From positions 64,001 through 128,000 of the forward strand of contig BTVY01000013.1 of assembly GCA_045863335.1 (NCBI GenBank): a stretch of 64,000 nt of DNA, given 5' to 3'. Positions 1-64,000 of the stretch are shown one piece after another. The notes below the pieces were generated by a model. The model was not told where the DNA came from, did no database searches, and saw only the letters and a program-made list of their open reading frames with translations. The first letter of the stretch is position 1. Every line of letters begins with the position of its first letter. The stretch comes from Candidatus Hydrogenedentota bacterium (GTDB lineage Bacteria > Hydrogenedentota > Hydrogenedentia > Hydrogenedentales > SLHB01). The position numbers were made by a program, and so were the translations under genes.

Positions 1-1905
1 ATCGGGCTGCGAATCGAGGACTCTGAAGCCGTGCCAACGACGGTGTCCATCGGGGAAGAACCGGCGGGGCCTCCCGAGCTTGCGGTAACGTATTTCGGGT
101 TCGAAAACGGCATCAATCGCGCGGGCGCAAACTGTGAAGTGCTGCTTCGCGTCACGAATGTTGGCGGTCGAAGGCAAGGCATCCGCGGCATTCACCTGGA
201 ACCCGGTGAAGGGCTTGAAGTGACTGCCGCACCAGAAGACTTGCACGTCGAAGGGTTGGACCACGAGGAGTACGTGGACTTCGTCTGGACCGTTCGCGCG
301 TCCGAGCCGGGAGCACGAAGCGCGTTGGTCCACTTTGAAGGCAAGGGAAACCTGCCGGAGCCGGCGACGGCGCATCTGACGTTCTCGGAACCCTTAGGTC
401 TGGAGGCGGCGGACTACGTGCCCGAGCCGCGGCCGGTGAAGACGTCAGTCGAAGTGGCGGCGTACTATTTCCCCGGCTGGGATTCTCCCGCGAAGTGGGA
501 CCCCGTCCAACGCGTCGCGCCAGTTCGCAAACCGGTGCTGGGCTATTACGATGAGAGCAATCCCGAGTGCGTGGACTGGCAAATCAAGTGGGCGGTGGAG
601 AATGGCATTTCCGTGTTCCTTGTCGACTGGTACTGGGTCAAGGGGAACCAACACCTGACGCACTGGTTCGAGGCGTACAAGAAATCGCGCTACCGCGACT
701 ATCTGAAGGTCGCCATCATGTGGGCGAACCACAATCCGCCGGATACCCACTCGCGGGAAGACTGGCGCAACGTGACGCAGGAGTGGATCGACCAGTACTT
801 CGGCATGGAGAGCTACTACCGCATCGACGGCAAACCCGCCCTCTTCCTGTGGGACCCGCGGAACCTGCGTAACGATCTCGGCGGGTCCGAAGGCGCCAAG
901 GCCGCCCTGGACGATTCGCAACAGATGGCGCGGGACGCGGGATACGAGGGCATCGAGTTTGTAGCGGTGAACACCGCGGAGTCACCTGCCTACGTCGAGT
1001 TGCTCGCCGCGGAGGGTTATGCAGGCGCCACCAACTATCACGAATGGGGCAAGGCGACGGACTCCATGCTGCGCCCACAGCGCGCCCGATTTGAAGACGT
1101 GGTGGCTTCGGCGCCGGAGGCTTGGGCGCGGCGCAACGAAATGTGCAAACCCCTCACCTACTATCCTCTCGTGGATACCGGTTGGGATTCCCGGCCCTGG
1201 CATGGCGACAACTCGCTGGCAATCGAGGGACGCACCCCCGCGCTGTTCGAGCAGTTGTTGCGAGAGGCAAAAACGTTCTGCGCGGCGAACGGTAAGTCGG
1301 TCGTGATCCTCGGTCCCGTCAACGAATGGGGTGAGGGCAGTTATATTGAGCCCTGCACCGAATACGGATTCGCCATGCTCGAAGCCGTGCGCAATGTCTT
1401 TGCCGAAGGCGACCCCGCGTCGTGGCCGGTAAACGTCGCGCCCGGCGACGTAGGGCGCGGGCCCTACGACTATCCGCCGTTTGAACCCGTTACGGCATGG
1501 GACTTCGAAGAAGGGCCGGGGGAATGGCGGGCCATGATGGATGTGGGCGCGTTCCGCGCAGAGGACGGCGCCATCCGGCTGAAGACACTTGGCCGCGATC
1601 CCGCGATCGTCGTCCCCCTAACCGGGGTGCGGGCGTCCGCCTTCGAAGCGGCGGAAGTGACGATGCAGATCACCGGCGATTTGCCGCCTGCGATGCATGC
1701 CCAGCTCTTCTGGTCCCGGGGCGGCAATGGGACTAGCGAGTCGGCCAGCGTGGTGGTTCCGCTCCAGACCGACGGCGCCATGCACAGGTATACCTTCGAT
1801 CTGAGCGCGAATCCCCGTTGGCGCGGGCCGATTACCATGCTGCGGTTCGATCCCTGCGATGCGGCGGATGTGGACATCGCGATCGATTCCTTCCAGTTGC
1901 GCTGA
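1..1905 (+). CDS. GH99-like / WbsX-family glycoside hydrolase domain protein with C-terminal CBM-like domain (5' partial)
   Basis: Frame open from base 1. Motifs VAAYYFPGW, P.LGYYDE, WQIKWAVENGISVFLVDWYW, GWDSRPW and NEWGEGSYIEP; C-terminal WRGPITMLRFDP. Confidence 0.75.
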   Translation: MGLRIEDSEAVPTTVSIGEEPAGPPELAVTYFGFENGINRAGANCEVLLRVTNVGGRRQGIRGIHLEPGEGLEVTAAPEDLHVEGLDHEEYVDFVWTVRASEPGARSALVHFEGKGNLPEPATAHLTFSEPLGLEAADYVPEPRPVKTSVEVAAYYFPGWDSPAKWDPVQRVAPVRKPVLGYYDESNPECVDWQIKWAVENGISVFLVDWYWVKGNQHLTHWFEAYKKSRYRDYLKVAIMWANHNPPDTHSREDWRNVTQEWIDQYFGMESYYRIDGKPALFLWDPRNLRNDLGGSEGAKAALDDSQQMARDAGYEGIEFVAVNTAESPAYVELLAAEGYAGATNYHEWGKATDSMLRPQRARFEDVVASAPEAWARRNEMCKPLTYYPLVDTGWDSRPWHGDNSLAIEGRTPALFEQLLREAKTFCAANGKSVVILGPVNEWGEGSYIEPCTEYGFAMLEAVRNVFAEGDPASWPVNVAPGDVGRGPYDYPPFEPVTAWDFEEGPGEWRAMMDVGAFRAEDGAIRLKTLGRDPAIVVPLTGVRASAFEAAEVTMQITGDLPPAMHAQLFWSRGGNGTSESASVVVPLQTDGAMHRYTFDLSANPRWRGPITMLRFDPCDAADVDIAIDSFQLR

Positions 1906-2139
1906 GACTATGGCACTGATGTCGGATGCCGGCTACTTCCATCGCGACTCCGCCCGTGGAATGCGAATCGAATCTCGCGGTGGGTTCCTCAGGCCGGACA
2001 GAAGGCACGCGCAGTGGTTGCATCATGTGGTCAGAAGAAGGCATTTTCATCTGGTCGAATGCGAGTGGGCTGAACGTTGGCTGGACGCAAACGAGACGGC
2101 CAACAGGCACGAGGAGGTAGCGAGACTATTGCGGGGAAC

Positions 2140-4443
2140 ATGGCGCTGAGTAATCGAAGCAGGGGAGACGCGCTCGCGGTCTGCGGTATCGTTGGGCTCG
2201 GTATCGCCATGTTCGCCGATGTGTTCGTGCGTCCGGGAACGCTGGCGACGTTTACCAAGTCGGACGTGCTCGAATACTTCGGGCCCCTTCGGCACTACGC
2301 GTACGGGGAACTTGCGAACGGCAACTTTCCCTTGTGGAATCCCCATATCCTCGCTGGGACCCCGTGCTTCGGGGCGTTTCAGGCGGGGTTGCTCTATCCG
2401 TTTAACGCCATCTATCTCATCTTCCCGTTTACCACGGCCATCAACCTGGATCTGTGGTTTCACGTCACCTTGATGGGGCTCACGATGTACGCGTGGGCGC
2501 GCCACACGCTATCGCCGTTGCCCGCCTTCTATGCCGCGGCCGTGCCCATGCTGGGGCCTTTCTTTCTGCACGTCATGTGCGGTCATCTGCCCATGCTCGC
2601 ATGCCTGGCCTGGACGCCTCTTCTTTTCCTCGCGTACGACAAGCTGCGCGACGGTGGCGGGTTCGGCTGGTTTCTCTTGGGCACGTTTTCGGCCGCGCTT
2701 CAAGCGGTAGCCGGTTGGCCACAAGGCTTGATGATGGTGGTCATCGTTTTCGCCCTGTATTGGGTGTTGACCATCTGGTCGTCCAGGCACCCAATCCGCG
2801 TGAGCGCCTCCATGGCCGCTATGGCGCTCTTTGCCGGCGCCATGGCCACGGCCCAATTGTGGACGGGTATGGAAACCAGCGCAGAAAGCGTGCGGGGCGG
2901 AGGGTTGCCCTACGCGTACGCCATGGGCTTCAGCCTGCCCCGGGAGAATCTCCTGACCTACCTGGCACCCACCGTTTTCGGCAACGATCATCATGTGCCC
3001 TATTTCGTGTGGAACCATTTCTGGGAGTCGTGCGCGTTCATCGGCATTACCACGCTGGTTCTGGCCATCATCGGCGCCCTCTGCGGGCCGGGAAAACGGG
3101 TCCGCGTGCTGGCGCCGATCCTGCTCGCGCTGCTGGTGCTGGCCCTGGGCGGCTCCTCGCCGGTCCACCGGGTTCTGTACGACTGGATACCGGGATTCGA
3201 TCAATTGCGCGCCATGGGCCGGTTCACCATCTACTTCTCCATGTTCGCCGCCCTGCTGGCCGGAGAGGGGTTCGCCGTGCTCCTTGCCGGGGGAAAAGAT
3301 TATCTCCGCTCGATCGCGGGTGGCCTCGCCGCGTTGGCAGTCGTGCTCCTCGTCGCGTCGCTGATTGCCATCCTGCCGTATAGCGCGTTGCCGCAAGTGA
3401 ATGGACTGCTGGCCATCCGTAACGCCGTTGTCGAGAACTGGCCGACCCGGTTTCCAGAAAGCGTGCATCAAGTCTACTTCGCGGCTGGTTCGTTACTCGT
3501 CGCTGCCGGGACCTGCATGATCCTCGCGCTGCTGTTCACCTGCGCGCGCAAACGGTCCAGTGTCGTCCTGATGATCTTTGCCCTGGGAATCGTCGAAGTG
3601 AGTGTCTTCGCACGCATTCACCGCGGCGCCGCAACGTTTGAACAAATGGATGGTCCCACGGCGGCGGCGGTATACGCAGGTGATCCCGGCGAGCACCGTG
3701 TGCTCATGCGGGACGAGTACAACGCGCCCTTGACCGCGCGGGGTTACGGCGTGTGGGGCTACGATGCCCTCGTCCTCGATCGCTACGCGCAGTTTTTTGG
3801 CCACACGGTAGACTACTCGAAGCGGGTCGTCGACACGCACCTCCCACGCATTCGCTACCAACCGCTCCACCGCATGCTCCGCTGCAAGTATCTGATCTCG
3901 CCGAACGCATCCCAAAAGGGGGTGCGGATAGTGGGCGATCCGATGCCGCGCTTTCTCATCGTGCGCGACGTACAGGTGATGCGCGGGAAGAAGCGCATTT
4001 TCGCGGCGATGGACGATCCGGCATTCGATCCGGCACAGACCGTCGTTCTGGAGCAGAAGCCCATGCCCGCACCGGAGCCCGGATCGGGTGTAGACGAGGT
4101 TCGCGTTCTGAGCGGCGATTCGGATCACACTGTTCTGGAGGCCTCGCTCCAAACGCCGGGTATTCTGCTCGTGACGGATGCGTATGCGAAGAGTTGGCGC
4201 GCGCGTTCACTCGAAGCGGATCCGCCGCAGACACAGTACGAAGTGTTGCCGGCGAACTACGCGCTGCGCGCGGTGCCGCTCGCGGCCGGTGAGCACCGGA
4301 TCGTCATGGAATACGCGCCGCCAGGGTATGTGTACGGTCGATGGATTTCCCTGGTGGCGACGACGGCGTATCTCGTCGCTGCCTTGATGTGGCTCATTCG
4401 ATTCCGCGCGAGGCGGCGTGAACCCGGTACAAACCTCGATTGA
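2140..4443 (+). CDS. YfhO-family multi-pass membrane protein (GT-C-like)
   Basis: G.FPLWNP...AGTP...G.LYPFN motif, many TM segments, C-terminal LVTDAY..SWRA and PANYALRAVPL..GEHRIVMEY. Start at ATG 2140 is inferred. Confidence 0.8.
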   Translation: MALSNRSRGDALAVCGIVGLGIAMFADVFVRPGTLATFTKSDVLEYFGPLRHYAYGELANGNFPLWNPHILAGTPCFGAFQAGLLYPFNAIYLIFPFTTAINLDLWFHVTLMGLTMYAWARHTLSPLPAFYAAAVPMLGPFFLHVMCGHLPMLACLAWTPLLFLAYDKLRDGGGFGWFLLGTFSAALQAVAGWPQGLMMVVIVFALYWVLTIWSSRHPIRVSASMAAMALFAGAMATAQLWTGMETSAESVRGGGLPYAYAMGFSLPRENLLTYLAPTVFGNDHHVPYFVWNHFWESCAFIGITTLVLAIIGALCGPGKRVRVLAPILLALLVLALGGSSPVHRVLYDWIPGFDQLRAMGRFTIYFSMFAALLAGEGFAVLLAGGKDYLRSIAGGLAALAVVLLVASLIAILPYSALPQVNGLLAIRNAVVENWPTRFPESVHQVYFAAGSLLVAAGTCMILALLFTCARKRSSVVLMIFALGIVEVSVFARIHRGAATFEQMDGPTAAAVYAGDPGEHRVLMRDEYNAPLTARGYGVWGYDALVLDRYAQFFGHTVDYSKRVVDTHLPRIRYQPLHRMLRCKYLISPNASQKGVRIVGDPMPRFLIVRDVQVMRGKKRIFAAMDDPAFDPAQTVVLEQKPMPAPEPGSGVDEVRVLSGDSDHTVLEASLQTPGILLVTDAYAKSWRARSLEADPPQTQYEVLPANYALRAVPLAAGEHRIVMEYAPPGYVYGRWISLVATTAYLVAALMWLIRFRARRREPGTNLD

Positions 4444-4471
4444 GCGCGTTCGGTCCGCTTGAAACCAGGTA

Positions 4472-7270
4472 CTATTCCGTAAACGCGCGATGCTCTCCGC
4501 CGCCCGCTGCCCGGTATGCTGCGTAGGCTTGCGCCGCCTCCTCTGCATTGCCTTCCGCAGCCAGAAGATCGCTTCGAATCAGGTGAAGCTCCGCGGTCTC
4601 TTCCAGGTACGGGGCCACGCGCTCGTAGTAGGCGCGCGCGTCCGCAAGCTCATCCCATCGTATGAACAGCGTCATGCGCTGATCGGCGATGTCCTTAAGA
4701 TAGGAAAGCGCCATGTAGTCGTGGGGATCGATGTCGAGCGCGCGCATGAAAATGTCGTCCGGGTTCCCCCCAGCCATCGATCCATAGAGCGTGATAACTC
4801 CTTCCAACGCGACCGAGTGGGAAGCATGGCGCTGATTCAGTCGCGCCGTCGCGACTTCGATGGCCGCATCGTCCACTCCCGCAAAAGACATCATGGTCAA
4901 AGGGCTTTCGTAGTGAGGTTGTAGCGCCCGCAGGCTGTCTGCTACGGTGGATTCATAGATTAGCCGCGGCGCGATGAACTCCGCCCAAGGACGGTCGTCC
5001 ACCATGATCCCGCCGCCTTCGGCGAAGGCCTCCATGCCGTCTTGAGTCATGAAGAAACAGCAGAGCAGTTCGGTAAGATCGCCGATACCCACGTCCTGCA
5101 AGCGGGGACCGATGGCCGGATCCTCGAACGTCGCTTTCGCGTTAGCGTAGTCAACCCTCAATGGTTCGTTGGACGCGATAACAAACAGGTCGGAGTTGAT
5201 AAACCAAACGCAATAGTGGGGAAACACGCTCCGTATCGTGTGTACCAGCGAACGTACGACGTCGAGATTCAGGCTGTGCAGGGGGACCCATTGGGAGACG
5301 AGCCCGCCCGGACTGAGATGCTCAAGGCACTCCTCGTAGAATTCCCGCGTGTAAAAGGTGGACACCCCGGCGACGGCAAGGGGCATCGGTTCGAAGGTGA
5401 TCAGGTCGTACCGGTTTTCCGTCGTGAGCAGGAAATTGCGCCCGTCGTCGACGATGAAATTCAGCTTGGGGTTGTCCAACACGTCCAGATTGTCCGCCGC
5501 AAAGAACGGCGCTGCGTGGAGGACGTCTTCCGCGATCTCGACTGCGTCAATACGCTCGAAATCAGAGAGCCCGAGCGTACCCGCCGTGACGCCCGAACCG
5601 AAGCACATGAACAGGGCTTCCTTCGGCTGTCGATCGAAGAGAAGCGGCAGAACGCCCTGGAACCGGTTCATCTTCACGCCTTTTTCGATTGATTGCGTCG
5701 CCTGTACGGAGTTGATCCAAAGCACTCGGTCTGACTCTGTCAGGTTGTTCTCGGGTTCCGATACGACGACCGTGCCTTCGACGCCTTCTTTGTAATGGAT
5801 GACGCGATGGTCCTCGGGGATGTAGCGTTTGTTGAGCGCATAGGCCGCGTCATCCGGCATGGTGCGCCATGTGGCCGCGATGCCTCCCGCACCGAAAAGC
5901 AGCAACAGGAGCTTGACGAACCAGGGCCGCGTCGGACACGCGAGGATGAGCATCACGCCCGTGGCGGCAAGCACCAGGCCCAACGCCACGATGCCGTCGT
6001 GCGCGCCGAGACGGGGCAACACGAAGTAACCACCCGCCAACGCGCCAAGGACTCCCGCGAAGGTATTCAGCGCATAGAGCCGGCCCACGTCGCGTCCGAG
6101 ACGGGATGGAATCTGGGCGACCGCCCGGACGGCGAATGGAAACGCCACGCCGAAGAAGAAGGTCGGAACGAAGAGCACGGAGAAGGACAGGATGAACTGG
6201 ATTTCGGTGACGCGGTCGAAGTTGTAGCCGCCGGTTGTCGCCAACTCTTTGAAGCGTTCCGGCATGCGGGCAAAGGCCGTCAGCATGGCGAGGCAGGCGA
6301 TCCCCGCGATGACCTGGATGGCGCCGAACCACGAGACGGGGTGGCGCCGCCGATCCGCAAACCAGGACGCCACAAAACTCCCGGATGCAATGCCGCAAAG
6401 CAACGACGTGAGCATGGTGGTGTAGGCATAGGTGGTGCCGGTAAAGACGATGGTGAGCATGCGGGTCCACAACACTTCCAGAGCCAGCGCGCAGAAACCC
6501 GACAAGCCGAAGGCCAGGAACACGGCGGCGATGGCGAGCGTGTGCGATTTCTCCGCGGATTCGGCCGCTGCCTCATCCGGCTTCTCTTCCGCGTCCGCCA
6601 GGTTGATCAAAAAACGATTCGCGATCGCGATCGCGACGATACCGACCGCCACGTTGGCTACGGCGCCGATGAGGGTGGTCCGCGTGTAGCCGAAGTGTTC
6701 AATGAAGTAGAAACCCGTGACGAAGCATCCTGTCACGGCGCCGAAGGTGTTCACGCCGTAGAGCAGTCCCACACGACGGCCTTTCCCATCGTCTTTGCGC
6801 ACGACGGCCTTCGCCAGGAGCGGTAGCGTGGTCCCCATCAAGGTCACCGGCACAATGAGGAACGCCGCGGCCAGGAGTCCGCGCAGCGCTATGCCGAGTT
6901 CCCGCGAAGAGGACGACATCTGCAGAATGGCGACAACGAGGGACTCGCCCCAGCCGATGAACAGGATGAACAGCAACGCCCAGACGCCGATTGCGATCTC
7001 GAAAACGCCGTACCAGAGGAGCGGCCGCCGCGCGCGGTCCGCGATGCGCCCGCCCCACACGCTGCCGATGCCCAGGCCGAGGAAGAAGATGGACAGGACC
7101 GTGCTGACTGCGTACGACGTGGTGCCCAAGAGCAACACCAGACTGCGGGTCCACACGACCTGGTAGAGCAAACCACAGGCGCCCGACACCAAGAAGAACA
7201 GCAATACGGCGAGGAACAACGATAGACTGGCATAGCGCGAAGGGCGCGATAGCGGATTGGTGGAACTCAT
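4472..7270 (-). CDS. Fused multi-TM / spermidine-synthase-like SAM-dependent transferase
   Basis: Duplicated TM block (SGACGLLYQVVW.R / SGFCALALEVLW.R; LYGVNTFGA / LYALNTFAG) followed by CFGSGVTAG, DAVEI, DDGRNFL and YDLITFEP. Confidence 0.8.
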   Translation of the reverse strand: MSSTNPLSRPSRYASLSLFLAVLLFFLVSGACGLLYQVVWTRSLVLLLGTTSYAVSTVLSIFFLGLGIGSVWGGRIADRARRPLLWYGVFEIAIGVWALLFILFIGWGESLVVAILQMSSSSRELGIALRGLLAAAFLIVPVTLMGTTLPLLAKAVVRKDDGKGRRVGLLYGVNTFGAVTGCFVTGFYFIEHFGYTRTTLIGAVANVAVGIVAIAIANRFLINLADAEEKPDEAAAESAEKSHTLAIAAVFLAFGLSGFCALALEVLWTRMLTIVFTGTTYAYTTMLTSLLCGIASGSFVASWFADRRRHPVSWFGAIQVIAGIACLAMLTAFARMPERFKELATTGGYNFDRVTEIQFILSFSVLFVPTFFFGVAFPFAVRAVAQIPSRLGRDVGRLYALNTFAGVLGALAGGYFVLPRLGAHDGIVALGLVLAATGVMLILACPTRPWFVKLLLLLFGAGGIAATWRTMPDDAAYALNKRYIPEDHRVIHYKEGVEGTVVVSEPENNLTESDRVLWINSVQATQSIEKGVKMNRFQGVLPLLFDRQPKEALFMCFGSGVTAGTLGLSDFERIDAVEIAEDVLHAAPFFAADNLDVLDNPKLNFIVDDGRNFLLTTENRYDLITFEPMPLAVAGVSTFYTREFYEECLEHLSPGGLVSQWVPLHSLNLDVVRSLVHTIRSVFPHYCVWFINSDLFVIASNEPLRVDYANAKATFEDPAIGPRLQDVGIGDLTELLCCFFMTQDGMEAFAEGGGIMVDDRPWAEFIAPRLIYESTVADSLRALQPHYESPLTMMSFAGVDDAAIEVATARLNQRHASHSVALEGVITLYGSMAGGNPDDIFMRALDIDPHDYMALSYLKDIADQRMTLFIRWDELADARAYYERVAPYLEETAELHLIRSDLLAAEGNAEEAAQAYAAYRAAGGGEHRAFTE

Positions 7271-7591
7271 CAGATTACCCGGATGCCTTTCCTGGACTGC
7301 TTACGCGTATTCACGACCCCGGCAAGCGCGGGTCGCCCTGCGAGGAAGGCAAAGGATAACCGGGGTGCTGCACGCCGGGTCAAGGCGCCGATGGTAGCGC
7401 AGAACTGCGGATTCTGTCAAAGAACAGACGTGGACCGGATGCCGCACCGCCAATATCACCTCGCTTAGAAGGCCCACGTTTAGATCCACGATGCGGACGG
7501 GTTGCGGCGTCCCCCTTGCGGGCGCTACCATGCTTGACGGCTGCGCCGTGCCGGGCGCATCGCAACCTGCGGAAAGAGGGAGTTCCGGACC

Positions 7592-9010
<1,419 letters not shown>

Positions 9011-9028
9011 TCGTGGCGCTGCGCGCTT

Positions 9029-9307
9029 AAATTCGAAATTCGAATCTCGAAATCCGAAACAAATTCAAAATAGAAATGACCAAAACGATGGGAAGACAGA
9101 TGTAATCGCGTTAAGGCTCTCGGTGAATAGCACCATCAACCGTCATTCCCACCCCCTTGGCGTGGGAATCCATCTACTGTTCGAAGGCGGCATTGAAACA
9201 GTGAAGATGGACCCCCGCTTTCGCGAGGGTGACGGGGAGAAGTGCTCCGGTTTTGATATTTGAACCTTAGAATTTGTTTCGGATTTCGAGATTCGAATTT
9301 TAAATTT
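9029..9307. repeat. Heptamer-based inverted repeat enclosing a second palindromic element
   Basis: 9036-9066 (AAATTCGAATCTCGAAATCCGAAACAAATTC) is a perfect 31-bp inverted repeat of 9270-9300. Inner inverted pair at 9140-9175 / 9205-9235. Confidence 0.85.
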
Positions 9308-9363
9308 GTCCTTACACGACGGCTTCTTTCGTGGAAGCGCGGAACGATTAGGAGGAGATTCAC

Positions 9364-10392
9364 ATGGCAGAGATGGGAGTGGGCATCGTCGGCACGGGAT
9401 GGGTGGCTGGTGAACATATTCGCGCGTTCAATGAGGACCCCAACACGAAGGTCGTGGCCTTGTGCTCGCGCACGGAAGAAGGCGCGAAGGCCAAGGCGGC
9501 CGAGTGCGGCATCCAATGCGACATTTTCACCGACTACGGCAAGATGCTCGATCAGAAAGGCATCGACATCATCGCCATCGCCACGCCGCCCAACGTGCAT
9601 CGGGACGAGGCCGTCGGCGCCGCCGAAGCGGGCAAGCACATCCTTCTCGAGAAAGCTATGGCGACAACCCTCGAAGATTCCCGCGCCATCCGCGATGCGG
9701 TCGCAAAAGCCAAGGTCAAAACTGTCGTCAGTTTCGTGCTCCGTTGGAATCCCCTGTTCGACATCATCAAGAAACAACTCGCCGCGAAGACCATCGGCGA
9801 CGTGTTCCTCGGCGAAGTCGATTACTTCCACGGCATCGGCCCCTGGTACAAGCAATACGGCTGGAATGTGAAGAAGGACGTCGGCGCCAGCTCGCTCTTG
9901 TCCGCGGGATGTCACGCGCTGGACGCGTTGCGCTATTTCATGGGCGGCGAAATCGCGGAGGTGTTCCAGTACTCCACCTCCGGCAAAGGACCCGACTTCA
10001 AAGAGTACGAGTACGACGCGACCACCTGCACGGTGCTGAAGTTCAAGGATGGACGCATCGGCAAGGTCGCTTCCTGCATCGAGTGCATCCAACCCTATGT
10101 GTTCAACATCAATCTCGTCGGCACGCGTGGCACGATCAAAAACAACCAGCTGTACTCGAAAGAAACCATGCCGGGGCAGACCGGGTGGGCGACCATTCCG
10201 ACGATCCTTCCCGACAGCGGCGACGTGACGCACCATCCCTTCACGCACGAAGTCGCGCACCTCGTGGACTGTATCCAGAACAACAAAGAGTCGCATGCCA
10301 ACGTGGCGGATTCGTTCCTGACGCACGAGGCCTGCTTCGCGGCGGACCTGTCCGGCAAGGAGGGCAAACCCGTTGCCTTGCCCATGGCTTAG
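9364..10392 (+). CDS. Gfo/Idh/MocA-family oxidoreductase
   Basis: GIVGTGWVA, IATPPNVH, GKHILLEKAMA and GCHALD motifs; RBS AGGAG. Confidence 0.9.
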   Translation: MAEMGVGIVGTGWVAGEHIRAFNEDPNTKVVALCSRTEEGAKAKAAECGIQCDIFTDYGKMLDQKGIDIIAIATPPNVHRDEAVGAAEAGKHILLEKAMATTLEDSRAIRDAVAKAKVKTVVSFVLRWNPLFDIIKKQLAAKTIGDVFLGEVDYFHGIGPWYKQYGWNVKKDVGASSLLSAGCHALDALRYFMGGEIAEVFQYSTSGKGPDFKEYEYDATTCTVLKFKDGRIGKVASCIECIQPYVFNINLVGTRGTIKNNQLYSKETMPGQTGWATIPTILPDSGDVTHHPFTHEVAHLVDCIQNNKESHANVADSFLTHEACFAADLSGKEGKPVALPMA

Positions 10393-10407
10393 AATCGAGT
10401 CTTTCAC

Positions 10408-11346
10408 GTGAAGCAGTTCATATCCAGGAACGCGCTGATACTGGGCATGGCCGCGGTCTGCATCGCCCTGGCCATGCTTACACCGAGTTTTGCTTCCCCT
10501 GACAACCTGACCAACGTGGCGCGGCGCATCAGCGCCGTCAGCATCGTGGCCGTCGGCGAAACGCTCGTCATCATCACGGCGGGGATTGACCTCTCCGTCG
10601 GCAGCGTTGCGGCCCTGGCCGCCTGCGTATCGGGAATCGTCATCCGCGAATACGGATACAGCGTCCCCGTGGGTATCTTCGCGGGCATCCTGGCGGGGCT
10701 GACCTGCGGCCTCATCAACGGGCTTCTGTCCACGAAGGGGCGCATCCCTTCATTCATCGTCACCCTCGGCATGATGCTGGCCGCGCGCGGTGCGGCGCAT
10801 CTATTAACGGGCGGCGCCACGATTACCGGGCTTCCCGAGGCCTACCGCTTCCTCGGCGGCACGAGGTACTGGTTTGTCCCCTTCATCGTGACGCTGATCG
10901 TTGTCGCCATTTTCGCGGTGGTGCTTATGTACACCCGGTACGGCCGCGAAATCTACGCCACGGGCGGCAACCTCAGCGGCGCACGGTTGTCCGGTATTCC
11001 GGTAGATCGCGTGCGCATCGTCGCATTCACCTTGGGCGGCATGCTCGCCGGATTCGGCGGGGTGGTCATGGCGTCGCGGGCCGGCGTGGCCACACCCACG
11101 ATGGCTGAGGGCATGGAACTCGACGCGATCGCGGCTTGCGTCGTCGGGGGCGCCAGTCTCATGGGCGGCGAAGGTGGCGCGGTGGGCGCGTTGATCGGCG
11201 CGTTAATCATCGGCACGCTGGTCAACATCTGCCAGTTGAACGGCATGTCCGACGAGTGGCAGCGCATCGTCGTCGGCGTGTTGATCGTTGTCCTCGTATT
11301 CTTTGATAACATGCGTAAACGCCGCGCCGGGAAGTTGAAGGAGTAG
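10408..11346 (+). CDS. Monosaccharide ABC transporter permease (RbsC-like)
   Basis: GETLVIITAGIDLSVGS, IPSFIVTLG, TRYGREIYATGGN and ELDAIAACVVGGASLMGG motifs. Confidence 0.92.
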   Translation: MKQFISRNALILGMAAVCIALAMLTPSFASPDNLTNVARRISAVSIVAVGETLVIITAGIDLSVGSVAALAACVSGIVIREYGYSVPVGIFAGILAGLTCGLINGLLSTKGRIPSFIVTLGMMLAARGAAHLLTGGATITGLPEAYRFLGGTRYWFVPFIVTLIVVAIFAVVLMYTRYGREIYATGGNLSGARLSGIPVDRVRIVAFTLGGMLAGFGGVVMASRAGVATPTMAEGMELDAIAACVVGGASLMGGEGGAVGALIGALIIGTLVNICQLNGMSDEWQRIVVGVLIVVLVFFDNMRKRRAGKLKE

Positions 11347-11349
11347 CAA

Positions 11350-11515
11350 GGAGGGCGGGTTTTCCAATCCGCCAAGCCCCGCGCTCAGGACATCCTCTAT
11401 CGACGAAGTAACAACAAGAAACTTATGGCGGGCAATATCCATACAATCGCGGGACTCTTGGTGCTTGAGACTTAAACGTATTCGTTGGCGTGGCGGGTTG
11501 GAAAACCCGCCCTCC
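11350..11515. repeat. Inverted pair of REP-like palindromes (GGAGGGCGGGTTTTCCAAYCCGCCA)
   Basis: 11350-11374 and 11491-11515 are inverted copies with 1 mismatch; same family at 55157-55261. Confidence 0.85.
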
Positions 11516-11535
11516 GGTAAGAGGGAGAACTCATT

Positions 11536-12522
11536 ATGACACGCGTACTCGTCGGTCTTCTGGCCGTATTGACCATTCTGGGTTGCGGACAACCCGCGCA
11601 AGATTCCGGCACCGCGTCTACGGGCGACGGTGCGGCGGCGGGCGACGCCAAGCTCTCCTTCGCGGTGATCCCCAAGGGTCTCAGCCACGAATTCTGGTTG
11701 ACCGTCAAAAAGGGCGCAGAGACCGCCGGCGAAGAGTTGGGCGTGGAGATCATATGGATCGGTCCGGAGAAGGAGACCGATGTGATCAAGCAGATCAACA
11801 TCGTCGAGGACATGATCGGCCGCGGTGTGGACGCCATTGTCATGGCGGCTTGCGATCAGGACGCGCTGGTAGAGGTGATCCAGCGCGCGGACACCAAGGG
11901 CATTCCCGTGGTGACCATCGATTCGGGCGTCAATTCAGATGTTCCGGTTTCCTTCGTCGCGACCGACAACATCGCCGGCGCCGAAGCGGCCGCGCGGGAA
12001 CTCGCCCGACTCATTGGCGAAGAAGGATCGGTGGGGCTTATCCCCTTCGTCAAAGGGGCCGCGACCTCCGAGTTGCGCGAAGAAGGATTCAAGAAGGGGA
12101 TCGCGGCCTTTCCGAACATCACGATTGCGGACACCCAGCATTGCCAAAGCGACGTCAACAAGGCAATGAACGTTACTGAGGATATGCTGACGGCCTATCC
12201 GGACATGAAGGGTCTCTTCGCGACGAACGAGCCCGCTGCCATCGGCGCGGCGCAAGCGGTCGAAGCAGCGGGACGCGGAGGCGAGTTCAAAATCGTCGCC
12301 TTCGACGCGTCGCCAAACGAGTTGGCCGCCCTCGAACGCGGCACCATCCACGCGCTCATCGTGCAGAATCCGTTCAAGATGGGATACCTCGGCGTGAAGA
12401 CCGCCTACGACAAGCTTCAGGGCAATCCCGTCGAAGCGCGCGTCGATACCGGCGTGGAAGTCATCACGCAGGAGAATCTCAACGATCCCGAAATCCAGAA
12501 ACTCCTGCACCCGCTGGGGTAG
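11536..12522 (+). CDS. Sugar ABC transporter substrate-binding lipoprotein (RbsB-like)
   Basis: Lipobox ILGC; AVIPKG..HEFW, GIPVVTIDS, ATDN, VAFD and QNPFKMGY motifs. Confidence 0.92.
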   Translation: MTRVLVGLLAVLTILGCGQPAQDSGTASTGDGAAAGDAKLSFAVIPKGLSHEFWLTVKKGAETAGEELGVEIIWIGPEKETDVIKQINIVEDMIGRGVDAIVMAACDQDALVEVIQRADTKGIPVVTIDSGVNSDVPVSFVATDNIAGAEAAARELARLIGEEGSVGLIPFVKGAATSELREEGFKKGIAAFPNITIADTQHCQSDVNKAMNVTEDMLTAYPDMKGLFATNEPAAIGAAQAVEAAGRGGEFKIVAFDASPNELAALERGTIHALIVQNPFKMGYLGVKTAYDKLQGNPVEARVDTGVEVITQENLNDPEIQKLLHPLG

Positions 12523-12531
12523 GGAACATTC

Positions 12532-12660
12532 GTCCACAGATTACACAGATTTGCACAGATTGAAGACGGGCCGAACGCTACGAACGTTGTCCAGCTTGCG
12601 GCCGATTCCGGGGGTGAGCGTGAATCTCCCTTGAATTTGAATCTGTGCAAATCTGTGGAC
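12532..12660. repeat. Inverted repeat built from CACAGATT units
   Basis: GTCCACAGATTACACAGATTTGCACAGATT (12532-12561) versus AATCTGTGCAAATCTGTGGAC (12640-12660). Confidence 0.75.
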
Positions 12661-12705
12661 ATTTCGCTTTTGCACCGATAGGAACCCTGTGCCATACTGC
12701 GTCCC

Positions 12706-14280
12706 ATGAGCAATCAACCAGGTTCTACGACTCTTTCCCGACGCGATTTGTTCAAGACCGGCATTGCTGCGGGCGCGGCAGTAGCACTGACGAGCGGCCG
12801 CACGCAGGCGGTGGAGTTGCCCGGCCTGAACAAGCCCAACATCCTCTTCATCATGACGGACCAGCAGCGCGGCGACTGCGTAGGCGCCGCGGGGAACCCG
12901 TCCATCAAGACGCCGAATCTGGATCGTCTTGCCAACGAAGGCATCCTGTTCCGCAACGCCTACTCCTGCGTGCCTTCGTGCACGCCCGCGCGCGCGGCGC
13001 TCTTGACCGGGCTCGCGCCCTGGCGCAACGGTATGCTCGGGTACGGCCGCGTCGGTGAAGGATACGCCATCGAAATGCCCCAGGCTCTGCGCGACGCCGG
13101 GTATTACACGACCGGCATCGGCAAGATGCACTGGCATCCGCAACGGCACACGCATGGGTTCCACCGGACCATCCTTGACGAATCGGGTCGCGAACAATCC
13201 ATTGAGTTCCGAAGCGATTACCGCGCGTGGTTGTACTCGAAGGATCCCTCCGTCGATCCCGACGCGACCGGTCTCGGCTGGAACGATTACCGGGGCTGGC
13301 AATACAAGCTGCCCGAGGAGTATCACCCGACTCATTGGACGGGAGATACTGCGCGCCATTTCATCGAAACCTACGACCGGCCCGAACCGTTCTTTTTGAA
13401 AGTGTCCTTCTCGCGCCCCCACAGTCCTTACGATGCGCCCCCGCGGTTCTGGGATATGTATGAGAATGCCAACCTCCCCGAAGCGAGCGTCGGCGACTGG
13501 GCGGATCGCTATGCGCCGCGCAGCGACGATTCCGACAACATCTGGCACGGCGACATGGGCGCGGACCAGGTGCGCAAATCGCGACAGGGGTATTACGGGA
13601 ACATCACGTTTATCGATGAGAAGGTCGGCGAAATTCTGACCGCCCTCGACAAACGAGGGATGATGGAGAACACACTCATTGTGTTTACCTCCGACCACGG
13701 CGACATGGTGGGCGACCACCACATGTGGCGAAAAAGCTACGCCTACGAAGGCTCGGCCAACGTGCCCATGATTGTGCGCTGGCCGAAGGGCACGCTCTCC
13801 GAAGACCGCGGCCGCGTGCTCCAACATCCGGTCGAGCTGCGCGACGTCCTGCCCACGTTCATGGATGCGGCGGGAATTCCGGGCGCGGAAACGCTGGACG
13901 GTAAAAGCATGTTGTCGCTGGTCAAAGACAGCGATGCGGAGTGGCGGCCGTACATCGACCTCGAACACGACCGTTGCTACGCGCCGGAAAACCACTGGAC
14001 CGCGGTCACCGACGGACACAGCAAGTTCATCTTCCACTGCGAGACCGGCGAAGAGCAGTTCTTCGATCTCGACGCCGACCGTGGCGAAAAGAAGAACCTC
14101 GCTCAGGATCCGCAGTACGCCGAGCGCGTCGCGGAATGGCGGCAGCGCATGATCGATCATTTATCCGAACGCGGCGAACCCTTCGTGAAAGACGGCAAAC
14201 TCGCCGTGCGCCAGGAGTCGCACCTCTATTCACCGAACTGGCCCGGCTGCAAATGCCACGGCACGAATCGTCGCGCGTAA
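12706..14280 (+). CDS. Tat-exported formylglycine-type sulfatase
   Basis: SRRDLFK Tat motif; PNILFIMTDQQR, CTPARAALLTG, GKMH and FTSDHG. Confidence 0.93.
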   Translation: MSNQPGSTTLSRRDLFKTGIAAGAAVALTSGRTQAVELPGLNKPNILFIMTDQQRGDCVGAAGNPSIKTPNLDRLANEGILFRNAYSCVPSCTPARAALLTGLAPWRNGMLGYGRVGEGYAIEMPQALRDAGYYTTGIGKMHWHPQRHTHGFHRTILDESGREQSIEFRSDYRAWLYSKDPSVDPDATGLGWNDYRGWQYKLPEEYHPTHWTGDTARHFIETYDRPEPFFLKVSFSRPHSPYDAPPRFWDMYENANLPEASVGDWADRYAPRSDDSDNIWHGDMGADQVRKSRQGYYGNITFIDEKVGEILTALDKRGMMENTLIVFTSDHGDMVGDHHMWRKSYAYEGSANVPMIVRWPKGTLSEDRGRVLQHPVELRDVLPTFMDAAGIPGAETLDGKSMLSLVKDSDAEWRPYIDLEHDRCYAPENHWTAVTDGHSKFIFHCETGEEQFFDLDADRGEKKNLAQDPQYAERVAEWRQRMIDHLSERGEPFVKDGKLAVRQESHLYSPNWPGCKCHGTNRRA

Positions 14281-14325
14281 TCGCCCGTTCACATCAAATT
14301 CATCCATAGCAGGAGCACAGGCAGC

Positions 14326-14634
14326 ATGTTCATCGTACATGTCAACGTTCGCGTGAAAGACGACTGCGTCGAAGCATTTCGCGATGCGACGCTGGAGAAC
14401 GCGCGGCAGAGCATTCAGGAGCCGGGGATCGCACGGTTCGATGTCATTCAACAGGTCGACGATCCGACGCGCTTCGTGTTGGTTGAGGTATACCGCACCT
14501 TCGGCGATCCCGCGCGGCACAAGGAAACGGCTCATTATCAGAAATGGCGCGACGCGGTCGAGCCCATGATGGCGGAACCCCGCCAGAGCGTGAAGTACAA
14601 CAACTGTTTCCCCGACGATCCCGGTTGGGGATGA
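14326..14634 (+). CDS. ABM-barrel protein (LsrG / putative quinol monooxygenase family)
   Basis: [15 protein letters not shown] and [19 protein letters not shown]; RBS AGGAG. Confidence 0.85.
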
Positions 14635-14690
14635 CGAGCAGGAATCGACGTGGGGGCGCTTCGAGGTCTCGCACGGGGAGTGGGTCCATC

Positions 14691-16091
14691 ATGCACAAAC
14701 CGACTCGCAGGACGTTCATGCAATCCGCTGTGCTCGGAAGCGCGGCCCTCGCCGGCGCCTACCGAGCCAACGCGCAAGACGCGCCCGAGCGCCCGAACAT
14801 CGTCTTCCTCTTCTCCGACGATCACAGCGTTCCGGACCTCGGCTGTTACGGGAACGACACGATTCGCACGCCCAACCTCGATGCCCTTGCCGCGGCGGGT
14901 ATGCGCTTCGATCGCGCCTACGTCACCAGCCCGCAATGCAGCCCCAGCCGCGCGAGCATCCTGACCGGCCGCTCGCCGCACGCGGTGGGCGCATCGCGTC
15001 TTCACGTGAACGCCTATCCCGACGCCGCAAGCATTCCAACCTTGCTCAAAGAAGCCGGATACTTCACTGGCGCGTTTCGCAAGGTCTATCAAGGCGTCAT
15101 TCAAAGGCAGTTCGATTTCTACGGCGGTAACAAGGTCCCCTTCGCCAAGTTCTTCGAGGAGCGTCCGAAGGACAAGCCCTTCTTCCTGTGGTTCGGGTCA
15201 ACCGACCCGCATCGTGACTACGAGCCGGGCGCCGTCGATCCGCCGCACGATCCCGAGTCCGTGAAGGTGCCGCCCCATCTTCCCGATACGCCGGAAGTGC
15301 GGCGGGATATCGCGTTGTATTACGACGAGATCGGCCGTTTCGATCGCGAATGCGGAGAATTGCTCGCGCTGCTGGACGAACATGGATTGGCAGACAATAC
15401 GCTCGTGGTCATGTCCGGCGACAACGGCCGGCCCTTTCCCCGTGCCAAAGCGACCGTGTACGAACCGGGCATCCACGTCCCGTTGCTGGCGCGCTGGCCG
15501 GGGCGCATCGAAGCGGGACGCTCGACGAACACCCTCGTCTCGCTTATGGACCTCGCGGCGACATGGCTCGACGTGGCCGGTGCAACCATCCCGGACGCGA
15601 TGGAGTCCGTGTCGCTGGTACCCCTCCTGCGGGGCGACGTGGACCGCGTCCACGAATATGTCTTCTGCGAGCGCAACTGGCACGACAACTGGGATCCCAT
15701 TCGCAGCGTCGTCGGGGAGCGGTACAAGTTGATCCAGAATTACCGGCCCGAAGTGGGCCATCTGAACAGCCTCGATCTCCTGCGGTCGCCGAGTTTCGAG
15801 TCCATCCGCCTGCTGGCTGAATCCGGCGAACTGAAAGAACCGCATACCTGGTATCTGAACGATTCAAAACCTCGCGTCGAGTTCTACGACCTCGAATCGG
15901 ATCCCGGCGAGTGGCACAACCTTGCCGGCGATCCCGGCCAGGCCGATCGAATCGCTGCGATGCAACAAGCCCTCGGAAAGTGGATGAACGCGACGCACGA
16001 CTTTCTGCCGCCGCCCGCCTCCGCCGCCGGAGGCCCGTACAAAGACACACTCGATGGGGAAGCCCGCTGGTGGAACGAGGATCCGCAATGA
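14691..16091 (+). CDS. Tat-exported sulfatase (sulfamidase-like)
   Basis: TRRTFM Tat motif; PNIVFLFSDDH, CSPSRASILTG, DPHR and GDNGRPFPRAK. Confidence 0.92.
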   Translation: MHKPTRRTFMQSAVLGSAALAGAYRANAQDAPERPNIVFLFSDDHSVPDLGCYGNDTIRTPNLDALAAAGMRFDRAYVTSPQCSPSRASILTGRSPHAVGASRLHVNAYPDAASIPTLLKEAGYFTGAFRKVYQGVIQRQFDFYGGNKVPFAKFFEERPKDKPFFLWFGSTDPHRDYEPGAVDPPHDPESVKVPPHLPDTPEVRRDIALYYDEIGRFDRECGELLALLDEHGLADNTLVVMSGDNGRPFPRAKATVYEPGIHVPLLARWPGRIEAGRSTNTLVSLMDLAATWLDVAGATIPDAMESVSLVPLLRGDVDRVHEYVFCERNWHDNWDPIRSVVGERYKLIQNYRPEVGHLNSLDLLRSPSFESIRLLAESGELKEPHTWYLNDSKPRVEFYDLESDPGEWHNLAGDPGQADRIAAMQQALGKWMNATHDFLPPPASAAGGPYKDTLDGEARWWNEDPQ

Positions 16092-17464
16092 ACGACAAGC
16101 CGAACGACGCAACGATGCACCGAAACCTGAACCGGCGCGATTTTATGCGAGCGGGCGCGTCCGCGAGCGCGGCACTGCTGGCCGGTCGCGCGGCCTACGC
16201 AGCCATACCCGAGTCGCTGGGCTCCGCACCGGAGCTGCCTTTCGCCGCGCCACCCATCGAGAACGTGCGGATCGGATTCGTCGGCGTGGGCAACATGGGA
16301 ACCAATCACGTACGCAACCTGCTGAAGATCGAGGGCTGCCAGATTACCGCCGTGTGCGACATCGTCGAGTCCAAGGTAGCCGCCGCGCAGCAGTTGGTGG
16401 TAGACGCAGGCTTTCCGAAACCTGCCGGATACGCCAATGGCGAAACCGACTTCCAACGTATGTGCGCCGAGGAGGATTTGGACCTTGTGTTCACCGCGAC
16501 ACCCTGGCGCTGGCACGTCCCCGTGTGCGTGGCTGCCATGGAAAACGGCAAGCACGCGGCAACGGAGGTCCCCGCGGCGGTGACGATTGAAGAATGCTGG
16601 CAACTCGTGGAAACCGCGGAGAAGCAGCAGAAGCATTGCATCATGATGGAAAATTGCTGCTACGGTCGAGCCGAGATGCAGATCCTGCTCATGGTACGGC
16701 GCGGGGTCTTCGGCGATCTCCTGCACGGCGAGGGGGCGTACTTGCACGACCTGCGCGAGTTTAAATTCTCTTTCGGCGAACAAGGCCGCTGGCGCCGCGA
16801 ACTCAGCATGACGCGGAATGGAAACCTCTATCCCACGCACGGTCTCGGTCCTATCGCGCAATGCATGAACATCAATCGCGGCGACCGGTTCAGCTATATG
16901 GTTTCCATGAGCGCGCCGTCCATGGGGTTGCGGCGCTTCGCCGAGGAACACTTTCCGGAAGACGACCCGCGACGGGCCGAAACCTTCGTGAACGGCGATT
17001 ACAGCACCAGCATCATCAAGACTGAACTGGGAAGAACGATCGTCGTCCAATACACCTGCGACGCACCGCGGCCATACAGCCGACTCAATCTACTGCAAGG
17101 CACCAGGGCGATCACCGAGGGATTTCCCGATCGCATCTACATTGAGGGGCGAAGTCCCAAGGACACGTGGGAACCGTTGGAGCAGTACCGGCCCGAGTTT
17201 GAGCATCCCTTGTGGGGCCAAATCGGCGCGGATGCCACCGGCGCGGGGCACGGCGGGATGGACTTCCTGGAGAATTACCGGCTCATCAAGTGCCTGCGCG
17301 AAGGATTGCCCCTCGATATGGACGTTTATGACGCGGCCGCGTGGACCGTCGTCGGCCCGTTGAGCGAACAATCGGTTGCTCATCGCGCTGAAACGGTGGA
17401 TTTCCCCGATTTCACCCGGGGGCGTTGGAAGCATTGGCAGCCCATCGGGATCGTGGACGCGTAA
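16088..17464 (+). CDS. GH109-like NAD-dependent glycosidase (Gfo/Idh/MocA fold), Tat-exported
   Basis: NRRDFM; ATPWRWH, GKHAATEVP, MMENCCY, GNLYPTHGLGP, PRPYSR and GHGGMD. ATGA overlap with the upstream sulfatase. Confidence 0.88.
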   Translation: MNDKPNDATMHRNLNRRDFMRAGASASAALLAGRAAYAAIPESLGSAPELPFAAPPIENVRIGFVGVGNMGTNHVRNLLKIEGCQITAVCDIVESKVAAAQQLVVDAGFPKPAGYANGETDFQRMCAEEDLDLVFTATPWRWHVPVCVAAMENGKHAATEVPAAVTIEECWQLVETAEKQQKHCIMMENCCYGRAEMQILLMVRRGVFGDLLHGEGAYLHDLREFKFSFGEQGRWRRELSMTRNGNLYPTHGLGPIAQCMNINRGDRFSYMVSMSAPSMGLRRFAEEHFPEDDPRRAETFVNGDYSTSIIKTELGRTIVVQYTCDAPRPYSRLNLLQGTRAITEGFPDRIYIEGRSPKDTWEPLEQYRPEFEHPLWGQIGADATGAGHGGMDFLENYRLIKCLREGLPLDMDVYDAAAWTVVGPLSEQSVAHRAETVDFPDFTRGRWKHWQPIGIVDA

Positions 17465-17648
17465 CGTGCGCAAAACCATTCCGTTCGGCGTGTATTGAAC
17501 CCGGCCCCAAAGCCGGGTAAGCTACCCTTCCCCTGAAAACGTGCTATCGTCCCACCACCAGCGGGTGCGCCGCAGCACAGAATCCGCGCGTATCTATCAG
17601 GGAAATGCTGTGAACGATCCGCGCATACGTGAAAGGTATTCTGTACTC

Positions 17649-19787
17649 ATGCGATTCTCTATTCTCATCTTGACGTGCCTTTTGGCGGTCGCTACGGGAC
17701 TGGCCGAGGTGCCCAGCATCACGGTTGGGAGATTTCCCCAGGAAGTGGCGACGAAGCACACCACGGACAATGGACTCCCCTCCAACGACGTGCGCGCGAT
17801 CTACGTCGGCGCCGATGGAATGGTCTACGCCGAAACCGCCCTGGGCTGGGCCGTGCTGAAGAAACACCACTGGTCCAGGGTCGCCGAGCCGGGGCAGAAC
17901 GTGTTGCCCGGCCGGGTCGACGACCGGCTTTTCACCGAGATTGCCGGAATCACGAACCAGATTGCTCAATCTGATGAGAACCGCCTCGTCGCAGCGACCA
18001 GCAAAGGGCTGCTGGAGAAGACGCCTGCGGGCTTTCAACCGATCGTCATCGACACCGGCAAAGGCAGCCAGTGGGCGGTCGAGGACGTGCGCGGCGTCGC
18101 CTTTGACACTTCCAACCGACTATGGGTTGCGTCGCTGGCGGGTGTCGCCTGTCAAACGGGACCTGGCTGGACCTTCTACACGGGCGAGGACGGGCTTCCC
18201 TACAACGACTTCACGTGCGTGGCCGCGGGACCCGACGATGTCGTGTGGTTCGGTACCCGCATCGGCGCGGTGCGCTTCGACGGCGAAAACTGGGCGTACC
18301 GGCAAGGGCTTCGTTGGTTGCCCAGCGACGAGATTCGGTCCATCGCGGTGGATGATCACGGCAACGCCTGGTTCGCAACCGCGGACGGCGTTGGGTGCAT
18401 CGAACGCCGCATGATGACCCTCGCGGAGAAGGCGGACTTCTACGAAGAGGAAATGGAGAAATATATTCGCCGCACCAAGTTCGGCTACGTGTCCGAGGTC
18501 GGCCTGAGTGCCCCCGGTGACAAGAGCGAGATTCGATACAGTGACAGCGACAACGACGGCTTGTGGACGGCCATGTACGGCGCGGGCGAGTGCTTCGCCT
18601 ACGCGGCCACGGGCGATCCGAAGGCAAAAGACCGGGCCAAACGCGCCTTCGAAGCGTTGCGATTCTTGCAGAAAGTCACACAGGGCACCGAGTTCAGCCC
18701 GCCCAAGGGCTACGTTGCACGCACGATTCTTCCCGCAGACGGACCCAACCCGAATGATGGCCGCGTCGAGGGAGACCGCAAGAAGCGTGAAACCGAAGAC
18801 AAGCTTTGGAAAGTGTACGAGCCGCGTTGGCCCTTAAGCGCCGACAAGAAGTGGTTCTGGAAGAGCGACACCAGCTCGGACGAGTTGGATGGCCATTACT
18901 TCTTCTATCCGCTCTATTATGATCTCGTCGCGGACACGGAAGAAGAGAAGGAGCGGGTTCGCGAGGTCGTACGCGATTTGACCGATCACCTCGTTGAGCA
19001 CAACTATCAGTTGATCGATTTCGACGGAACCGTGACGCGGTGGGGCGTCTACAATCCCGAAGCCCTCAATCACGATCCCAACTGGTGGGTTGAGCGCGGC
19101 CTTAAGTCACTCAGCATGTTGTCGTACCTCGCCGTGGCGCGCCACATGACCGGCGACGACAAGTATGGCGAGCACATCCGGAATCTGTGCGAAAATCACG
19201 CGTACGATACAAACGCCATGATCTACAAGATTCATCGCGGTCCGGGTTCGGGCAACCATTCCGACGACGAGATGGCCTTCATGTGCTATTACAACCTGCT
19301 CAAGTACACGACGCCCGACGAGTTCACCCAGGACCTGATGTTCTCGTTCTACAGCGCCTGGACCAACGAGCAACCCGAGATGAACCCGTTCTTCAATTTC
19401 GCGTACGCGGCGCATGGGCTCGAAGCCACGTACACGAGCCCGTGGGGCACTGCGAACATCGGTCCCTGGGGCGGTTGGCTGGAAGATTCCATCGAGACGT
19501 TGAAAGGCTTCCCGCTGGACCGCTGCAATTGGGCCAGCAAGAACAGCCATCGGCTCGATATCGAACTGCTGCCCCGCCAGCAGGCGGTGGAACTGACGGA
19601 AGAAGGCCGGCCCCACTACGGGTACCGCGTGAATGGAAAGGTGCTGCCGGTCGAGAACCGCCACTTCAACCACTGGAACCACAACCCGTGGAACCTGAAC
19701 TACGGCGGCAACGGCCAGGAACTTGCGAGCGGCACGGTCTACCTGTTGCCGTACTACATGGGGCTGTACCACGGCTTCATCAAGTAA
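17649..19787 (+). CDS. Secreted protein: regulator-propeller-type repeats plus uncharacterised acidic/aromatic C-terminal domain
   Basis: Signal peptide; repeats GLPSNDV, GLPYNDF and WLPSDEI; DSDNDGLWT and WKSDTSSDELDGHYF. Confidence 0.7.
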   Translation: MRFSILILTCLLAVATGLAEVPSITVGRFPQEVATKHTTDNGLPSNDVRAIYVGADGMVYAETALGWAVLKKHHWSRVAEPGQNVLPGRVDDRLFTEIAGITNQIAQSDENRLVAATSKGLLEKTPAGFQPIVIDTGKGSQWAVEDVRGVAFDTSNRLWVASLAGVACQTGPGWTFYTGEDGLPYNDFTCVAAGPDDVVWFGTRIGAVRFDGENWAYRQGLRWLPSDEIRSIAVDDHGNAWFATADGVGCIERRMMTLAEKADFYEEEMEKYIRRTKFGYVSEVGLSAPGDKSEIRYSDSDNDGLWTAMYGAGECFAYAATGDPKAKDRAKRAFEALRFLQKVTQGTEFSPPKGYVARTILPADGPNPNDGRVEGDRKKRETEDKLWKVYEPRWPLSADKKWFWKSDTSSDELDGHYFFYPLYYDLVADTEEEKERVREVVRDLTDHLVEHNYQLIDFDGTVTRWGVYNPEALNHDPNWWVERGLKSLSMLSYLAVARHMTGDDKYGEHIRNLCENHAYDTNAMIYKIHRGPGSGNHSDDEMAFMCYYNLLKYTTPDEFTQDLMFSFYSAWTNEQPEMNPFFNFAYAAHGLEATYTSPWGTANIGPWGGWLEDSIETLKGFPLDRCNWASKNSHRLDIELLPRQQAVELTEEGRPHYGYRVNGKVLPVENRHFNHWNHNPWNLNYGGNGQELASGTVYLLPYYMGLYHGFIK

Positions 19788-19829
19788 GCAGGGCCGCGTA
19801 ACCGGCCTTACGGACTTACCCTCGATTCT

Positions 19830-19857
19830 GAACGCCCGGCTGAAAGGCCGGGCGTTC
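19830..19857 (+). terminator. GC-rich hairpin after the 17649-19787 gene
   Basis: GAACGCCCGGC-TGAAAG-GCCGGGCGTTC, 11-bp stem; weak U tract. Confidence 0.5.
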
Positions 19858-20323
19858 TCGTATCTCCTCACGTTGATTTGGCGGACGGTTGGCGTCGGAA
19901 TCGTGCGGTACAGGCCCCGACAAAGAGGAAAGGGTCCAACGGGAGTCCCCGCTGAACCCTTCAGCATCTAAGAATCGGATTTGTTTGTAGCGATTGCCGT
20001 GTGGCCACGGCGCCGCGACTAAACGACGGCGCGCCGTTCGGCAAGAAATGCCAGAATGAAGAAGAACGTCCACAACGGGGCCCACAGCAGCGTCCACAAG
20101 ATAAACATTACTTACCCTCCTCTATTCCGCGAACATTTGTCGGTAGAACCCACCGGCTACCCCTACACAATGGAATCCCGGGGGTTCCCGTTTGCCTTGT
20201 ACTACGTCCAGCACGCGCCACTATACGAAGACGCCGCTGAATTGTCAACCCCCGGCAGCCTTGGCAAGTGATTACAGGACATGGATTAACCCTTAGGAAA
20301 GTTTGTTTGGGCATCGCTGCTGA

Positions 20324-21517
20324 CTACTTCCAGATGATCCGCGCGGCGTATACGCTGTTGTCGGAACCGTACTTTTCGCAGCCGACGGGCTGCATCCACT
20401 CCGCCACGGTCACCCAGGTTTCGCGATCGTTGACCTTCGTCACTGCGAAGTTGCCCAGGCGCGCGCCCCGGGACGGCACCAGGATGCGCTCGGTGTCGCG
20501 GAAGACGCAGAGCCGATCCGGGTCAACCTGGGCGATGCGGAGCGGGGCACGGTGGCGGAACACGTGGTCGTACTCGGGATCGCGGCGAGTATATACAAGG
20601 AACAAGGCGTCCGGGTGAGTGACCCAGTGCTGTTGCGTGTTGTAGCTGCCCAGCTCTTCCCCGTCGTCAAAGGTCCACGGCTGGATTTCGTCAAAGTGGA
20701 GGCCGTCGTCGCCGCTCGTGACGTAGCCCTTCTCGTCGTTGCGTAGCGTCAGGTAGAACCGCCCCTGAAACTCTGCCAGCGAGGGTTCGCCCAATCCGCG
20801 CGGTACGTCCACCGTGTGCTCGGTCCCATGTTCGATGTACGACAAGGTCTCACCGTCTAACCGGCATCGCATGATCGTCGATGTGGACGTGTTATCGCCT
20901 TTGCCCTTCACATAGATGGGCAGCAGGATATCGCCATTGGGCAGATCCACCCGTTGCGTGCAGCCCGCGCCGGAACTGTAGAACTTCGGGTCGTCCGGCA
21001 TCTCGACCGACTTCCACGGCGCCCAGGTTCGCACTTCCGGGTCGTACCAGGAGTAGGTCGTCGCGCGCTGATAATCCTTCGCAAGGTGATCGCCATCGTA
21101 CTTGGCGAGGTGCCCCGTGCCCAGGAGCTTGCCGGAGGCTTCGTGCCACTTAGGCGTGAAATCGCAGACCACCGATACCAACCCGCTTTCTTCATTGCGG
21201 CGGCCGAGGGTGTCGTGCTCGACGGGGCCGCTCCACGTCTCGCCGAGGTCATCGGTCCGCATTTCGTTCAGCGCGTAAAACACGTCCGACCCGCTCAATA
21301 GCAGTTTCTGCATGGTCATCACCACAACCGGAGTCTCACCCGGGATTGTCCCTGCGCGTGGGTGCACCCAGCAGGTCTTCTGATCGAATCCGGACGTAAC
21401 CGTATCGAGTTGGACGTCATAGTCTACACGTACAATGTCGGTCTCCTGGCTGCTGGCGAAAAAGGCGGTCAAAAGAAACGTGGCGGTTACCGCGCCAAAG
21501 GTAGGAAAGGCATGCAT
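20324..21517 (-). CDS. Secreted BNR/Asp-box (sialidase-fold) protein
   Basis: Signal peptide; Asp-box-like TDDLGETW and SGDDGLHF; GLGEPSL and YLTLRND. Confidence 0.75.
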   Translation of the reverse strand: MHAFPTFGAVTATFLLTAFFASSQETDIVRVDYDVQLDTVTSGFDQKTCWVHPRAGTIPGETPVVVMTMQKLLLSGSDVFYALNEMRTDDLGETWSGPVEHDTLGRRNEESGLVSVVCDFTPKWHEASGKLLGTGHLAKYDGDHLAKDYQRATTYSWYDPEVRTWAPWKSVEMPDDPKFYSSGAGCTQRVDLPNGDILLPIYVKGKGDNTSTSTIMRCRLDGETLSYIEHGTEHTVDVPRGLGEPSLAEFQGRFYLTLRNDEKGYVTSGDDGLHFDEIQPWTFDDGEELGSYNTQQHWVTHPDALFLVYTRRDPEYDHVFRHRAPLRIAQVDPDRLCVFRDTERILVPSRGARLGNFAVTKVNDRETWVTVAEWMQPVGCEKYGSDNSVYAARIIWK

Positions 21518-21705
21518 GAGAATCTATCTCCCGTAAGTCGTTCTGCGAACACTGGCGCACTTACAAGAAGTAGTCTAGAGTCGTGAATCCGCGCTGTCCA
21601 GCCCCGCGAGGATTGAGGCATAACGCGGTTGGGTGCAGCGTTACCAATGAAAAGTACGCGGGCCTGCGAATTTGCGGGAAAACCTTGAGCACAAGGGAAT
21701 CAATC

Positions 21706-21885
21706 ATGTTTAAACGAAGGACAAGCACCGTCCGTGCTCCGAGACATCTCGGAGTTATCTTGCTCGGCATTTGGCTCATACTCACCGGGATCATTCCGAC
21801 CGTCAACCTCACCTTCACAGGGTTAAGCCTGATCATGGCAATCCTCGCCATCGTGGCAGGCGTCCTGATCATTCTTCAGCGATAG
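21706..21885 (+). CDS. Small two-TM membrane protein (59 aa)
   Basis: RBS AAGGGA; LGVILLGIWLILTGII and LIMAILAIVAGVLIIL hydrophobic helices. Confidence 0.7.
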   Translation: MFKRRTSTVRAPRHLGVILLGIWLILTGIIPTVNLTFTGLSLIMAILAIVAGVLIILQR

Positions 21886-21914
21886 CTTCGAGCTTGGTGA
21901 GGCCGACGGACTCT

Positions 21915-22415
21915 CTACTGATTCCCCGTCGTGAATCGCCACACGACCTGGTCGAGCGGTCTTCCCGATGCGCTCTTGAAGTTCTTATGGCTCGGGCTGT
22001 TCAAGCCGACCCGGTACGACCAGTTCGGCTGCAGCCGGACGGGCAATACACAGGTTCGTTGATCCGCGGCCCAATACGGTTTCCCCGTAGTTTCCGGAAA
22101 CTCAGGGCCGCCGCCGGTCCACGAGAATCCTCCTGCCATGGGCTCGCTGAACGTCACGACCAATTGCGTCGTGTACGGGCTCACACCGGACGCGCCATTC
22201 TCCGGGTTCATGCCGATCACGCTCGGCACGCCAGGGCGCGGTTGCGGCGCCGGTGGCGGAGATGCGGGCGCCGCCGCGGGTGGCGGTTGGGGCGTAGCGG
22301 TCTGCGGTGTGGCCGCCACGTCGTCATCTGTTTTCCCGAGCAGTGAAGGCAGCAACGGGAACAGCAGCATCACGCCCACGACACACGCCGTAACGATGAT
22401 AATGTTCTTCGACAT
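21915..22415 (-). CDS. Membrane-anchored single Ig-like (Big_5/SbsA-like) domain protein
   Basis: N-terminal TM, Pro/Ala linker, then P.NGA.GV...L.VTFSEPM...FTTG domain paralogous to two domains in the adjacent M56 protein. Confidence 0.8.
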   Translation of the reverse strand: MSKNIIIVTACVVGVMLLFPLLPSLLGKTDDDVAATPQTATPQPPPAAAPASPPPAPQPRPGVPSVIGMNPENGASGVSPYTTQLVVTFSEPMAGGFSWTGGGPEFPETTGKPYWAADQRTCVLPVRLQPNWSYRVGLNSPSHKNFKSASGRPLDQVVWRFTTGNQ

Positions 22416-22472
22416 GGTTCATTCCCCCGTTTCCGGTAGCCGACGGAGCGGCGCACCGGATCGCTAAACGCG

Positions 22473-24818
22473 TTACTTCCCCGTTGAGAAGGACCACTCG
22501 ACCGGGTCCAGCGGCACGCCAGAGGCGCTCTGGAAATTGATGTGACGGCCGCTGTTCAGGCTCAGATGGTACGATGCGTCCGGTTTGAGGCTGACCGGCA
22601 GCGTGCACACCGTGTGATCATCGTTCCACTGCGGCTTGTCGGTCGTCTCGGGAAAGTGCTCGTCCAGGGTCACCCACGAGAATCCCCCGCCCATGGGTTT
22701 ATCGAACGTAACGGTCAGCTCGGTCATATTCGGCGCTACACCGGTTGCGCCGTTTTCGGGCGACATGGAAACGATGCTCGGCGGCACGAGCTTGGCGATC
22801 TCCGCCGGGTCTGCGCCTTGGGTCGCGAAGTAGATCGCGCGGGGCCGGGCCGGAATGCCGTTCTCGCCGCGGAAGTTCTGGTGGCTCTTGGAATTGATGC
22901 CGACGCGATAAACCTTCGCGGGTTCGAGCGCCACGTGAAGCACGCAGGTACGGTTATCCACCCACTCAGGTTTGCCGGCTGTTTTGGGAAACATCTCGCC
23001 GCCGCCCGTCCACGAGTAGCCGCCAGTACCCATGTCCTGGTCGAAGGACACGCGGATTTCCGTGGTCGCGGGATCGACCTCCTGTGCGCCGATGGCCGGT
23101 GACACGGAAACGATCTCCGGCGCAGAGCCCGTTGCCTGCGCGGCGGGTGCATCGGCGCCGGCTGGAGGTGTCCACGGTTTCAGGTCATCTGGGCTGAATT
23201 CGGGTGTTTTCCCGGCGTTGTTCCACCACGCTCCCCAAGCCTGCTTGTCGTCTTTGAAACTCTGCCCCGTGAGGCGCGCGAGCGATGCGCGCGCCCACAT
23301 GCGGGTATTCTGATTCCCGTGGTCTACGAGCGGCACCAGCGCCGGAACGGCGGACTCATCATCCATACGTCCCGCCGCTTCGACGGCAATCCACTTCGGC
23401 CGGCAATCGTAGTCCCGGTCGTCGCGGTGATACGTTGCCGCCTTCAAAACGCCGGGAAGCAATCGCTTATCCTTGAGTACGCCCGCGGCCGCGAGCGCTT
23501 CGCATTGATGCCGGCCGTACTCGCCGTCGAGGACGCTCACGCAATAGGCGACCTTTTCCTCACGTTGGTCTGCCGAGAGATCGTCGAAGGCGTTCTCGGG
23601 GAGCCACAGTCCTCCGCGGCTGAATTGCCGGGCCGTCCATCGGATGTATTCTTGAACCTCAGGATCGGCTTTTGCGTAATGCGCTGCGATCTCCGCGTTG
23701 ACGGCACTCTCGATGTCCTCTGGATTCTGCGCCTTCGCGCTCCAGACGCCCATCGGCAGTGCCAGCAACACCGCGATCAACGTGGCCGCCGAGCCCCAGC
23801 CCATGCGCCGCACGCGCCGTCCGTCCGTCGCGGCGCGCACCCGGTGCAGCAAGTTGTCCGAGAGTTCCAGCAGCCCCAGGAATCCCGCGCCAACGGGCGT
23901 TTCACCGGTGAAGTGTTCCGCCGCTTTAAGCAGCGATGCCGCATATGCCTTGCCCGGCTGACGGCTCGATTCCAACACCATATCATCGCACGCCATTTCA
24001 CGTTCCCTCCTTTGTTGCAGGTTCGCAAACCACACGGCGGGATGGAACCAATACACGCAACTCAACATCGCGGCGGCCACCGTCACCGGCAGATCGCCCC
24101 GCTTAATATGAGCCACTTCGTGCGCCAGAATGCCCGCCAGATCGCCTGCCGCGAACTGCTCGTTCCAGTCGCCGGGAAGCAAAATGGACGGCTTCAGAAA
24201 GCCGAATACGGCGGGCGTGTGGATCACCGGCGAGACCAGCACCGGCACCGTGCGCGAAACGCCAAGCTGTTCGGCCTGCGCGTTCACAACGGACTGAAGC
24301 GTATCCGGCGCGGGCGTGGCATGCCGCAGAACGAGCCGCGCGTACCGGCGATACTGCCAGACCATCGCCGCGGCCAATGCGAGCGCGATGGCTGCCCACG
24401 CAGTCATGCACCACGCCGCCACGCTTAACCGGGAATCCTGCGCAATCTGCGTCGTCTGCACAGCAGATCCAGACGCTGGCTCAATCGGCCGCGGGGGGCC
24501 GGTTGCCGGCGCAGGCGAATCTCCATTGTCTCGAGACGCCGGCGCCGCGGATAGGACTTCCACTGCCGGAAGGTATCTGGGGGAGACGTCAGGGACAAGG
24601 TTTCCTGCCGACCAGGGAGTCGCGAGCATCGGTGGCAGTACGAGTTTCAAGAACACCGCCACCCACAACAGATGGCGGAATCGCGCCGAACGTTTGGACG
24701 CCAAGCGCGAGACCAGCCATACGGCCCCAACGAGTACGGCGATTTGCCACGACATGTGAAGCATCCACTGCGACCAGGCGCCGGCAGCGCCGTTCAGGGT
24801 GCTTGTCCACGCGTTCAT
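22473..24818 (-). CDS. BlaR1/MecR1-type M56 peptidase fused to HEAT-like and two Ig-like domains
   Basis: TPAVFGFLKPSILLP, ILAHEVAHIKRGD, YWFHPAVW and EREMACD motifs. Confidence 0.9.
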   Translation of the reverse strand: MNAWTSTLNGAAGAWSQWMLHMSWQIAVLVGAVWLVSRLASKRSARFRHLLWVAVFLKLVLPPMLATPWSAGNLVPDVSPRYLPAVEVLSAAPASRDNGDSPAPATGPPRPIEPASGSAVQTTQIAQDSRLSVAAWCMTAWAAIALALAAAMVWQYRRYARLVLRHATPAPDTLQSVVNAQAEQLGVSRTVPVLVSPVIHTPAVFGFLKPSILLPGDWNEQFAAGDLAGILAHEVAHIKRGDLPVTVAAAMLSCVYWFHPAVWFANLQQRREREMACDDMVLESSRQPGKAYAASLLKAAEHFTGETPVGAGFLGLLELSDNLLHRVRAATDGRRVRRMGWGSAATLIAVLLALPMGVWSAKAQNPEDIESAVNAEIAAHYAKADPEVQEYIRWTARQFSRGGLWLPENAFDDLSADQREEKVAYCVSVLDGEYGRHQCEALAAAGVLKDKRLLPGVLKAATYHRDDRDYDCRPKWIAVEAAGRMDDESAVPALVPLVDHGNQNTRMWARASLARLTGQSFKDDKQAWGAWWNNAGKTPEFSPDDLKPWTPPAGADAPAAQATGSAPEIVSVSPAIGAQEVDPATTEIRVSFDQDMGTGGYSWTGGGEMFPKTAGKPEWVDNRTCVLHVALEPAKVYRVGINSKSHQNFRGENGIPARPRAIYFATQGADPAEIAKLVPPSIVSMSPENGATGVAPNMTELTVTFDKPMGGGFSWVTLDEHFPETTDKPQWNDDHTVCTLPVSLKPDASYHLSLNSGRHINFQSASGVPLDPVEWSFSTGK

Positions 24819-25222
24819 GGCTCAGACTCCTTCGCGCGCTCCCGTTCGATCCGCGCCAGTTCTGCTTTTATGGCCTGCAACTCCTCGGGCGATGCATGCT
24901 CGGCAAAGTGGGCTACGAAGGGGTTCAATGCCCCATCGAATACCCGCCGGATAAAGGACCGCGTGGCCGCGCCAGTCATCGCCTCGCGACCGAATGCGGG
25001 CCGGTACAAGTAGGAGTTTCCAATCTGGTCGTAGACCAATGCGCCCTTCTTGACGAGCCGCGCCAGCATGGTCTTGACGGTTTTGTAGGCCCAATCCTGA
25101 TCCTTGGAAACCGCTTCGTAGATGTCCCGCGCGGCCATGGGACCGTTGTCCCACATGGGTTTAAGGATCTCCCACTCAAGTTCGGAAAGCCTTGGGACTT
25201 CTGGATTTCGGGGTTTATCCAT
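24815..25222 (-). CDS. BlaI/MecI/CopY-family repressor
   Basis: LSELEWEILKPMW, WAYKTVKTMLARLVKKG and SFIRRVFDG; 4-bp overlap with the M56 gene. Confidence 0.93.
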   Translation of the reverse strand: MDKPRNPEVPRLSELEWEILKPMWDNGPMAARDIYEAVSKDQDWAYKTVKTMLARLVKKGALVYDQIGNSYLYRPAFGREAMTGAATRSFIRRVFDGALNPFVAHFAEHASPEELQAIKAELARIERERAKESEP

Positions 25223-25246
25223 TATGACGCACCTCGTTGGTCTTTT

Positions 25247-25290
25247 GCCTACTTAATTAGACTATAGCCTACAAATGTAGGCATTGTCAA
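25247..25290 (-). promoter_or_regulatory. sigma70 promoter with BlaI/CopY-type operator
   Basis: Minus strand TTGACA (25290-25285), 18 bp, TATAGT (25266-25261). Palindrome GCCTACAAATGTAGGC (25267-25282, TACAnnTGTA core) fills the spacer; degenerate copy at 25247-25262. Confidence 0.85.
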
Positions 25291-25348
25291 AAAGTTTTTT
25301 GCGGTGCTGAAACTGGGGGAGTTCGAGAAGGTGTGGGCGGGGGTTCCG

Positions 25349-25469
25349 AATAGGACAAATAGGACCCATGGGACCTATTGGACTAACGACTCGAACGATA
25401 CAAAGCTGCGAATATCCTCCCCCAACGGCCTCAGGTCCTATCGGTCCTATGCGTCCTACGTGTCCTATC
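25349..25469. repeat. Inverted array of 9-mers (4+4 units)
   Basis: AATAGGACA AATAGGACC CATGGGACC TATTGGACT ... GGTCCTATC GGTCCTATG CGTCCTACG TGTCCTATC. Confidence 0.85.
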
Positions 25470-25510
25470 CAAAATACCGGCTGGCAGCACCGCGCCTCGT
25501 TCCACCTCGC

Positions 25511-26488
25511 CTACAACCGCTGCCGCTCCAGAAAAGCCCACGCGTGGCGCGCGCCTTCGATGTCGCCGTTCTGGTTGCCGAGTTGGAGCAGGTTGAGGAG
25601 CCACGCGGGCACGCGGTAATCGATGCTGGGCATCGTGTGGCCGCCGCCTTCGACGGTGTAAAACATGACCTCCGTGCCCTCGTCGCCGCCGGTGAACAAT
25701 TCGCTGCTGATGGTACAGCCGTCGTTGGGGTCCAGGTCCGGGTACATGACTACATCGGAAGGGGCATTGTCGCAGTCGTTCTGCGTAATCCAGTAGTCGC
25801 GCGTCGCCAGGGCCGAAATGGAGGTGCCGCGTCCGCCGGGGATTGCGCCGCCTTCCCATTGCTGCAAGGGATCGGCGGTGCCGTTGCAGATGAACACCGA
25901 AACGGGTAAATCCGGATCTGCACAGATATCGACTGCGGCTTCGTTCGCGATGAACGCGGCAACCGCCGCAATGCGGTCGTCCAGCTCGCGCGCGAGCCGG
26001 TACGACATCTTGCCGCCGTTCGAGGCCCCCGTGGAATACACACGATCCGCGTCGACATTGAAGTTCGCTTGTGCCCAGTCGATCAATGCGCTGATGAAAG
26101 CGACGTCGTCCGCCCCTGTATCGATGGCAGGCGCATCGCCCCGGCAATCGCGCCAGTTCTGATTGTCGCCCCACGCTTCGCCGGTTTCCGCGTTGACGCC
26201 GTTCGGAACTACGAGAAGGAATCCTGCGTCATCGGCGATGTCCTGCCATTCTTGCGTGCCGCCGGCATTGCGATCGAAGATCGCTTCCATATCCTGCGTG
26301 CCGCCGTGGAGAAGATAAACCACGGGGCATGGAGTGGCGAGGTTCTTGGGAACGTAGTAACGAAAGTACCGCGTCGTGTCGCCAATGGAGATCGTCTGGT
26401 TTTCAAACCACTTCCCGCCGGCACCCGGGCAACCCGGGCAAAGCAACACGATTGTGGCCAAAGTCACGATTCGCAAAAGGGACTTCAT
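25511..26488 (-). CDS. Secreted alpha/beta-hydrolase (PHB depolymerase / LpqC-like esterase)
   Basis: LLHGG, LVVPNG, DDVAFI, TGASNGG nucleophile, NGTADP and GGGHTMP; RBS GGAGG. Confidence 0.85.
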   Translation of the reverse strand: MKSLLRIVTLATIVLLCPGCPGAGGKWFENQTISIGDTTRYFRYYVPKNLATPCPVVYLLHGGTQDMEAIFDRNAGGTQEWQDIADDAGFLLVVPNGVNAETGEAWGDNQNWRDCRGDAPAIDTGADDVAFISALIDWAQANFNVDADRVYSTGASNGGKMSYRLARELDDRIAAVAAFIANEAAVDICADPDLPVSVFICNGTADPLQQWEGGAIPGGRGTSISALATRDYWITQNDCDNAPSDVVMYPDLDPNDGCTISSELFTGGDEGTEVMFYTVEGGGHTMPSIDYRVPAWLLNLLQLGNQNGDIEGARHAWAFLERQRL

Positions 26489-26643
26489 CGCGTTGCGCCT
26501 CCACAATTCATGCGTGCTCACGATAAGCGCGTCGAACTCAAAGATACTAACACCGGTTCGCTCCGAGAGGTTTCATTTGACATTTGCATGCGACTCGCCG
26601 AATCTGGGATGGGAATACTAGGCGGGATCGGAAGGAGCGATAC

Positions 26644-28032
26644 ATGAACAGGCGGCAGTTTCTTATTCAGTCCGGGGCTGGAGTCTTGGGCGCGAACATG
26701 TTGGGCCGCGCCGCGCGGGCCCAGCAACCGAACCGGCCGAACATCATCTTCATAATGGCGGACGACCTGGGCTACGGCGATATCGGGTGTTACGGCCAGA
26801 AGGAAATCCAGACGCCCAACATCGATCGCCTTGCCGCGGAAGGTACGCGCTTCACGCAGTGCTACTCTGGATCGACGGTCTGCGCGCCGAGCCGGTGCTG
26901 TCTCATGACGGGGATGCACGGTGGCCACGCCCGCATCCGCGACAACATCCCCCACGAGATCTTCCTGCGCCCAGACGACCTCACGGTCGCGGAGGTCTTG
27001 AAGCAGGCCGGGTACGCGACCGGCGCCATCGGCAAGTGGAGCCTTGGCGAACCGGGTTCCTGGGGTATTGCGAACTACCAGGGCTTCGACTACTTCTATG
27101 GCCACCTGAATCAGGACCAGGCGCATTTCTACTATCCCGACTATCTGTGGGAAAACGACAAGATCAAATTGCTGTCTGGCAACCGAGGCCAGGGGCGGAA
27201 AGAATACACCCACGATCTCTTCACGGAACACGCGTTACAGTTCATCCAGCAGCACGCGGACGATCCGTTCTTCCTCTATCTCCCGTACACGATCCCCCAT
27301 TGGTCGGATTACCCGCGGGACTCGCCCGAATCGCAAATCGTGCCAAGCGATGAGCCTTATACCAACCGCGACTGGCCGCAGACGGAAAAGAACTACGCGG
27401 CCATGATCACGCGCATGGATCGGGACGTGGGCCGGATCATGGATCTCGTCAAGTCGCTCGGGCTCGATGAAAACACGCTCATCGTGTTCACCAGCGATAA
27501 CGGCCCGTGCAAGACGGACAGCCACGACCCCGAGTTCTTCAACAGCACAGGGCCCTTCCGCGGATACAAGCGCGACGTCAACGAAGGCGGCATCCGCATT
27601 CCCATGATCGCGCGATGGCCCGGAAAGATCCCGGCGGGAAAGACCAGCGAACAGGTCTGGGCCTTCTGGGATGTCATGCCGACGCTGGCGGAAGTCGCGG
27701 GTTTGCCGGCGCCGAAGGGGATCGATGGCATATCCATGCTCCCCGCCCTATTGGGCAAGGAACAGATCGAACAACATGAGTATCTCTACTGGGACTATGG
27801 GCACCAGCGCGAGGTCTACATGCAGGCGATCCGTTGGGGTGATTGGAAGGGCCTCCGCATCGGCGCGGACGCCCCCATCGAACTCTACGACGTCGTGAAG
27901 GATCCCGGCGAGCAGAACAATGTCGCCGATCAATATCCGGAGGTGGTCAAGCAAATCGAGACATACATGCGCGAAGCCTACACACCATCCGACGATTACC
28001 GGCTTGGCGAAATCTATGTGCGCAAATCCTAG
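26644..28032 (+). CDS. Tat-exported arylsulfatase
   Basis: MNRRQFL; PNIIFIMADDLGYGD, CAPSRCCLMTG, GKW, FTSDNG and EGGIRIP. Confidence 0.93.
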   Translation: MNRRQFLIQSGAGVLGANMLGRAARAQQPNRPNIIFIMADDLGYGDIGCYGQKEIQTPNIDRLAAEGTRFTQCYSGSTVCAPSRCCLMTGMHGGHARIRDNIPHEIFLRPDDLTVAEVLKQAGYATGAIGKWSLGEPGSWGIANYQGFDYFYGHLNQDQAHFYYPDYLWENDKIKLLSGNRGQGRKEYTHDLFTEHALQFIQQHADDPFFLYLPYTIPHWSDYPRDSPESQIVPSDEPYTNRDWPQTEKNYAAMITRMDRDVGRIMDLVKSLGLDENTLIVFTSDNGPCKTDSHDPEFFNSTGPFRGYKRDVNEGGIRIPMIARWPGKIPAGKTSEQVWAFWDVMPTLAEVAGLPAPKGIDGISMLPALLGKEQIEQHEYLYWDYGHQREVYMQAIRWGDWKGLRIGADAPIELYDVVKDPGEQNNVADQYPEVVKQIETYMREAYTPSDDYRLGEIYVRKS

Positions 28033-28056
28033 TACCTGACCTGGGGAGACGGGACC

Positions 28057-28239
28057 ATGGAGTTACAGAAGGCGCGCGAGAACGAATTTCCTTTGTGCCC
28101 GCATTGTGAACAAGAGTTGCGCGAAATCGTCGCGCGCCAATTCGACAAAGGCTTCTTCAAGGTCACGGACAAGTACGTCTATTTCTGTCCCCACTGCCAC
28201 AAGACCTTGGGGATCGGTCAATCCGCCTGGATGCCGTAA
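28057..28239 (+). CDS. Small zinc-finger protein (60 aa)
   Basis: CPHC-x24-CPHC; RBS GGGGAG. Confidence 0.7.
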   Translation: MELQKARENEFPLCPHCEQELREIVARQFDKGFFKVTDKYVYFCPHCHKTLGIGQSAWMP

Positions 28240-28371
28240 GGCGATGGCAAAATTGTGGAAGAGTCCCTCTATGTCGTACGCTCAAGCACGGTGGCTGATT
28301 TGCGGCTGTCGTGGCGGGGTTGCGTGTCATGACTCCTCTCGGAGTAAGGCATCGCCCTGGAGGCGAAGTCC

Positions 28372-29655
28372 ATGATTGAAATCGACTGTCCTCATTGCGG
28401 GTTTGCCCTGCGTATCAAAACCAAATACGCGGGCCGCGAGGGCAAGTGTGCGAAGTGCAATGGCCGGCTAACGGTGCCCGCCCTCGCGCCCGCTGAGCCG
28501 CCTCTCCAACGGGAACTGCCCACCCCGAAACCCCGGCACCGGGCCGAGCCTGTCGAGTCGACCGCCCTTGCCGACCTCGAAGACGCGCCTCCACCGAAAC
28601 CGGCAAGACCCGCGCCGGCCCCCGTGTCCACATCGCTAGATGACCTCGATCGCGTGGACGACGATTGGCAGGAGCCGGCCGAGATCGAGAATCTCTTGCG
28701 GGAGCCGCAAGCCCGAAAGACGAGGCATGTCTTGGGGATCGTTGTGGCGGTCGTTCTCGGCATACCGTTTCTCGTGTTTACGCTATACGCCATGGTTAAC
28801 GCCATGGGCAGCGGAGGTGGATCGACAACCGTTGAACCGGCCGCAACCGGTACGGTTGCCGCGCAGGATGCTCCCGCGCCCCAGGTGGCCTTGCGACCGC
28901 CCCAACCTCTCGGCCCCGCGCCCAGCCGCGGCACCCAGTCCAACTCGGCCTACGCAACCACGGGACTGCCGACCTATCCGGGGCTGCAGTTCGCGGCGGC
29001 GCAGAACCAGGAGAATCCCATGTTCTCCACCTTGACCGGCGTGGATCCGGCTTCCGCCCGCACGTTTCGCGCCGTCACGCCAGAGGGCTACGAGGCGGTC
29101 TCGACTGCCTTCTATCAACAATTCGAAGCCCAAGGTTGGACCATCACGAGTTCCGGCTACGGCAACCAGGCGAACAAGGAAGTGTTTATCGTGGCGCAGA
29201 AGGGCAATCAGACCCTGGCGTATTGCACGGTCGCCCATACCGGCGGCACGGCCGTGTTTATTACCATCGCGGGGACTCCGGCATCGGTTGCATCGAGCGC
29301 GCCTTCGGAAGCCCCCATGGTCGCCATACCGCTCCACGAGTTTCCGCACTACCCCGGATTGGAGTTTGCGGGCACTTCGACCTTGCCGGAGTACACCATG
29401 CCTACCGGCAGCAAACCCAACTATCAGGCTGCGTACGAAGGCGTCGTCGCCGCCACGTTCGCCGATGTTTCCGCCTTCTACAAAGATTCCCTGGAAGCCG
29501 AAGGCCGTTGGGCATCGACCAGCTTCACGGAGTCGGACGGGAAGTTCACAGCCAAGGGAGGCCGGGGCGATTTTCGCTACGTGCTGGAGGGTAAACCCGT
29601 CACCCGCGGCACCCATCTCGTGCTTGCCTTCGTCCAGCCCGGTACGCCATTCTGA
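28372..29655 (+). CDS. Zinc-ribbon / single-TM protein with duplicated extracytoplasmic domain
   Basis: CPHC...CAKC N-terminus, Pro-rich linker, one TM, two P.YPGL.F...FY...GW/RW repeats; RBS GGAGG. Confidence 0.7.
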   Translation: MIEIDCPHCGFALRIKTKYAGREGKCAKCNGRLTVPALAPAEPPLQRELPTPKPRHRAEPVESTALADLEDAPPPKPARPAPAPVSTSLDDLDRVDDDWQEPAEIENLLREPQARKTRHVLGIVVAVVLGIPFLVFTLYAMVNAMGSGGGSTTVEPAATGTVAAQDAPAPQVALRPPQPLGPAPSRGTQSNSAYATTGLPTYPGLQFAAAQNQENPMFSTLTGVDPASARTFRAVTPEGYEAVSTAFYQQFEAQGWTITSSGYGNQANKEVFIVAQKGNQTLAYCTVAHTGGTAVFITIAGTPASVASSAPSEAPMVAIPLHEFPHYPGLEFAGTSTLPEYTMPTGSKPNYQAAYEGVVAATFADVSAFYKDSLEAEGRWASTSFTESDGKFTAKGGRGDFRYVLEGKPVTRGTHLVLAFVQPGTPF

Positions 29656-29723
29656 GTGGAACCTGCGACGCACGAGTCGCCCACCAATCCGTTTGAGTAA
29701 CAGAGAAACTGGGATCGACAATT

Positions 29724-29754
29724 TCCCCCTTCGAAGGGGGACAAAGGGGGATGT
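29724..29754. repeat. REP-like palindrome TCCCCCTTCGAAGGGGGA followed by CAAAGGGGGATG
   Basis: Perfect 18-bp palindrome at 29724-29741, directly upstream of fumC. Confidence 0.6.
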
Positions 29755-29762
29755 TCTCCATC

Positions 29763-31154
<1,392 letters not shown>

Positions 31155-31199
31155 GCGCGGAGTATTGAAAGTTAGAGTTTCTAGCGGAGGCCGAATTGG

Positions 31200-31451
31200 A
31201 TGGCTACGTTTACGTTGGAATTGCCCGAGAGTGTGCTTGCCGCCCTGCGTTTAGCGCCAGCGGATTTTCCAGGGGAGCTACGACTTGCGGCGGCCGTTAC
31301 CTGGTATGAAAACGGCAAAGTCCCCCAGGAAATCGCCGCCCAAATAGCAGGGTTGAACCGCACTGATTTTCTGCTCGCACTCGCACGTATGGGGCGCGAC
31401 TCATTTCAGGTGGATACGAATGATTTGGACGAGGAACTTCCGCGTAGATAG
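31200..31451 (+). CDS. UPF0175-family putative antitoxin
   Basis: ELRLAAAVTWYENGKV...AAQIAGLNRTDFL pattern. Confidence 0.8.
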   Translation: MATFTLELPESVLAALRLAPADFPGELRLAAAVTWYENGKVPQEIAAQIAGLNRTDFLLALARMGRDSFQVDTNDLDEELPRR

Positions 31452-31464
31452 ACCAGAGTGTGAC

Positions 31465-31602
31465 GTGAAAATCGATTCCGAGATAGAGGCCGCATGGGCC
31501 GCAGAAGCTGAAACCCGCAGACAGGCGATACTCTCCGGCATAACCTTAACGGTGTCAGGTCCTGAAGTCATCGCGCGTCTTCGGGAACGTTACAAACGAT
31601 GA
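31465..31602 (+). pseudogene. C-terminal half of an addiction-module (ParD-type) antitoxin
   Basis: IDSEIEAAWAAEAETRRQAILSG...GPEVIARLRE; N-terminal half missing. Confidence 0.6.
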
Positions 31603-31700
31603 CCGTCCGCCTCACGCTAGAGGCAGTTCGAGAACTGGAACCGGCGGCTGCGTACCACGATTCCTGTTCGGCAGAAACTGGTGAGCTTTCATCTGACTGA
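31599..31700 (+). pseudogene. Truncated RelE/ParE toxin (33 codons)
   Basis: ATGA overlap; MTVRLTLEAVRELEPAAAYHDSCSAETGELSSD* resembles a ParE N-terminus, then stops. Confidence 0.55.
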
Positions 31701-31957
31701 GAGGCTGTTGCTTCACGGCAACTGGGGAATCGTTTCGAAGCGGGCGAAGGACAAACGTTCTGCGCTATGCCTACCATCCTCCCTTTTTCGGGACTTCCCA
31801 GGTGCAAAGGGGTGTTAACTTTAGGTATGATAGGCTAGAATGGCTGCAAGAACGCGGCCGCATGTGCTTGGCCAAGGCAATTCGCAACGCTGAGGAGCGT
31901 ATCCCCGAACTGGGGGACTGTGGGTCCCGTCGCTAAGGGCGGACACACGAGGTAGTT

Positions 31958-34819
<2,862 letters not shown>

Positions 34820-34973
34820 GCCAATCTGTGCGGGCCGTAAATCAGAAGGCAGATGACCAGGGAAAAATGGGAGATGTTCCTTTTTCATTTTGATTCGTGG
34901 ACTAAGCGACTCAGCGGCCAGGTAAGAAAAAGGTAACTGTCCCTGATAGAGAATTCTTAGGAGAACATTCCGA

Positions 34974-36326
34974 ATGGCCGTTGAATTAAAAGTTCCGACG
35001 GTAGGCGAGTCGATCACGGAAGTGCAGATCGGCGCCTGGCGCAAATCGTCCGGTGATTGGGTCGAACAGGACGAAGCCGTCGTCGAATTGGAGTCTGACA
35101 AAGCCACCGTGGAGTTACCCGCACCCGTCGCCGGCACGATTACCGAAATCCTCAAGAAGGAAGGCGACACGGCCGAAGTCGGCGAAGTTATCGGGTATGT
35201 CGACGACTCCGGGAAGAAGGGCGACGGCAAGAGGACGTCGGACGAGAAAGTAGCGAAAAAGGAAGACGGCGAACCCAAGAGCAGGGTAGAAGACAAAAAG
35301 AAAGCCACGGTGGAAGTTCCCAAAGCGGATGCGGCCCAAGAGAAGGAACCTGCGGAGTCCAAGGCGAAATCTGAAGAATCGGACGTATCCGAAGAAGAAG
35401 CCATTGAATCCGCGCCCTCGAAGGCCAAAGCCCGCGTCATGCCGGCGGCCCGTCGCGCCATGGCGGAACATGGGCTTGATGTCGATGATGTGGAAGGGAC
35501 CGGAGCCGGCGGCCGCATCCTGAAGGAGGATGTGCTCCGTATGGTCTCCGAAGATCGCCTTCGCAAAGAAGAAGCGAAGCCGAAGCCGGAATCACGCCCG
35601 GAGGAACCTGCCAAGGTTCGCGGTTCGCGCGACGAGGAGAGTGTGCCCATGACGCCCATGCGGCGTCGCATTGCGGAGCGGCTGGTCGAAGCGCAGCACA
35701 CCGGCGCGCTGCTGACGACCTTCAATGAAATCGACATGAGCGGCGTAGTGGCTCTGCGCGAAGAGCACAAGGCCGAGTTCCAGGAGAAACACGGCGTCAA
35801 GCTCGGCTTCATGTCGTTTTTTGTGAAAGCCTCCGTCGAAGCGCTCAAGGAGTATCCGAAGGTCAACGCGGAGATACGTCAAGACGACATCGTCTATCAC
35901 CACTATTACGACGTAGGCATCGCCGTTGGCGGCGGCAAGGGTCTGGTGGTTCCCGTGCTGCGCAACGCGGAAGCCATGTCCTTCGCCGGCATCGAAAAGC
36001 AGATCGCGGATTTCGGCGCGCGCGCCCAGGAAAACAAGATCAAGTTGGAGGAACTGGAAGGCGGCACCTTCACAATCAGCAACGGTGGCGTCTACGGCTC
36101 GCTCTTGTCGACGCCGATCGTCAACCCGCCGCAGAGCGGCATCCTGGGCTTGCACGCGATCCAGGATCGCCCGGTGGCGATTGACGGCCAGGTCGTGATT
36201 CGGCCCATGATGTACGTGGCGCTCACGTACGATCACCGCATTGTCGACGGCCGCGAAGCGGTCACCTTCTTGCGGCATATCAAGAATTCCATTGAAAAGC
36301 CCGCACGGCTGTTGCTGGAGCTATAG
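34974..36326 (+). CDS. sucB: Dihydrolipoamide succinyltransferase E2
   Basis: Lipoyl motif ESDKA, E3-binding [13 protein letters not shown], and YDHRIVDG. Confidence 0.97.
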
Positions 36327-36334
36327 AGAGACGC

Positions 36335-36868
36335 ATGATTCAATTCGTATCCGGCCCCAGAATGGCCCTGATTGGCAGCATTCTCGTCGCGACCGTCGGT
36401 TGTGACCAGTTGACCAAGTTTATCGCCCATGCGACCATGCGGCACTCGCACGGCCGCATCCCTATCGCGGGCGATTTGTTTTATCTTCAATACGCCGAGA
36501 ACAGGGGCGGATTCCTCAGTTTGGGCGCTTCGTTGCCGGAAAGCGCCCGCTTCTGGCTATTGACGGTGTTCACTGGCGCGATCCTCACTGGCATCGCCTA
36601 CGTCCTGCTCACGAACCGCGGCCTCTCCCGAACGGACGTCATCTCCCTCGGCCTTCTCCTCAGCGGGGGCGTGGGCAACCTGATTGACCGGGTCTTCCGC
36701 GACGGGACCGTCGTCGACTTCATGGTCATGGGCGTCGGCCCGGTCCGTACCGGCGTGTTCAACATCGCCGACGTGGCGGTCATGGCGGGCATCTTCTTGC
36801 TGTTCGCAAGCAAACTCTTCTCGCCCGCCGCGGAGGAAGGAGTCGTTCATGGCACGCAAGACTCATGA
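36335..36868 (+). CDS. lspA: Lipoprotein signal peptidase II
   Basis: DQLTK, ENRGGFLSLG, GGVGNLIDR, VVDFM and FNIAD. Confidence 0.93.
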   Translation: MIQFVSGPRMALIGSILVATVGCDQLTKFIAHATMRHSHGRIPIAGDLFYLQYAENRGGFLSLGASLPESARFWLLTVFTGAILTGIAYVLLTNRGLSRTDVISLGLLLSGGVGNLIDRVFRDGTVVDFMVMGVGPVRTGVFNIADVAVMAGIFLLFASKLFSPAAEEGVVHGTQDS

Positions 36869-38243
36869 CCTTGTCGTGATCGGCGGAGGGCCGGGCGGAT
36901 ACGTGGCGGCAATCCGCGGCGCGCAACTCGGCATGAACGTCGCCTGTATTGAGAAGGAGAAACCTCTCGGCGGCACCTGCCTGCGCGTGGGATGCATCCC
37001 GAGTAAGGCACTTCTCGAGTCGTCCGAGTTGTTTGTCGTCGCCCAACATGACCTCAAGAATCACGGCGTCAACGCCGGTTCCGTCGAACTCGACCTCGCC
37101 GCCATGCTCAAGCGCAAGGACGGCGTCGTTCGCGCTCTGACGCAAGGCATCGACGGCCTTTTCAAGAAGCACAAGATCACCCGCTACGAAGGGACCGGCC
37201 GCTTTGCGGGACCGGGTCACGTTGTGGTGGACGGCCCCGACGGCGTCGAGATCGACGCCAAGAACGTCATTATTGCAACCGGCTCGAAATCCGCGCCCCT
37301 GGCGGGCGTCGAAGTGGACGGCGATCGCATCGGCACCAGCACCGAAGCCTTGTCCTACCCCGAAGTGCCCGAGCATCTCGTCGTCATTGGCGCGGGTTAC
37401 ATCGGCCTCGAACTCGGCTCGGTCTGGCGCAGGCTCGGCGCAAAAGTTACCGTGCTGGAATACCTCGACCGCATCCTGCCGGGCATGGATCGCGAGCTGT
37501 CGCAGGAAGCCGAGAAGATCTTCAAGAAGCAGGGGCTCACGTTCCGGCTCGGCAGCAAGGTCACCGGCGCGCGCGTCGAGAAGGACGGAAAAACCTGTGT
37601 GGTCGAAATGGAAGGACAGGATTCCATCAAGTGCGACCGGGTTCTACTCGCCGTTGGGCGTGTGCCTAACACCGACGGGCTTGGTCTGGACGCAATCGGC
37701 ATCGAACTCGAGAAACGGGGGACCATCCCCGTTGACGATCACTTTGCCACCAAGGCGGACAACGTGTATGCCATCGGCGATGTCATTCGAGGACCCATGC
37801 TCGCCCACAAGGCGGAAGAAGAAGGCGTCGCCTGTGTGGAGTTCATTGCAACCGGCTATGGTCATGTGAACTACGACGCGATTCCGGGCATCGTGTACAC
37901 CCATCCCGAAATCGCATCGGTCGGCAAGACCGAGGAACAACTGAAGGAACGCGAGATCGCCTTCACAAAAGGCGTTTTCCCATTCATCGCCAATGGCCGC
38001 GCCCGCGCGTTGGGCCAGACCGAAGGCCGCGTCAAGATTCTCGCCGACGCCGACACGGACCGTGTGTTGGGCGTCCACATCATCGGACCCCGCGCCGGCG
38101 ACCTCATCGCGGAGTGCGCCATGGCCATGGAGTTCAGCGCCAGCAGCGAAGACATCGCCCGTACCTGCCACGCCCATCCCACCCTCGCCGAAGTCGTCAA
38201 GGAAGCCGCTCTGGCCGTGGCGCGGCGAGAGATTCATATCTAG
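36849..38243 (+). CDS. lpdA: Dihydrolipoamide dehydrogenase E3
   Basis: IGGGPGGY, GGTCLRVGCIPSK, MLAHKAEEEG and HAHPTLAE. Confidence 0.97.
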   Translation: MARKTHDLVVIGGGPGGYVAAIRGAQLGMNVACIEKEKPLGGTCLRVGCIPSKALLESSELFVVAQHDLKNHGVNAGSVELDLAAMLKRKDGVVRALTQGIDGLFKKHKITRYEGTGRFAGPGHVVVDGPDGVEIDAKNVIIATGSKSAPLAGVEVDGDRIGTSTEALSYPEVPEHLVVIGAGYIGLELGSVWRRLGAKVTVLEYLDRILPGMDRELSQEAEKIFKKQGLTFRLGSKVTGARVEKDGKTCVVEMEGQDSIKCDRVLLAVGRVPNTDGLGLDAIGIELEKRGTIPVDDHFATKADNVYAIGDVIRGPMLAHKAEEEGVACVEFIATGYGHVNYDAIPGIVYTHPEIASVGKTEEQLKEREIAFTKGVFPFIANGRARALGQTEGRVKILADADTDRVLGVHIIGPRAGDLIAECAMAMEFSASSEDIARTCHAHPTLAEVVKEAALAVARREIHI

Positions 38244-38283
38244 CGCGGGTGTTTTCCGATAGCCCCGACCAAGCGTGTGCTCC

Positions 38284-38412
38284 AAATCCGAAATCCGAAA
38301 CGAATCTCCAAATTCCAATGACCAAAACGGCAATTGCAAAAGGTGCAACACCCAAGTCCCCGGGGAGATCGTTTCGAGTTTTGGTCATTCGTGCTTGTTT
38401 CGAATTTCCGAT
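38284..38412. repeat. Second, degenerate copy of the heptamer inverted-repeat element
   Basis: AAATCCG x2; AATGACCAAAAC (38317-38328) inverted at 38378-38389; the same 12-mer occurs at 9075-9086. Confidence 0.7.
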
Positions 38413-38539
38413 CGCGTAGCCGCACCGTCGCACTGGCGCTCATCCGGCTTTACGAATTCCTTGGTTAAGAGGTATGATACCCGACGGGGGTGCCGCACCA
38501 AGTTTGCCGCGGCCGAGTATCGAGTATGGGGGAAGTCTC

Positions 38540-40093
38540 ATGCAGTCCACACAGACCAGTCCGGCGGAAAAACTGTGCACCGCCGACGAAGCCATAGCAC
38601 ACATCGCCGACGGGGTAACCATTGCCATCGGCGGATTCGGTGGCGCCGCCCATCCCGAAGGCCTCATGGCGGCGCTGGAGCGACGCTTCCTCGCAGAGGG
38701 GCATCCGCGCGATCTCACCCTCGTCTATGCCGCCGGTCAAGGCGATTTCCAAACCCGTGGACTCAATCACGCCAACCACGACGGCATGGTCCGTCGCATT
38801 GTCGGTGGACACTGGGGGTTGGCGCCGGGATTGGGACGCCGCGCCCTGGAAGGCGATTTCGAAGCGTACAATATTCCCCAGGGTGTCATCTGCCAGTTGT
38901 TCCGGGATATTGCGGCCGGCAGGCCCGGCTGCATCACCCATGTCGGGCTCGACACCTTCATCGATCCTATCCACGGGGGCGGACGCCTCAACGACCGCAC
39001 CCCGGAAGGTCTCGTCGAGCGGATTGAAATTGCCGGAAAGACCTGGCTCCTGTACCACAGCTTCCCCATTCACGTGGCGCTGATCCGCGCTACCTCCGCC
39101 GACGAACGCGGCAACCTCGTCATGGATAGGGAAGTCATCACGGGGGAAACCCTGGCTATCGCGCAGGCCGCGCACAACCACGGCGGTATTGTCATTGCCC
39201 AGGTCGAGTCCATACGAGAAGAGCCCGCATCGCCGCAGATGGTGCGAGTGCCGGGCGCGATCGTCGACTACGTCGTGCTGGCGCAGCAAGGCGAACACGA
39301 CCAGACCTTCGGCGAAGCCTTCAACCCGGCCTACTGCTCCTCCGCGCCTCCCGGCACCGACATGAGCGCACTGTTGCCTCTCATGGAGATGAGCGAGCGC
39401 CGCATCATCGCCGCCCGTGCTTACGATGAAATCTGTGACGGCGACATCGTCAACCTCGGTTTCGGCATGCCCGAAGGCGTCGCGCGCATTGCCGCGGAAA
39501 AGGGAACGCTTGACCATATCACCCTAACCGTCGAGAGCGGGCCTTTCGGAGGCATCCCCGCGGGGTTCATGAGCTTCGGCGCATCCAACTATCCCGAGGC
39601 CATTGTGAGCCAGCCGTCCCAGTTCGACTTTTACGACGGCGGGGGACTGGATATCGCGCTGCTCGGCGCCGCAGAGGTCGACGGCGAAGGCAACGTGAAC
39701 GTCTCCAAGTTCGGGCCCAAACTCGCGGGCGTCGGCGGCTTCGTCAACATTACGCAATCCACCAAACGCGTCGTTTTCTGCGGGACCTTCACCGCTGGCG
39801 GCCTCCAAGTCGCGGTGGAAGACGGCAAACTCCGTATCGTAAACGAGGGCAAGAGTTCCAAGTTCGTCGAACGCGTGGAGCAGATATCCTTCTCAGCAAA
39901 GCGCGCGCTGTTGAGCGGGCAAGAGATCCTCTACGTCACCGAACGCGCGGTGTTCCGCCTCGTGGAAGGCGGCCTGGAACTCATCGAAGCCGCCCCCGGA
40001 ATCGATGTGGACACCCAAATCCTGGCGCTGGCCAAATGCAAGCTCATCGTCCGCGACGTGAAGCCTATGCCGGCGCATGTTTTTGAGACGTAG
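38540..40093 (+). CDS. Acyl-CoA:acetate/propionate CoA-transferase (YdiF/Pct family)
   Basis: YAAGQGD, VGLDTFIDP, VNLGFGMP, catalytic VESG, QFDFYDGGGLD and GNVNVSKF. Confidence 0.92.
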   Translation: MQSTQTSPAEKLCTADEAIAHIADGVTIAIGGFGGAAHPEGLMAALERRFLAEGHPRDLTLVYAAGQGDFQTRGLNHANHDGMVRRIVGGHWGLAPGLGRRALEGDFEAYNIPQGVICQLFRDIAAGRPGCITHVGLDTFIDPIHGGGRLNDRTPEGLVERIEIAGKTWLLYHSFPIHVALIRATSADERGNLVMDREVITGETLAIAQAAHNHGGIVIAQVESIREEPASPQMVRVPGAIVDYVVLAQQGEHDQTFGEAFNPAYCSSAPPGTDMSALLPLMEMSERRIIAARAYDEICDGDIVNLGFGMPEGVARIAAEKGTLDHITLTVESGPFGGIPAGFMSFGASNYPEAIVSQPSQFDFYDGGGLDIALLGAAEVDGEGNVNVSKFGPKLAGVGGFVNITQSTKRVVFCGTFTAGGLQVAVEDGKLRIVNEGKSSKFVERVEQISFSAKRALLSGQEILYVTERAVFRLVEGGLELIEAAPGIDVDTQILALAKCKLIVRDVKPMPAHVFET

Positions 40094-40151
40094 GCGGTCT
40101 CCGTAGGCGTGGCCGAAAGTCATGTCGGCAGGAGAATCCGACTAGGGCTAC

Positions 40152-40180
40152 TTAACGCAACCGGCGCTGCTCCGTCTTTC
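40152..40180 (+). promoter_or_regulatory. Possible ECF-type promoter upstream of the sigma gene
   Basis: TTAAC-N16-CGTC (AAC 40154-40156, CGTC 40173-40176). Confidence 0.4.
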
Positions 40181-40222
40181 TTCCAGAGACCGACGTGATA
40201 TCGTGACTGGAGGAGACGGGCG

Positions 40223-43200
40223 ATGACAGAACAGGCGTTGGCGCGGGCGTGGTTCGAACAGCGAAATGCGGACGCGTTTCGCGGAATCTGCGAAGAGCAT
40301 TCGGGCATGGTCTATGCCACGGCACTGCGGATGCTGCGCAATGCGGCGGACGCGGAAGACATTACGCAGGAATGCTTTCTACGCCTGGCGCGCACGTCCA
40401 CGGGTCTCCACGGATCGCTCGGGGCGTGGCTGCACCGCGTCGCAGTAAACCTGTCCATCGATCACATGCGGCGCAATGCCGCGCGAAACGCCCGAGAAAC
40501 GACTTTCGTCGAGCGGACTCCCACTACGACCGAGGTGACCTGGAACGATCTGCGGGAGCACGTGGACGCGGCCATCAACGAATTGCCCGACCAAGCCCGC
40601 GACACGATCATCGCCCACTTCATCCAGGGTGTCCCGCAGCACGTCATTGCCGACGCGGAAGGCGTCACGCGATCGGCCATCTCGCAGCGCATCAACCGCG
40701 CCTTGCAGTCGATCCGGGCTACCCTCGAGAAACGCGGTGTCACGGTATCCCTGACTGCGCTCACGGGCTTGCTGACGGCACACCTGGCCGAGGCCGTCGC
40801 TGTTCCGGCGGGCCTGACAGCAAGTCTGGGGAACCTCGCGGTATATGCAGGCGCGGCGCACGCGGGGGCGGGGATGCTCTCAGGCATTCTGACGGCGAAA
40901 GGTATCTTGGCGGCCCTTCTTGTTCTGCTCACGATAGGAGGCGCTGGTATCGTCACTTACCGCTCATCGGTGACAGAATCCGAGGAACTTGACGCGATCC
41001 CGATTCAAGATCGTGCTGACGGAGATACCAGCCGTCCGCCAGACGCTGCCCCCATTACTGCGGCAGACACTGCCACGCGCCAGAGCGCCACACCAGCGGT
41101 GGAATCTGCTGCAGACACGCCCACCGCCTACGCCGGAGCAATCGTCGAAGGCTTCGTACGCGAACCAGACTCGGGTCAGCCGTTGCCCGGCGTCTATCTC
41201 GTGTGCCAGTCCGACGACGGCGCGAACCGTTTCCGGTTCGACGACGACGACCGCGTGTACACCGATGCAGAGGGCCGTTACCGCATATCCGGTTTGGCGC
41301 CAGGCCGGTACAAGCTCCTGTGTGGGAGCACTTGGGAAACACGCGACCCCGGCGACCCACAGGACTACGAAGTGCAATTGCGATTCGTCAGGAACGAATC
41401 GATTCACCGGTTCGAGGTTACTGGCGCTGACGCACAGGCGGGGCCCGACTTCGATGCCATCGTCGGTGAGACCGTTTCCGGATTTGTCGTAGATGACGGA
41501 AAACCCGTGGCCGATGCTGATGTGATGGTTCACGGTTCGGGAACCTTCGTCAACGTGCGAACCGCCGCAAACGGCTGGTTCAAAGCGGGCGGGTTCCCCG
41601 TGACGGACGAAGTGCGGGCGATCGCGGAGAAGGGTCGCACCCGGCCCGGCATTCGCGTCGAGGCGATCGGCGAACAAGAAGCGCTATCTCCCGAGACGCA
41701 GACCCGGGTCAGCAGCATTGCCGGACCTGTAACCGTTACGGAAGATGGACTGAAGAACATCCGGCTGGAACTTCATCCCGGCGCCAGCGTAACGGGAGTC
41801 CTCACCGACGATACCGGGAAGCCCCTAGTCGACGTCAATGTTATGGCCCGTTCGAACGCGAAGCAGTACTTCGGGTCCCGGTTTGCCAAGACCGGGGCGC
41901 AAGGCGACTTTGTCCTTTCAGGAATGGCTGAGGGCGAATACGATCTCGCCTGGAATCCACGCAATCCCGGCGAAGACGAACACATGTACGGATGGACGCC
42001 CCACGAGGCACTCGTCCTGAAACGTATCGAGGTGACCTGGGATCAGCATCTGCGCGGCGTTCAACTTCGCGCCAGCGCGCCCGATTCCCAACTCGGCGCT
42101 GAAACGGGTTGGACCCTCGCCGGACGCGTCCGCGACACGCGCGGAAACGCTGTCGAGGGCGCCGTCGTGCGGGCCTGGGAAATGGGCCATAGCGGAACTG
42201 CGCCTCAAACCAAATCGGATTCCGATGGCCGTTTTGAACTCGGAGACGTCAACGCGGGACCGCTTACCATGCTCCGCGTCGAGCACCCAGACTTTTCCAC
42301 GTACATGGAGTCGCTGCCGGAACCCGTGGAGCGGTCCATGGACATCGTGCTCGAAGACCGGGGGACCGTCTCCGGTCAGGTGCGGTACGCCGATACGGGG
42401 ATGCCCGTTACTGCCTTCTCCGTCCGCATGCAAAAAGGCAATAACCAACCGGTATTTGTGGAGAATGAGGAAGGCCGGTTCCGTATCGAAGGCGCCGACG
42501 CGGGGGAAAACGAAGTCCTCATTTCGGCGGAGGGGTACAAGGAAACCGGCACGCCGGTCACCGTGCTTCCTGGCCGCGAAGTCGCCGGAATCGACGCGCG
42601 GCTCGAACGCGGCCTGGCTGTCGAGGGTAGTGTGGTCGATGAGCGCGGCGCGCCCGTGGAAGGCGCGTTTCTCTTCGCCAAGCGGGTACCCAAGATAGCC
42701 GCCGAACGGGAGACACAACTCCTTGCGAAGACGGATGTCGACGGCCAGTTTCGCGTCGAATCATTGAAAGACGACTACGGCGTGCTCTCGGCCTGGCACG
42801 CGGACTTCGGCATGGGAGCCGCACGTTATGATACTTCCGCGTCTGGCGTCGAAATCGTCCTCCGGAACAATTTAGGCACGGTTTCAGGCCAAGTTCTGCT
42901 TGACGGACTACCCGCCGTTGGTGCGGAGGTCAATCTCATGGCCACCAGTTTGTTGTCGCCGGAAGCCGCGGCATTCGGTACGCCGAACCAGTTTATCAAG
43001 GAGGACGGTTCATTTCGATTCGAGGACGTGCCGGAAGGTGAGTACAACGTATCGGCAACCATGGGTCATAGGAACGCCATCATGCCCATGGGCGAAAAAA
43101 ACTTGAGCCGCGCGATTCTCGTCCAACCCGGCGCGGAAACCGAAGTGCTGCTCGAATTTCCCGTCGCGGACGCATCCGTCGCGGGCCGCGTGCTGTTTCA

Positions 43201-43753
43201 GGGGAAGCCTGTCCCGCAGGGCTTCGTGGTATTGACCGTGGAATCTCCGGAAGGCAAACAAACGCATATGGCCCAGTTGGACCCGGATGGTGCGTATGTC
43301 ATTGCGCCTATTGCCGCCGGCCACGCCACCCTGCGATCCTCGGCCGCTACCGCGACTCCATTCGCGGGGATCGCGCGGAAACTGGAATTCGAGATCGCAC
43401 CCGGCGACGCGCTGATCCGCAATGTTGAGTTCAACGGGCAAGGCACGATTGGAGGGACCCTAAGCGGGGCGCCCGCCGAGCGTCAAATCCCGCTGATGTT
43501 GGTTCCGGCATCCGTTGATCTCAGCGAGCCTACCCTGGAAACCGTCGTAGTCGTTTCCCAAGAGGCCGTGGCAAACGCGATGACGACGGGGTCGGGACCA
43601 TTTGAATTCACTGCCATACCGCCAGGCGACTACGCCGTACTGGCGTGGCTGTCGCACCCTTCCGGGAAATTTGACGGGTATGCCACCGCCTTCTGCACCG
43701 TGCCCGAAGACGGCACACCACAGACCGTGACGTTACACTTCCAGGCGCCGTAG
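40223..43753 (+). CDS. ECF sigma factor fused to a TM segment and multiple carboxypeptidase-regulatory-like domains
   Basis: DAEDITQECFL, GAWLHRVAVN and AISQRINRAL; TM about aa 225-245; repeated G.V.D..G.PV.GA...TD.DG.F units. Confidence 0.88.
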   Translation: MTEQALARAWFEQRNADAFRGICEEHSGMVYATALRMLRNAADAEDITQECFLRLARTSTGLHGSLGAWLHRVAVNLSIDHMRRNAARNARETTFVERTPTTTEVTWNDLREHVDAAINELPDQARDTIIAHFIQGVPQHVIADAEGVTRSAISQRINRALQSIRATLEKRGVTVSLTALTGLLTAHLAEAVAVPAGLTASLGNLAVYAGAAHAGAGMLSGILTAKGILAALLVLLTIGGAGIVTYRSSVTESEELDAIPIQDRADGDTSRPPDAAPITAADTATRQSATPAVESAADTPTAYAGAIVEGFVREPDSGQPLPGVYLVCQSDDGANRFRFDDDDRVYTDAEGRYRISGLAPGRYKLLCGSTWETRDPGDPQDYEVQLRFVRNESIHRFEVTGADAQAGPDFDAIVGETVSGFVVDDGKPVADADVMVHGSGTFVNVRTAANGWFKAGGFPVTDEVRAIAEKGRTRPGIRVEAIGEQEALSPETQTRVSSIAGPVTVTEDGLKNIRLELHPGASVTGVLTDDTGKPLVDVNVMARSNAKQYFGSRFAKTGAQGDFVLSGMAEGEYDLAWNPRNPGEDEHMYGWTPHEALVLKRIEVTWDQHLRGVQLRASAPDSQLGAETGWTLAGRVRDTRGNAVEGAVVRAWEMGHSGTAPQTKSDSDGRFELGDVNAGPLTMLRVEHPDFSTYMESLPEPVERSMDIVLEDRGTVSGQVRYADTGMPVTAFSVRMQKGNNQPVFVENEEGRFRIEGADAGENEVLISAEGYKETGTPVTVLPGREVAGIDARLERGLAVEGSVVDERGAPVEGAFLFAKRVPKIAAERETQLLAKTDVDGQFRVESLKDDYGVLSAWHADFGMGAARYDTSASGVEIVLRNNLGTVSGQVLLDGLPAVGAEVNLMATSLLSPEAAAFGTPNQFIKEDGSFRFEDVPEGEYNVSATMGHRNAIMPMGEKNLSRAILVQPGAETEVLLEFPVADASVAGRVLFQGKPVPQGFVVLTVESPEGKQTHMAQLDPDGAYVIAPIAAGHATLRSSAATATPFAGIARKLEFEIAPGDALIRNVEFNGQGTIGGTLSGAPAERQIPLMLVPASVDLSEPTLETVVVVSQEAVANAMTTGSGPFEFTAIPPGDYAVLAWLSHPSGKFDGYATAFCTVPEDGTPQTVTLHFQAP

Positions 43754-43759
43754 ATTGGT

Positions 43760-44641
43760 CTAGTCCCGGTCGCCGCTTTGATCGTCACCACCGGGTCCGC
43801 GGCCGCGATCGCCCCAGCCCCACATGGGCGGGCCGCCGCCGCCTCCCGGCATGCGGAAGAAGGGGTCTTCCATGGTCTCCCGGACTGCGTTGACGAGGGC
43901 TTGCTGCTCCTGTGGATTGGAGACGCCGTTCTCCTTCAGGGCTTCGCCGATGAGATAGTCCTGCTGATCCCGCACAAGCGACCGGGTCTCTTCAAACGTG
44001 ATAGACAAATCCTGGCGGATTTGATCCCGCTCCTCGTCCGACTCGGCGTCGCGCATCTCGCGGAACAGGTCCATGGTGTAGTTCGTATACTCGCTGATCG
44101 CGGCGATCCGCTGCTGTGCCGCGGGGTCGTTCGTTTTCTGCATGGCGTCGTTGAAGAATCCGTCCATGCGGCTGCGAAATTCGCGGGACCGCTCCTCCCG
44201 TTCCTGCTGCCACTGTTCGCGCCGTGCCTGCCACTCGGCGTACTCCGGCGTACCCTCCTTCGGCGGTTCCCGGTCGCCCCAGCCGCGGCCGCGATCCCGG
44301 TCTTCAGACTGCAGTGCGGCCGAAAGGGCATCGGTCGCTTCCTCCAGGTTGAACGCCGGGTCTCCGGTTTCTTCCGTGGGGGCGAGGGTCGCATCCGCAG
44401 CCGGTTCCGGGCGCGCGCGAAGCCGCTCGACTTCCTCGCGAAGCCGCGCGATTTCCCGCTCGAGGTCAATCGCTTCGGCATTGGATTTACGCAGTTCCGA
44501 CGCTTTGGCCAAGGCTTGGTCGCGCTCGGCGGAGAGTTGTTCAAGCTGCGGGTTGAACCGCGCCTGCACGGTGTACATTCCGCACGCCACACCGATGGCG
44601 AGCGCGATGATGGCAGCAATCGCAATTTTGGCACCTGTCAT
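43760..44641 (-). CDS. Membrane-anchored coiled-coil hypothetical protein
   Basis: N-terminal hydrophobic helix, charged heptad-like stretches, Gly-rich tail; RBS GGAGG. Confidence 0.7.
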   Translation of the reverse strand: MTGAKIAIAAIIALAIGVACGMYTVQARFNPQLEQLSAERDQALAKASELRKSNAEAIDLEREIARLREEVERLRARPEPAADATLAPTEETGDPAFNLEEATDALSAALQSEDRDRGRGWGDREPPKEGTPEYAEWQARREQWQQEREERSREFRSRMDGFFNDAMQKTNDPAAQQRIAAISEYTNYTMDLFREMRDAESDEERDQIRQDLSITFEETRSLVRDQQDYLIGEALKENGVSNPQEQQALVNAVRETMEDPFFRMPGGGGGPPMWGWGDRGRGPGGDDQSGDRD

Positions 44642-44716
44642 GGGACGCACCTCCAGCAGGTTAAACACCCCTGCGCTGTACCGGGTTCCCCGGGAAATCG
44701 CTCGGACGGGTGCCGC

Positions 44717-45208
44717 CTACCGCCTGAGCCAGGCTGGGTACGCGACAAAGCAGTACGCGCCCGCTAGAACGACACAGCACCCTGCGATGAGGATCAGGCT
44801 CAGCCGGTCGTCGTGACCGCGCGTGTGGAGACGGCTCCGGGCATGATTGGAGGGGTCGTAGAAGACGGTCAACGGGCGGCCTTTTTGCGTGATCTTTTCG
44901 AGTTCGTCCGGGGGAAGCGCGTTCGGGCTGCCCACATCCGGCCAGAGACCAACGAATTCGCCTTTGTAGCTCGTGCTCCCGATCAAGTACTCGTAGTTGA
45001 CCGTGACTTTTTGCTTGTAGTCCTGGGCGTTGTAATGGGTGCGGGTGATTTCGCCGGAGAGAATCCAGCCCCCGGCCGCGGGCCATTCCGGCTGGTTAAG
45101 GCTGAACCAGACCAGCGTCAGCGGCGTCACAGCCATGATCAATGCGCAGACCAAGAGGAATTCCGGCAAGCCCGCCTTGCGGCGTCTGGTTTGCAGGTAC
45201 GTTGCCAT
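44717..45208 (-). CDS. DUF3592-like membrane protein
   Basis: TM, WP...GEI, V.YEY....Y.G, V.YDP.N..RSRL, TM. Confidence 0.65.
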   Translation of the reverse strand: MATYLQTRRRKAGLPEFLLVCALIMAVTPLTLVWFSLNQPEWPAAGGWILSGEITRTHYNAQDYKQKVTVNYEYLIGSTSYKGEFVGLWPDVGSPNALPPDELEKITQKGRPLTVFYDPSNHARSRLHTRGHDDRLSLILIAGCCVVLAGAYCFVAYPAWLRR

Positions 45209-45293
45209 GCGATTCCAACTCCCCGGCCCGTCGCTATTGTGCTGTCATGGCGGGAAAGCTGTCAAGTGGCAGGGGAAGGATGAGGCTACGAAG

Positions 45294-45502
45294 AATAGGA
45301 CGTATAGGACCTATGCGACCAATAGGACGAAGCCATTTGACGCGGACGGAGTTTGGCAGTGGGTATGCCGCGATATCAGACTTTCCGCAGCGCTGCTATG
45401 CTTCCATGCTCCGGCTTGTGCCAGCCAATTACCGAGGGCATCGCTCCATTAGCGCACCCAATCTTTCGTCCTATAGGTCCCATGGGTCCTATACGTCCGA
45501 TT
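45294..45502. repeat. Second inverted array of 9-mers (4+4 units)
   Basis: AATAGGACG TATAGGACC TATGCGACC AATAGGACG (45294-45329) ... CGTCCTATA GGTCCCATG GGTCCTATA CGTCCGATT (45467-45502). Confidence 0.85.
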
Positions 45503-45517
45503 TCTTGGCCGCCCACC

Positions 45518-47050
45518 CTACCCGAAGTACTCCTGCAACAACCCCAAGTCCAACTCCGGGTACACCGGGAACCGGTCCAGCAGCGCCTTTACGCGGGCCT
45601 TGCCTTCGGCGTGGGCCTTCTCGTCGAGGACGTAATTGATCTTGCTGGGCTGGCCGGCGTTCTTGCCGGAATCGACGACGCCCGCCTTGGTATTGCCGAG
45701 GGCGAGCTTGATGATGGCGGCGATCTCTTTCATTTCTTCGACGCCCATGCCCAGGGTGGTCACCGCGGCCGTGCCGAGGCGCATGCCGCTCGTGATCATG
45801 GGCGAATTCTGGTCGAAGGGGATGGCGTTTTTATTCAGCGTGATGCCGCAATCCCGCAAGGCGCTGGCGCCCTGGCGTCCGGTGAGGCCGAAGGACGTGA
45901 CGTCGATCAGCATGAGGTGGTTGTCGGTGCCGCCGGAAACGACGTTCATGCCCTCGTCCACGCAGGCCTGCGCGAGGGCCTGGCAGTTCGTGACGATCCG
46001 TTTCGCGTAGTCCTTGAACTCGGGCCGGTTCGCCTCGGTGAAGGCAATCGCCTTTGCTGCCATGACGTGCGGCAAGGGTCCGCCCAGGACCATGGGGCAG
46101 CCCTTGTCCATGTACTGGCCGAATTCCTTCGTGGACAGCACGACGCCGCCGCGGGGGCCGCGCAAGGTCTTGTGCGTCGTTGACGTGACCACGTGCGCGT
46201 GGGGGAAGGGGCTGAAGTCGCCCGTAAACACGCCGCCCGCCACCAGCCCCGCAAAGTGGGCCATATCGACCATGAGCACCGCGCCGACTTTGTCCGCGAT
46301 GGCGCGCATCCGTTTGAAGTTGATGGCGCGCGGATACGCGCTGTATCCCGCGAGGAGAATCAACGGCTTCACGTCCATCGCCTGCTTCTCGATGGCGTCG
46401 TAATCGAGGAGGAAATCCTTCTCGCTTACGCCGTAGGCGTGGGCCTCGAACATCTTCCCGGACACGTTGTGGCGGTACCCGTGCGTGAGGTGTCCGCCCG
46501 CGGCGAGGTTCAGACCCAGCATCCGCTGATTGCCCAGCTTCTGGCGCAGCGTTTCCCAGTCCTCGTGCGACAACGCGCCGGGGTCCTTCACGCCGAGTTC
46601 ATCCAGGGCCGGCACCGCCACGCGAGCCTGGAGGATGCCCCAGAAGGCGACCATGTTGGCGTCCGCGCCGCTGTGGGGTTGCACGTAGGCGTGCTCGCAG
46701 CCGAAGAGTTTGCAGGCCTGTTCGCAGGCGTAGGCTTCGATTTCGTCCACATTGTCGCAGCCTTCGTAGAAGCGCGAGTGGGGAAAGCCTTCCGCGTATT
46801 TGTCCGTGAGCAGGTTCCCCATGGCGAGCTGCGTGGCGAGGGAACAGTAGTTCTCGCTGGCGATGAGCTTGAGGTAGCTTCGTTGATCGGCCAACTCCTG
46901 CACGATCTCCTTCGCCACCAGCGGCGCCACCGACGCCACGGTGCTCAGATTCGCCAAGTACCCCAGAAACCCCGGGTTAATCTGGTCCGGGTCCGTCTTG
47001 GCCAGATACGCCGCCACCGCGCCACTCGATTGGGAAGCCGTCACTGCCAC
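45518..47050 (-). CDS. glyA: Serine hydroxymethyltransferase
   Basis: LIASEN, KYAEG, VQPHSG, GGHLTHG, DMAH and TTHKTLRGPRGG. Confidence 0.96.
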   Translation of the reverse strand: MAVTASQSSGAVAAYLAKTDPDQINPGFLGYLANLSTVASVAPLVAKEIVQELADQRSYLKLIASENYCSLATQLAMGNLLTDKYAEGFPHSRFYEGCDNVDEIEAYACEQACKLFGCEHAYVQPHSGADANMVAFWGILQARVAVPALDELGVKDPGALSHEDWETLRQKLGNQRMLGLNLAAGGHLTHGYRHNVSGKMFEAHAYGVSEKDFLLDYDAIEKQAMDVKPLILLAGYSAYPRAINFKRMRAIADKVGAVLMVDMAHFAGLVAGGVFTGDFSPFPHAHVVTSTTHKTLRGPRGGVVLSTKEFGQYMDKGCPMVLGGPLPHVMAAKAIAFTEANRPEFKDYAKRIVTNCQALAQACVDEGMNVVSGGTDNHLMLIDVTSFGLTGRQGASALRDCGITLNKNAIPFDQNSPMITSGMRLGTAAVTTLGMGVEEMKEIAAIIKLALGNTKAGVVDSGKNAGQPSKINYVLDEKAHAEGKARVKALLDRFPVYPELDLGLLQEYFG

Positions 47051-47067
47051 GATATGTTCTCCTTGCC

Positions 47068-47162
47068 CAAAAATTGGGGACTGGCTCGAATTACGCGAAT
47101 GATCCAGCCGCCCTGATGTTCACCAAATACTGCGGAGCAATTCGTGCCTGTCCCCGTTTTTG
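47068..47162. repeat. Imperfect inverted repeat (GGGGACWGGCWCGAATT family)
   Basis: CAAAAATTGGGGACTGGCTCGAATT versus AATTCGTGCCTGTCCCCGTTTTTG. Confidence 0.7.
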
Positions 47163-47405
47163 GGCTTCTTCGGCACGAATCAGCCGGACCGAAAAGGCCC
47201 GGAAATGACACCTGCTCCAATGGTATCGCGGCTTGCGGTTTGATTCAATGACGCGCTGGTTGAGCTGACTCCACACGCCTCCCTTCCCAGCTTCGGTTTG
47301 AACCGTCTCGCGCGCGGATGGCACAATACCGGGAGCCGCAAGCGCATCCTGCGCGGCAGCGTCGCAGAGACCTTCCACGTGCATCCGGAAAGCGAGGATT
47401 TTTTG

Positions 47406-47993
47406 ATGGAATGCCCCGAAAGAAATGACGAGGAGCAGAAGAAAAACGACGGCATGACGAGCCATCTGCTCAAGACGCGCACCATCGTGCTGTCCGGTCA
47501 AGTGGACCAGGAAATGGCCGAACGGGTCATCTCGCAACTGGTGGTGCTGGACAACGAAAACCACGATCCGATTCGCGTGATGATCACGTCGCAGGGCGGG
47601 CACGTGGACTCCGGCATGGCCATCCACGACGTCATGCGCTACGTCAACTCGCCGGTGTATACCATCGGCGCGGGCTGGGTGGCGAGCATCGGCGTGCCCA
47701 TCCTGTTCGGCGCGCCGGACAAGGCCCATCGCGTGGCCCTGCCGAACACGCGCTTCCTCCTGCACCAGCCGAGCGGCGGGGCGGGCGGCCACCTGCAGGA
47801 CATCCGCATCGAAGCCCAGGAAATCATGCGTATCCGCCAGCGGTTGAACGAACTCATCGCCAAGGAGACCGGACAGGACGTGGCGAAAGTCGCCAAGGAC
47901 AGCGACCGCAACTACTGGATGGACGCCGAAGAAGCCGTGAAGTACGGGATCATCTCGCGGGTCGTGCAACACGCGAAGGATGTGGTGAAGTAA
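47406..47993 (+). CDS. clpP: ATP-dependent Clp protease proteolytic subunit (paralog type)
   Basis: ITSQGG, VASIG, LPNTRFLLHQPSGG and DRNYWMDAEEAVKYG. Start uncertain (47406 or 47454). Confidence 0.92.
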   Translation: MECPERNDEEQKKNDGMTSHLLKTRTIVLSGQVDQEMAERVISQLVVLDNENHDPIRVMITSQGGHVDSGMAIHDVMRYVNSPVYTIGAGWVASIGVPILFGAPDKAHRVALPNTRFLLHQPSGGAGGHLQDIRIEAQEIMRIRQRLNELIAKETGQDVAKVAKDSDRNYWMDAEEAVKYGIISRVVQHAKDVVK

Positions 47994-48019
47994 GGAAATA
48001 AGCCGGGTTTTGTGCCCGT

Positions 48020-48080
48020 ATGTAGCGCAGGCGTCCCCGCCTGCAAGGACTTGAAGCAGGCGGGGACGCCTGCGCTACAT
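48020..48080. repeat. GTAG-type REP doublet between convergent genes
   Basis: ATGTAGCGCAGGCGTCCCCGCCTGC (48020-48044) perfectly inverted at 48056-48080. Confidence 0.9.
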
Positions 48081-48084
48081 CTCT

Positions 48085-49386
48085 TTACCCCACGCCCAGT
48101 TCGGCGGCGAGGTCGAGAATGGTAAACCGGCTGCGGATGTACCGCGCGTATTTCACCGCGTTGCGGTACTCTTCGAGGGGCGCTTCCATGTCCTCCGGGG
48201 CAGTCGGGCCGCCGGATTGCCGGATGGCTTCTTCGACGACGCTCGAGGGCAACAAGTCATGCCGCACTGCTTCCGCGATCTCCGGCAGTTTGTCGCGGAA
48301 CACCATGATCTCGGCGCGCATGAGGTCCGGCGGGAGCGACTTCTGTTTCCACTGGGCCAGCACTTCTTCCGCGACGGCCTCCCCCCAATCGGCCAGGGCC
48401 CATTCCTGAACCTGCTGGTCTGTCGGCTGAAGGGCCACAAGGGCGTCGGGATCAATCTTCGTCGGATCGAGGGCGAGCACGTTCTCCCACAGGCGGAGAC
48501 AATGCACCGTGGCCACGCCGACCTGCACGCCGTGCAGATCGTTCGGCGTTCCGTAGAGGGCCTGCTTCATGTCGATGTAATGAGAGATGAGATGTTCCCC
48601 ACCGGAGGCCGGCGAGGACGAGCCCGCCACCAGCATGGAGAGGCCAGAGAGCAGCAGCGCTTCCAATGCGATCGCGATGGCTTCCGGATTGCCTTTCCCG
48701 ACACGTTCTGCTGAATCGAGCACTTGCGTGAGGATTCCTTCATAGAATCGCAACGCGTTGGCATCGTAATACTCCCCGCGCAGGAAATGGGCGGTCCGCC
48801 AGTCCGCGCCCGCGGAACACTTGGACAGGTAATCGGCCACACCGGCGGCGGCCAGGCGCGGCGGCGCGGCAGCGACCACTTCCGGGTCGGCGAAGACCCC
48901 CAGGGCGGGCGTACACGGCACGGTACGTTTGAGTCCCCGCACCTTGACCGCCGTGATGCCGGAGGTATACCCGTTCATGCTCGCGGCCGTGGCGAAGAGT
49001 AGCACGGGGCGATCGTTCTTGGTGCCCGCGTGTTTGGCAAGGTCGCACACCGTCCCGGCGCCAATCCCTACGAAGAAATCGGCGTCTGCCCCGGCTTCGG
49101 CCACTTCATCGCCGAGGGCTTCCGTAGCGTCGATATGCCCGCCGGTGAGCACTTTCTCCGTCACGGACTTCCCTGCAGCGGCCAAGGCCTTGAGGACAGG
49201 TTCCGCTGCCGCGGCATGCGTGTGCTCGTCCGAAACCACAAGACAGGACGCGCCGCACCGTTCCCTGGCGAATTCCGCCAATCGTATCGCGGCATCGGCG
49301 CCGATATGCGCCAGTGCGATGGGAAGCCCAGGAGTCTCCGCGAATGCGCGGGCCAGCGCCGTTCCAGTGGGGGCCGTTCGAGACAT
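48085..49386 (-). CDS. sn-glycerol-1-phosphate dehydrogenase family (AraM/EgsA-like)
   Basis: GIGAGTVCDLAK, TAASMNGYTS, PASGGEHLISH and LHGVQVG. Confidence 0.85.
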   Translation of the reverse strand: MSRTAPTGTALARAFAETPGLPIALAHIGADAAIRLAEFARERCGASCLVVSDEHTHAAAAEPVLKALAAAGKSVTEKVLTGGHIDATEALGDEVAEAGADADFFVGIGAGTVCDLAKHAGTKNDRPVLLFATAASMNGYTSGITAVKVRGLKRTVPCTPALGVFADPEVVAAAPPRLAAAGVADYLSKCSAGADWRTAHFLRGEYYDANALRFYEGILTQVLDSAERVGKGNPEAIAIALEALLLSGLSMLVAGSSSPASGGEHLISHYIDMKQALYGTPNDLHGVQVGVATVHCLRLWENVLALDPTKIDPDALVALQPTDQQVQEWALADWGEAVAEEVLAQWKQKSLPPDLMRAEIMVFRDKLPEIAEAVRHDLLPSSVVEEAIRQSGGPTAPEDMEAPLEEYRNAVKYARYIRSRFTILDLAAELGVG

Positions 49387-49404
49387 GGTTGCGCTCCGCC
49401 GCGC

Positions 49405-49851
49405 TCAGCCCGGGCTTGTGGTCAGGTTGACCGACGTGCCCGCGTCTTCCCGGAACAGGGTAACATTCAGCATCTTGCCGTCCTTCCTGAAGTTCATCAT
49501 CTTCATGTCCGGCAGTTCCTGCGCCTGCGCAGGCGTCTCCTCTTTCCATCCCTGTTCTTCGATCGCGACCTTCATCGCGTCCGAAACCGATTCAAGAGCC
49601 TCCGGCACCTGACCCTGGAGCACGTACGTGCCCTGGTCCGGCAGGGCGCTCACATTGATGACGGTGAGATCGCCGGGAAGGGGAATGTCTGAAGGGAACT
49701 CGTCGGGGACGCGCGCTTCATCGCCGGTGGAGACCTCGACCACCGGTTCTGCGGAGCCCGCGGAATCTTCCGAATTGGACGATCCGCAACCGGGCAGGGA
49801 GACAAGGGCCATCACCAAGGCGAACATCCAGCGTACATTCCTGGTTTCCAT
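49405..49851 (-). CDS. Hypothetical lipoprotein
   Basis: Lipobox LPGC; VPDEFPSDIPLP and EEQGW; RBS AGGAG. Confidence 0.75.
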   Translation of the reverse strand: METRNVRWMFALVMALVSLPGCGSSNSEDSAGSAEPVVEVSTGDEARVPDEFPSDIPLPGDLTVINVSALPDQGTYVLQGQVPEALESVSDAMKVAIEEQGWKEETPAQAQELPDMKMMNFRKDGKMLNVTLFREDAGTSVNLTTSPG

Positions 49852-49888
49852 CGGATCTCACTCCTGCGGTTTCGCGTCCATCATACAG

Positions 49889-49922
49889 AAAAGCGGACCC
49901 TTCACGCGGAAGAGTCCGCTTC
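49889..49922 (-). terminator. Intrinsic terminator
   Basis: AAAAGCGGAC...GTCCGCTTT hairpin downstream of the 50454-49948 gene. Confidence 0.7.
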
Positions 49923-49947
49923 AAATCACGAATGCTATGCGGAGCGC

Positions 49948-50454
49948 TTACTGAACAGGTTCCAGGGGCGTCCCATCATAGATGATCTTATCGCCTTCGA
50001 TGGTGGCCGCGTAATCTTGGCCCATGGCGCCGACTGTCAGCGTCGTGCCGTCCAGCGACCACGTACCCGGAATCTGATCGTTGACCTTCAAAACGCCATC
50101 AGGCTCAAAGGAAAAGGTCATACCGCCCGCGCTGAACTTCTTGCCCACAATGTTCTCCGCAGTGAGGGCCGCGCCGGCAGCTTCCGTGCCTTCCACGGCC
50201 GCTTCGACCGCCGCCTCAGCCGCGGTTTCGCCGGCCGGGGCTTCCGCGCTCATGTCTTCCGTGCCTGCCGCGGGCGCTTCGCTATCCGGCATCTGGGCCG
50301 GTTCTTCTACCGCGGCGGGTTCGGATGCAGCCGCTGGCTCCGTGGCTTCCGCCGGCTCGGACGTGGTAGTGCCTCCGCCGCTACAGCTCGTCGCCGCGAA
50401 CGGCAGCGAGATCGCCATAAGCAGTGCAATCGCTACAAACAAGTGCTTTTTCAT
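49948..50454 (-). CDS. Hypothetical Ala/Glu/Pro-rich lipoprotein
   Basis: MKKHLF...ATSC signal, low-complexity linker, small beta domain (GTWSLDGTTL). Confidence 0.75.
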   Translation of the reverse strand: MKKHLFVAIALLMAISLPFAATSCSGGGTTTSEPAEATEPAAASEPAAVEEPAQMPDSEAPAAGTEDMSAEAPAGETAAEAAVEAAVEGTEAAGAALTAENIVGKKFSAGGMTFSFEPDGVLKVNDQIPGTWSLDGTTLTVGAMGQDYAATIEGDKIIYDGTPLEPVQ

Positions 50455-50709
50455 GAAAACGGCCCCTTCCGTCGATTGACCTCGCATTCCCGCGAGGGTT
50501 GGTGTCGCGCATTCCAATTGTGCGTCCAAAGCACAACGCGCATTAGCGTACACGGAGCGCGTTGTCCGGGTCAACAGCCGCGTAGAGGAACGTAACCGCA
50601 GGGAGACGAGGGACGAGGAAGCGGGGAGAAGGGATTGCGACCTTATATCTACCGACCGGTAGGTATCGGTTGACGGTGCCAATTGATTAACTTAATTGCC
50701 AAAAACGAC

Positions 50710-50738
50710 TTGACACGCAAAACCAGTTCTGCTATCGT
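50710..50738 (+). promoter_or_regulatory. sigma70 promoter of the porin gene (about 305-nt leader)
   Basis: TTGACA-17-TATCGT with an extended -10 TG. Confidence 0.7.
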
Positions 50739-51050
50739 ACGCGAAGTATTTTTGGGGATTCTGCCGACGGGTAGACGGAAAAATACGAAAGCGGAAAACA
50801 GAGGCTGACTGCAAGGGGTAGATTCTCAGTACACACACGCGAAAAAACCATCAATCGTGATCTCACATCGGAGACGAAAGGAGGGATGCGACCAGTCCGA
50901 AGAGACTTACTCCGAGGTCACGCGATATGGATGTGCGAATAGATCTGGTGAACGAACTCAGCGTTTCGGCGAAATGAAACTTTGGTTTCGCTCGAAGCTG
51001 GTATAGCGAGGCGCTCAGCCGCCTCCAACATAAAATGGAGAAACCAATCA

Positions 51051-52658
51051 ATGCGTAAATCATTGATGATTGTTCTCACGGCGGCCATGGTGCTGGCAGC
51101 ATTGCCGGCCATGGCCGAGCTGCAGAACGTGCAGGTCGGCGGAGAAATCCGCATCCGTGCGAACTACTACTCGAACTACACGTATGATATCGCCGGTCAG
51201 GGTGTTCCCCAGACCATTCACCCCTTTGCTGGCAATCAGGTCATCTGGCCGAACTTCTTCCTTCCCCGCCGTCCGATTGGCACCGGTCCCTTCAACGGGA
51301 ACGGCATCGTCAGCTCGTTTGCGTGGGACGATGAAGAGAGCAACGACCTGCAGTTTGTCGAACAGCGCACCCGGCTCAATGTGAAAGCGGACTTCACGAA
51401 CGAAGTCAGCGCCTTCATCGAGCTGGACAGCTACGACATCTGGGGCGAGGATTTCCGGTCCGACTATGTGACAGGGCTGGACAACCGCGCCGTGACCAAC
51501 GATGACGTCGAAATCTATCAGGCCTACATCGAAGCGAACGAGATGTTCGGGTTCCCGCTGCGCCTTCGCATCGGTCGCCAGGAGCTCAGCTTCGGTAGCG
51601 AGTGGCTGGTCGGCACGAACGACACGGCTGCTTTCTTCCACGGCCTGTCCTTCGACGGCGTGCGTCTGACCTATGCGACCGACGTGTTCAGCGTTGACGC
51701 GTGGGCCTCGACGTTGTTCGAGAGCGGAATCAACGAGCAGGACGGCGACGTCTGGTTCTACGGCGTCTACGGCAGCTACCTCGGGCTTGAAGACATCACG
51801 ATCGACGCCTACTGGATGTGGATTCGTGATGGCCGCAGCCTGAACGACACGAACTTCATTGCACCGATCGAATGGTTGGAAGACATCTTCCAGTTGGATG
51901 ACTACGATGTAACCAACCTTCACACTGTTGGCCTCCGCGGAGCCGGCACCATCGGCGCCTTTGATTTCGAAGCAGAAGCTGCCTATCAGTTTGGCGACGC
52001 TGACCAAGTTGGATTCCTGTTCAAGCCGTTCATCTATGGCGATGACGGTGCTGATTACTCGGCCTGGGGTGCGAACCTCGAGCTGGGTTACACCTTCGAC
52101 GTGATGTGGACGCCGCGTGTCTACTTGGGCGGCGCCTACTTTGACGGCGAAGACGAGCGCGACATTACGTTCATCGAATGGCTTAACCCCTTCGATCGTC
52201 CGGAATCGAGCGTGAGCTTCAATCGTCTGTTCTCCAACTGGGAGTACAGCGAGTTCATCGAAAACACCGAGCTGTCGAATGCGTACGTCATTCGCGGTGG
52301 TGTGAGCGCCAACCCGACCGAAAGCGTCGAAGTGCTGTTGGCCGTCTCGTACTACAACACGCTTGAAGAGTTCGATGCCCCGCGTTACTTCTCGGTCGGC
52401 GGATTCCGGGTCCCCTTGGCTCCGGCTCTGTCCTTCTGGACCCAGGAGAATGACTCCGAGCTCGGCACCGAAGTTGGCCTGTACGTGACCTACAACTACA
52501 GCGAAGACCTGAGCTTCGAGGTAGGCTGGGCGCACTTGTTCGTGGGTGAAGGCCTTGAAGAAGGCCAGTTCAGCGCGCTCAACGGTCTCGGCTTCAACGG
52601 CGGTTCCGGCGACGACGACTCCGACTACATCTACTTCGAAACCAAACTCTGCTTCTAA
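51051..52658 (+). CDS. Outer-membrane beta-barrel, alginate-export family
   Basis: Signal peptide; VEQRTRLNV, IYQAYIE, LRIGRQELSFGSEWLVG and SFDGVRL; C-terminal YFETKLCF. Confidence 0.85.
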   Translation: MRKSLMIVLTAAMVLAALPAMAELQNVQVGGEIRIRANYYSNYTYDIAGQGVPQTIHPFAGNQVIWPNFFLPRRPIGTGPFNGNGIVSSFAWDDEESNDLQFVEQRTRLNVKADFTNEVSAFIELDSYDIWGEDFRSDYVTGLDNRAVTNDDVEIYQAYIEANEMFGFPLRLRIGRQELSFGSEWLVGTNDTAAFFHGLSFDGVRLTYATDVFSVDAWASTLFESGINEQDGDVWFYGVYGSYLGLEDITIDAYWMWIRDGRSLNDTNFIAPIEWLEDIFQLDDYDVTNLHTVGLRGAGTIGAFDFEAEAAYQFGDADQVGFLFKPFIYGDDGADYSAWGANLELGYTFDVMWTPRVYLGGAYFDGEDERDITFIEWLNPFDRPESSVSFNRLFSNWEYSEFIENTELSNAYVIRGGVSANPTESVEVLLAVSYYNTLEEFDAPRYFSVGGFRVPLAPALSFWTQENDSELGTEVGLYVTYNYSEDLSFEVGWAHLFVGEGLEEGQFSALNGLGFNGGSGDDDSDYIYFETKLCF

Positions 52659-52687
52659 GCAGATCGCGGTTACTTAGTACGATACCG

Positions 52688-52720
52688 AAGCCCCCGCAAT
52701 CGAAAGGTTGCGGGGGCTTT
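52688..52720 (+). terminator. Intrinsic terminator
   Basis: AAGCCCCCGCAATC-GAAA-GGTTGCGGGGGCTTT. Confidence 0.8.
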
Positions 52721-52930
52721 CCATGTTTATGACATGTACGGGTGCGACGTCTCCGATTCGGATTCCTGCCCCGAAACGCTCCGCGGCGTACTGGCAGGTC
52801 CTCCCGAGGCCTTTCCGGGAGCAATTCTCTCCACCCTCGAACGAATTTGGGCAGAGAGAATTGGCCGGAAATGTCGGCAACGGCCGAACCTCACCGGTCC
52901 CCAGCGTCCGTCCGGAAAGTCCCTGAACAG

Positions 52931-53803
52931 TTACGACGCGGAACCATCAAGCGTGATATCGAGGAAGTCGGCGACGCCGACGTAACCGAGCTTGCGGTAG
53001 ATGCTGTTGGACGTGGGATTCCCGAGATCGGTGAACAGGGTGCAGAACGATTTTCCCTCATCCAGGATCTGCTGGGACAGCCGGGCGACGATGGCGCTGG
53101 CGTAGCCGTGGTTGCGGTGTTCGGGCGGCGTGTAGACGTAGCTGATGCATTCCCCATGCGCCGTGGGGCGACTGCGCGCGGCCATGGCGCGGGGCTCGCC
53201 GTCATCCCAGAAGAACAAGGTGCCTGTGGCGACGCGCATTTCCGCATCGGCATAGGTCTGTGCGTCGGGCGGTTCGTGAAAGCAGTCCTGCTGGAACCCG
53301 ACGGCCCACTGGCGGACGAGTTCCATGTCATCGTTCGTCGCGGGGCGCATGGCTCCCGGAGGGAAGTTAGGGTGGACAACGGAATCCAACCGGTGGACGC
53401 GCTGATGCGTTCCGTCTCGCGGCGTGGTACCGGACACGCGGGTCCACTCCGCGGCAAAGGCTCTCGCGACCGGCGTGGGCGCGAATACGGCCGGGACTTC
53501 GGCGCCCGAATCGTGCAGGTGGGAGGCGAGGGCGTCAAGGCCGCAGGGGCTGTCTGCGTCAGCGGCGAAGACGTGCATGTTCTTCCTGGGCGGCGTGCGC
53601 AGGGCGGCAGCGTGAAGGTCGCCATCGGACGTGACGGAGGCAAGCAGCGGCTGTTCGCCATCGAAGCCGGGCTCCGCCACCAACCGCCGGCAAATGCCGA
53701 GCATGAGGCTGTTCACGCATTCGTCCCGCTGCAGGTACGGTTCGACGACGGTGAGAAACTCTGCGACGTTCTTGTATTCCGTGTAGGTCATCATAGGTCG
53801 CAC
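52931..53803 (-). CDS. GNAT-family acetyltransferase
   Basis: ISYVYTPPEHRNHGYA and LFTDLGNPTSNSIYRKLGY. Confidence 0.9.
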   Translation of the reverse strand: MRPMMTYTEYKNVAEFLTVVEPYLQRDECVNSLMLGICRRLVAEPGFDGEQPLLASVTSDGDLHAAALRTPPRKNMHVFAADADSPCGLDALASHLHDSGAEVPAVFAPTPVARAFAAEWTRVSGTTPRDGTHQRVHRLDSVVHPNFPPGAMRPATNDDMELVRQWAVGFQQDCFHEPPDAQTYADAEMRVATGTLFFWDDGEPRAMAARSRPTAHGECISYVYTPPEHRNHGYASAIVARLSQQILDEGKSFCTLFTDLGNPTSNSIYRKLGYVGVADFLDITLDGSAS

Positions 53804-53842
53804 CCGATCTACCCGCGTGAGCCTGCGACGCTGCCAGGCGCC

Positions 53843-54115
53843 TTACCCGAGGACGGCTGCGGCGAGCGCCAACAGGAACAGTCCTGCCAGGAGCGCGAGT
53901 ACGAGCGCCGCAACGGCCTTTATCCATCCGAAACGCATGCGCACTTCGCCGGTGGCGTCGGGAGCAAACTCAGAAGCGCGGCCCTGGTACCAGAGTCCGC
54001 AGTGGGGGCAGCGCGTGGAACCGGCGGGGATGGGGCGCGAACATCGTTTACACGGAACGCGGTTGCCAGTGCCGTCCCGGTAAGAAGTGAAGTCGAAGAC
54101 GTTGTCTTCAGTCAT
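53843..54115 (-). CDS. Small zinc-ribbon membrane protein
   Basis: CKRC-x10-CPHC plus a C-terminal TM. Confidence 0.7.
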   Translation of the reverse strand: MTEDNVFDFTSYRDGTGNRVPCKRCSRPIPAGSTRCPHCGLWYQGRASEFAPDATGEVRMRFGWIKAVAALVLALLAGLFLLALAAAVLG

Positions 54116-54133
54116 GAAGGCGACCCTCGGCCG

Positions 54134-54304
54134 CTATGAATCGGCTCGGCGCGATCGGATCAGTTGCGCGGTCCCGCTCACGAGGAACATCCCGCTGAGA
54201 ATCCAGAACAAGGGTTTGCCCCCGTCTTCGTACATGGCTTCCCAGAGTTGGGTTGCGGCCAGGACCACGCCGCAAAGGACCAGAATCCAAGCTGCAACGC
54301 GCAT
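54134..54304 (-). CDS. Small two-TM protein (56 aa), not in the supplied ORF track
   Basis: MRVAAWILVLCGVVLAATQLWEAMYEDGGKPLFWILSGMFLVSGTAQLIRSRRADS*; GGAG RBS; fills the operon gap. Confidence 0.6.
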   Translation of the reverse strand: MRVAAWILVLCGVVLAATQLWEAMYEDGGKPLFWILSGMFLVSGTAQLIRSRRADS

Positions 54305-54332
54305 GGGGACTCCAAGTTCCGTTCGGCTACCG

Positions 54333-54841
54333 TTACTCAGTCACAGACTCGTCCGTCGATGGGGCGCCAGCCTCTCCGACCACCGTCTGCGCCACAGCCG
54401 ATGTGAATTGCATTCCCTGGGTGACGTCAACTTCTCCGCGAAAGATACCCGTCTCCTGGGCGCGCAAATTAAAAGTGAACGTCTTGGAGGTTCCCGGAGC
54501 GAGTTCCGTGTTGAAGGTGTAGCTCATGCTGTTATCGAGGGGAATGTGCATGCTGGATTGTTCCGCCGGATCGACGGACACGACTAGAACCCGGCGAGAT
54601 ACTCGTCGGCGATATCGACATCGTCTATGGTGACCGGCTGTCCTTCACGCGTATTCGTCACCGTGACAACCAAAGGGAACGTTTCGTCGAGCGCTACTTC
54701 AAGAGGCGCGTCGACCGCAATTGCGATGCCCTCCGGGTCCTGTGCAACGTGATACAGAAATGCGCCCAAGACCAGCATTCCCATCAGCGCCACAAGCGCC
54801 ACCGCCAAACACCCTATCGCGATCGCTTTACCTGCATTCAT
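54333..54841 (-). pseudogene. Frameshifted membrane-anchored Ig-like protein
   Basis: MNAGKAIAIGCL...DEYLAGF* continues in another frame as LVVSVDPAEQ...FRGEVDV; one missing base near 54587. Confidence 0.7.
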
Positions 54842-55088
54842 CGGATTCGAGTTCCCCCTGGTTTTCCGGGTTTGCCAACACCATACGGGCCTCATCAGCC
54901 TGGGACTCCGGCACGGCGACCTTGACGGCACTGGCGCCGCCCGCGGACGCGTACCAAGGCAACCACGTGCCCACCGCCTCGTCGGCAAGGTACGCTTCGA
55001 TCCCATGACCTTCCAGGACAGAGCGGGCAAAGTCGGCTTGGGTGATGGGCCCCGCGAATACGACGACCAATCGCTCTTCGTGTTCCAT
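54828..55088 (-). CDS. DUF2007-like small protein
   Basis: ADFARSVLEGHGIEAYLADE and VKVAVPESQADEAR. Confidence 0.8.
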   Translation of the reverse strand: MEHEERLVVVFAGPITQADFARSVLEGHGIEAYLADEAVGTWLPWYASAGGASAVKVAVPESQADEARMVLANPENQGELESDECR

Positions 55089-55156
55089 GGCTCACTCCCA
55101 CGGTGACGTGTGTTCGAGTATGCGCGGGTGCAGGCCGGATGTCAATCGGTCCCATA

Positions 55157-55261
55157 GGAGCGCGGGTTTTCCAACCCGCGAAGGCCAAGCACCCCGCTTA
55201 GTGGAACATCGGCGCCGGACCGCAGAGTCATAAAAGAAGCGGGTTGGAAAACCCGCTCTCC
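55157..55261. repeat. Inverted REP-like pair, same family as 11350-11515
   Basis: GGAGCGCGGGTTTTCCAACCCGC (55157-55179) / GCGGGTTGGAAAACCCGCTCTCC (55239-55261). Confidence 0.85.
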
Positions 55262-55415
55262 GATTCAATGCATCTACAACGCTTTTATAGTCGGCCCAGA
55301 GCCTGCGATATGCACCAACACCTCCAGAAGTTGTACTATATCGCTTCTCATGCGAGGTGAATTCCGTATCGGCCGCGGCAGCGGTCGCCAGTCCATGGTT
55401 GGGGAGTATCGTTTC

Positions 55416-58106
55416 ATGACACGCGTTCGATGGAGTCTGGTAGTTGCGGTAATCTGGACCGGGGCTTGGGCCATAGCGCAGGAAGCGCCGGCGGCTACGG
55501 ACCCGGCGGACCAAGCCGTGGCCGAAGAAGCCGCGCCACCCGCGCCGCCCGCGGAGGAACCCGCGATGCCGGATGTGCCCGCGGAGGTGCTCGAAACGCC
55601 GGCGCCCATGCCGGAGGTGCAGCCGTCGCTGGAACAAGCACCGGTCACGCCCGCCGCGTCTCCGTTTGAGCGCATCTTCGGCAACGCCGCCGTGTTGGAT
55701 GCGGCCATGCGCGAACAGGTGCTCGCGGCGGAACACGGCAAACGGCACTACGTGGATCACAATCAGGACGGCAATGCCGACGAAGTGTGGTTTGTGGACA
55801 CGGCGCCGCGCCACCCCGCCGACTGGCAGCCCATGTTGGTCTGCGCGATAGACGAAGACGGCGACTTGCAAGACGACAGCCAGCCGGACCAGGACAGCGA
55901 CCTCTACGTGGCCGACTGGCACGGCGACGGCACGGTGGACGCCATCCTCGACTACACGGACGTCGATGATGATAACGATGTCGACGAGATGGCCTTCTAC
56001 TCCCTCGGCGCGGCTTCCGATGGCGGTGAGGGCGCGGTGCATGTGCGTTGGACGAGCGACGTGGGCGACGACAACCTGCTGTGGTACGACGTGGGGTACG
56101 CGTACCGGCACGATCTTTGCCAGTACCACTCCCACTTCAGCGGCGACGAAATGTTCTGCAACTTCGTGCTCGATCCCGGCGCGACGGCGTGGCGGGCCAC
56201 CTACGAGTACCCCTTCCTTTTCTACGACAACGACGACGACGGCGTGGCCGAGGAGGCGATCCGGTACTGCGCGAACGGCGCGGAGATCGGGAACGTCCGG
56301 CACAGCTTCGATGCCGACGACGACGCGACCGCCGATCATCCCCGAGATTACGATGTGTCCATCACCGCGTATGCGCCCGAGGGCGGCATCCTTGCCGCCG
56401 CCGAGGCCATGCAAACCATCCAATTGCGTGAGATCCCCACGGAGCCATTTCTCGCGCACGGCCCGGGTCAAACCGCGGGGCTCGCTGCGGTCTGGGATCG
56501 CATGTTGTTTACCTGGGACGAGGATGACAACAACGTCGATGCGGATCGGTACGAAGACGCCCACGAGCGCTGGGAAGGCGTCATCGCGAAGGGTACGGAA
56601 GGCTTTGAGCAAGTCGGCGGTCCGAGTTGCGGTCCAGTAAACAAGCGGTATGAGTTGGCCATCCAAACCGGGCAACCCATGCAGACCTATCTGCATCCCG
56701 TCGACCAGCGCATCCACTTGCGCGGAGCACAACGGGCCTGGCTCGATGTGGACGCCGACCAGGATCGCAGCGCCGACATGAAGTACAGCTTTGTCGACAG
56801 CGACGGCGACGGCGTCATCGATACCTGGAATCTGGACGCGAACGCGGACGGTTCGGTCGACGATTCCTGGACCGCGAGCGGCGCGTCGGCGCAGGACATC
56901 CCGTGGACCTGGGCGGATGTGAGCGCGGCGCAGAAGAGCATCATGGCGTCTGTGCCGCAGGCCTTGCTCAGCGTGACGTACCGGCTGGAGCAGGCCCTCG
57001 CCAAGGCGGGGTCAGACCCGAACAGCGATCCAGTGGCGCAATTGCTGCGCAATAACCTGAACGCGCCCGCGATCGGCGGCGCATTGCGGCAGAAACTGAT
57101 CAACAGCGACGAGTCGATGCGGTTTTATCTCGATGTGCTGAAAGATCGCCTGATTCTGCAGTTGAAAAGCGCCGCGCCGGACGGGGCCTATTGGGCGGAA
57201 TTCAACGGGGCGCGCGGACGTGGCGACCTCGGGGCCATGCAGATGTCGCTCGAGCAGGCGTACGGCCTGATGGACGCGCCGCCGATCTATGCGGCCTGGG
57301 TGGGCGAGAAACGCGCCGCAGTCAACGACAGCCCGCGCGTCGCGGTACTTCAAGATTGGATTTCCGATCACATCGGGTTCGAGAACAAGACCATTGCGTA
57401 CCGGTGCTACTTCGGTCAGATCGATTTCTATGGCAAGCGCGAGGAAGGGTTCATTCTCGATCAGTTAGAGGGTGACCAACAAGCCGGCGACTGGGGTGTC
57501 GACGCATTGTTCCTAAAGGACACGGCGGGTTGCGGCGGCGTGACGCTTATTGTAAATGGTGAGGCCTATCCTGTGTGGAGCCCGCAAGGCAAGGGATTCG
57601 TCACGTTCGAGAACAATGTGATCGAACATACCGGCGACCGGGTCGTCGTCGAGATGCTGGGAACCAACGCCGGACCCGAAGGCAGCGGGTACACCGTGCG
57701 ACTGCGCATCACGCTGACGGCGGACCGCAACGACGTGGCCGTGGAAGTCATCGTCGAAGGCGGCAAGCCCGAAGACGCCATCGAGTTGGGCCTGAACTTG
57801 ACGCGGCTTTCCGAACAGCCCTTCTATCTGCTGGACCAGGAAGCGGGGGTGATGGCCGTGCGCGGGTACCAAACCTCCAATGTGGGGACGGTCGGGATGG
57901 GCATCGTGTTTCCGCCCGCGCGGTTCATTCGCGTCGGCGAATCGCCCAGCGCCAACCAGGTCGTCATTTCCGTTGAGCGCGGCGTGCCCGTAACGTACCA
58001 CGTCCAAGGCGATTGGGTCCGGGGCCGGAGATTCCCAGTGGCGCCGTCCCACGACGACTGGATGAACGAACTGCGCGCACTGGCGGCTGAAGTGAAGCTG
58101 CAGTGA
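55416..58106 (+). CDS. Secreted protein with many DxDxDG loops and a DUF4861-like C-terminal domain
   Basis: Signal peptide, Pro/Glu linker; DHNQDG, DWHGDG, DNDDDG, DSDGDG and DANADG; IGFENKTIAYRCY..IDFYGK. Confidence 0.7.
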   Translation: MTRVRWSLVVAVIWTGAWAIAQEAPAATDPADQAVAEEAAPPAPPAEEPAMPDVPAEVLETPAPMPEVQPSLEQAPVTPAASPFERIFGNAAVLDAAMREQVLAAEHGKRHYVDHNQDGNADEVWFVDTAPRHPADWQPMLVCAIDEDGDLQDDSQPDQDSDLYVADWHGDGTVDAILDYTDVDDDNDVDEMAFYSLGAASDGGEGAVHVRWTSDVGDDNLLWYDVGYAYRHDLCQYHSHFSGDEMFCNFVLDPGATAWRATYEYPFLFYDNDDDGVAEEAIRYCANGAEIGNVRHSFDADDDATADHPRDYDVSITAYAPEGGILAAAEAMQTIQLREIPTEPFLAHGPGQTAGLAAVWDRMLFTWDEDDNNVDADRYEDAHERWEGVIAKGTEGFEQVGGPSCGPVNKRYELAIQTGQPMQTYLHPVDQRIHLRGAQRAWLDVDADQDRSADMKYSFVDSDGDGVIDTWNLDANADGSVDDSWTASGASAQDIPWTWADVSAAQKSIMASVPQALLSVTYRLEQALAKAGSDPNSDPVAQLLRNNLNAPAIGGALRQKLINSDESMRFYLDVLKDRLILQLKSAAPDGAYWAEFNGARGRGDLGAMQMSLEQAYGLMDAPPIYAAWVGEKRAAVNDSPRVAVLQDWISDHIGFENKTIAYRCYFGQIDFYGKREEGFILDQLEGDQQAGDWGVDALFLKDTAGCGGVTLIVNGEAYPVWSPQGKGFVTFENNVIEHTGDRVVVEMLGTNAGPEGSGYTVRLRITLTADRNDVAVEVIVEGGKPEDAIELGLNLTRLSEQPFYLLDQEAGVMAVRGYQTSNVGTVGMGIVFPPARFIRVGESPSANQVVISVERGVPVTYHVQGDWVRGRRFPVAPSHDDWMNELRALAAEVKLQ

Positions 58107-58160
58107 GTGTGAGCCGGCGCAGCGCCCTATGGAGTGCGAGGGCTTGCCCTCGCTGCTGGG

Positions 58161-59408
58161 TTACTCCTCCGGTTCCGCCAGCACTCCCGTGAAGAGTATG
58201 CAGCCGGTCTTGGTATCGCGGAGCAGGAAGACAAAGGGGTGGTCGGCCACGAAAGCCGGGATCTCCATTGGTGCGGCCGTCAATTTCATCACGACACCCG
58301 TTGCCGCTGCCGCTTCGGTGCCCTCTTCGTTCACCTCGATGAAGGCCTGATGAATCACATCGGAGATGAAGAGGTCGGGAACGCCGGACATGCCGGAGAA
58401 GTCCGCGTTCTCCGAGAACACGGTGGTCATTCCCATTGCGCGAAGGAAATCCGACAACGAAGATTTCGCGTTCATCGTGAACCGGGGCAGCGAAAGATCG
58501 ATCTGCTGTTCCGCCATCTCGGCCAGAGTCGATTCGAGCCATTGTGGAGTCAGTTCAGATTCCAGCCGCGTCAAGCCGGAGACGTCCTTGGGCAACAGTA
58601 CCGTCATGGCCACGCGCTCGCCGGTGTAAGGCAAGTCAACGGCTTGCAGCCAATCGTTCGCGAAATAGCGGAAGTCATTGCGCTGCTTCATCATGCGGAC
58701 CTTCGTCGTGGAGCCGTCCAGCAACGTGAACGTCGCTTCCGACGTGTTGTCCTCGTTGAACTGGGATAGCCAGAGACCTTTGAAGTAGATCGCGTTGGTC
58801 AAGACCAGCCGCGTCATCGAGTCTAAAACGCCTTCCGGGATGAGATCTTCGATTCGGTCTTCCGTCTTTTCTTCCACCCAGTCATTGATGGTTTGGCGCG
58901 CCTGTTCTACGTCGCTTTCGTAATCCAGGCGGGTTACATCCGTCTCATAGGATTCGCGCATGAGGTCCAAGTACGAATCGAGCAACGTGTAGCGGACGTG
59001 GGGCCAGAGGGCGTTCGCAACGTGCAATTGATATTCCTCCGACGATTCCAGCGACCGGCCGAGGTTGCCCATTACGCGATGAAACTCAGACGTGTTGGCT
59101 TCGTAATGCAGGACTTCGCGCATCTCGTCCGCCGTTTGGCCCTTTGCGCCAGCGTAGACCATCGCCAAGGCCGTGTCTACGCTGTACGGCGAAGCCAGCG
59201 TGTTGGTGCCCGGGTCATTGCCTTGCCGAAGCGCACGGAACAATTCAAGGGAAAACGCATTCATTTCCATTGCAATCTCTTTTTGCGCGGTCACGTTCTC
59301 AGCCGGTTCAGGATCACGGGGTGCAGGTTGCTGCTTCGAGGTCGCAGCGCCTCCGCACGAAAAGAGTGACAAGACGATCGTAGCGATTGCCAGAGAACGA
59401 GTAGACAT
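58161..59408 (-). CDS. Serpin (lipoprotein)
   Basis: LFSC lipobox; SPYSV, INDWVEEKT, LTNAIYFKG.W, EEGTEAAAAT and FVADHPF. Confidence 0.95.
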   Translation of the reverse strand: MSTRSLAIATIVLSLFSCGGAATSKQQPAPRDPEPAENVTAQKEIAMEMNAFSLELFRALRQGNDPGTNTLASPYSVDTALAMVYAGAKGQTADEMREVLHYEANTSEFHRVMGNLGRSLESSEEYQLHVANALWPHVRYTLLDSYLDLMRESYETDVTRLDYESDVEQARQTINDWVEEKTEDRIEDLIPEGVLDSMTRLVLTNAIYFKGLWLSQFNEDNTSEATFTLLDGSTTKVRMMKQRNDFRYFANDWLQAVDLPYTGERVAMTVLLPKDVSGLTRLESELTPQWLESTLAEMAEQQIDLSLPRFTMNAKSSLSDFLRAMGMTTVFSENADFSGMSGVPDLFISDVIHQAFIEVNEEGTEAAAATGVVMKLTAAPMEIPAFVADHPFVFLLRDTKTGCILFTGVLAEPEE

Positions 59409-59907
59409 GGAATCGATTCCTTTCCACCGGAGCGGGTGCCTGTTCGGGTCATATCCGCTACCGGAAACGACATCTACCGGTTAGAGCATAGTCCTACCAG
59501 ATTACACCCGTTGCCTTGGACACCACGAGAGCAACCTTGGTTCGGGGTCGGGGTCTGCGAGTTGGGGTGGTTCTCTCGAGCCTCATTCCCGCCCCGTGCG
59601 CAAGGGATCCAGGTGTTGGCGGGTGTCTTTCTCGCCCTCGAAATCCTCCCGATCTGGTCCTGATGCGACCCGGGAATGACCAGTTTATCCGCATGTGGAT
59701 TAACTGTTTACACGCCCCGAGGGAGACGCGCCGGGTTCAGACGCGCCAGGATAGTATTGCCCGCGTGTTCGTCGAGTCGATTTTGGCGTAACTTAATATA
59801 AATCAGTATGTTACAGCGATCGCGGAACGTCGAATCCGCAACCAAAAGTGACCCGAATCATGGAAATTGCCGTCCTGCAACAGGTTAGGAAAACGCCAAA
59901 AAAGAGC

Positions 59908-59936
59908 GAGACAAGTGCCCCTCGATATGCTATCCT
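59908..59936 (+). promoter_or_regulatory. Putative extended -10 promoter
   Basis: GAGACA-17-TATCCT with TG; the same TGCTATCNT motif occurs at 17542 and 50730. Confidence 0.5.
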
Positions 59937-59942
59937 ACGGCT

Positions 59943-60300
59943 GAATGTAGTGAGGCTGCGTTCGGGTAGAAGCCGTCGGGGCAGGCGGCCTATCGCGAGA
60001 TGCCCACTCCAGTGCAAGTTTAAAGAACATTGATTCGGGGCGTAGCCATTCGCGCCATCGGATCTGGTGCAATGTTCTTGCCACGTCAATGGCGTGGTTC
60101 GTGCACCAGGAGTCATTCAATGGGTATTGCGGTGATTCGAGCCTGCCGTCTTTAAGCGCCTCCTACGCGTTTCCTCCTTTCGGAGACGGATTAGAGCCAT
60201 TGAGCAACGCCTGTCCCGACGCGCTTCGGCCTCCCCTAACGGGGAGGCCGCACTGCTGTATGAACGACGAGAGCGCCCCACAAGTGCGAGGCGCTCTTTT
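59943..60300 (+). ncRNA. Candidate structured non-coding RNA
   Basis: Long-range and nested helices whose G-U pairs work on the + strand; lies between a putative promoter and terminator; no credible ORF. Confidence 0.55.
60270..60300 (+). terminator. Intrinsic terminator-like hairpin
   Basis: AGAGCGCC...GGCGCTCT followed by TTT. Confidence 0.6.
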
Positions 60301-60471
60301 CCATTCCATCGACCCTTTCCAAGATTGATCCGTGCACAATCCCTTGATTTATCCGTCGTGAAAATAGTTATGGAAACGGGTGGGCATATAGGCATATGCT
60401 CTGCGCTTGCAAGGGTTTCCATCTGTCATCGGGATTTGGGTTTGTCCAATTTCAAGAAAGGCGAGGGGCAA

Positions 60472-61176
60472 ATGCGAACGGATATCTCGGTATACAACGA
60501 AGCGACGGGTTTCACGATTCACGCAGCGGAATTCTGCGGCACCCCCCGGGATGAGGTCATCAATCGACTGCGAAGCAGCGTGGAAAACGGCATCGTCATC
60601 CCCATACGCCTGGTGCAGGATAGTTCGCCGCACATTCGATTGATTACCGGCGAATTGAAGCCCGAGGAGGACGCGGAGTGGGTCGATCGCTTCGTTTGGA
60701 AACTGCGTGTACCTTGCGGAAACCTCGTGTTTGAAGGCGGACTCGACCCTCGCGGCCCCAATGAAACGTATATGCGCACCGTTCCAGTTCCGCCCGGCGA
60801 TTACCAAGTGGAAGTATTCACGTTCTTTTGGAGCATCAACGGCTGGGACAGCTTGCCGGCCGAACAGTATGAACCCGTCGGCACATGGTTTCGGCGGACT
60901 CGGCCCGGAGAGAAGTTTCCGAATGCGATGAAGTTCTACCTCGGCGAAAACTGCGATGACGATCCCGGCCACGAAGACGAATGGAACGAGTTCTATGACT
61001 CGGAGGCCTATGAAGAACTCGACGAGCCTGACTTCGTTGATTTTCTCGTGCGGATCACGCCACTGGACCCCTCGGCGAATCTCGAACTGCAATGCGACGA
61101 GGATGGATGGTTTCCCATCGGCATCAACCCGCGCAAACCCGAAGTGTGTCCGAAAGGCATCAACTTCAATCGTTGA
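60472..61176 (+). CDS. Acidic hypothetical protein (234 aa)
   Basis: RBS GAGGGG; VPPGDYQVEV motif; no signal peptide. Confidence 0.7.
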   Translation: MRTDISVYNEATGFTIHAAEFCGTPRDEVINRLRSSVENGIVIPIRLVQDSSPHIRLITGELKPEEDAEWVDRFVWKLRVPCGNLVFEGGLDPRGPNETYMRTVPVPPGDYQVEVFTFFWSINGWDSLPAEQYEPVGTWFRRTRPGEKFPNAMKFYLGENCDDDPGHEDEWNEFYDSEAYEELDEPDFVDFLVRITPLDPSANLELQCDEDGWFPIGINPRKPEVCPKGINFNR

Positions 61177-61184
61177 ACGAAACG

Positions 61185-62384
61185 CTACCCCTTCAACACG
61201 GCCGCTATGGCGTTGCACAGGGCGTCCATGTTGTCTGCCGTCATGCCGGCCACGTTGATGCGGCCCGAACCGACGATGTAGACCGCATGCTTGTCGCGTA
61301 ATTCGGCCACGTGGTCCTTGGTCAGCCCGGAGAAGGAAAACATGCCTTTCTGGGTCGTCAGGAAAGAGAAGTCTTGCTTCACCCCCTTGGCTTTGAGGGT
61401 GTCCACGAAGAGCTGGCGCATGCCCGCGATACGGTCGCGCATTTCCTTCACTTCACCTTCCCACAGCGTGCGTAACTCCGGGTCGTTCAACACGGTTACC
61501 ACGATCTGCGACCCATGGGCGGGCGGATTGGAGTAGTTGGTACGGATGACGCGTTTGAGATGGCTCAGGGCTTTCTCCGCGGCGGTTTCGGATTCGCCCA
61601 CAACCGTCAAGGCGCCGACGCGTTCGTTATAGAGGCCGAAGTTCTTGGAGAAGGACGAGCAGATCATCAGTTCCTGACCTGCGCCGAGGAACTGCGACAG
61701 ACCGACCGCGTCTTTGCGGATGCCGTCCGCGAGACCCTGGTAGGCGAAATCGAACACGGGCATCCAGCCCTGCTTCGCGGCCACGTCCGCGATGGCTTTC
61801 CATTGCTCCGGCGTGGGGTCCATGCCGGTTGGGTTGTGGCAGCAGCCGTGGAGCAGCACGAACTCGCCGGACGGGATCTTCTTCAGCGCGTCCAGCATAG
61901 GCTCAAAGTTCAGGGTCTTGTTCGCGGCGTCGTAGTAGGGGTACGTGGCGATCTCGAGTCCCGCGGCCTCGAACACGCTGGGATGGTTGGGCCAGGTTGG
62001 TTCGCTCAGCCAGATCCGCCTCGCACCCAGGAGGCCTTTTATGAAATCACCCGCGGTGCGGAGCGCGCCGGTGCCCCCGGGGGTATGGGCCGTGACGGCG
62101 CGGTTGGACTTCACGATCTCGTGGTCCGCGCCAAAAAGCAGCTCCTGGACGGCGGCGGCGTAATCCATGGCGCCGCTGTTCGGGCTGACATAGTTCTTGG
62201 TGGACTCGGTGGCGACGAGCCGTTCTTCCGCTCGCTTGACGCATTGCAGTACGGGCGTCTGGTTCTTCGCATCGCGATAGACCCCGATGCTGAGATTAAT
62301 CTTCGCGGGGTTCGGATCTTTCTTGAAGGTTTCGATAAGGCCGAGAATGGGGTCTGGCGGCGCCATGTCGAGAGCGTTAAACAT
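61185..62384 (-). CDS. aspC: Aspartate/aromatic aminotransferase (AspC/TyrB type)
   Basis: APPDPILGL, GGTGALR, LHGCCHNPTG, DFAYQG and SFSKNFGLYNERVG. Confidence 0.93.
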   Translation of the reverse strand: MFNALDMAPPDPILGLIETFKKDPNPAKINLSIGVYRDAKNQTPVLQCVKRAEERLVATESTKNYVSPNSGAMDYAAAVQELLFGADHEIVKSNRAVTAHTPGGTGALRTAGDFIKGLLGARRIWLSEPTWPNHPSVFEAAGLEIATYPYYDAANKTLNFEPMLDALKKIPSGEFVLLHGCCHNPTGMDPTPEQWKAIADVAAKQGWMPVFDFAYQGLADGIRKDAVGLSQFLGAGQELMICSSFSKNFGLYNERVGALTVVGESETAAEKALSHLKRVIRTNYSNPPAHGSQIVVTVLNDPELRTLWEGEVKEMRDRIAGMRQLFVDTLKAKGVKQDFSFLTTQKGMFSFSGLTKDHVAELRDKHAVYIVGSGRINVAGMTADNMDALCNAIAAVLKG

Positions 62385-62555
62385 GCCTGTCCTTTCCTGC
62401 AATGGACTGTCTTGGGGCGGTTGACGCTGGCCTGATTGTCGCGGATGCATTCCGCCCCCGTGTTCCCTCTTGCGTCCCTATGCGCATGCACCCGTTAACC
62501 GCATATTATATCGCGGCCGGGAGCGAATCCCAAAACACCGCGAATGCGACCCTTA

Positions 62556-62597
62556 TGGTGCAGGCTTCCAGCCTGCGCAGGCTGGAAGCCTGCACCA
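62556..62597. repeat. Perfect 42-bp palindrome (REP doublet with no spacer)
   Basis: TGGTGCAGGCTTCCAGCCTGC|GCAGGCTGGAAGCCTGCACCA. Confidence 0.9.
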
Positions 62598-62600
62598 CAA

Positions 62601-63236
62601 TTAATGATTACCACCTTGGGTCTTCCTTGCGAAGAAGTGAAAATAGGGGATGAATCGAAAGGGTTGCCCCGGCCCGTTTGCGAGCGGATTGGTGGGATGG
62701 ATTCCGCACTCAACTTGAAACCCGGCGCGGTCCATTGCGTGCGCCAGTTTCCGGCCGATATGCGCGTCGGCTCCCTCCGCCTGCAATGCGTCCGCAATCT
62801 CGTGAATCACTTGCGAGTTCGACGGGTGTACGATGGCGCCGCCGTAGTCGGGTTCCGCTACCGCGATGAGATAGCCGTCGTCCGCGAGCACGCGGCGGAT
62901 TTCGGTCAGGATCTGATCCAAGGGTTGCGCCCACAGGAAGAACATCTGCGTGAACACGAGGTCGAAGGCGGCGTCCGCGAAGGGCAGGGTGCGGGCATGG
63001 CATGCGATTCGTTTGCCGTGCGCGAGCCGCAGAACGTTCGTATCGACGTCGGCGCCTACGGCGAACCCAGCGGCGCGAAGATCCAGGTTTTCCAGCAATT
63101 CGCCGGTACCGGCGCCGAGATCAAGGACTCGACCGCAGCGGGCGATACCGGCTTTGCGCAAAAGGCGGTTTCGTTCGGCGGCGAACCACGCGGCCTGGGT
63201 TTGATAGAGGGCGCGTAGTTCGTTGGGTGTGGGCAT
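62601..63236 (-). CDS. Class I SAM-dependent methyltransferase
   Basis: VLDLGAGTG, LPFADAAFDLV, EIRRVL and EPDY. Confidence 0.88.
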   Translation of the reverse strand: MPTPNELRALYQTQAAWFAAERNRLLRKAGIARCGRVLDLGAGTGELLENLDLRAAGFAVGADVDTNVLRLAHGKRIACHARTLPFADAAFDLVFTQMFFLWAQPLDQILTEIRRVLADDGYLIAVAEPDYGGAIVHPSNSQVIHEIADALQAEGADAHIGRKLAHAMDRAGFQVECGIHPTNPLANGPGQPFRFIPYFHFFARKTQGGNH

Positions 63237-63265
63237 GGTCGGTCCTGTTTCGTTCGTGAAGGAAC

Positions 63266-63361
63266 CACGGCCTGGAAGGCCGTGACACCTCGAAGACATG
63301 GCCTGGAAGGCCATGGCACCTCTCGGCACCTCAAATCACAGGCAAGATGCCTGTGCTCCTC
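63266..63361. repeat. Three tandem REP-like palindromes
   Basis: CACGGCCTGGAAGGCCGTGACACCTC, CATGGCCTGGAAGGCCATGGCACCTC and CACAGGCAAGATGCCTGTGCTCCTC. Confidence 0.8.
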
Positions 63362-63366
63362 GAGTT

Positions 63367-64000
63367 TTAGCGGCCGCCGCCGGCGCAGGCGCAGGCACAG
63401 GCGCATCCCGCGCAGGCGCAGGCACAACCGCCTCCGCCTCCACCGCCGCGTCCACCGCCACTTTCGGCGAGCGCCTTGAGCACTTCGCCGGTGAAGCGGT
63501 CGACGCCGGACAGATCGATCCCGCTTTTGGTGGTGGAGGATAGCACATCCAGGCTGTTTGCGAGGTTGCTGGACATGCCTTCGAACCGGCCCACGAGCGA
63601 GCTGGCCACGTCGCCGAAGGAGGTCGAAGGCGAGGTCCGGCTTGGCGACGGTAGAGAGCTTCCACCTCCGCCGAACGAGGGTCTGGGCCCATGGCTGTGC
63701 CCGTGGCCGATCCACCAGCGGGGGTGGTAGGGCACGTCGACCGTGGTATCCCGGAGCTTGCGGTCCCAGGAGTCGTCCATCATAAGCCAATCGAGATGAT
63801 TGTCGAGGCGATCGTAGCGCGCTTCATACCCCGCCTCCTTCTCCACCATGGTCCACGCGCGCGTAACGATACTGCGGTAGTATTCGCGCGTGCCCTTGAC
63901 GTCGAAGTCTTTCATGGATTTCACGACGCGTTTGATCAAGGTGTCGAACGCGTCGTCGAGTTTCATATCCTCCACAGCCTTGTCCGATTGCGCGTGAAAC
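63367..64000 (-). CDS. Hypothetical protein with Gly linker and C-terminal CACACAGCACACACAGGGR (5' partial)
   Basis: Frame open to the window edge; TREYYRSIVTRAW and Cys-Ala tail. Confidence 0.85.
   Translation of the reverse strand, partial: FHAQSDKAVEDMKLDDAFDTLIKRVVKSMKDFDVKGTREYYRSIVTRAWTMVEKEAGYEARYDRLDNHLDWLMMDDSWDRKLRDTTVDVPYHPRWWIGHGHSHGPRPSFGGGGSSLPSPSRTSPSTSFGDVASSLVGRFEGMSSNLANSLDVLSSTTKSGIDLSGVDRFTGEVLKALAESGGGRGGGGGGGCACACAGCACACACAGGGR

Follow-up and report, generated by a model that had tools for sequence, protein, structure and literature searches.

The RNAs closest in kind to the one described here are the CcsR1-4, cuckoo and alpha-r14 RNAs of the Alphaproteobacteria, which include NfeR1. 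These are trans-acting RNAs whose unpaired anti-Shine-Dalgarno (anti-SD) motif occludes the ribosome-binding sites of several mRNAs, a mechanism that is established for CcsR and NfeR1 (PMC10746234, PMC8034643). The motif is ultraconserved and the stems vary, each RNA is built from two or three simple hairpins with CCUCCUCCC in each loop, and the genes often occur as tandem copies adjoining DUF1127 genes (PMC10746234, PMC8034643).

Within the window, a 64,000-nt stretch of a Hydrogenedentota genome (G000), we found a multi-helix RNA of ~285-290 nt encoded at positions 59942-60226 (+). As in the CcsR/NfeR1 RNAs, its two CCUCC motifs are predicted to be unpaired and are its most conserved part, and its stems covary. 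However, the Hydrogenedentota RNA is ~285 nt long, single-copy, built on a large multi-junction scaffold and found in another phylum. In place of CCUCCUCCC, which it lacks, it has CCUCCUA and CCUCCUUUC, of which a single one lies in a hairpin loop. With these traits and no Rfam match, it cannot be assigned to the CcsR/cuckoo/alpha-r14 group, and by analogy it would at best work like the CcsR-type RNAs.

A second useful comparison is with 6S RNA (RF00013), an extended rod-like helix with a large central bubble that mimics open promoter DNA. The present RNA is likewise structured, single-copy and a few hundred nucleotides in length, with its own promoter and a presence in RNA libraries without its neighbours. 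It differs in having a three-way junction and a separate 3' domain in place of the rod with a central bubble, and in giving no match to the 6S model. An earlier note on this DNA had allowed for an atypical 6S RNA; the branched, two-domain fold and a 6S gene elsewhere in the genome (C46:60020-60205, 57 bits) speak against it. The tmRNA (contig C42, 189.7 bits), RNase P RNA (C28, 302.7 bits) and SRP RNA (C39, 57.6 bits) of this genome were also located. Since all four housekeeping RNAs are encoded elsewhere and none matched at this locus, such an identity was rejected, in keeping with the note's failure to see a tmRNA, RNase P or SRP signature. ARAGORN found nothing over the window.

The novelty that the note had claimed survives the search against known families. 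The whole window gave 0 matches at the gathering threshold to the 4227 models of Rfam 15, and with E-values up to 10 the region 59400-60500 gave nine, all far below threshold and at chance level. The best of these was STnc210 (20.6 versus 100 bits), which fell in the promoter region; RcsR1 (RF02552; 14.4 versus 60 bits) aligned with the 3' hairpins only. Literature searches, one of them too broad to be decisive, returned no paper on RNAs of Hydrogenedentota.

The gene and its distribution

A structured ncRNA gene at window positions 59942-60226 is, in our judgement, almost certainly real. The locus has the general attributes of a stand-alone structured ncRNA gene, namely a fold that covaries on one strand, its own promoter and contigs from RNA libraries, with the strand and ends of the transcript being predictions. 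The novel structured ncRNA with its own promoter and terminator that was first proposed from the letters is thus upheld by Rfam, covariation, promoter, terminator and RNA contigs together.

Upstream of the gene, an A-tract (59898-59903, +) and a -35-like element, GAGACA (59908-59913, +), can be read from the sequence, and 17 nt beyond the latter there is an extended -10 element, TGCTATCCT (59928-59936, +). A simple consensus promoter scan of 59300-60600 reported 0 sites, the -35-like element being too weak-scoring. Nevertheless, the promoter proposed at 59908-59936 is kept in all 12 upstream regions read among the 14 homologs (those of all but G113 and G118), as (A/G)AGAC-N17-TGnTAnnnT. The segment AAAAAG..(A/G)AGAC is present in these 12 distinct homologs, and the -10 element takes the forms TGCTATCCT, TGCTATGCT, TGCTAGGAT, TGCTATTAT and TGGTATGCT, with a varying spacer. 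Judging from the spacing, transcription is predicted to start at ~59942-59943, ~7 nt past the extended -10.

The primary transcript probably ends at ~60300, at an intrinsic terminator (60269-60300, +) with a stem of 60269-60277 / 60290-60298 followed by a U-run. The terminator scan matched 60283-60295 plus the T-run CTTTTCCATT, in agreement with the terminator previously placed at 60270-60300, and an equivalent GC-rich hairpin with a U-rich tract is found in all six genomes of the same genus (g1). In the eight homologs of other genera, no clear terminator hairpin was found. Evidence for a transcript comes from metatranscriptome contigs. X3 and X4 each contain a single contig identical to the window, covering 59968-60220 and 59963-60218, respectively, and a contig of X11 with seven differences covers 59963-60204. 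In these three studies the contigs, which give neither strand nor level, are confined to the RNA core and leave out the flanking genes. Over the other ~2 kb around the element X3 and X4 show no coverage; for X3, X4 and X11 alike, missing coverage is no proof that the flanking genes are silent. A further run, X1, covers the whole 2.3 kb compared and may hold DNA, which makes it uninformative. The span of the contigs, ~59963-60220, is a weak hint that the stable species may be shorter than 350 nt and correspond to the core enclosed by helix P1, ~59963-60226.

No conserved reading frame was found across the element. Indels among close relatives sit in stems and have lengths that are not multiples of three, so the element holds no credible ORF, as the note had supposed for the interval between promoter and terminator. 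The upstream neighbour is divergent, and is a serpin gene in the g1 loci that could be read (G000, G003 and G005) and an R2-like gene in other genera. The downstream neighbour in most genomes is a convergent aminotransferase gene; a same-strand ORF follows only in G000, G003 and G005, three closely related genomes, and in G000 it occupies 60472-61176 (+), starting 170 nt later. The IHF-like sites that were thought to flank the gene are at chance level: the consensus match at 60337-60349 is the window's only one against an expectation of 0.66, one or more matches turn up in 49 of 100 shuffles, and the site is not kept in G003 or G005.

Homologs of the RNA were found with model R1 in 14 of 135 Hydrogenedentota genomes, one copy each, with E-values from 1e-95 to 2.5e-45. 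They come from four genera of one family, f1: the window's own genome and 5/5 others of g1, 5/5 genomes of g11, 2/3 of g8 and 1/1 of g17. The remaining g8 genome, G117 (91% complete, in 920 contigs), is one in which the RNA was not found. Outside the family, 0 of 81 Hydrogenedentota genomes matched, and a family-wide search with lax filters gave no match between E = 2.5e-45 and 0.004. A scan of a genome contig collection for the invariant motif returned 11 loci, nine of them true and six of these nine duplicates of known loci; the other two, in a Lachnospiraceae MAG and a Rhodospirillales MAG, were chance matches. The same scan of a metagenome contig collection gave nine loci and no new homolog. 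The RNA gene represents a new family of stand-alone RNAs that, among the genomes searched, is confined to four genera of a single Hydrogenedentota family.

Fold and covariation

The RNA consists of a 5' domain and a 3' domain held within a long-range helix, P1 (59970-59987 / 60208-60226; 18-19 bp, including one G-U pair and interrupted by a single bulge), which encloses the core 59970-60226; all coordinates in this section refer to the + strand. P1 has 18 modelled pairs, 97.9% paired across homologs and five of them compensatory. It is preceded by a 5'-terminal hairpin, P0 (59943-59951 / 59955-59963), in which seven of nine pairs are compensatory and 90.5% of cells are paired, figures that include a poor alignment in two g11 rows (G112 and G114); in other genera this place is taken by hairpins that differ in sequence.

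In the 5' domain (59991-60134), P2 (59991-60005 / 60122-60134; ATCGCG/TGCGGT and ATGCCCA/TGGGTAT) and P3 (60006-60016 / 60102-60113; CTCC/GGAG and GTGCA/TGCAC) lead into a three-way junction. Eight of 13 pairs are compensatory in P2 (83-89% paired) and eight of ten in P3 (87-96% paired), whose strands are wholly different between genera and still complementary. One arm of the junction is a long hairpin, P4 (60023-60079), made up of P4a (60023-60031 / 60071-60079) and P4b (60032-60043 / 60052-60064), with 16 of its 21 pairs compensatory and 92-93% paired. P4 carries two conserved motifs, a GCCAUUC loop (60046-60052) and a GGUGCA internal loop (60066-60071), both present in 13 of the 14 homologs (not G021); inspection by eye found no conserved complement that could be their tertiary partner. 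The other arm, P5 (60080-60098; 60080-60087 / 60091-60098), is variable, with three of five modelled pairs compensatory and 80.3% paired. A hairpin at this place appears in independent folds of 13 homologs, and the minimum free energy (MFE) structure of G002 differs there. After P1, a 10-bp hairpin (60227-60250) is specific to a lineage: G000, G003 and G005 have it, G004 has a shorter form and the other homologs have none. It lies outside the contigs of X3, X4 and X11. MFE and RNAalifold structures disagree on the P1-P2 linker and the outer 3' domain in g11 and g8. All nine helices drawn in the earlier note are supported and present within 1-2 nt of where it had put them.

Two of the checks that had been suggested, folding against shuffled sequence and covariation among collected homologs, came out in favour of the fold. 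In G000 the + strand has an MFE of -164.7 kcal/mol (z = -5.42; none of 100 shuffles folds as well), compared with z = -3.54 for the - strand. The values for G015 and G012 are -3.98 and -3.10, and the most distant homolog has no advantage over its shuffles (z = -0.43, 60/200). Across the 14 homologs, 91.7% of cells are paired and compensatory changes are found at 48 of the 90 pairs, versus 36.6-45.1% and 11-17 pairs when the partners are slid, and none of 500 shuffles attains a covariation score as high as the observed one. A model made from genus g1 only, with its 90 pairs, finds 595 of 674 cells paired in the other eight homologs. G-U pairs outnumber A-C mismatches by 174 to 30, and this excess identifies the + strand as the RNA strand, which had already been favoured from the G-U pairs of the single sequence.

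The 3' domain and a candidate target

The 3' domain (60146-60189, +) is nearly invariant. In it, P6 (60146-60153 / 60182-60189) encloses P7 (60154-60159 / 60167-60172), and since both helices hardly vary, covariation is uninformative for them. The loop of P7 bears motif 1, CCUCCUA (60159-60165, +), and motif 2, UUUCCUCCUUUC (60170-60181, +), follows P7 as a single-stranded segment. The nearly invariant stretch is ~34 nt long; GCGTTTCCTCCTTTYGGAGAC is identical in 13 of 14 homologs (G118 has GGAAAC), and motif 1 reads CCUCAGA in G021. Motif 2 has a predicted probability of 0.67-0.91 of being unpaired in all 14 homologs, and for motif 1 the value is 0.55-0.87 in 12 of them and 0.16 in both g8 genomes, compared with a mean of 0.28-0.36 over all nucleotides.

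Motif 2 contains nine consecutive nucleotides, CCUCCUUUC, that are identical to the 3' tail of 16S rRNA of the same bacterial family. The tails of relatives were used here, as the assembled 16S gene of this genome covers model positions 9-707 only. In the RNA, the nine nucleotides are followed by GGAG, which could fold back as the rRNA trailer does; the tail and trailer of 16S rRNA read CCUCCUUUCUAAGGAG. The identity reaches neither helix 45 nor the GGAUCA part. No rRNA operon adjoins the RNA gene, and the partial 16S gene is found on a different contig.

From these features, the following mode of action is proposed as the likeliest. The gene would yield an abundant, stably folded ncRNA, started at ~59942 and, in genus g1, ended at ~60300. 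Its covarying 5' scaffold (P2, P3 and the three-way junction with P4 and P5) would provide stability or a handle for protein, and the invariant 3' domain would present motif 1, CCUCCUA, and motif 2, UUUCCUCCUUUC, in unpaired form, copying the anti-SD tail of 16S rRNA. The exposed motifs could then pair in trans with the Shine-Dalgarno (SD) region of selected mRNAs and prevent 30S subunits from binding there, as the alphaproteobacterial CcsR/NfeR1 RNAs do. From the display of two copies of the ribosome's mRNA-docking sequence, we infer that the RNA may block translation of chosen mRNAs, and we give anti-SD pairing as its mode of action a probability of roughly 0.38.

SD usage in this organism is strong, with 1,420 GGAGG sites before ORFs in G000. 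The longest complement to motif 2 at a start codon of this genome is 14 nt and ends 2 nt before the ATG of a lipoprotein gene (C8:91406-91822), the first gene of a clade-specific family of small lipoproteins. Homologs in other genera keep 11-14 nt of this complement, in genes for proteins that are only 40-50% identical, and on sequence grounds this conserved match is the best target lead. The family occurs in 10 of 40 genomes of the bacterial family, including all eight with the RNA. However, this co-distribution may reflect common descent only, and the leader of the lipoprotein gene is largely conserved in G116 (84% complete), where the RNA was not found. In an exact-complement scan of G000, complements of at least 13 nt to the 51-nt 3' domain number nine genome-wide, against ~8 expected on a rough uniform-composition estimate, so that 14-nt complements are not significant alone. 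A ceramidase-like gene (C40:66049) was rejected as a target because its 14-nt complement is not kept in the ortholog of G004, a genome of the same genus, and another 14-nt complement, at C39:66483, precedes only a 51-aa ORF. The extension of GGAGG by AAACG is found at nine of 1,420 start-like sites and ranks 2 of 698; this is suggestive only, and A-rich spacers are common in general after GGAGG.

Other roles for the RNA

A ~285-nt multi-junction RNA is far larger than the known anti-SD sRNAs, and this would suit a protein-binding or some other role equally well or better. The RNA may act in a ribonucleoprotein (RNP), with the scaffold, the GCCAUUC and GGUGCA loops and the 16S-tail look-alike binding or titrating a protein, much as 6S, Ms1 and CsrB-type RNAs sequester theirs; we regard this as possible, if somewhat doubtful. 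Candidate partners would be a factor that recognises the pyrimidine-rich 16S 3' end, or one that binds single-stranded CU-rich RNA. The size, the multi-junction build and the conserved loop sequences are closer to those of RNP RNAs than of base-pairing sRNAs, the RNA assembles from metatranscriptomes without its neighbour genes, as abundant stable RNAs do, and the 3' domain is conserved over ~34 nt, beyond the need of a seed. CCUCCUUUC followed by GGAG also recalls the 16S tail and trailer, although the resemblance is limited to 9 nt plus GGAG. Against a binding role, no gene for a partner protein is linked to the locus, where the neighbours vary by genus (a serpin or an R2-like gene upstream, and in three genomes one ORF more), and there is no array of repeated protein-binding motifs like that of CsrB. 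The same resemblance could point to an abundant mimic of the 16S 3' tail (CCUCCUUUC plus the trailer-like GGAG) that acts globally, by competing with 30S subunits for strong SD leaders or titrating a 16S-tail factor, which we consider unlikely. No better placed is some other activity, with the RNA serving as a ribozyme, as a trans-acting ligand sensor or in a structural capacity and the CCUCC motifs making internal tertiary contacts. The complex covarying fold does hold invariant unpaired segments, and the function of several large bacterial ncRNAs stayed obscure for years. However, a search within the RNA for a conserved complement to the motifs found none; a GAAAGG at the junction, which could pair with CCUUUC, is not kept in G000, G003 and G005; neither a self-cleavage signature nor a family match was found; and the distribution is narrow.

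The readings that deny the locus a gene of its own are far less probable. The terminator after the structured region, the + strand ORF 60472-61176 starting 170 nt later in G000 and the two competing pairings that can be drawn there would suit a cis-acting leader or riboswitch with alternative folds, controlling that ORF or, on the other strand, the upstream gene. But no same-strand downstream gene is kept: the ORF is present in G000, G003 and G005 only, and elsewhere a convergent aminotransferase gene mostly takes its place. The upstream gene also differs (serpin in these three genomes, R2-like in other genera), the G-U to A-C ratio of 174:30 rules out the - strand, and the RNA contigs end before the ORF. 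Nor are there conserved mutually exclusive helices. Of the competing pairings that had been taken to suggest a switch, CTGGTGCA/TGCACCAG is limited to the near-identical G000, G003 and G005, and GGCAGGC/GCCTGCC lacks covariation and is broken without compensation in G111 and G021, two of the 14 homologs. Because of the synteny, we consider a leader to be largely refuted, and very improbable. Slightly less credit still is due to a locus without RNA function, be it a stretch of conserved intergenic DNA, the degenerate remnant of a coding or mobile sequence, or a regulatory region that works at the DNA level and happens to fold well. Such an origin would agree with the narrow distribution, the shuffle-like folding of the most distant homolog and expression evidence that consists of contigs only. 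It would leave unexplained the 48 of 90 compensatory pairs against 11-17 with slid partners, the strand-specific G-U bias, the promoter kept at a fixed distance and the contigs of three RNA studies that are confined to the element. The RNA is also single-copy within its genome, with no repeats or transposase found in the neighbourhood and no conserved reading frame.

Few large bacterial ncRNAs combine a complex fold with the lack of a known function, and new biology has tended to come out of each such case. For Hydrogenedentota, a phylum without cultured model organisms, the finding supplies a covariance model, a defined promoter and a testable idea with one candidate target. If the pairing model is false, the RNA would be an orphan RNP or structural RNA. 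If it is a global mimic of the 16S tail, it would represent a new class of RNA or RNP that regulates translation as a whole and belongs to one lineage of an uncultured phylum alone. If the pairing model is true, anti-SD riboregulation would have arisen independently outside the Proteobacteria, and in a far more elaborate RNA.

A structured RNA found in one bacterial family

The RNA element (59942–60226, + strand) lies in a 1.06-kb gap, read within 59500–60800, between a serpin gene (58161–59408, − strand, PF00079) and an ORF of 234 aa that matches no Pfam family (60472–61176, + strand), which is followed by a class I/II aminotransferase gene (61185–62450, − strand). This extra + strand ORF was found only in the window's genome, G003 and G005; in the relatives without it, the aminotransferase gene comes directly after the RNA. 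The upstream gene is divergent, encoding a serpin in the readable loci of the window's genus (g1) and an R2-like protein (PF00268) in the genera g11, g8 and g17, and the downstream gene is the convergent aminotransferase in most genomes. Such neighbors disfavor a leader role for the RNA. Comparison of the homologs revealed no conserved reading frame within the element.

By blastn, the element is present in all five other genomes of the genus at 80–97% identity, with weaker matches in three other genera. A 292-position covariance model (R1) matched 14 of the 135 genomes searched from the phylum, once in each, and every match falls within one family (13 of 53 genomes besides the window's own: g1 5/5, g11 5/5, g8 2/3, g17 1/1), with none in the 81 genomes from the other 14 families; since the genomes searched are samples and mostly incomplete, this distribution means "not found in those searched". 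Repeating the search with laxer filters on 40 genomes of the family returned the same strong matches and none between E = 2.5e-45 and 0.004. An exact-motif scan of public genome contigs gave 11 loci, comprising nine true ones (six of them copies of known loci) and two chance matches, and the same scan of metagenome contigs gave no new homolog.

All the pairings listed in the earlier note are present in the sequence. The + strand of 59943–60300 folds at −164.7 kcal/mol (z = −5.42), with none of 100 dinucleotide shuffles as good, which bears out the expectation that it would fold better than shuffled sequence; the z-score of the − strand is −3.54. In other genera, the z-score is −3.98 for G015 and −3.10 for G012 (2/200 shuffles as good), and the most distant homolog, G021, has no unusual thermodynamic stability (−0.43; 60/200). 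For 12 homologs in a plain MAFFT alignment, RNAalifold predicted 54 pairs, 17 with compensatory changes, and in the R1 alignment 94.5% of cells are paired versus 37–47% with slid partners. A second model of 90 pairs (R2) was built solely from the six g1 sequences and the MFE fold predicted for the copy in the window, and thereby avoids circularity between genera. With all 14 homologs aligned to R2, 91.7% of 1,214 cells are paired versus 36.6–45.1% in slid controls, 48 of the 90 pairs changed on both sides versus 11–17, and the covariation score is 0.386 versus 0.057–0.099, a value reached by none of 500 shuffles; fitting the alignment to the structure works in the structure's favor, and P0 is visibly misaligned in two g11 rows. 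The eight homologs outside the structure-defining set account for 595 paired cells out of 674. Compensatory pairs are found in P0 (7/9) and P1 (5/18), in P2 (8/13) and P3 (8/10) leading to the three-way junction, and in its arms P4 (16/21) and P5 (3/5). P6 (1/8) and P7 (0/6), which form the 3′ domain, barely vary and are therefore neither supported nor contradicted. Independent single-sequence folds gave a common layout in 14/14 homologs (P0, P1, and P3 closing the junction with P4), with the P5 hairpin in 13/14; they differ at the P1–P2 linker and, in g8, at the 3′ domain. G-U pairs outnumber A-C oppositions by 174 to 30, which identifies the + strand as the RNA.

The earlier note had also proposed competing pairings as a switch. 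One of these, CTGGTGCA/TGCACCAG, is confined to three near-identical genomes, and the other, GGCAGGC/GCCTGCC, is conserved in sequence, lacks covariation and is disrupted in G111 and G021. The IHF consensus proposed to flank the element occurs at chance level.

Transcription and identity

Upstream of the element, at a fixed distance, the 12 distinct homologs whose upstream regions were read carry AAAAAG..(A/G)AGAC-N17-TGnTAnnnT, with a variable spacer. This conserved motif is the predicted sigma-70-type extended −10 promoter, which would place the start near 59942, where the P0 hairpin begins. A promoter scan found no site, since only 4/6 positions match in each of GAGACA and TATCCT. A terminator scan identified 60283–60295 plus the T-run, and a GC-rich hairpin with a U-rich tract follows P1 by 45–75 nt in 6/6 g1 copies; no clear terminator was seen in the other eight homologs. 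The promoter originally proposed holds across the homologs read, and the terminator within the genus. In G015 (locus L008, 1625–1700), GTGCTCGTGTCTC-like tandem repeats directly follow a T6 tract, ~50 nt downstream of the RNA copy.

Public runs containing part of 59800–60400 numbered 22 among those listed, from 16 studies, 11 being recorded as RNA. The contigs of four RNA runs were mapped to 59000–61300. Two bioreactor metatranscriptomes each gave just one contig (59968–60220 and 59963–60218), without any difference from the window, and no other cover. From a sediment metatranscriptome came one contig (59963–60204, seven differences) and a 33-nt fragment lying in the aminotransferase gene. Cover in the fourth run extends over the whole mapped region, and this run may contain DNA. 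Cover of the element alone, as seen in three studies, is expected of an abundant, stable RNA, and DNA carry-over would not give it. The common contig limits just inside P0 and P1 hint weakly at the P1-closed core as the stable species, contigs being unable to show strand, level or true ends.

With respect to identity, the novelty first claimed is upheld: a cmscan search of the complete window with 4227 Rfam families found no match at gathering thresholds, a permissive scan gave chance-level matches only, and ARAGORN found nothing. The window's genome (a 6.75-Mb assembly of 105 contigs, 99.4% complete) carries the element as a single copy and encodes tmRNA, RNase P RNA, 6S RNA and SRP RNA elsewhere, each above threshold; the atypical 6S RNA that had been left open is thereby excluded. 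The bacterial RNase P model also has a sub-threshold match at 47983–48081 (− strand; 24.3 bits versus 100), the true RNase P RNA being on contig C28. The literature searches listed no paper on RNAs of the phylum. The RNA is rated as a new family, absent from Rfam 15, that would at most be a greatly enlarged form of anti-Shine-Dalgarno (anti-SD) riboregulator.

The 3′ domain and a candidate target

Within the 3′ domain, GCGUUUCCUCCUUUYGGAGAC is identical in 13/14 homologs (G118 has GGAAAC); elsewhere in the RNA, identity has dropped to about 70% or less. Together with the preceding hairpin, this stretch displays the P7 loop CCUCCUA (motif 1, 60159–60165; CCUCAGA in G021) and, beside P7, UUUCCUCCUUUC (motif 2, 60170–60181). 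Partition-function folds give motif 2 an unpaired probability of 0.67–0.91 in 14/14 homologs; for motif 1 the probability is 0.55–0.87 in 12/14 but only 0.16 in the two g8 genomes. The average over all nucleotides is 0.28–0.36. The 16S rRNA of the family ends in ...GGAUCACCUCCUUUCUAAGGAG (5 of 10 rRNA loci fetched, including one g1 and one g11), so motif 2 repeats nine nucleotides of the anti-SD tail. Separately, the 13-nt 16S-tail sequence GGATCACCTCCTT occurs exactly outside rRNA at L059, L062 and L067 (G107, G018 and G116), adjoining a conserved CCGGGTTTTCCCG-type hairpin; the opposite strand there reads as an extended SD, AAGGAGGTGATCC, just ahead of ATCGATG.

The best-supported reading is that the RNA would act in trans, covering SD sites. 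Published accounts of CcsR and NfeR1, whose loops bear CCUCCUCCC, describe experimental evidence for SD-site covering (PMC8034643, PMC10746234). Nearly as likely, the RNA binds a protein or works as an RNP, or it titrates a factor recognizing the 16S tail. The length of ~285 nt, the conserved junction and the loops GCCAUUC and GGUGCA, kept in 13/14 homologs, argue for a role other than SD covering. We know of no anti-SD sRNA nearly as elaborate as this one.

Exact complements of the 51-nt 3′ domain in the window's genome, at least 11 nt long and besides the gene itself, number 100 (77, 14, 5, 3 and 1 of 11, 12, 13, 14 and 15 nt), close to a rough chance estimate, so complement length alone proves nothing. 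Two 14-nt complements fall on start regions of ORFs of at least 100 aa. A ceramidase-like gene was rejected as a target, its 14-nt site being missing in the same-genus ortholog. The other site, AAAGGAGGAAACGC, ends 2 nt ahead of the start codon (ATG) of a gene for a 138-aa lipoprotein (locus L089, contig C8, 91406–91822, − strand, outside the window). This complement is kept at 14 nt in G004 and G112, 13 nt in G015 and 11 nt in G021, and in both g8 genomes at 11 nt, or 13 if the U-variant of the motif present in these two genomes is used. The leader, GTAGGGTGCAG-AAAAGGAGGAAACGCAC-ATG, is conserved at the nucleotide level across genera, the lipoproteins being only 40–50% identical. It is the first gene of a family arranged in tandem arrays in g11 (three copies) and g8 (five to six copies). 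Members were found in 10 out of 40 genomes from this bacterial family, namely all eight RNA carriers plus G116 and G119, which are fragmentary assemblies without an RNA match; the G116 leader is similar, with one mismatch. Genome-wide, among 1,420 GGAGG sites 4–10 nt before an ORF of at least 80 aa in the window's genome, AAACG is the next 5-mer nine times, ranking second of 698 distinct 5-mers; GGAGGAAACG is the complement to part of motif 2. The match is a lead and not a demonstration, since common descent also leaves related genomes with shared genes and A-rich leaders with a strong SD are widespread: the lipoprotein leader may be a site that this RNA would cover.
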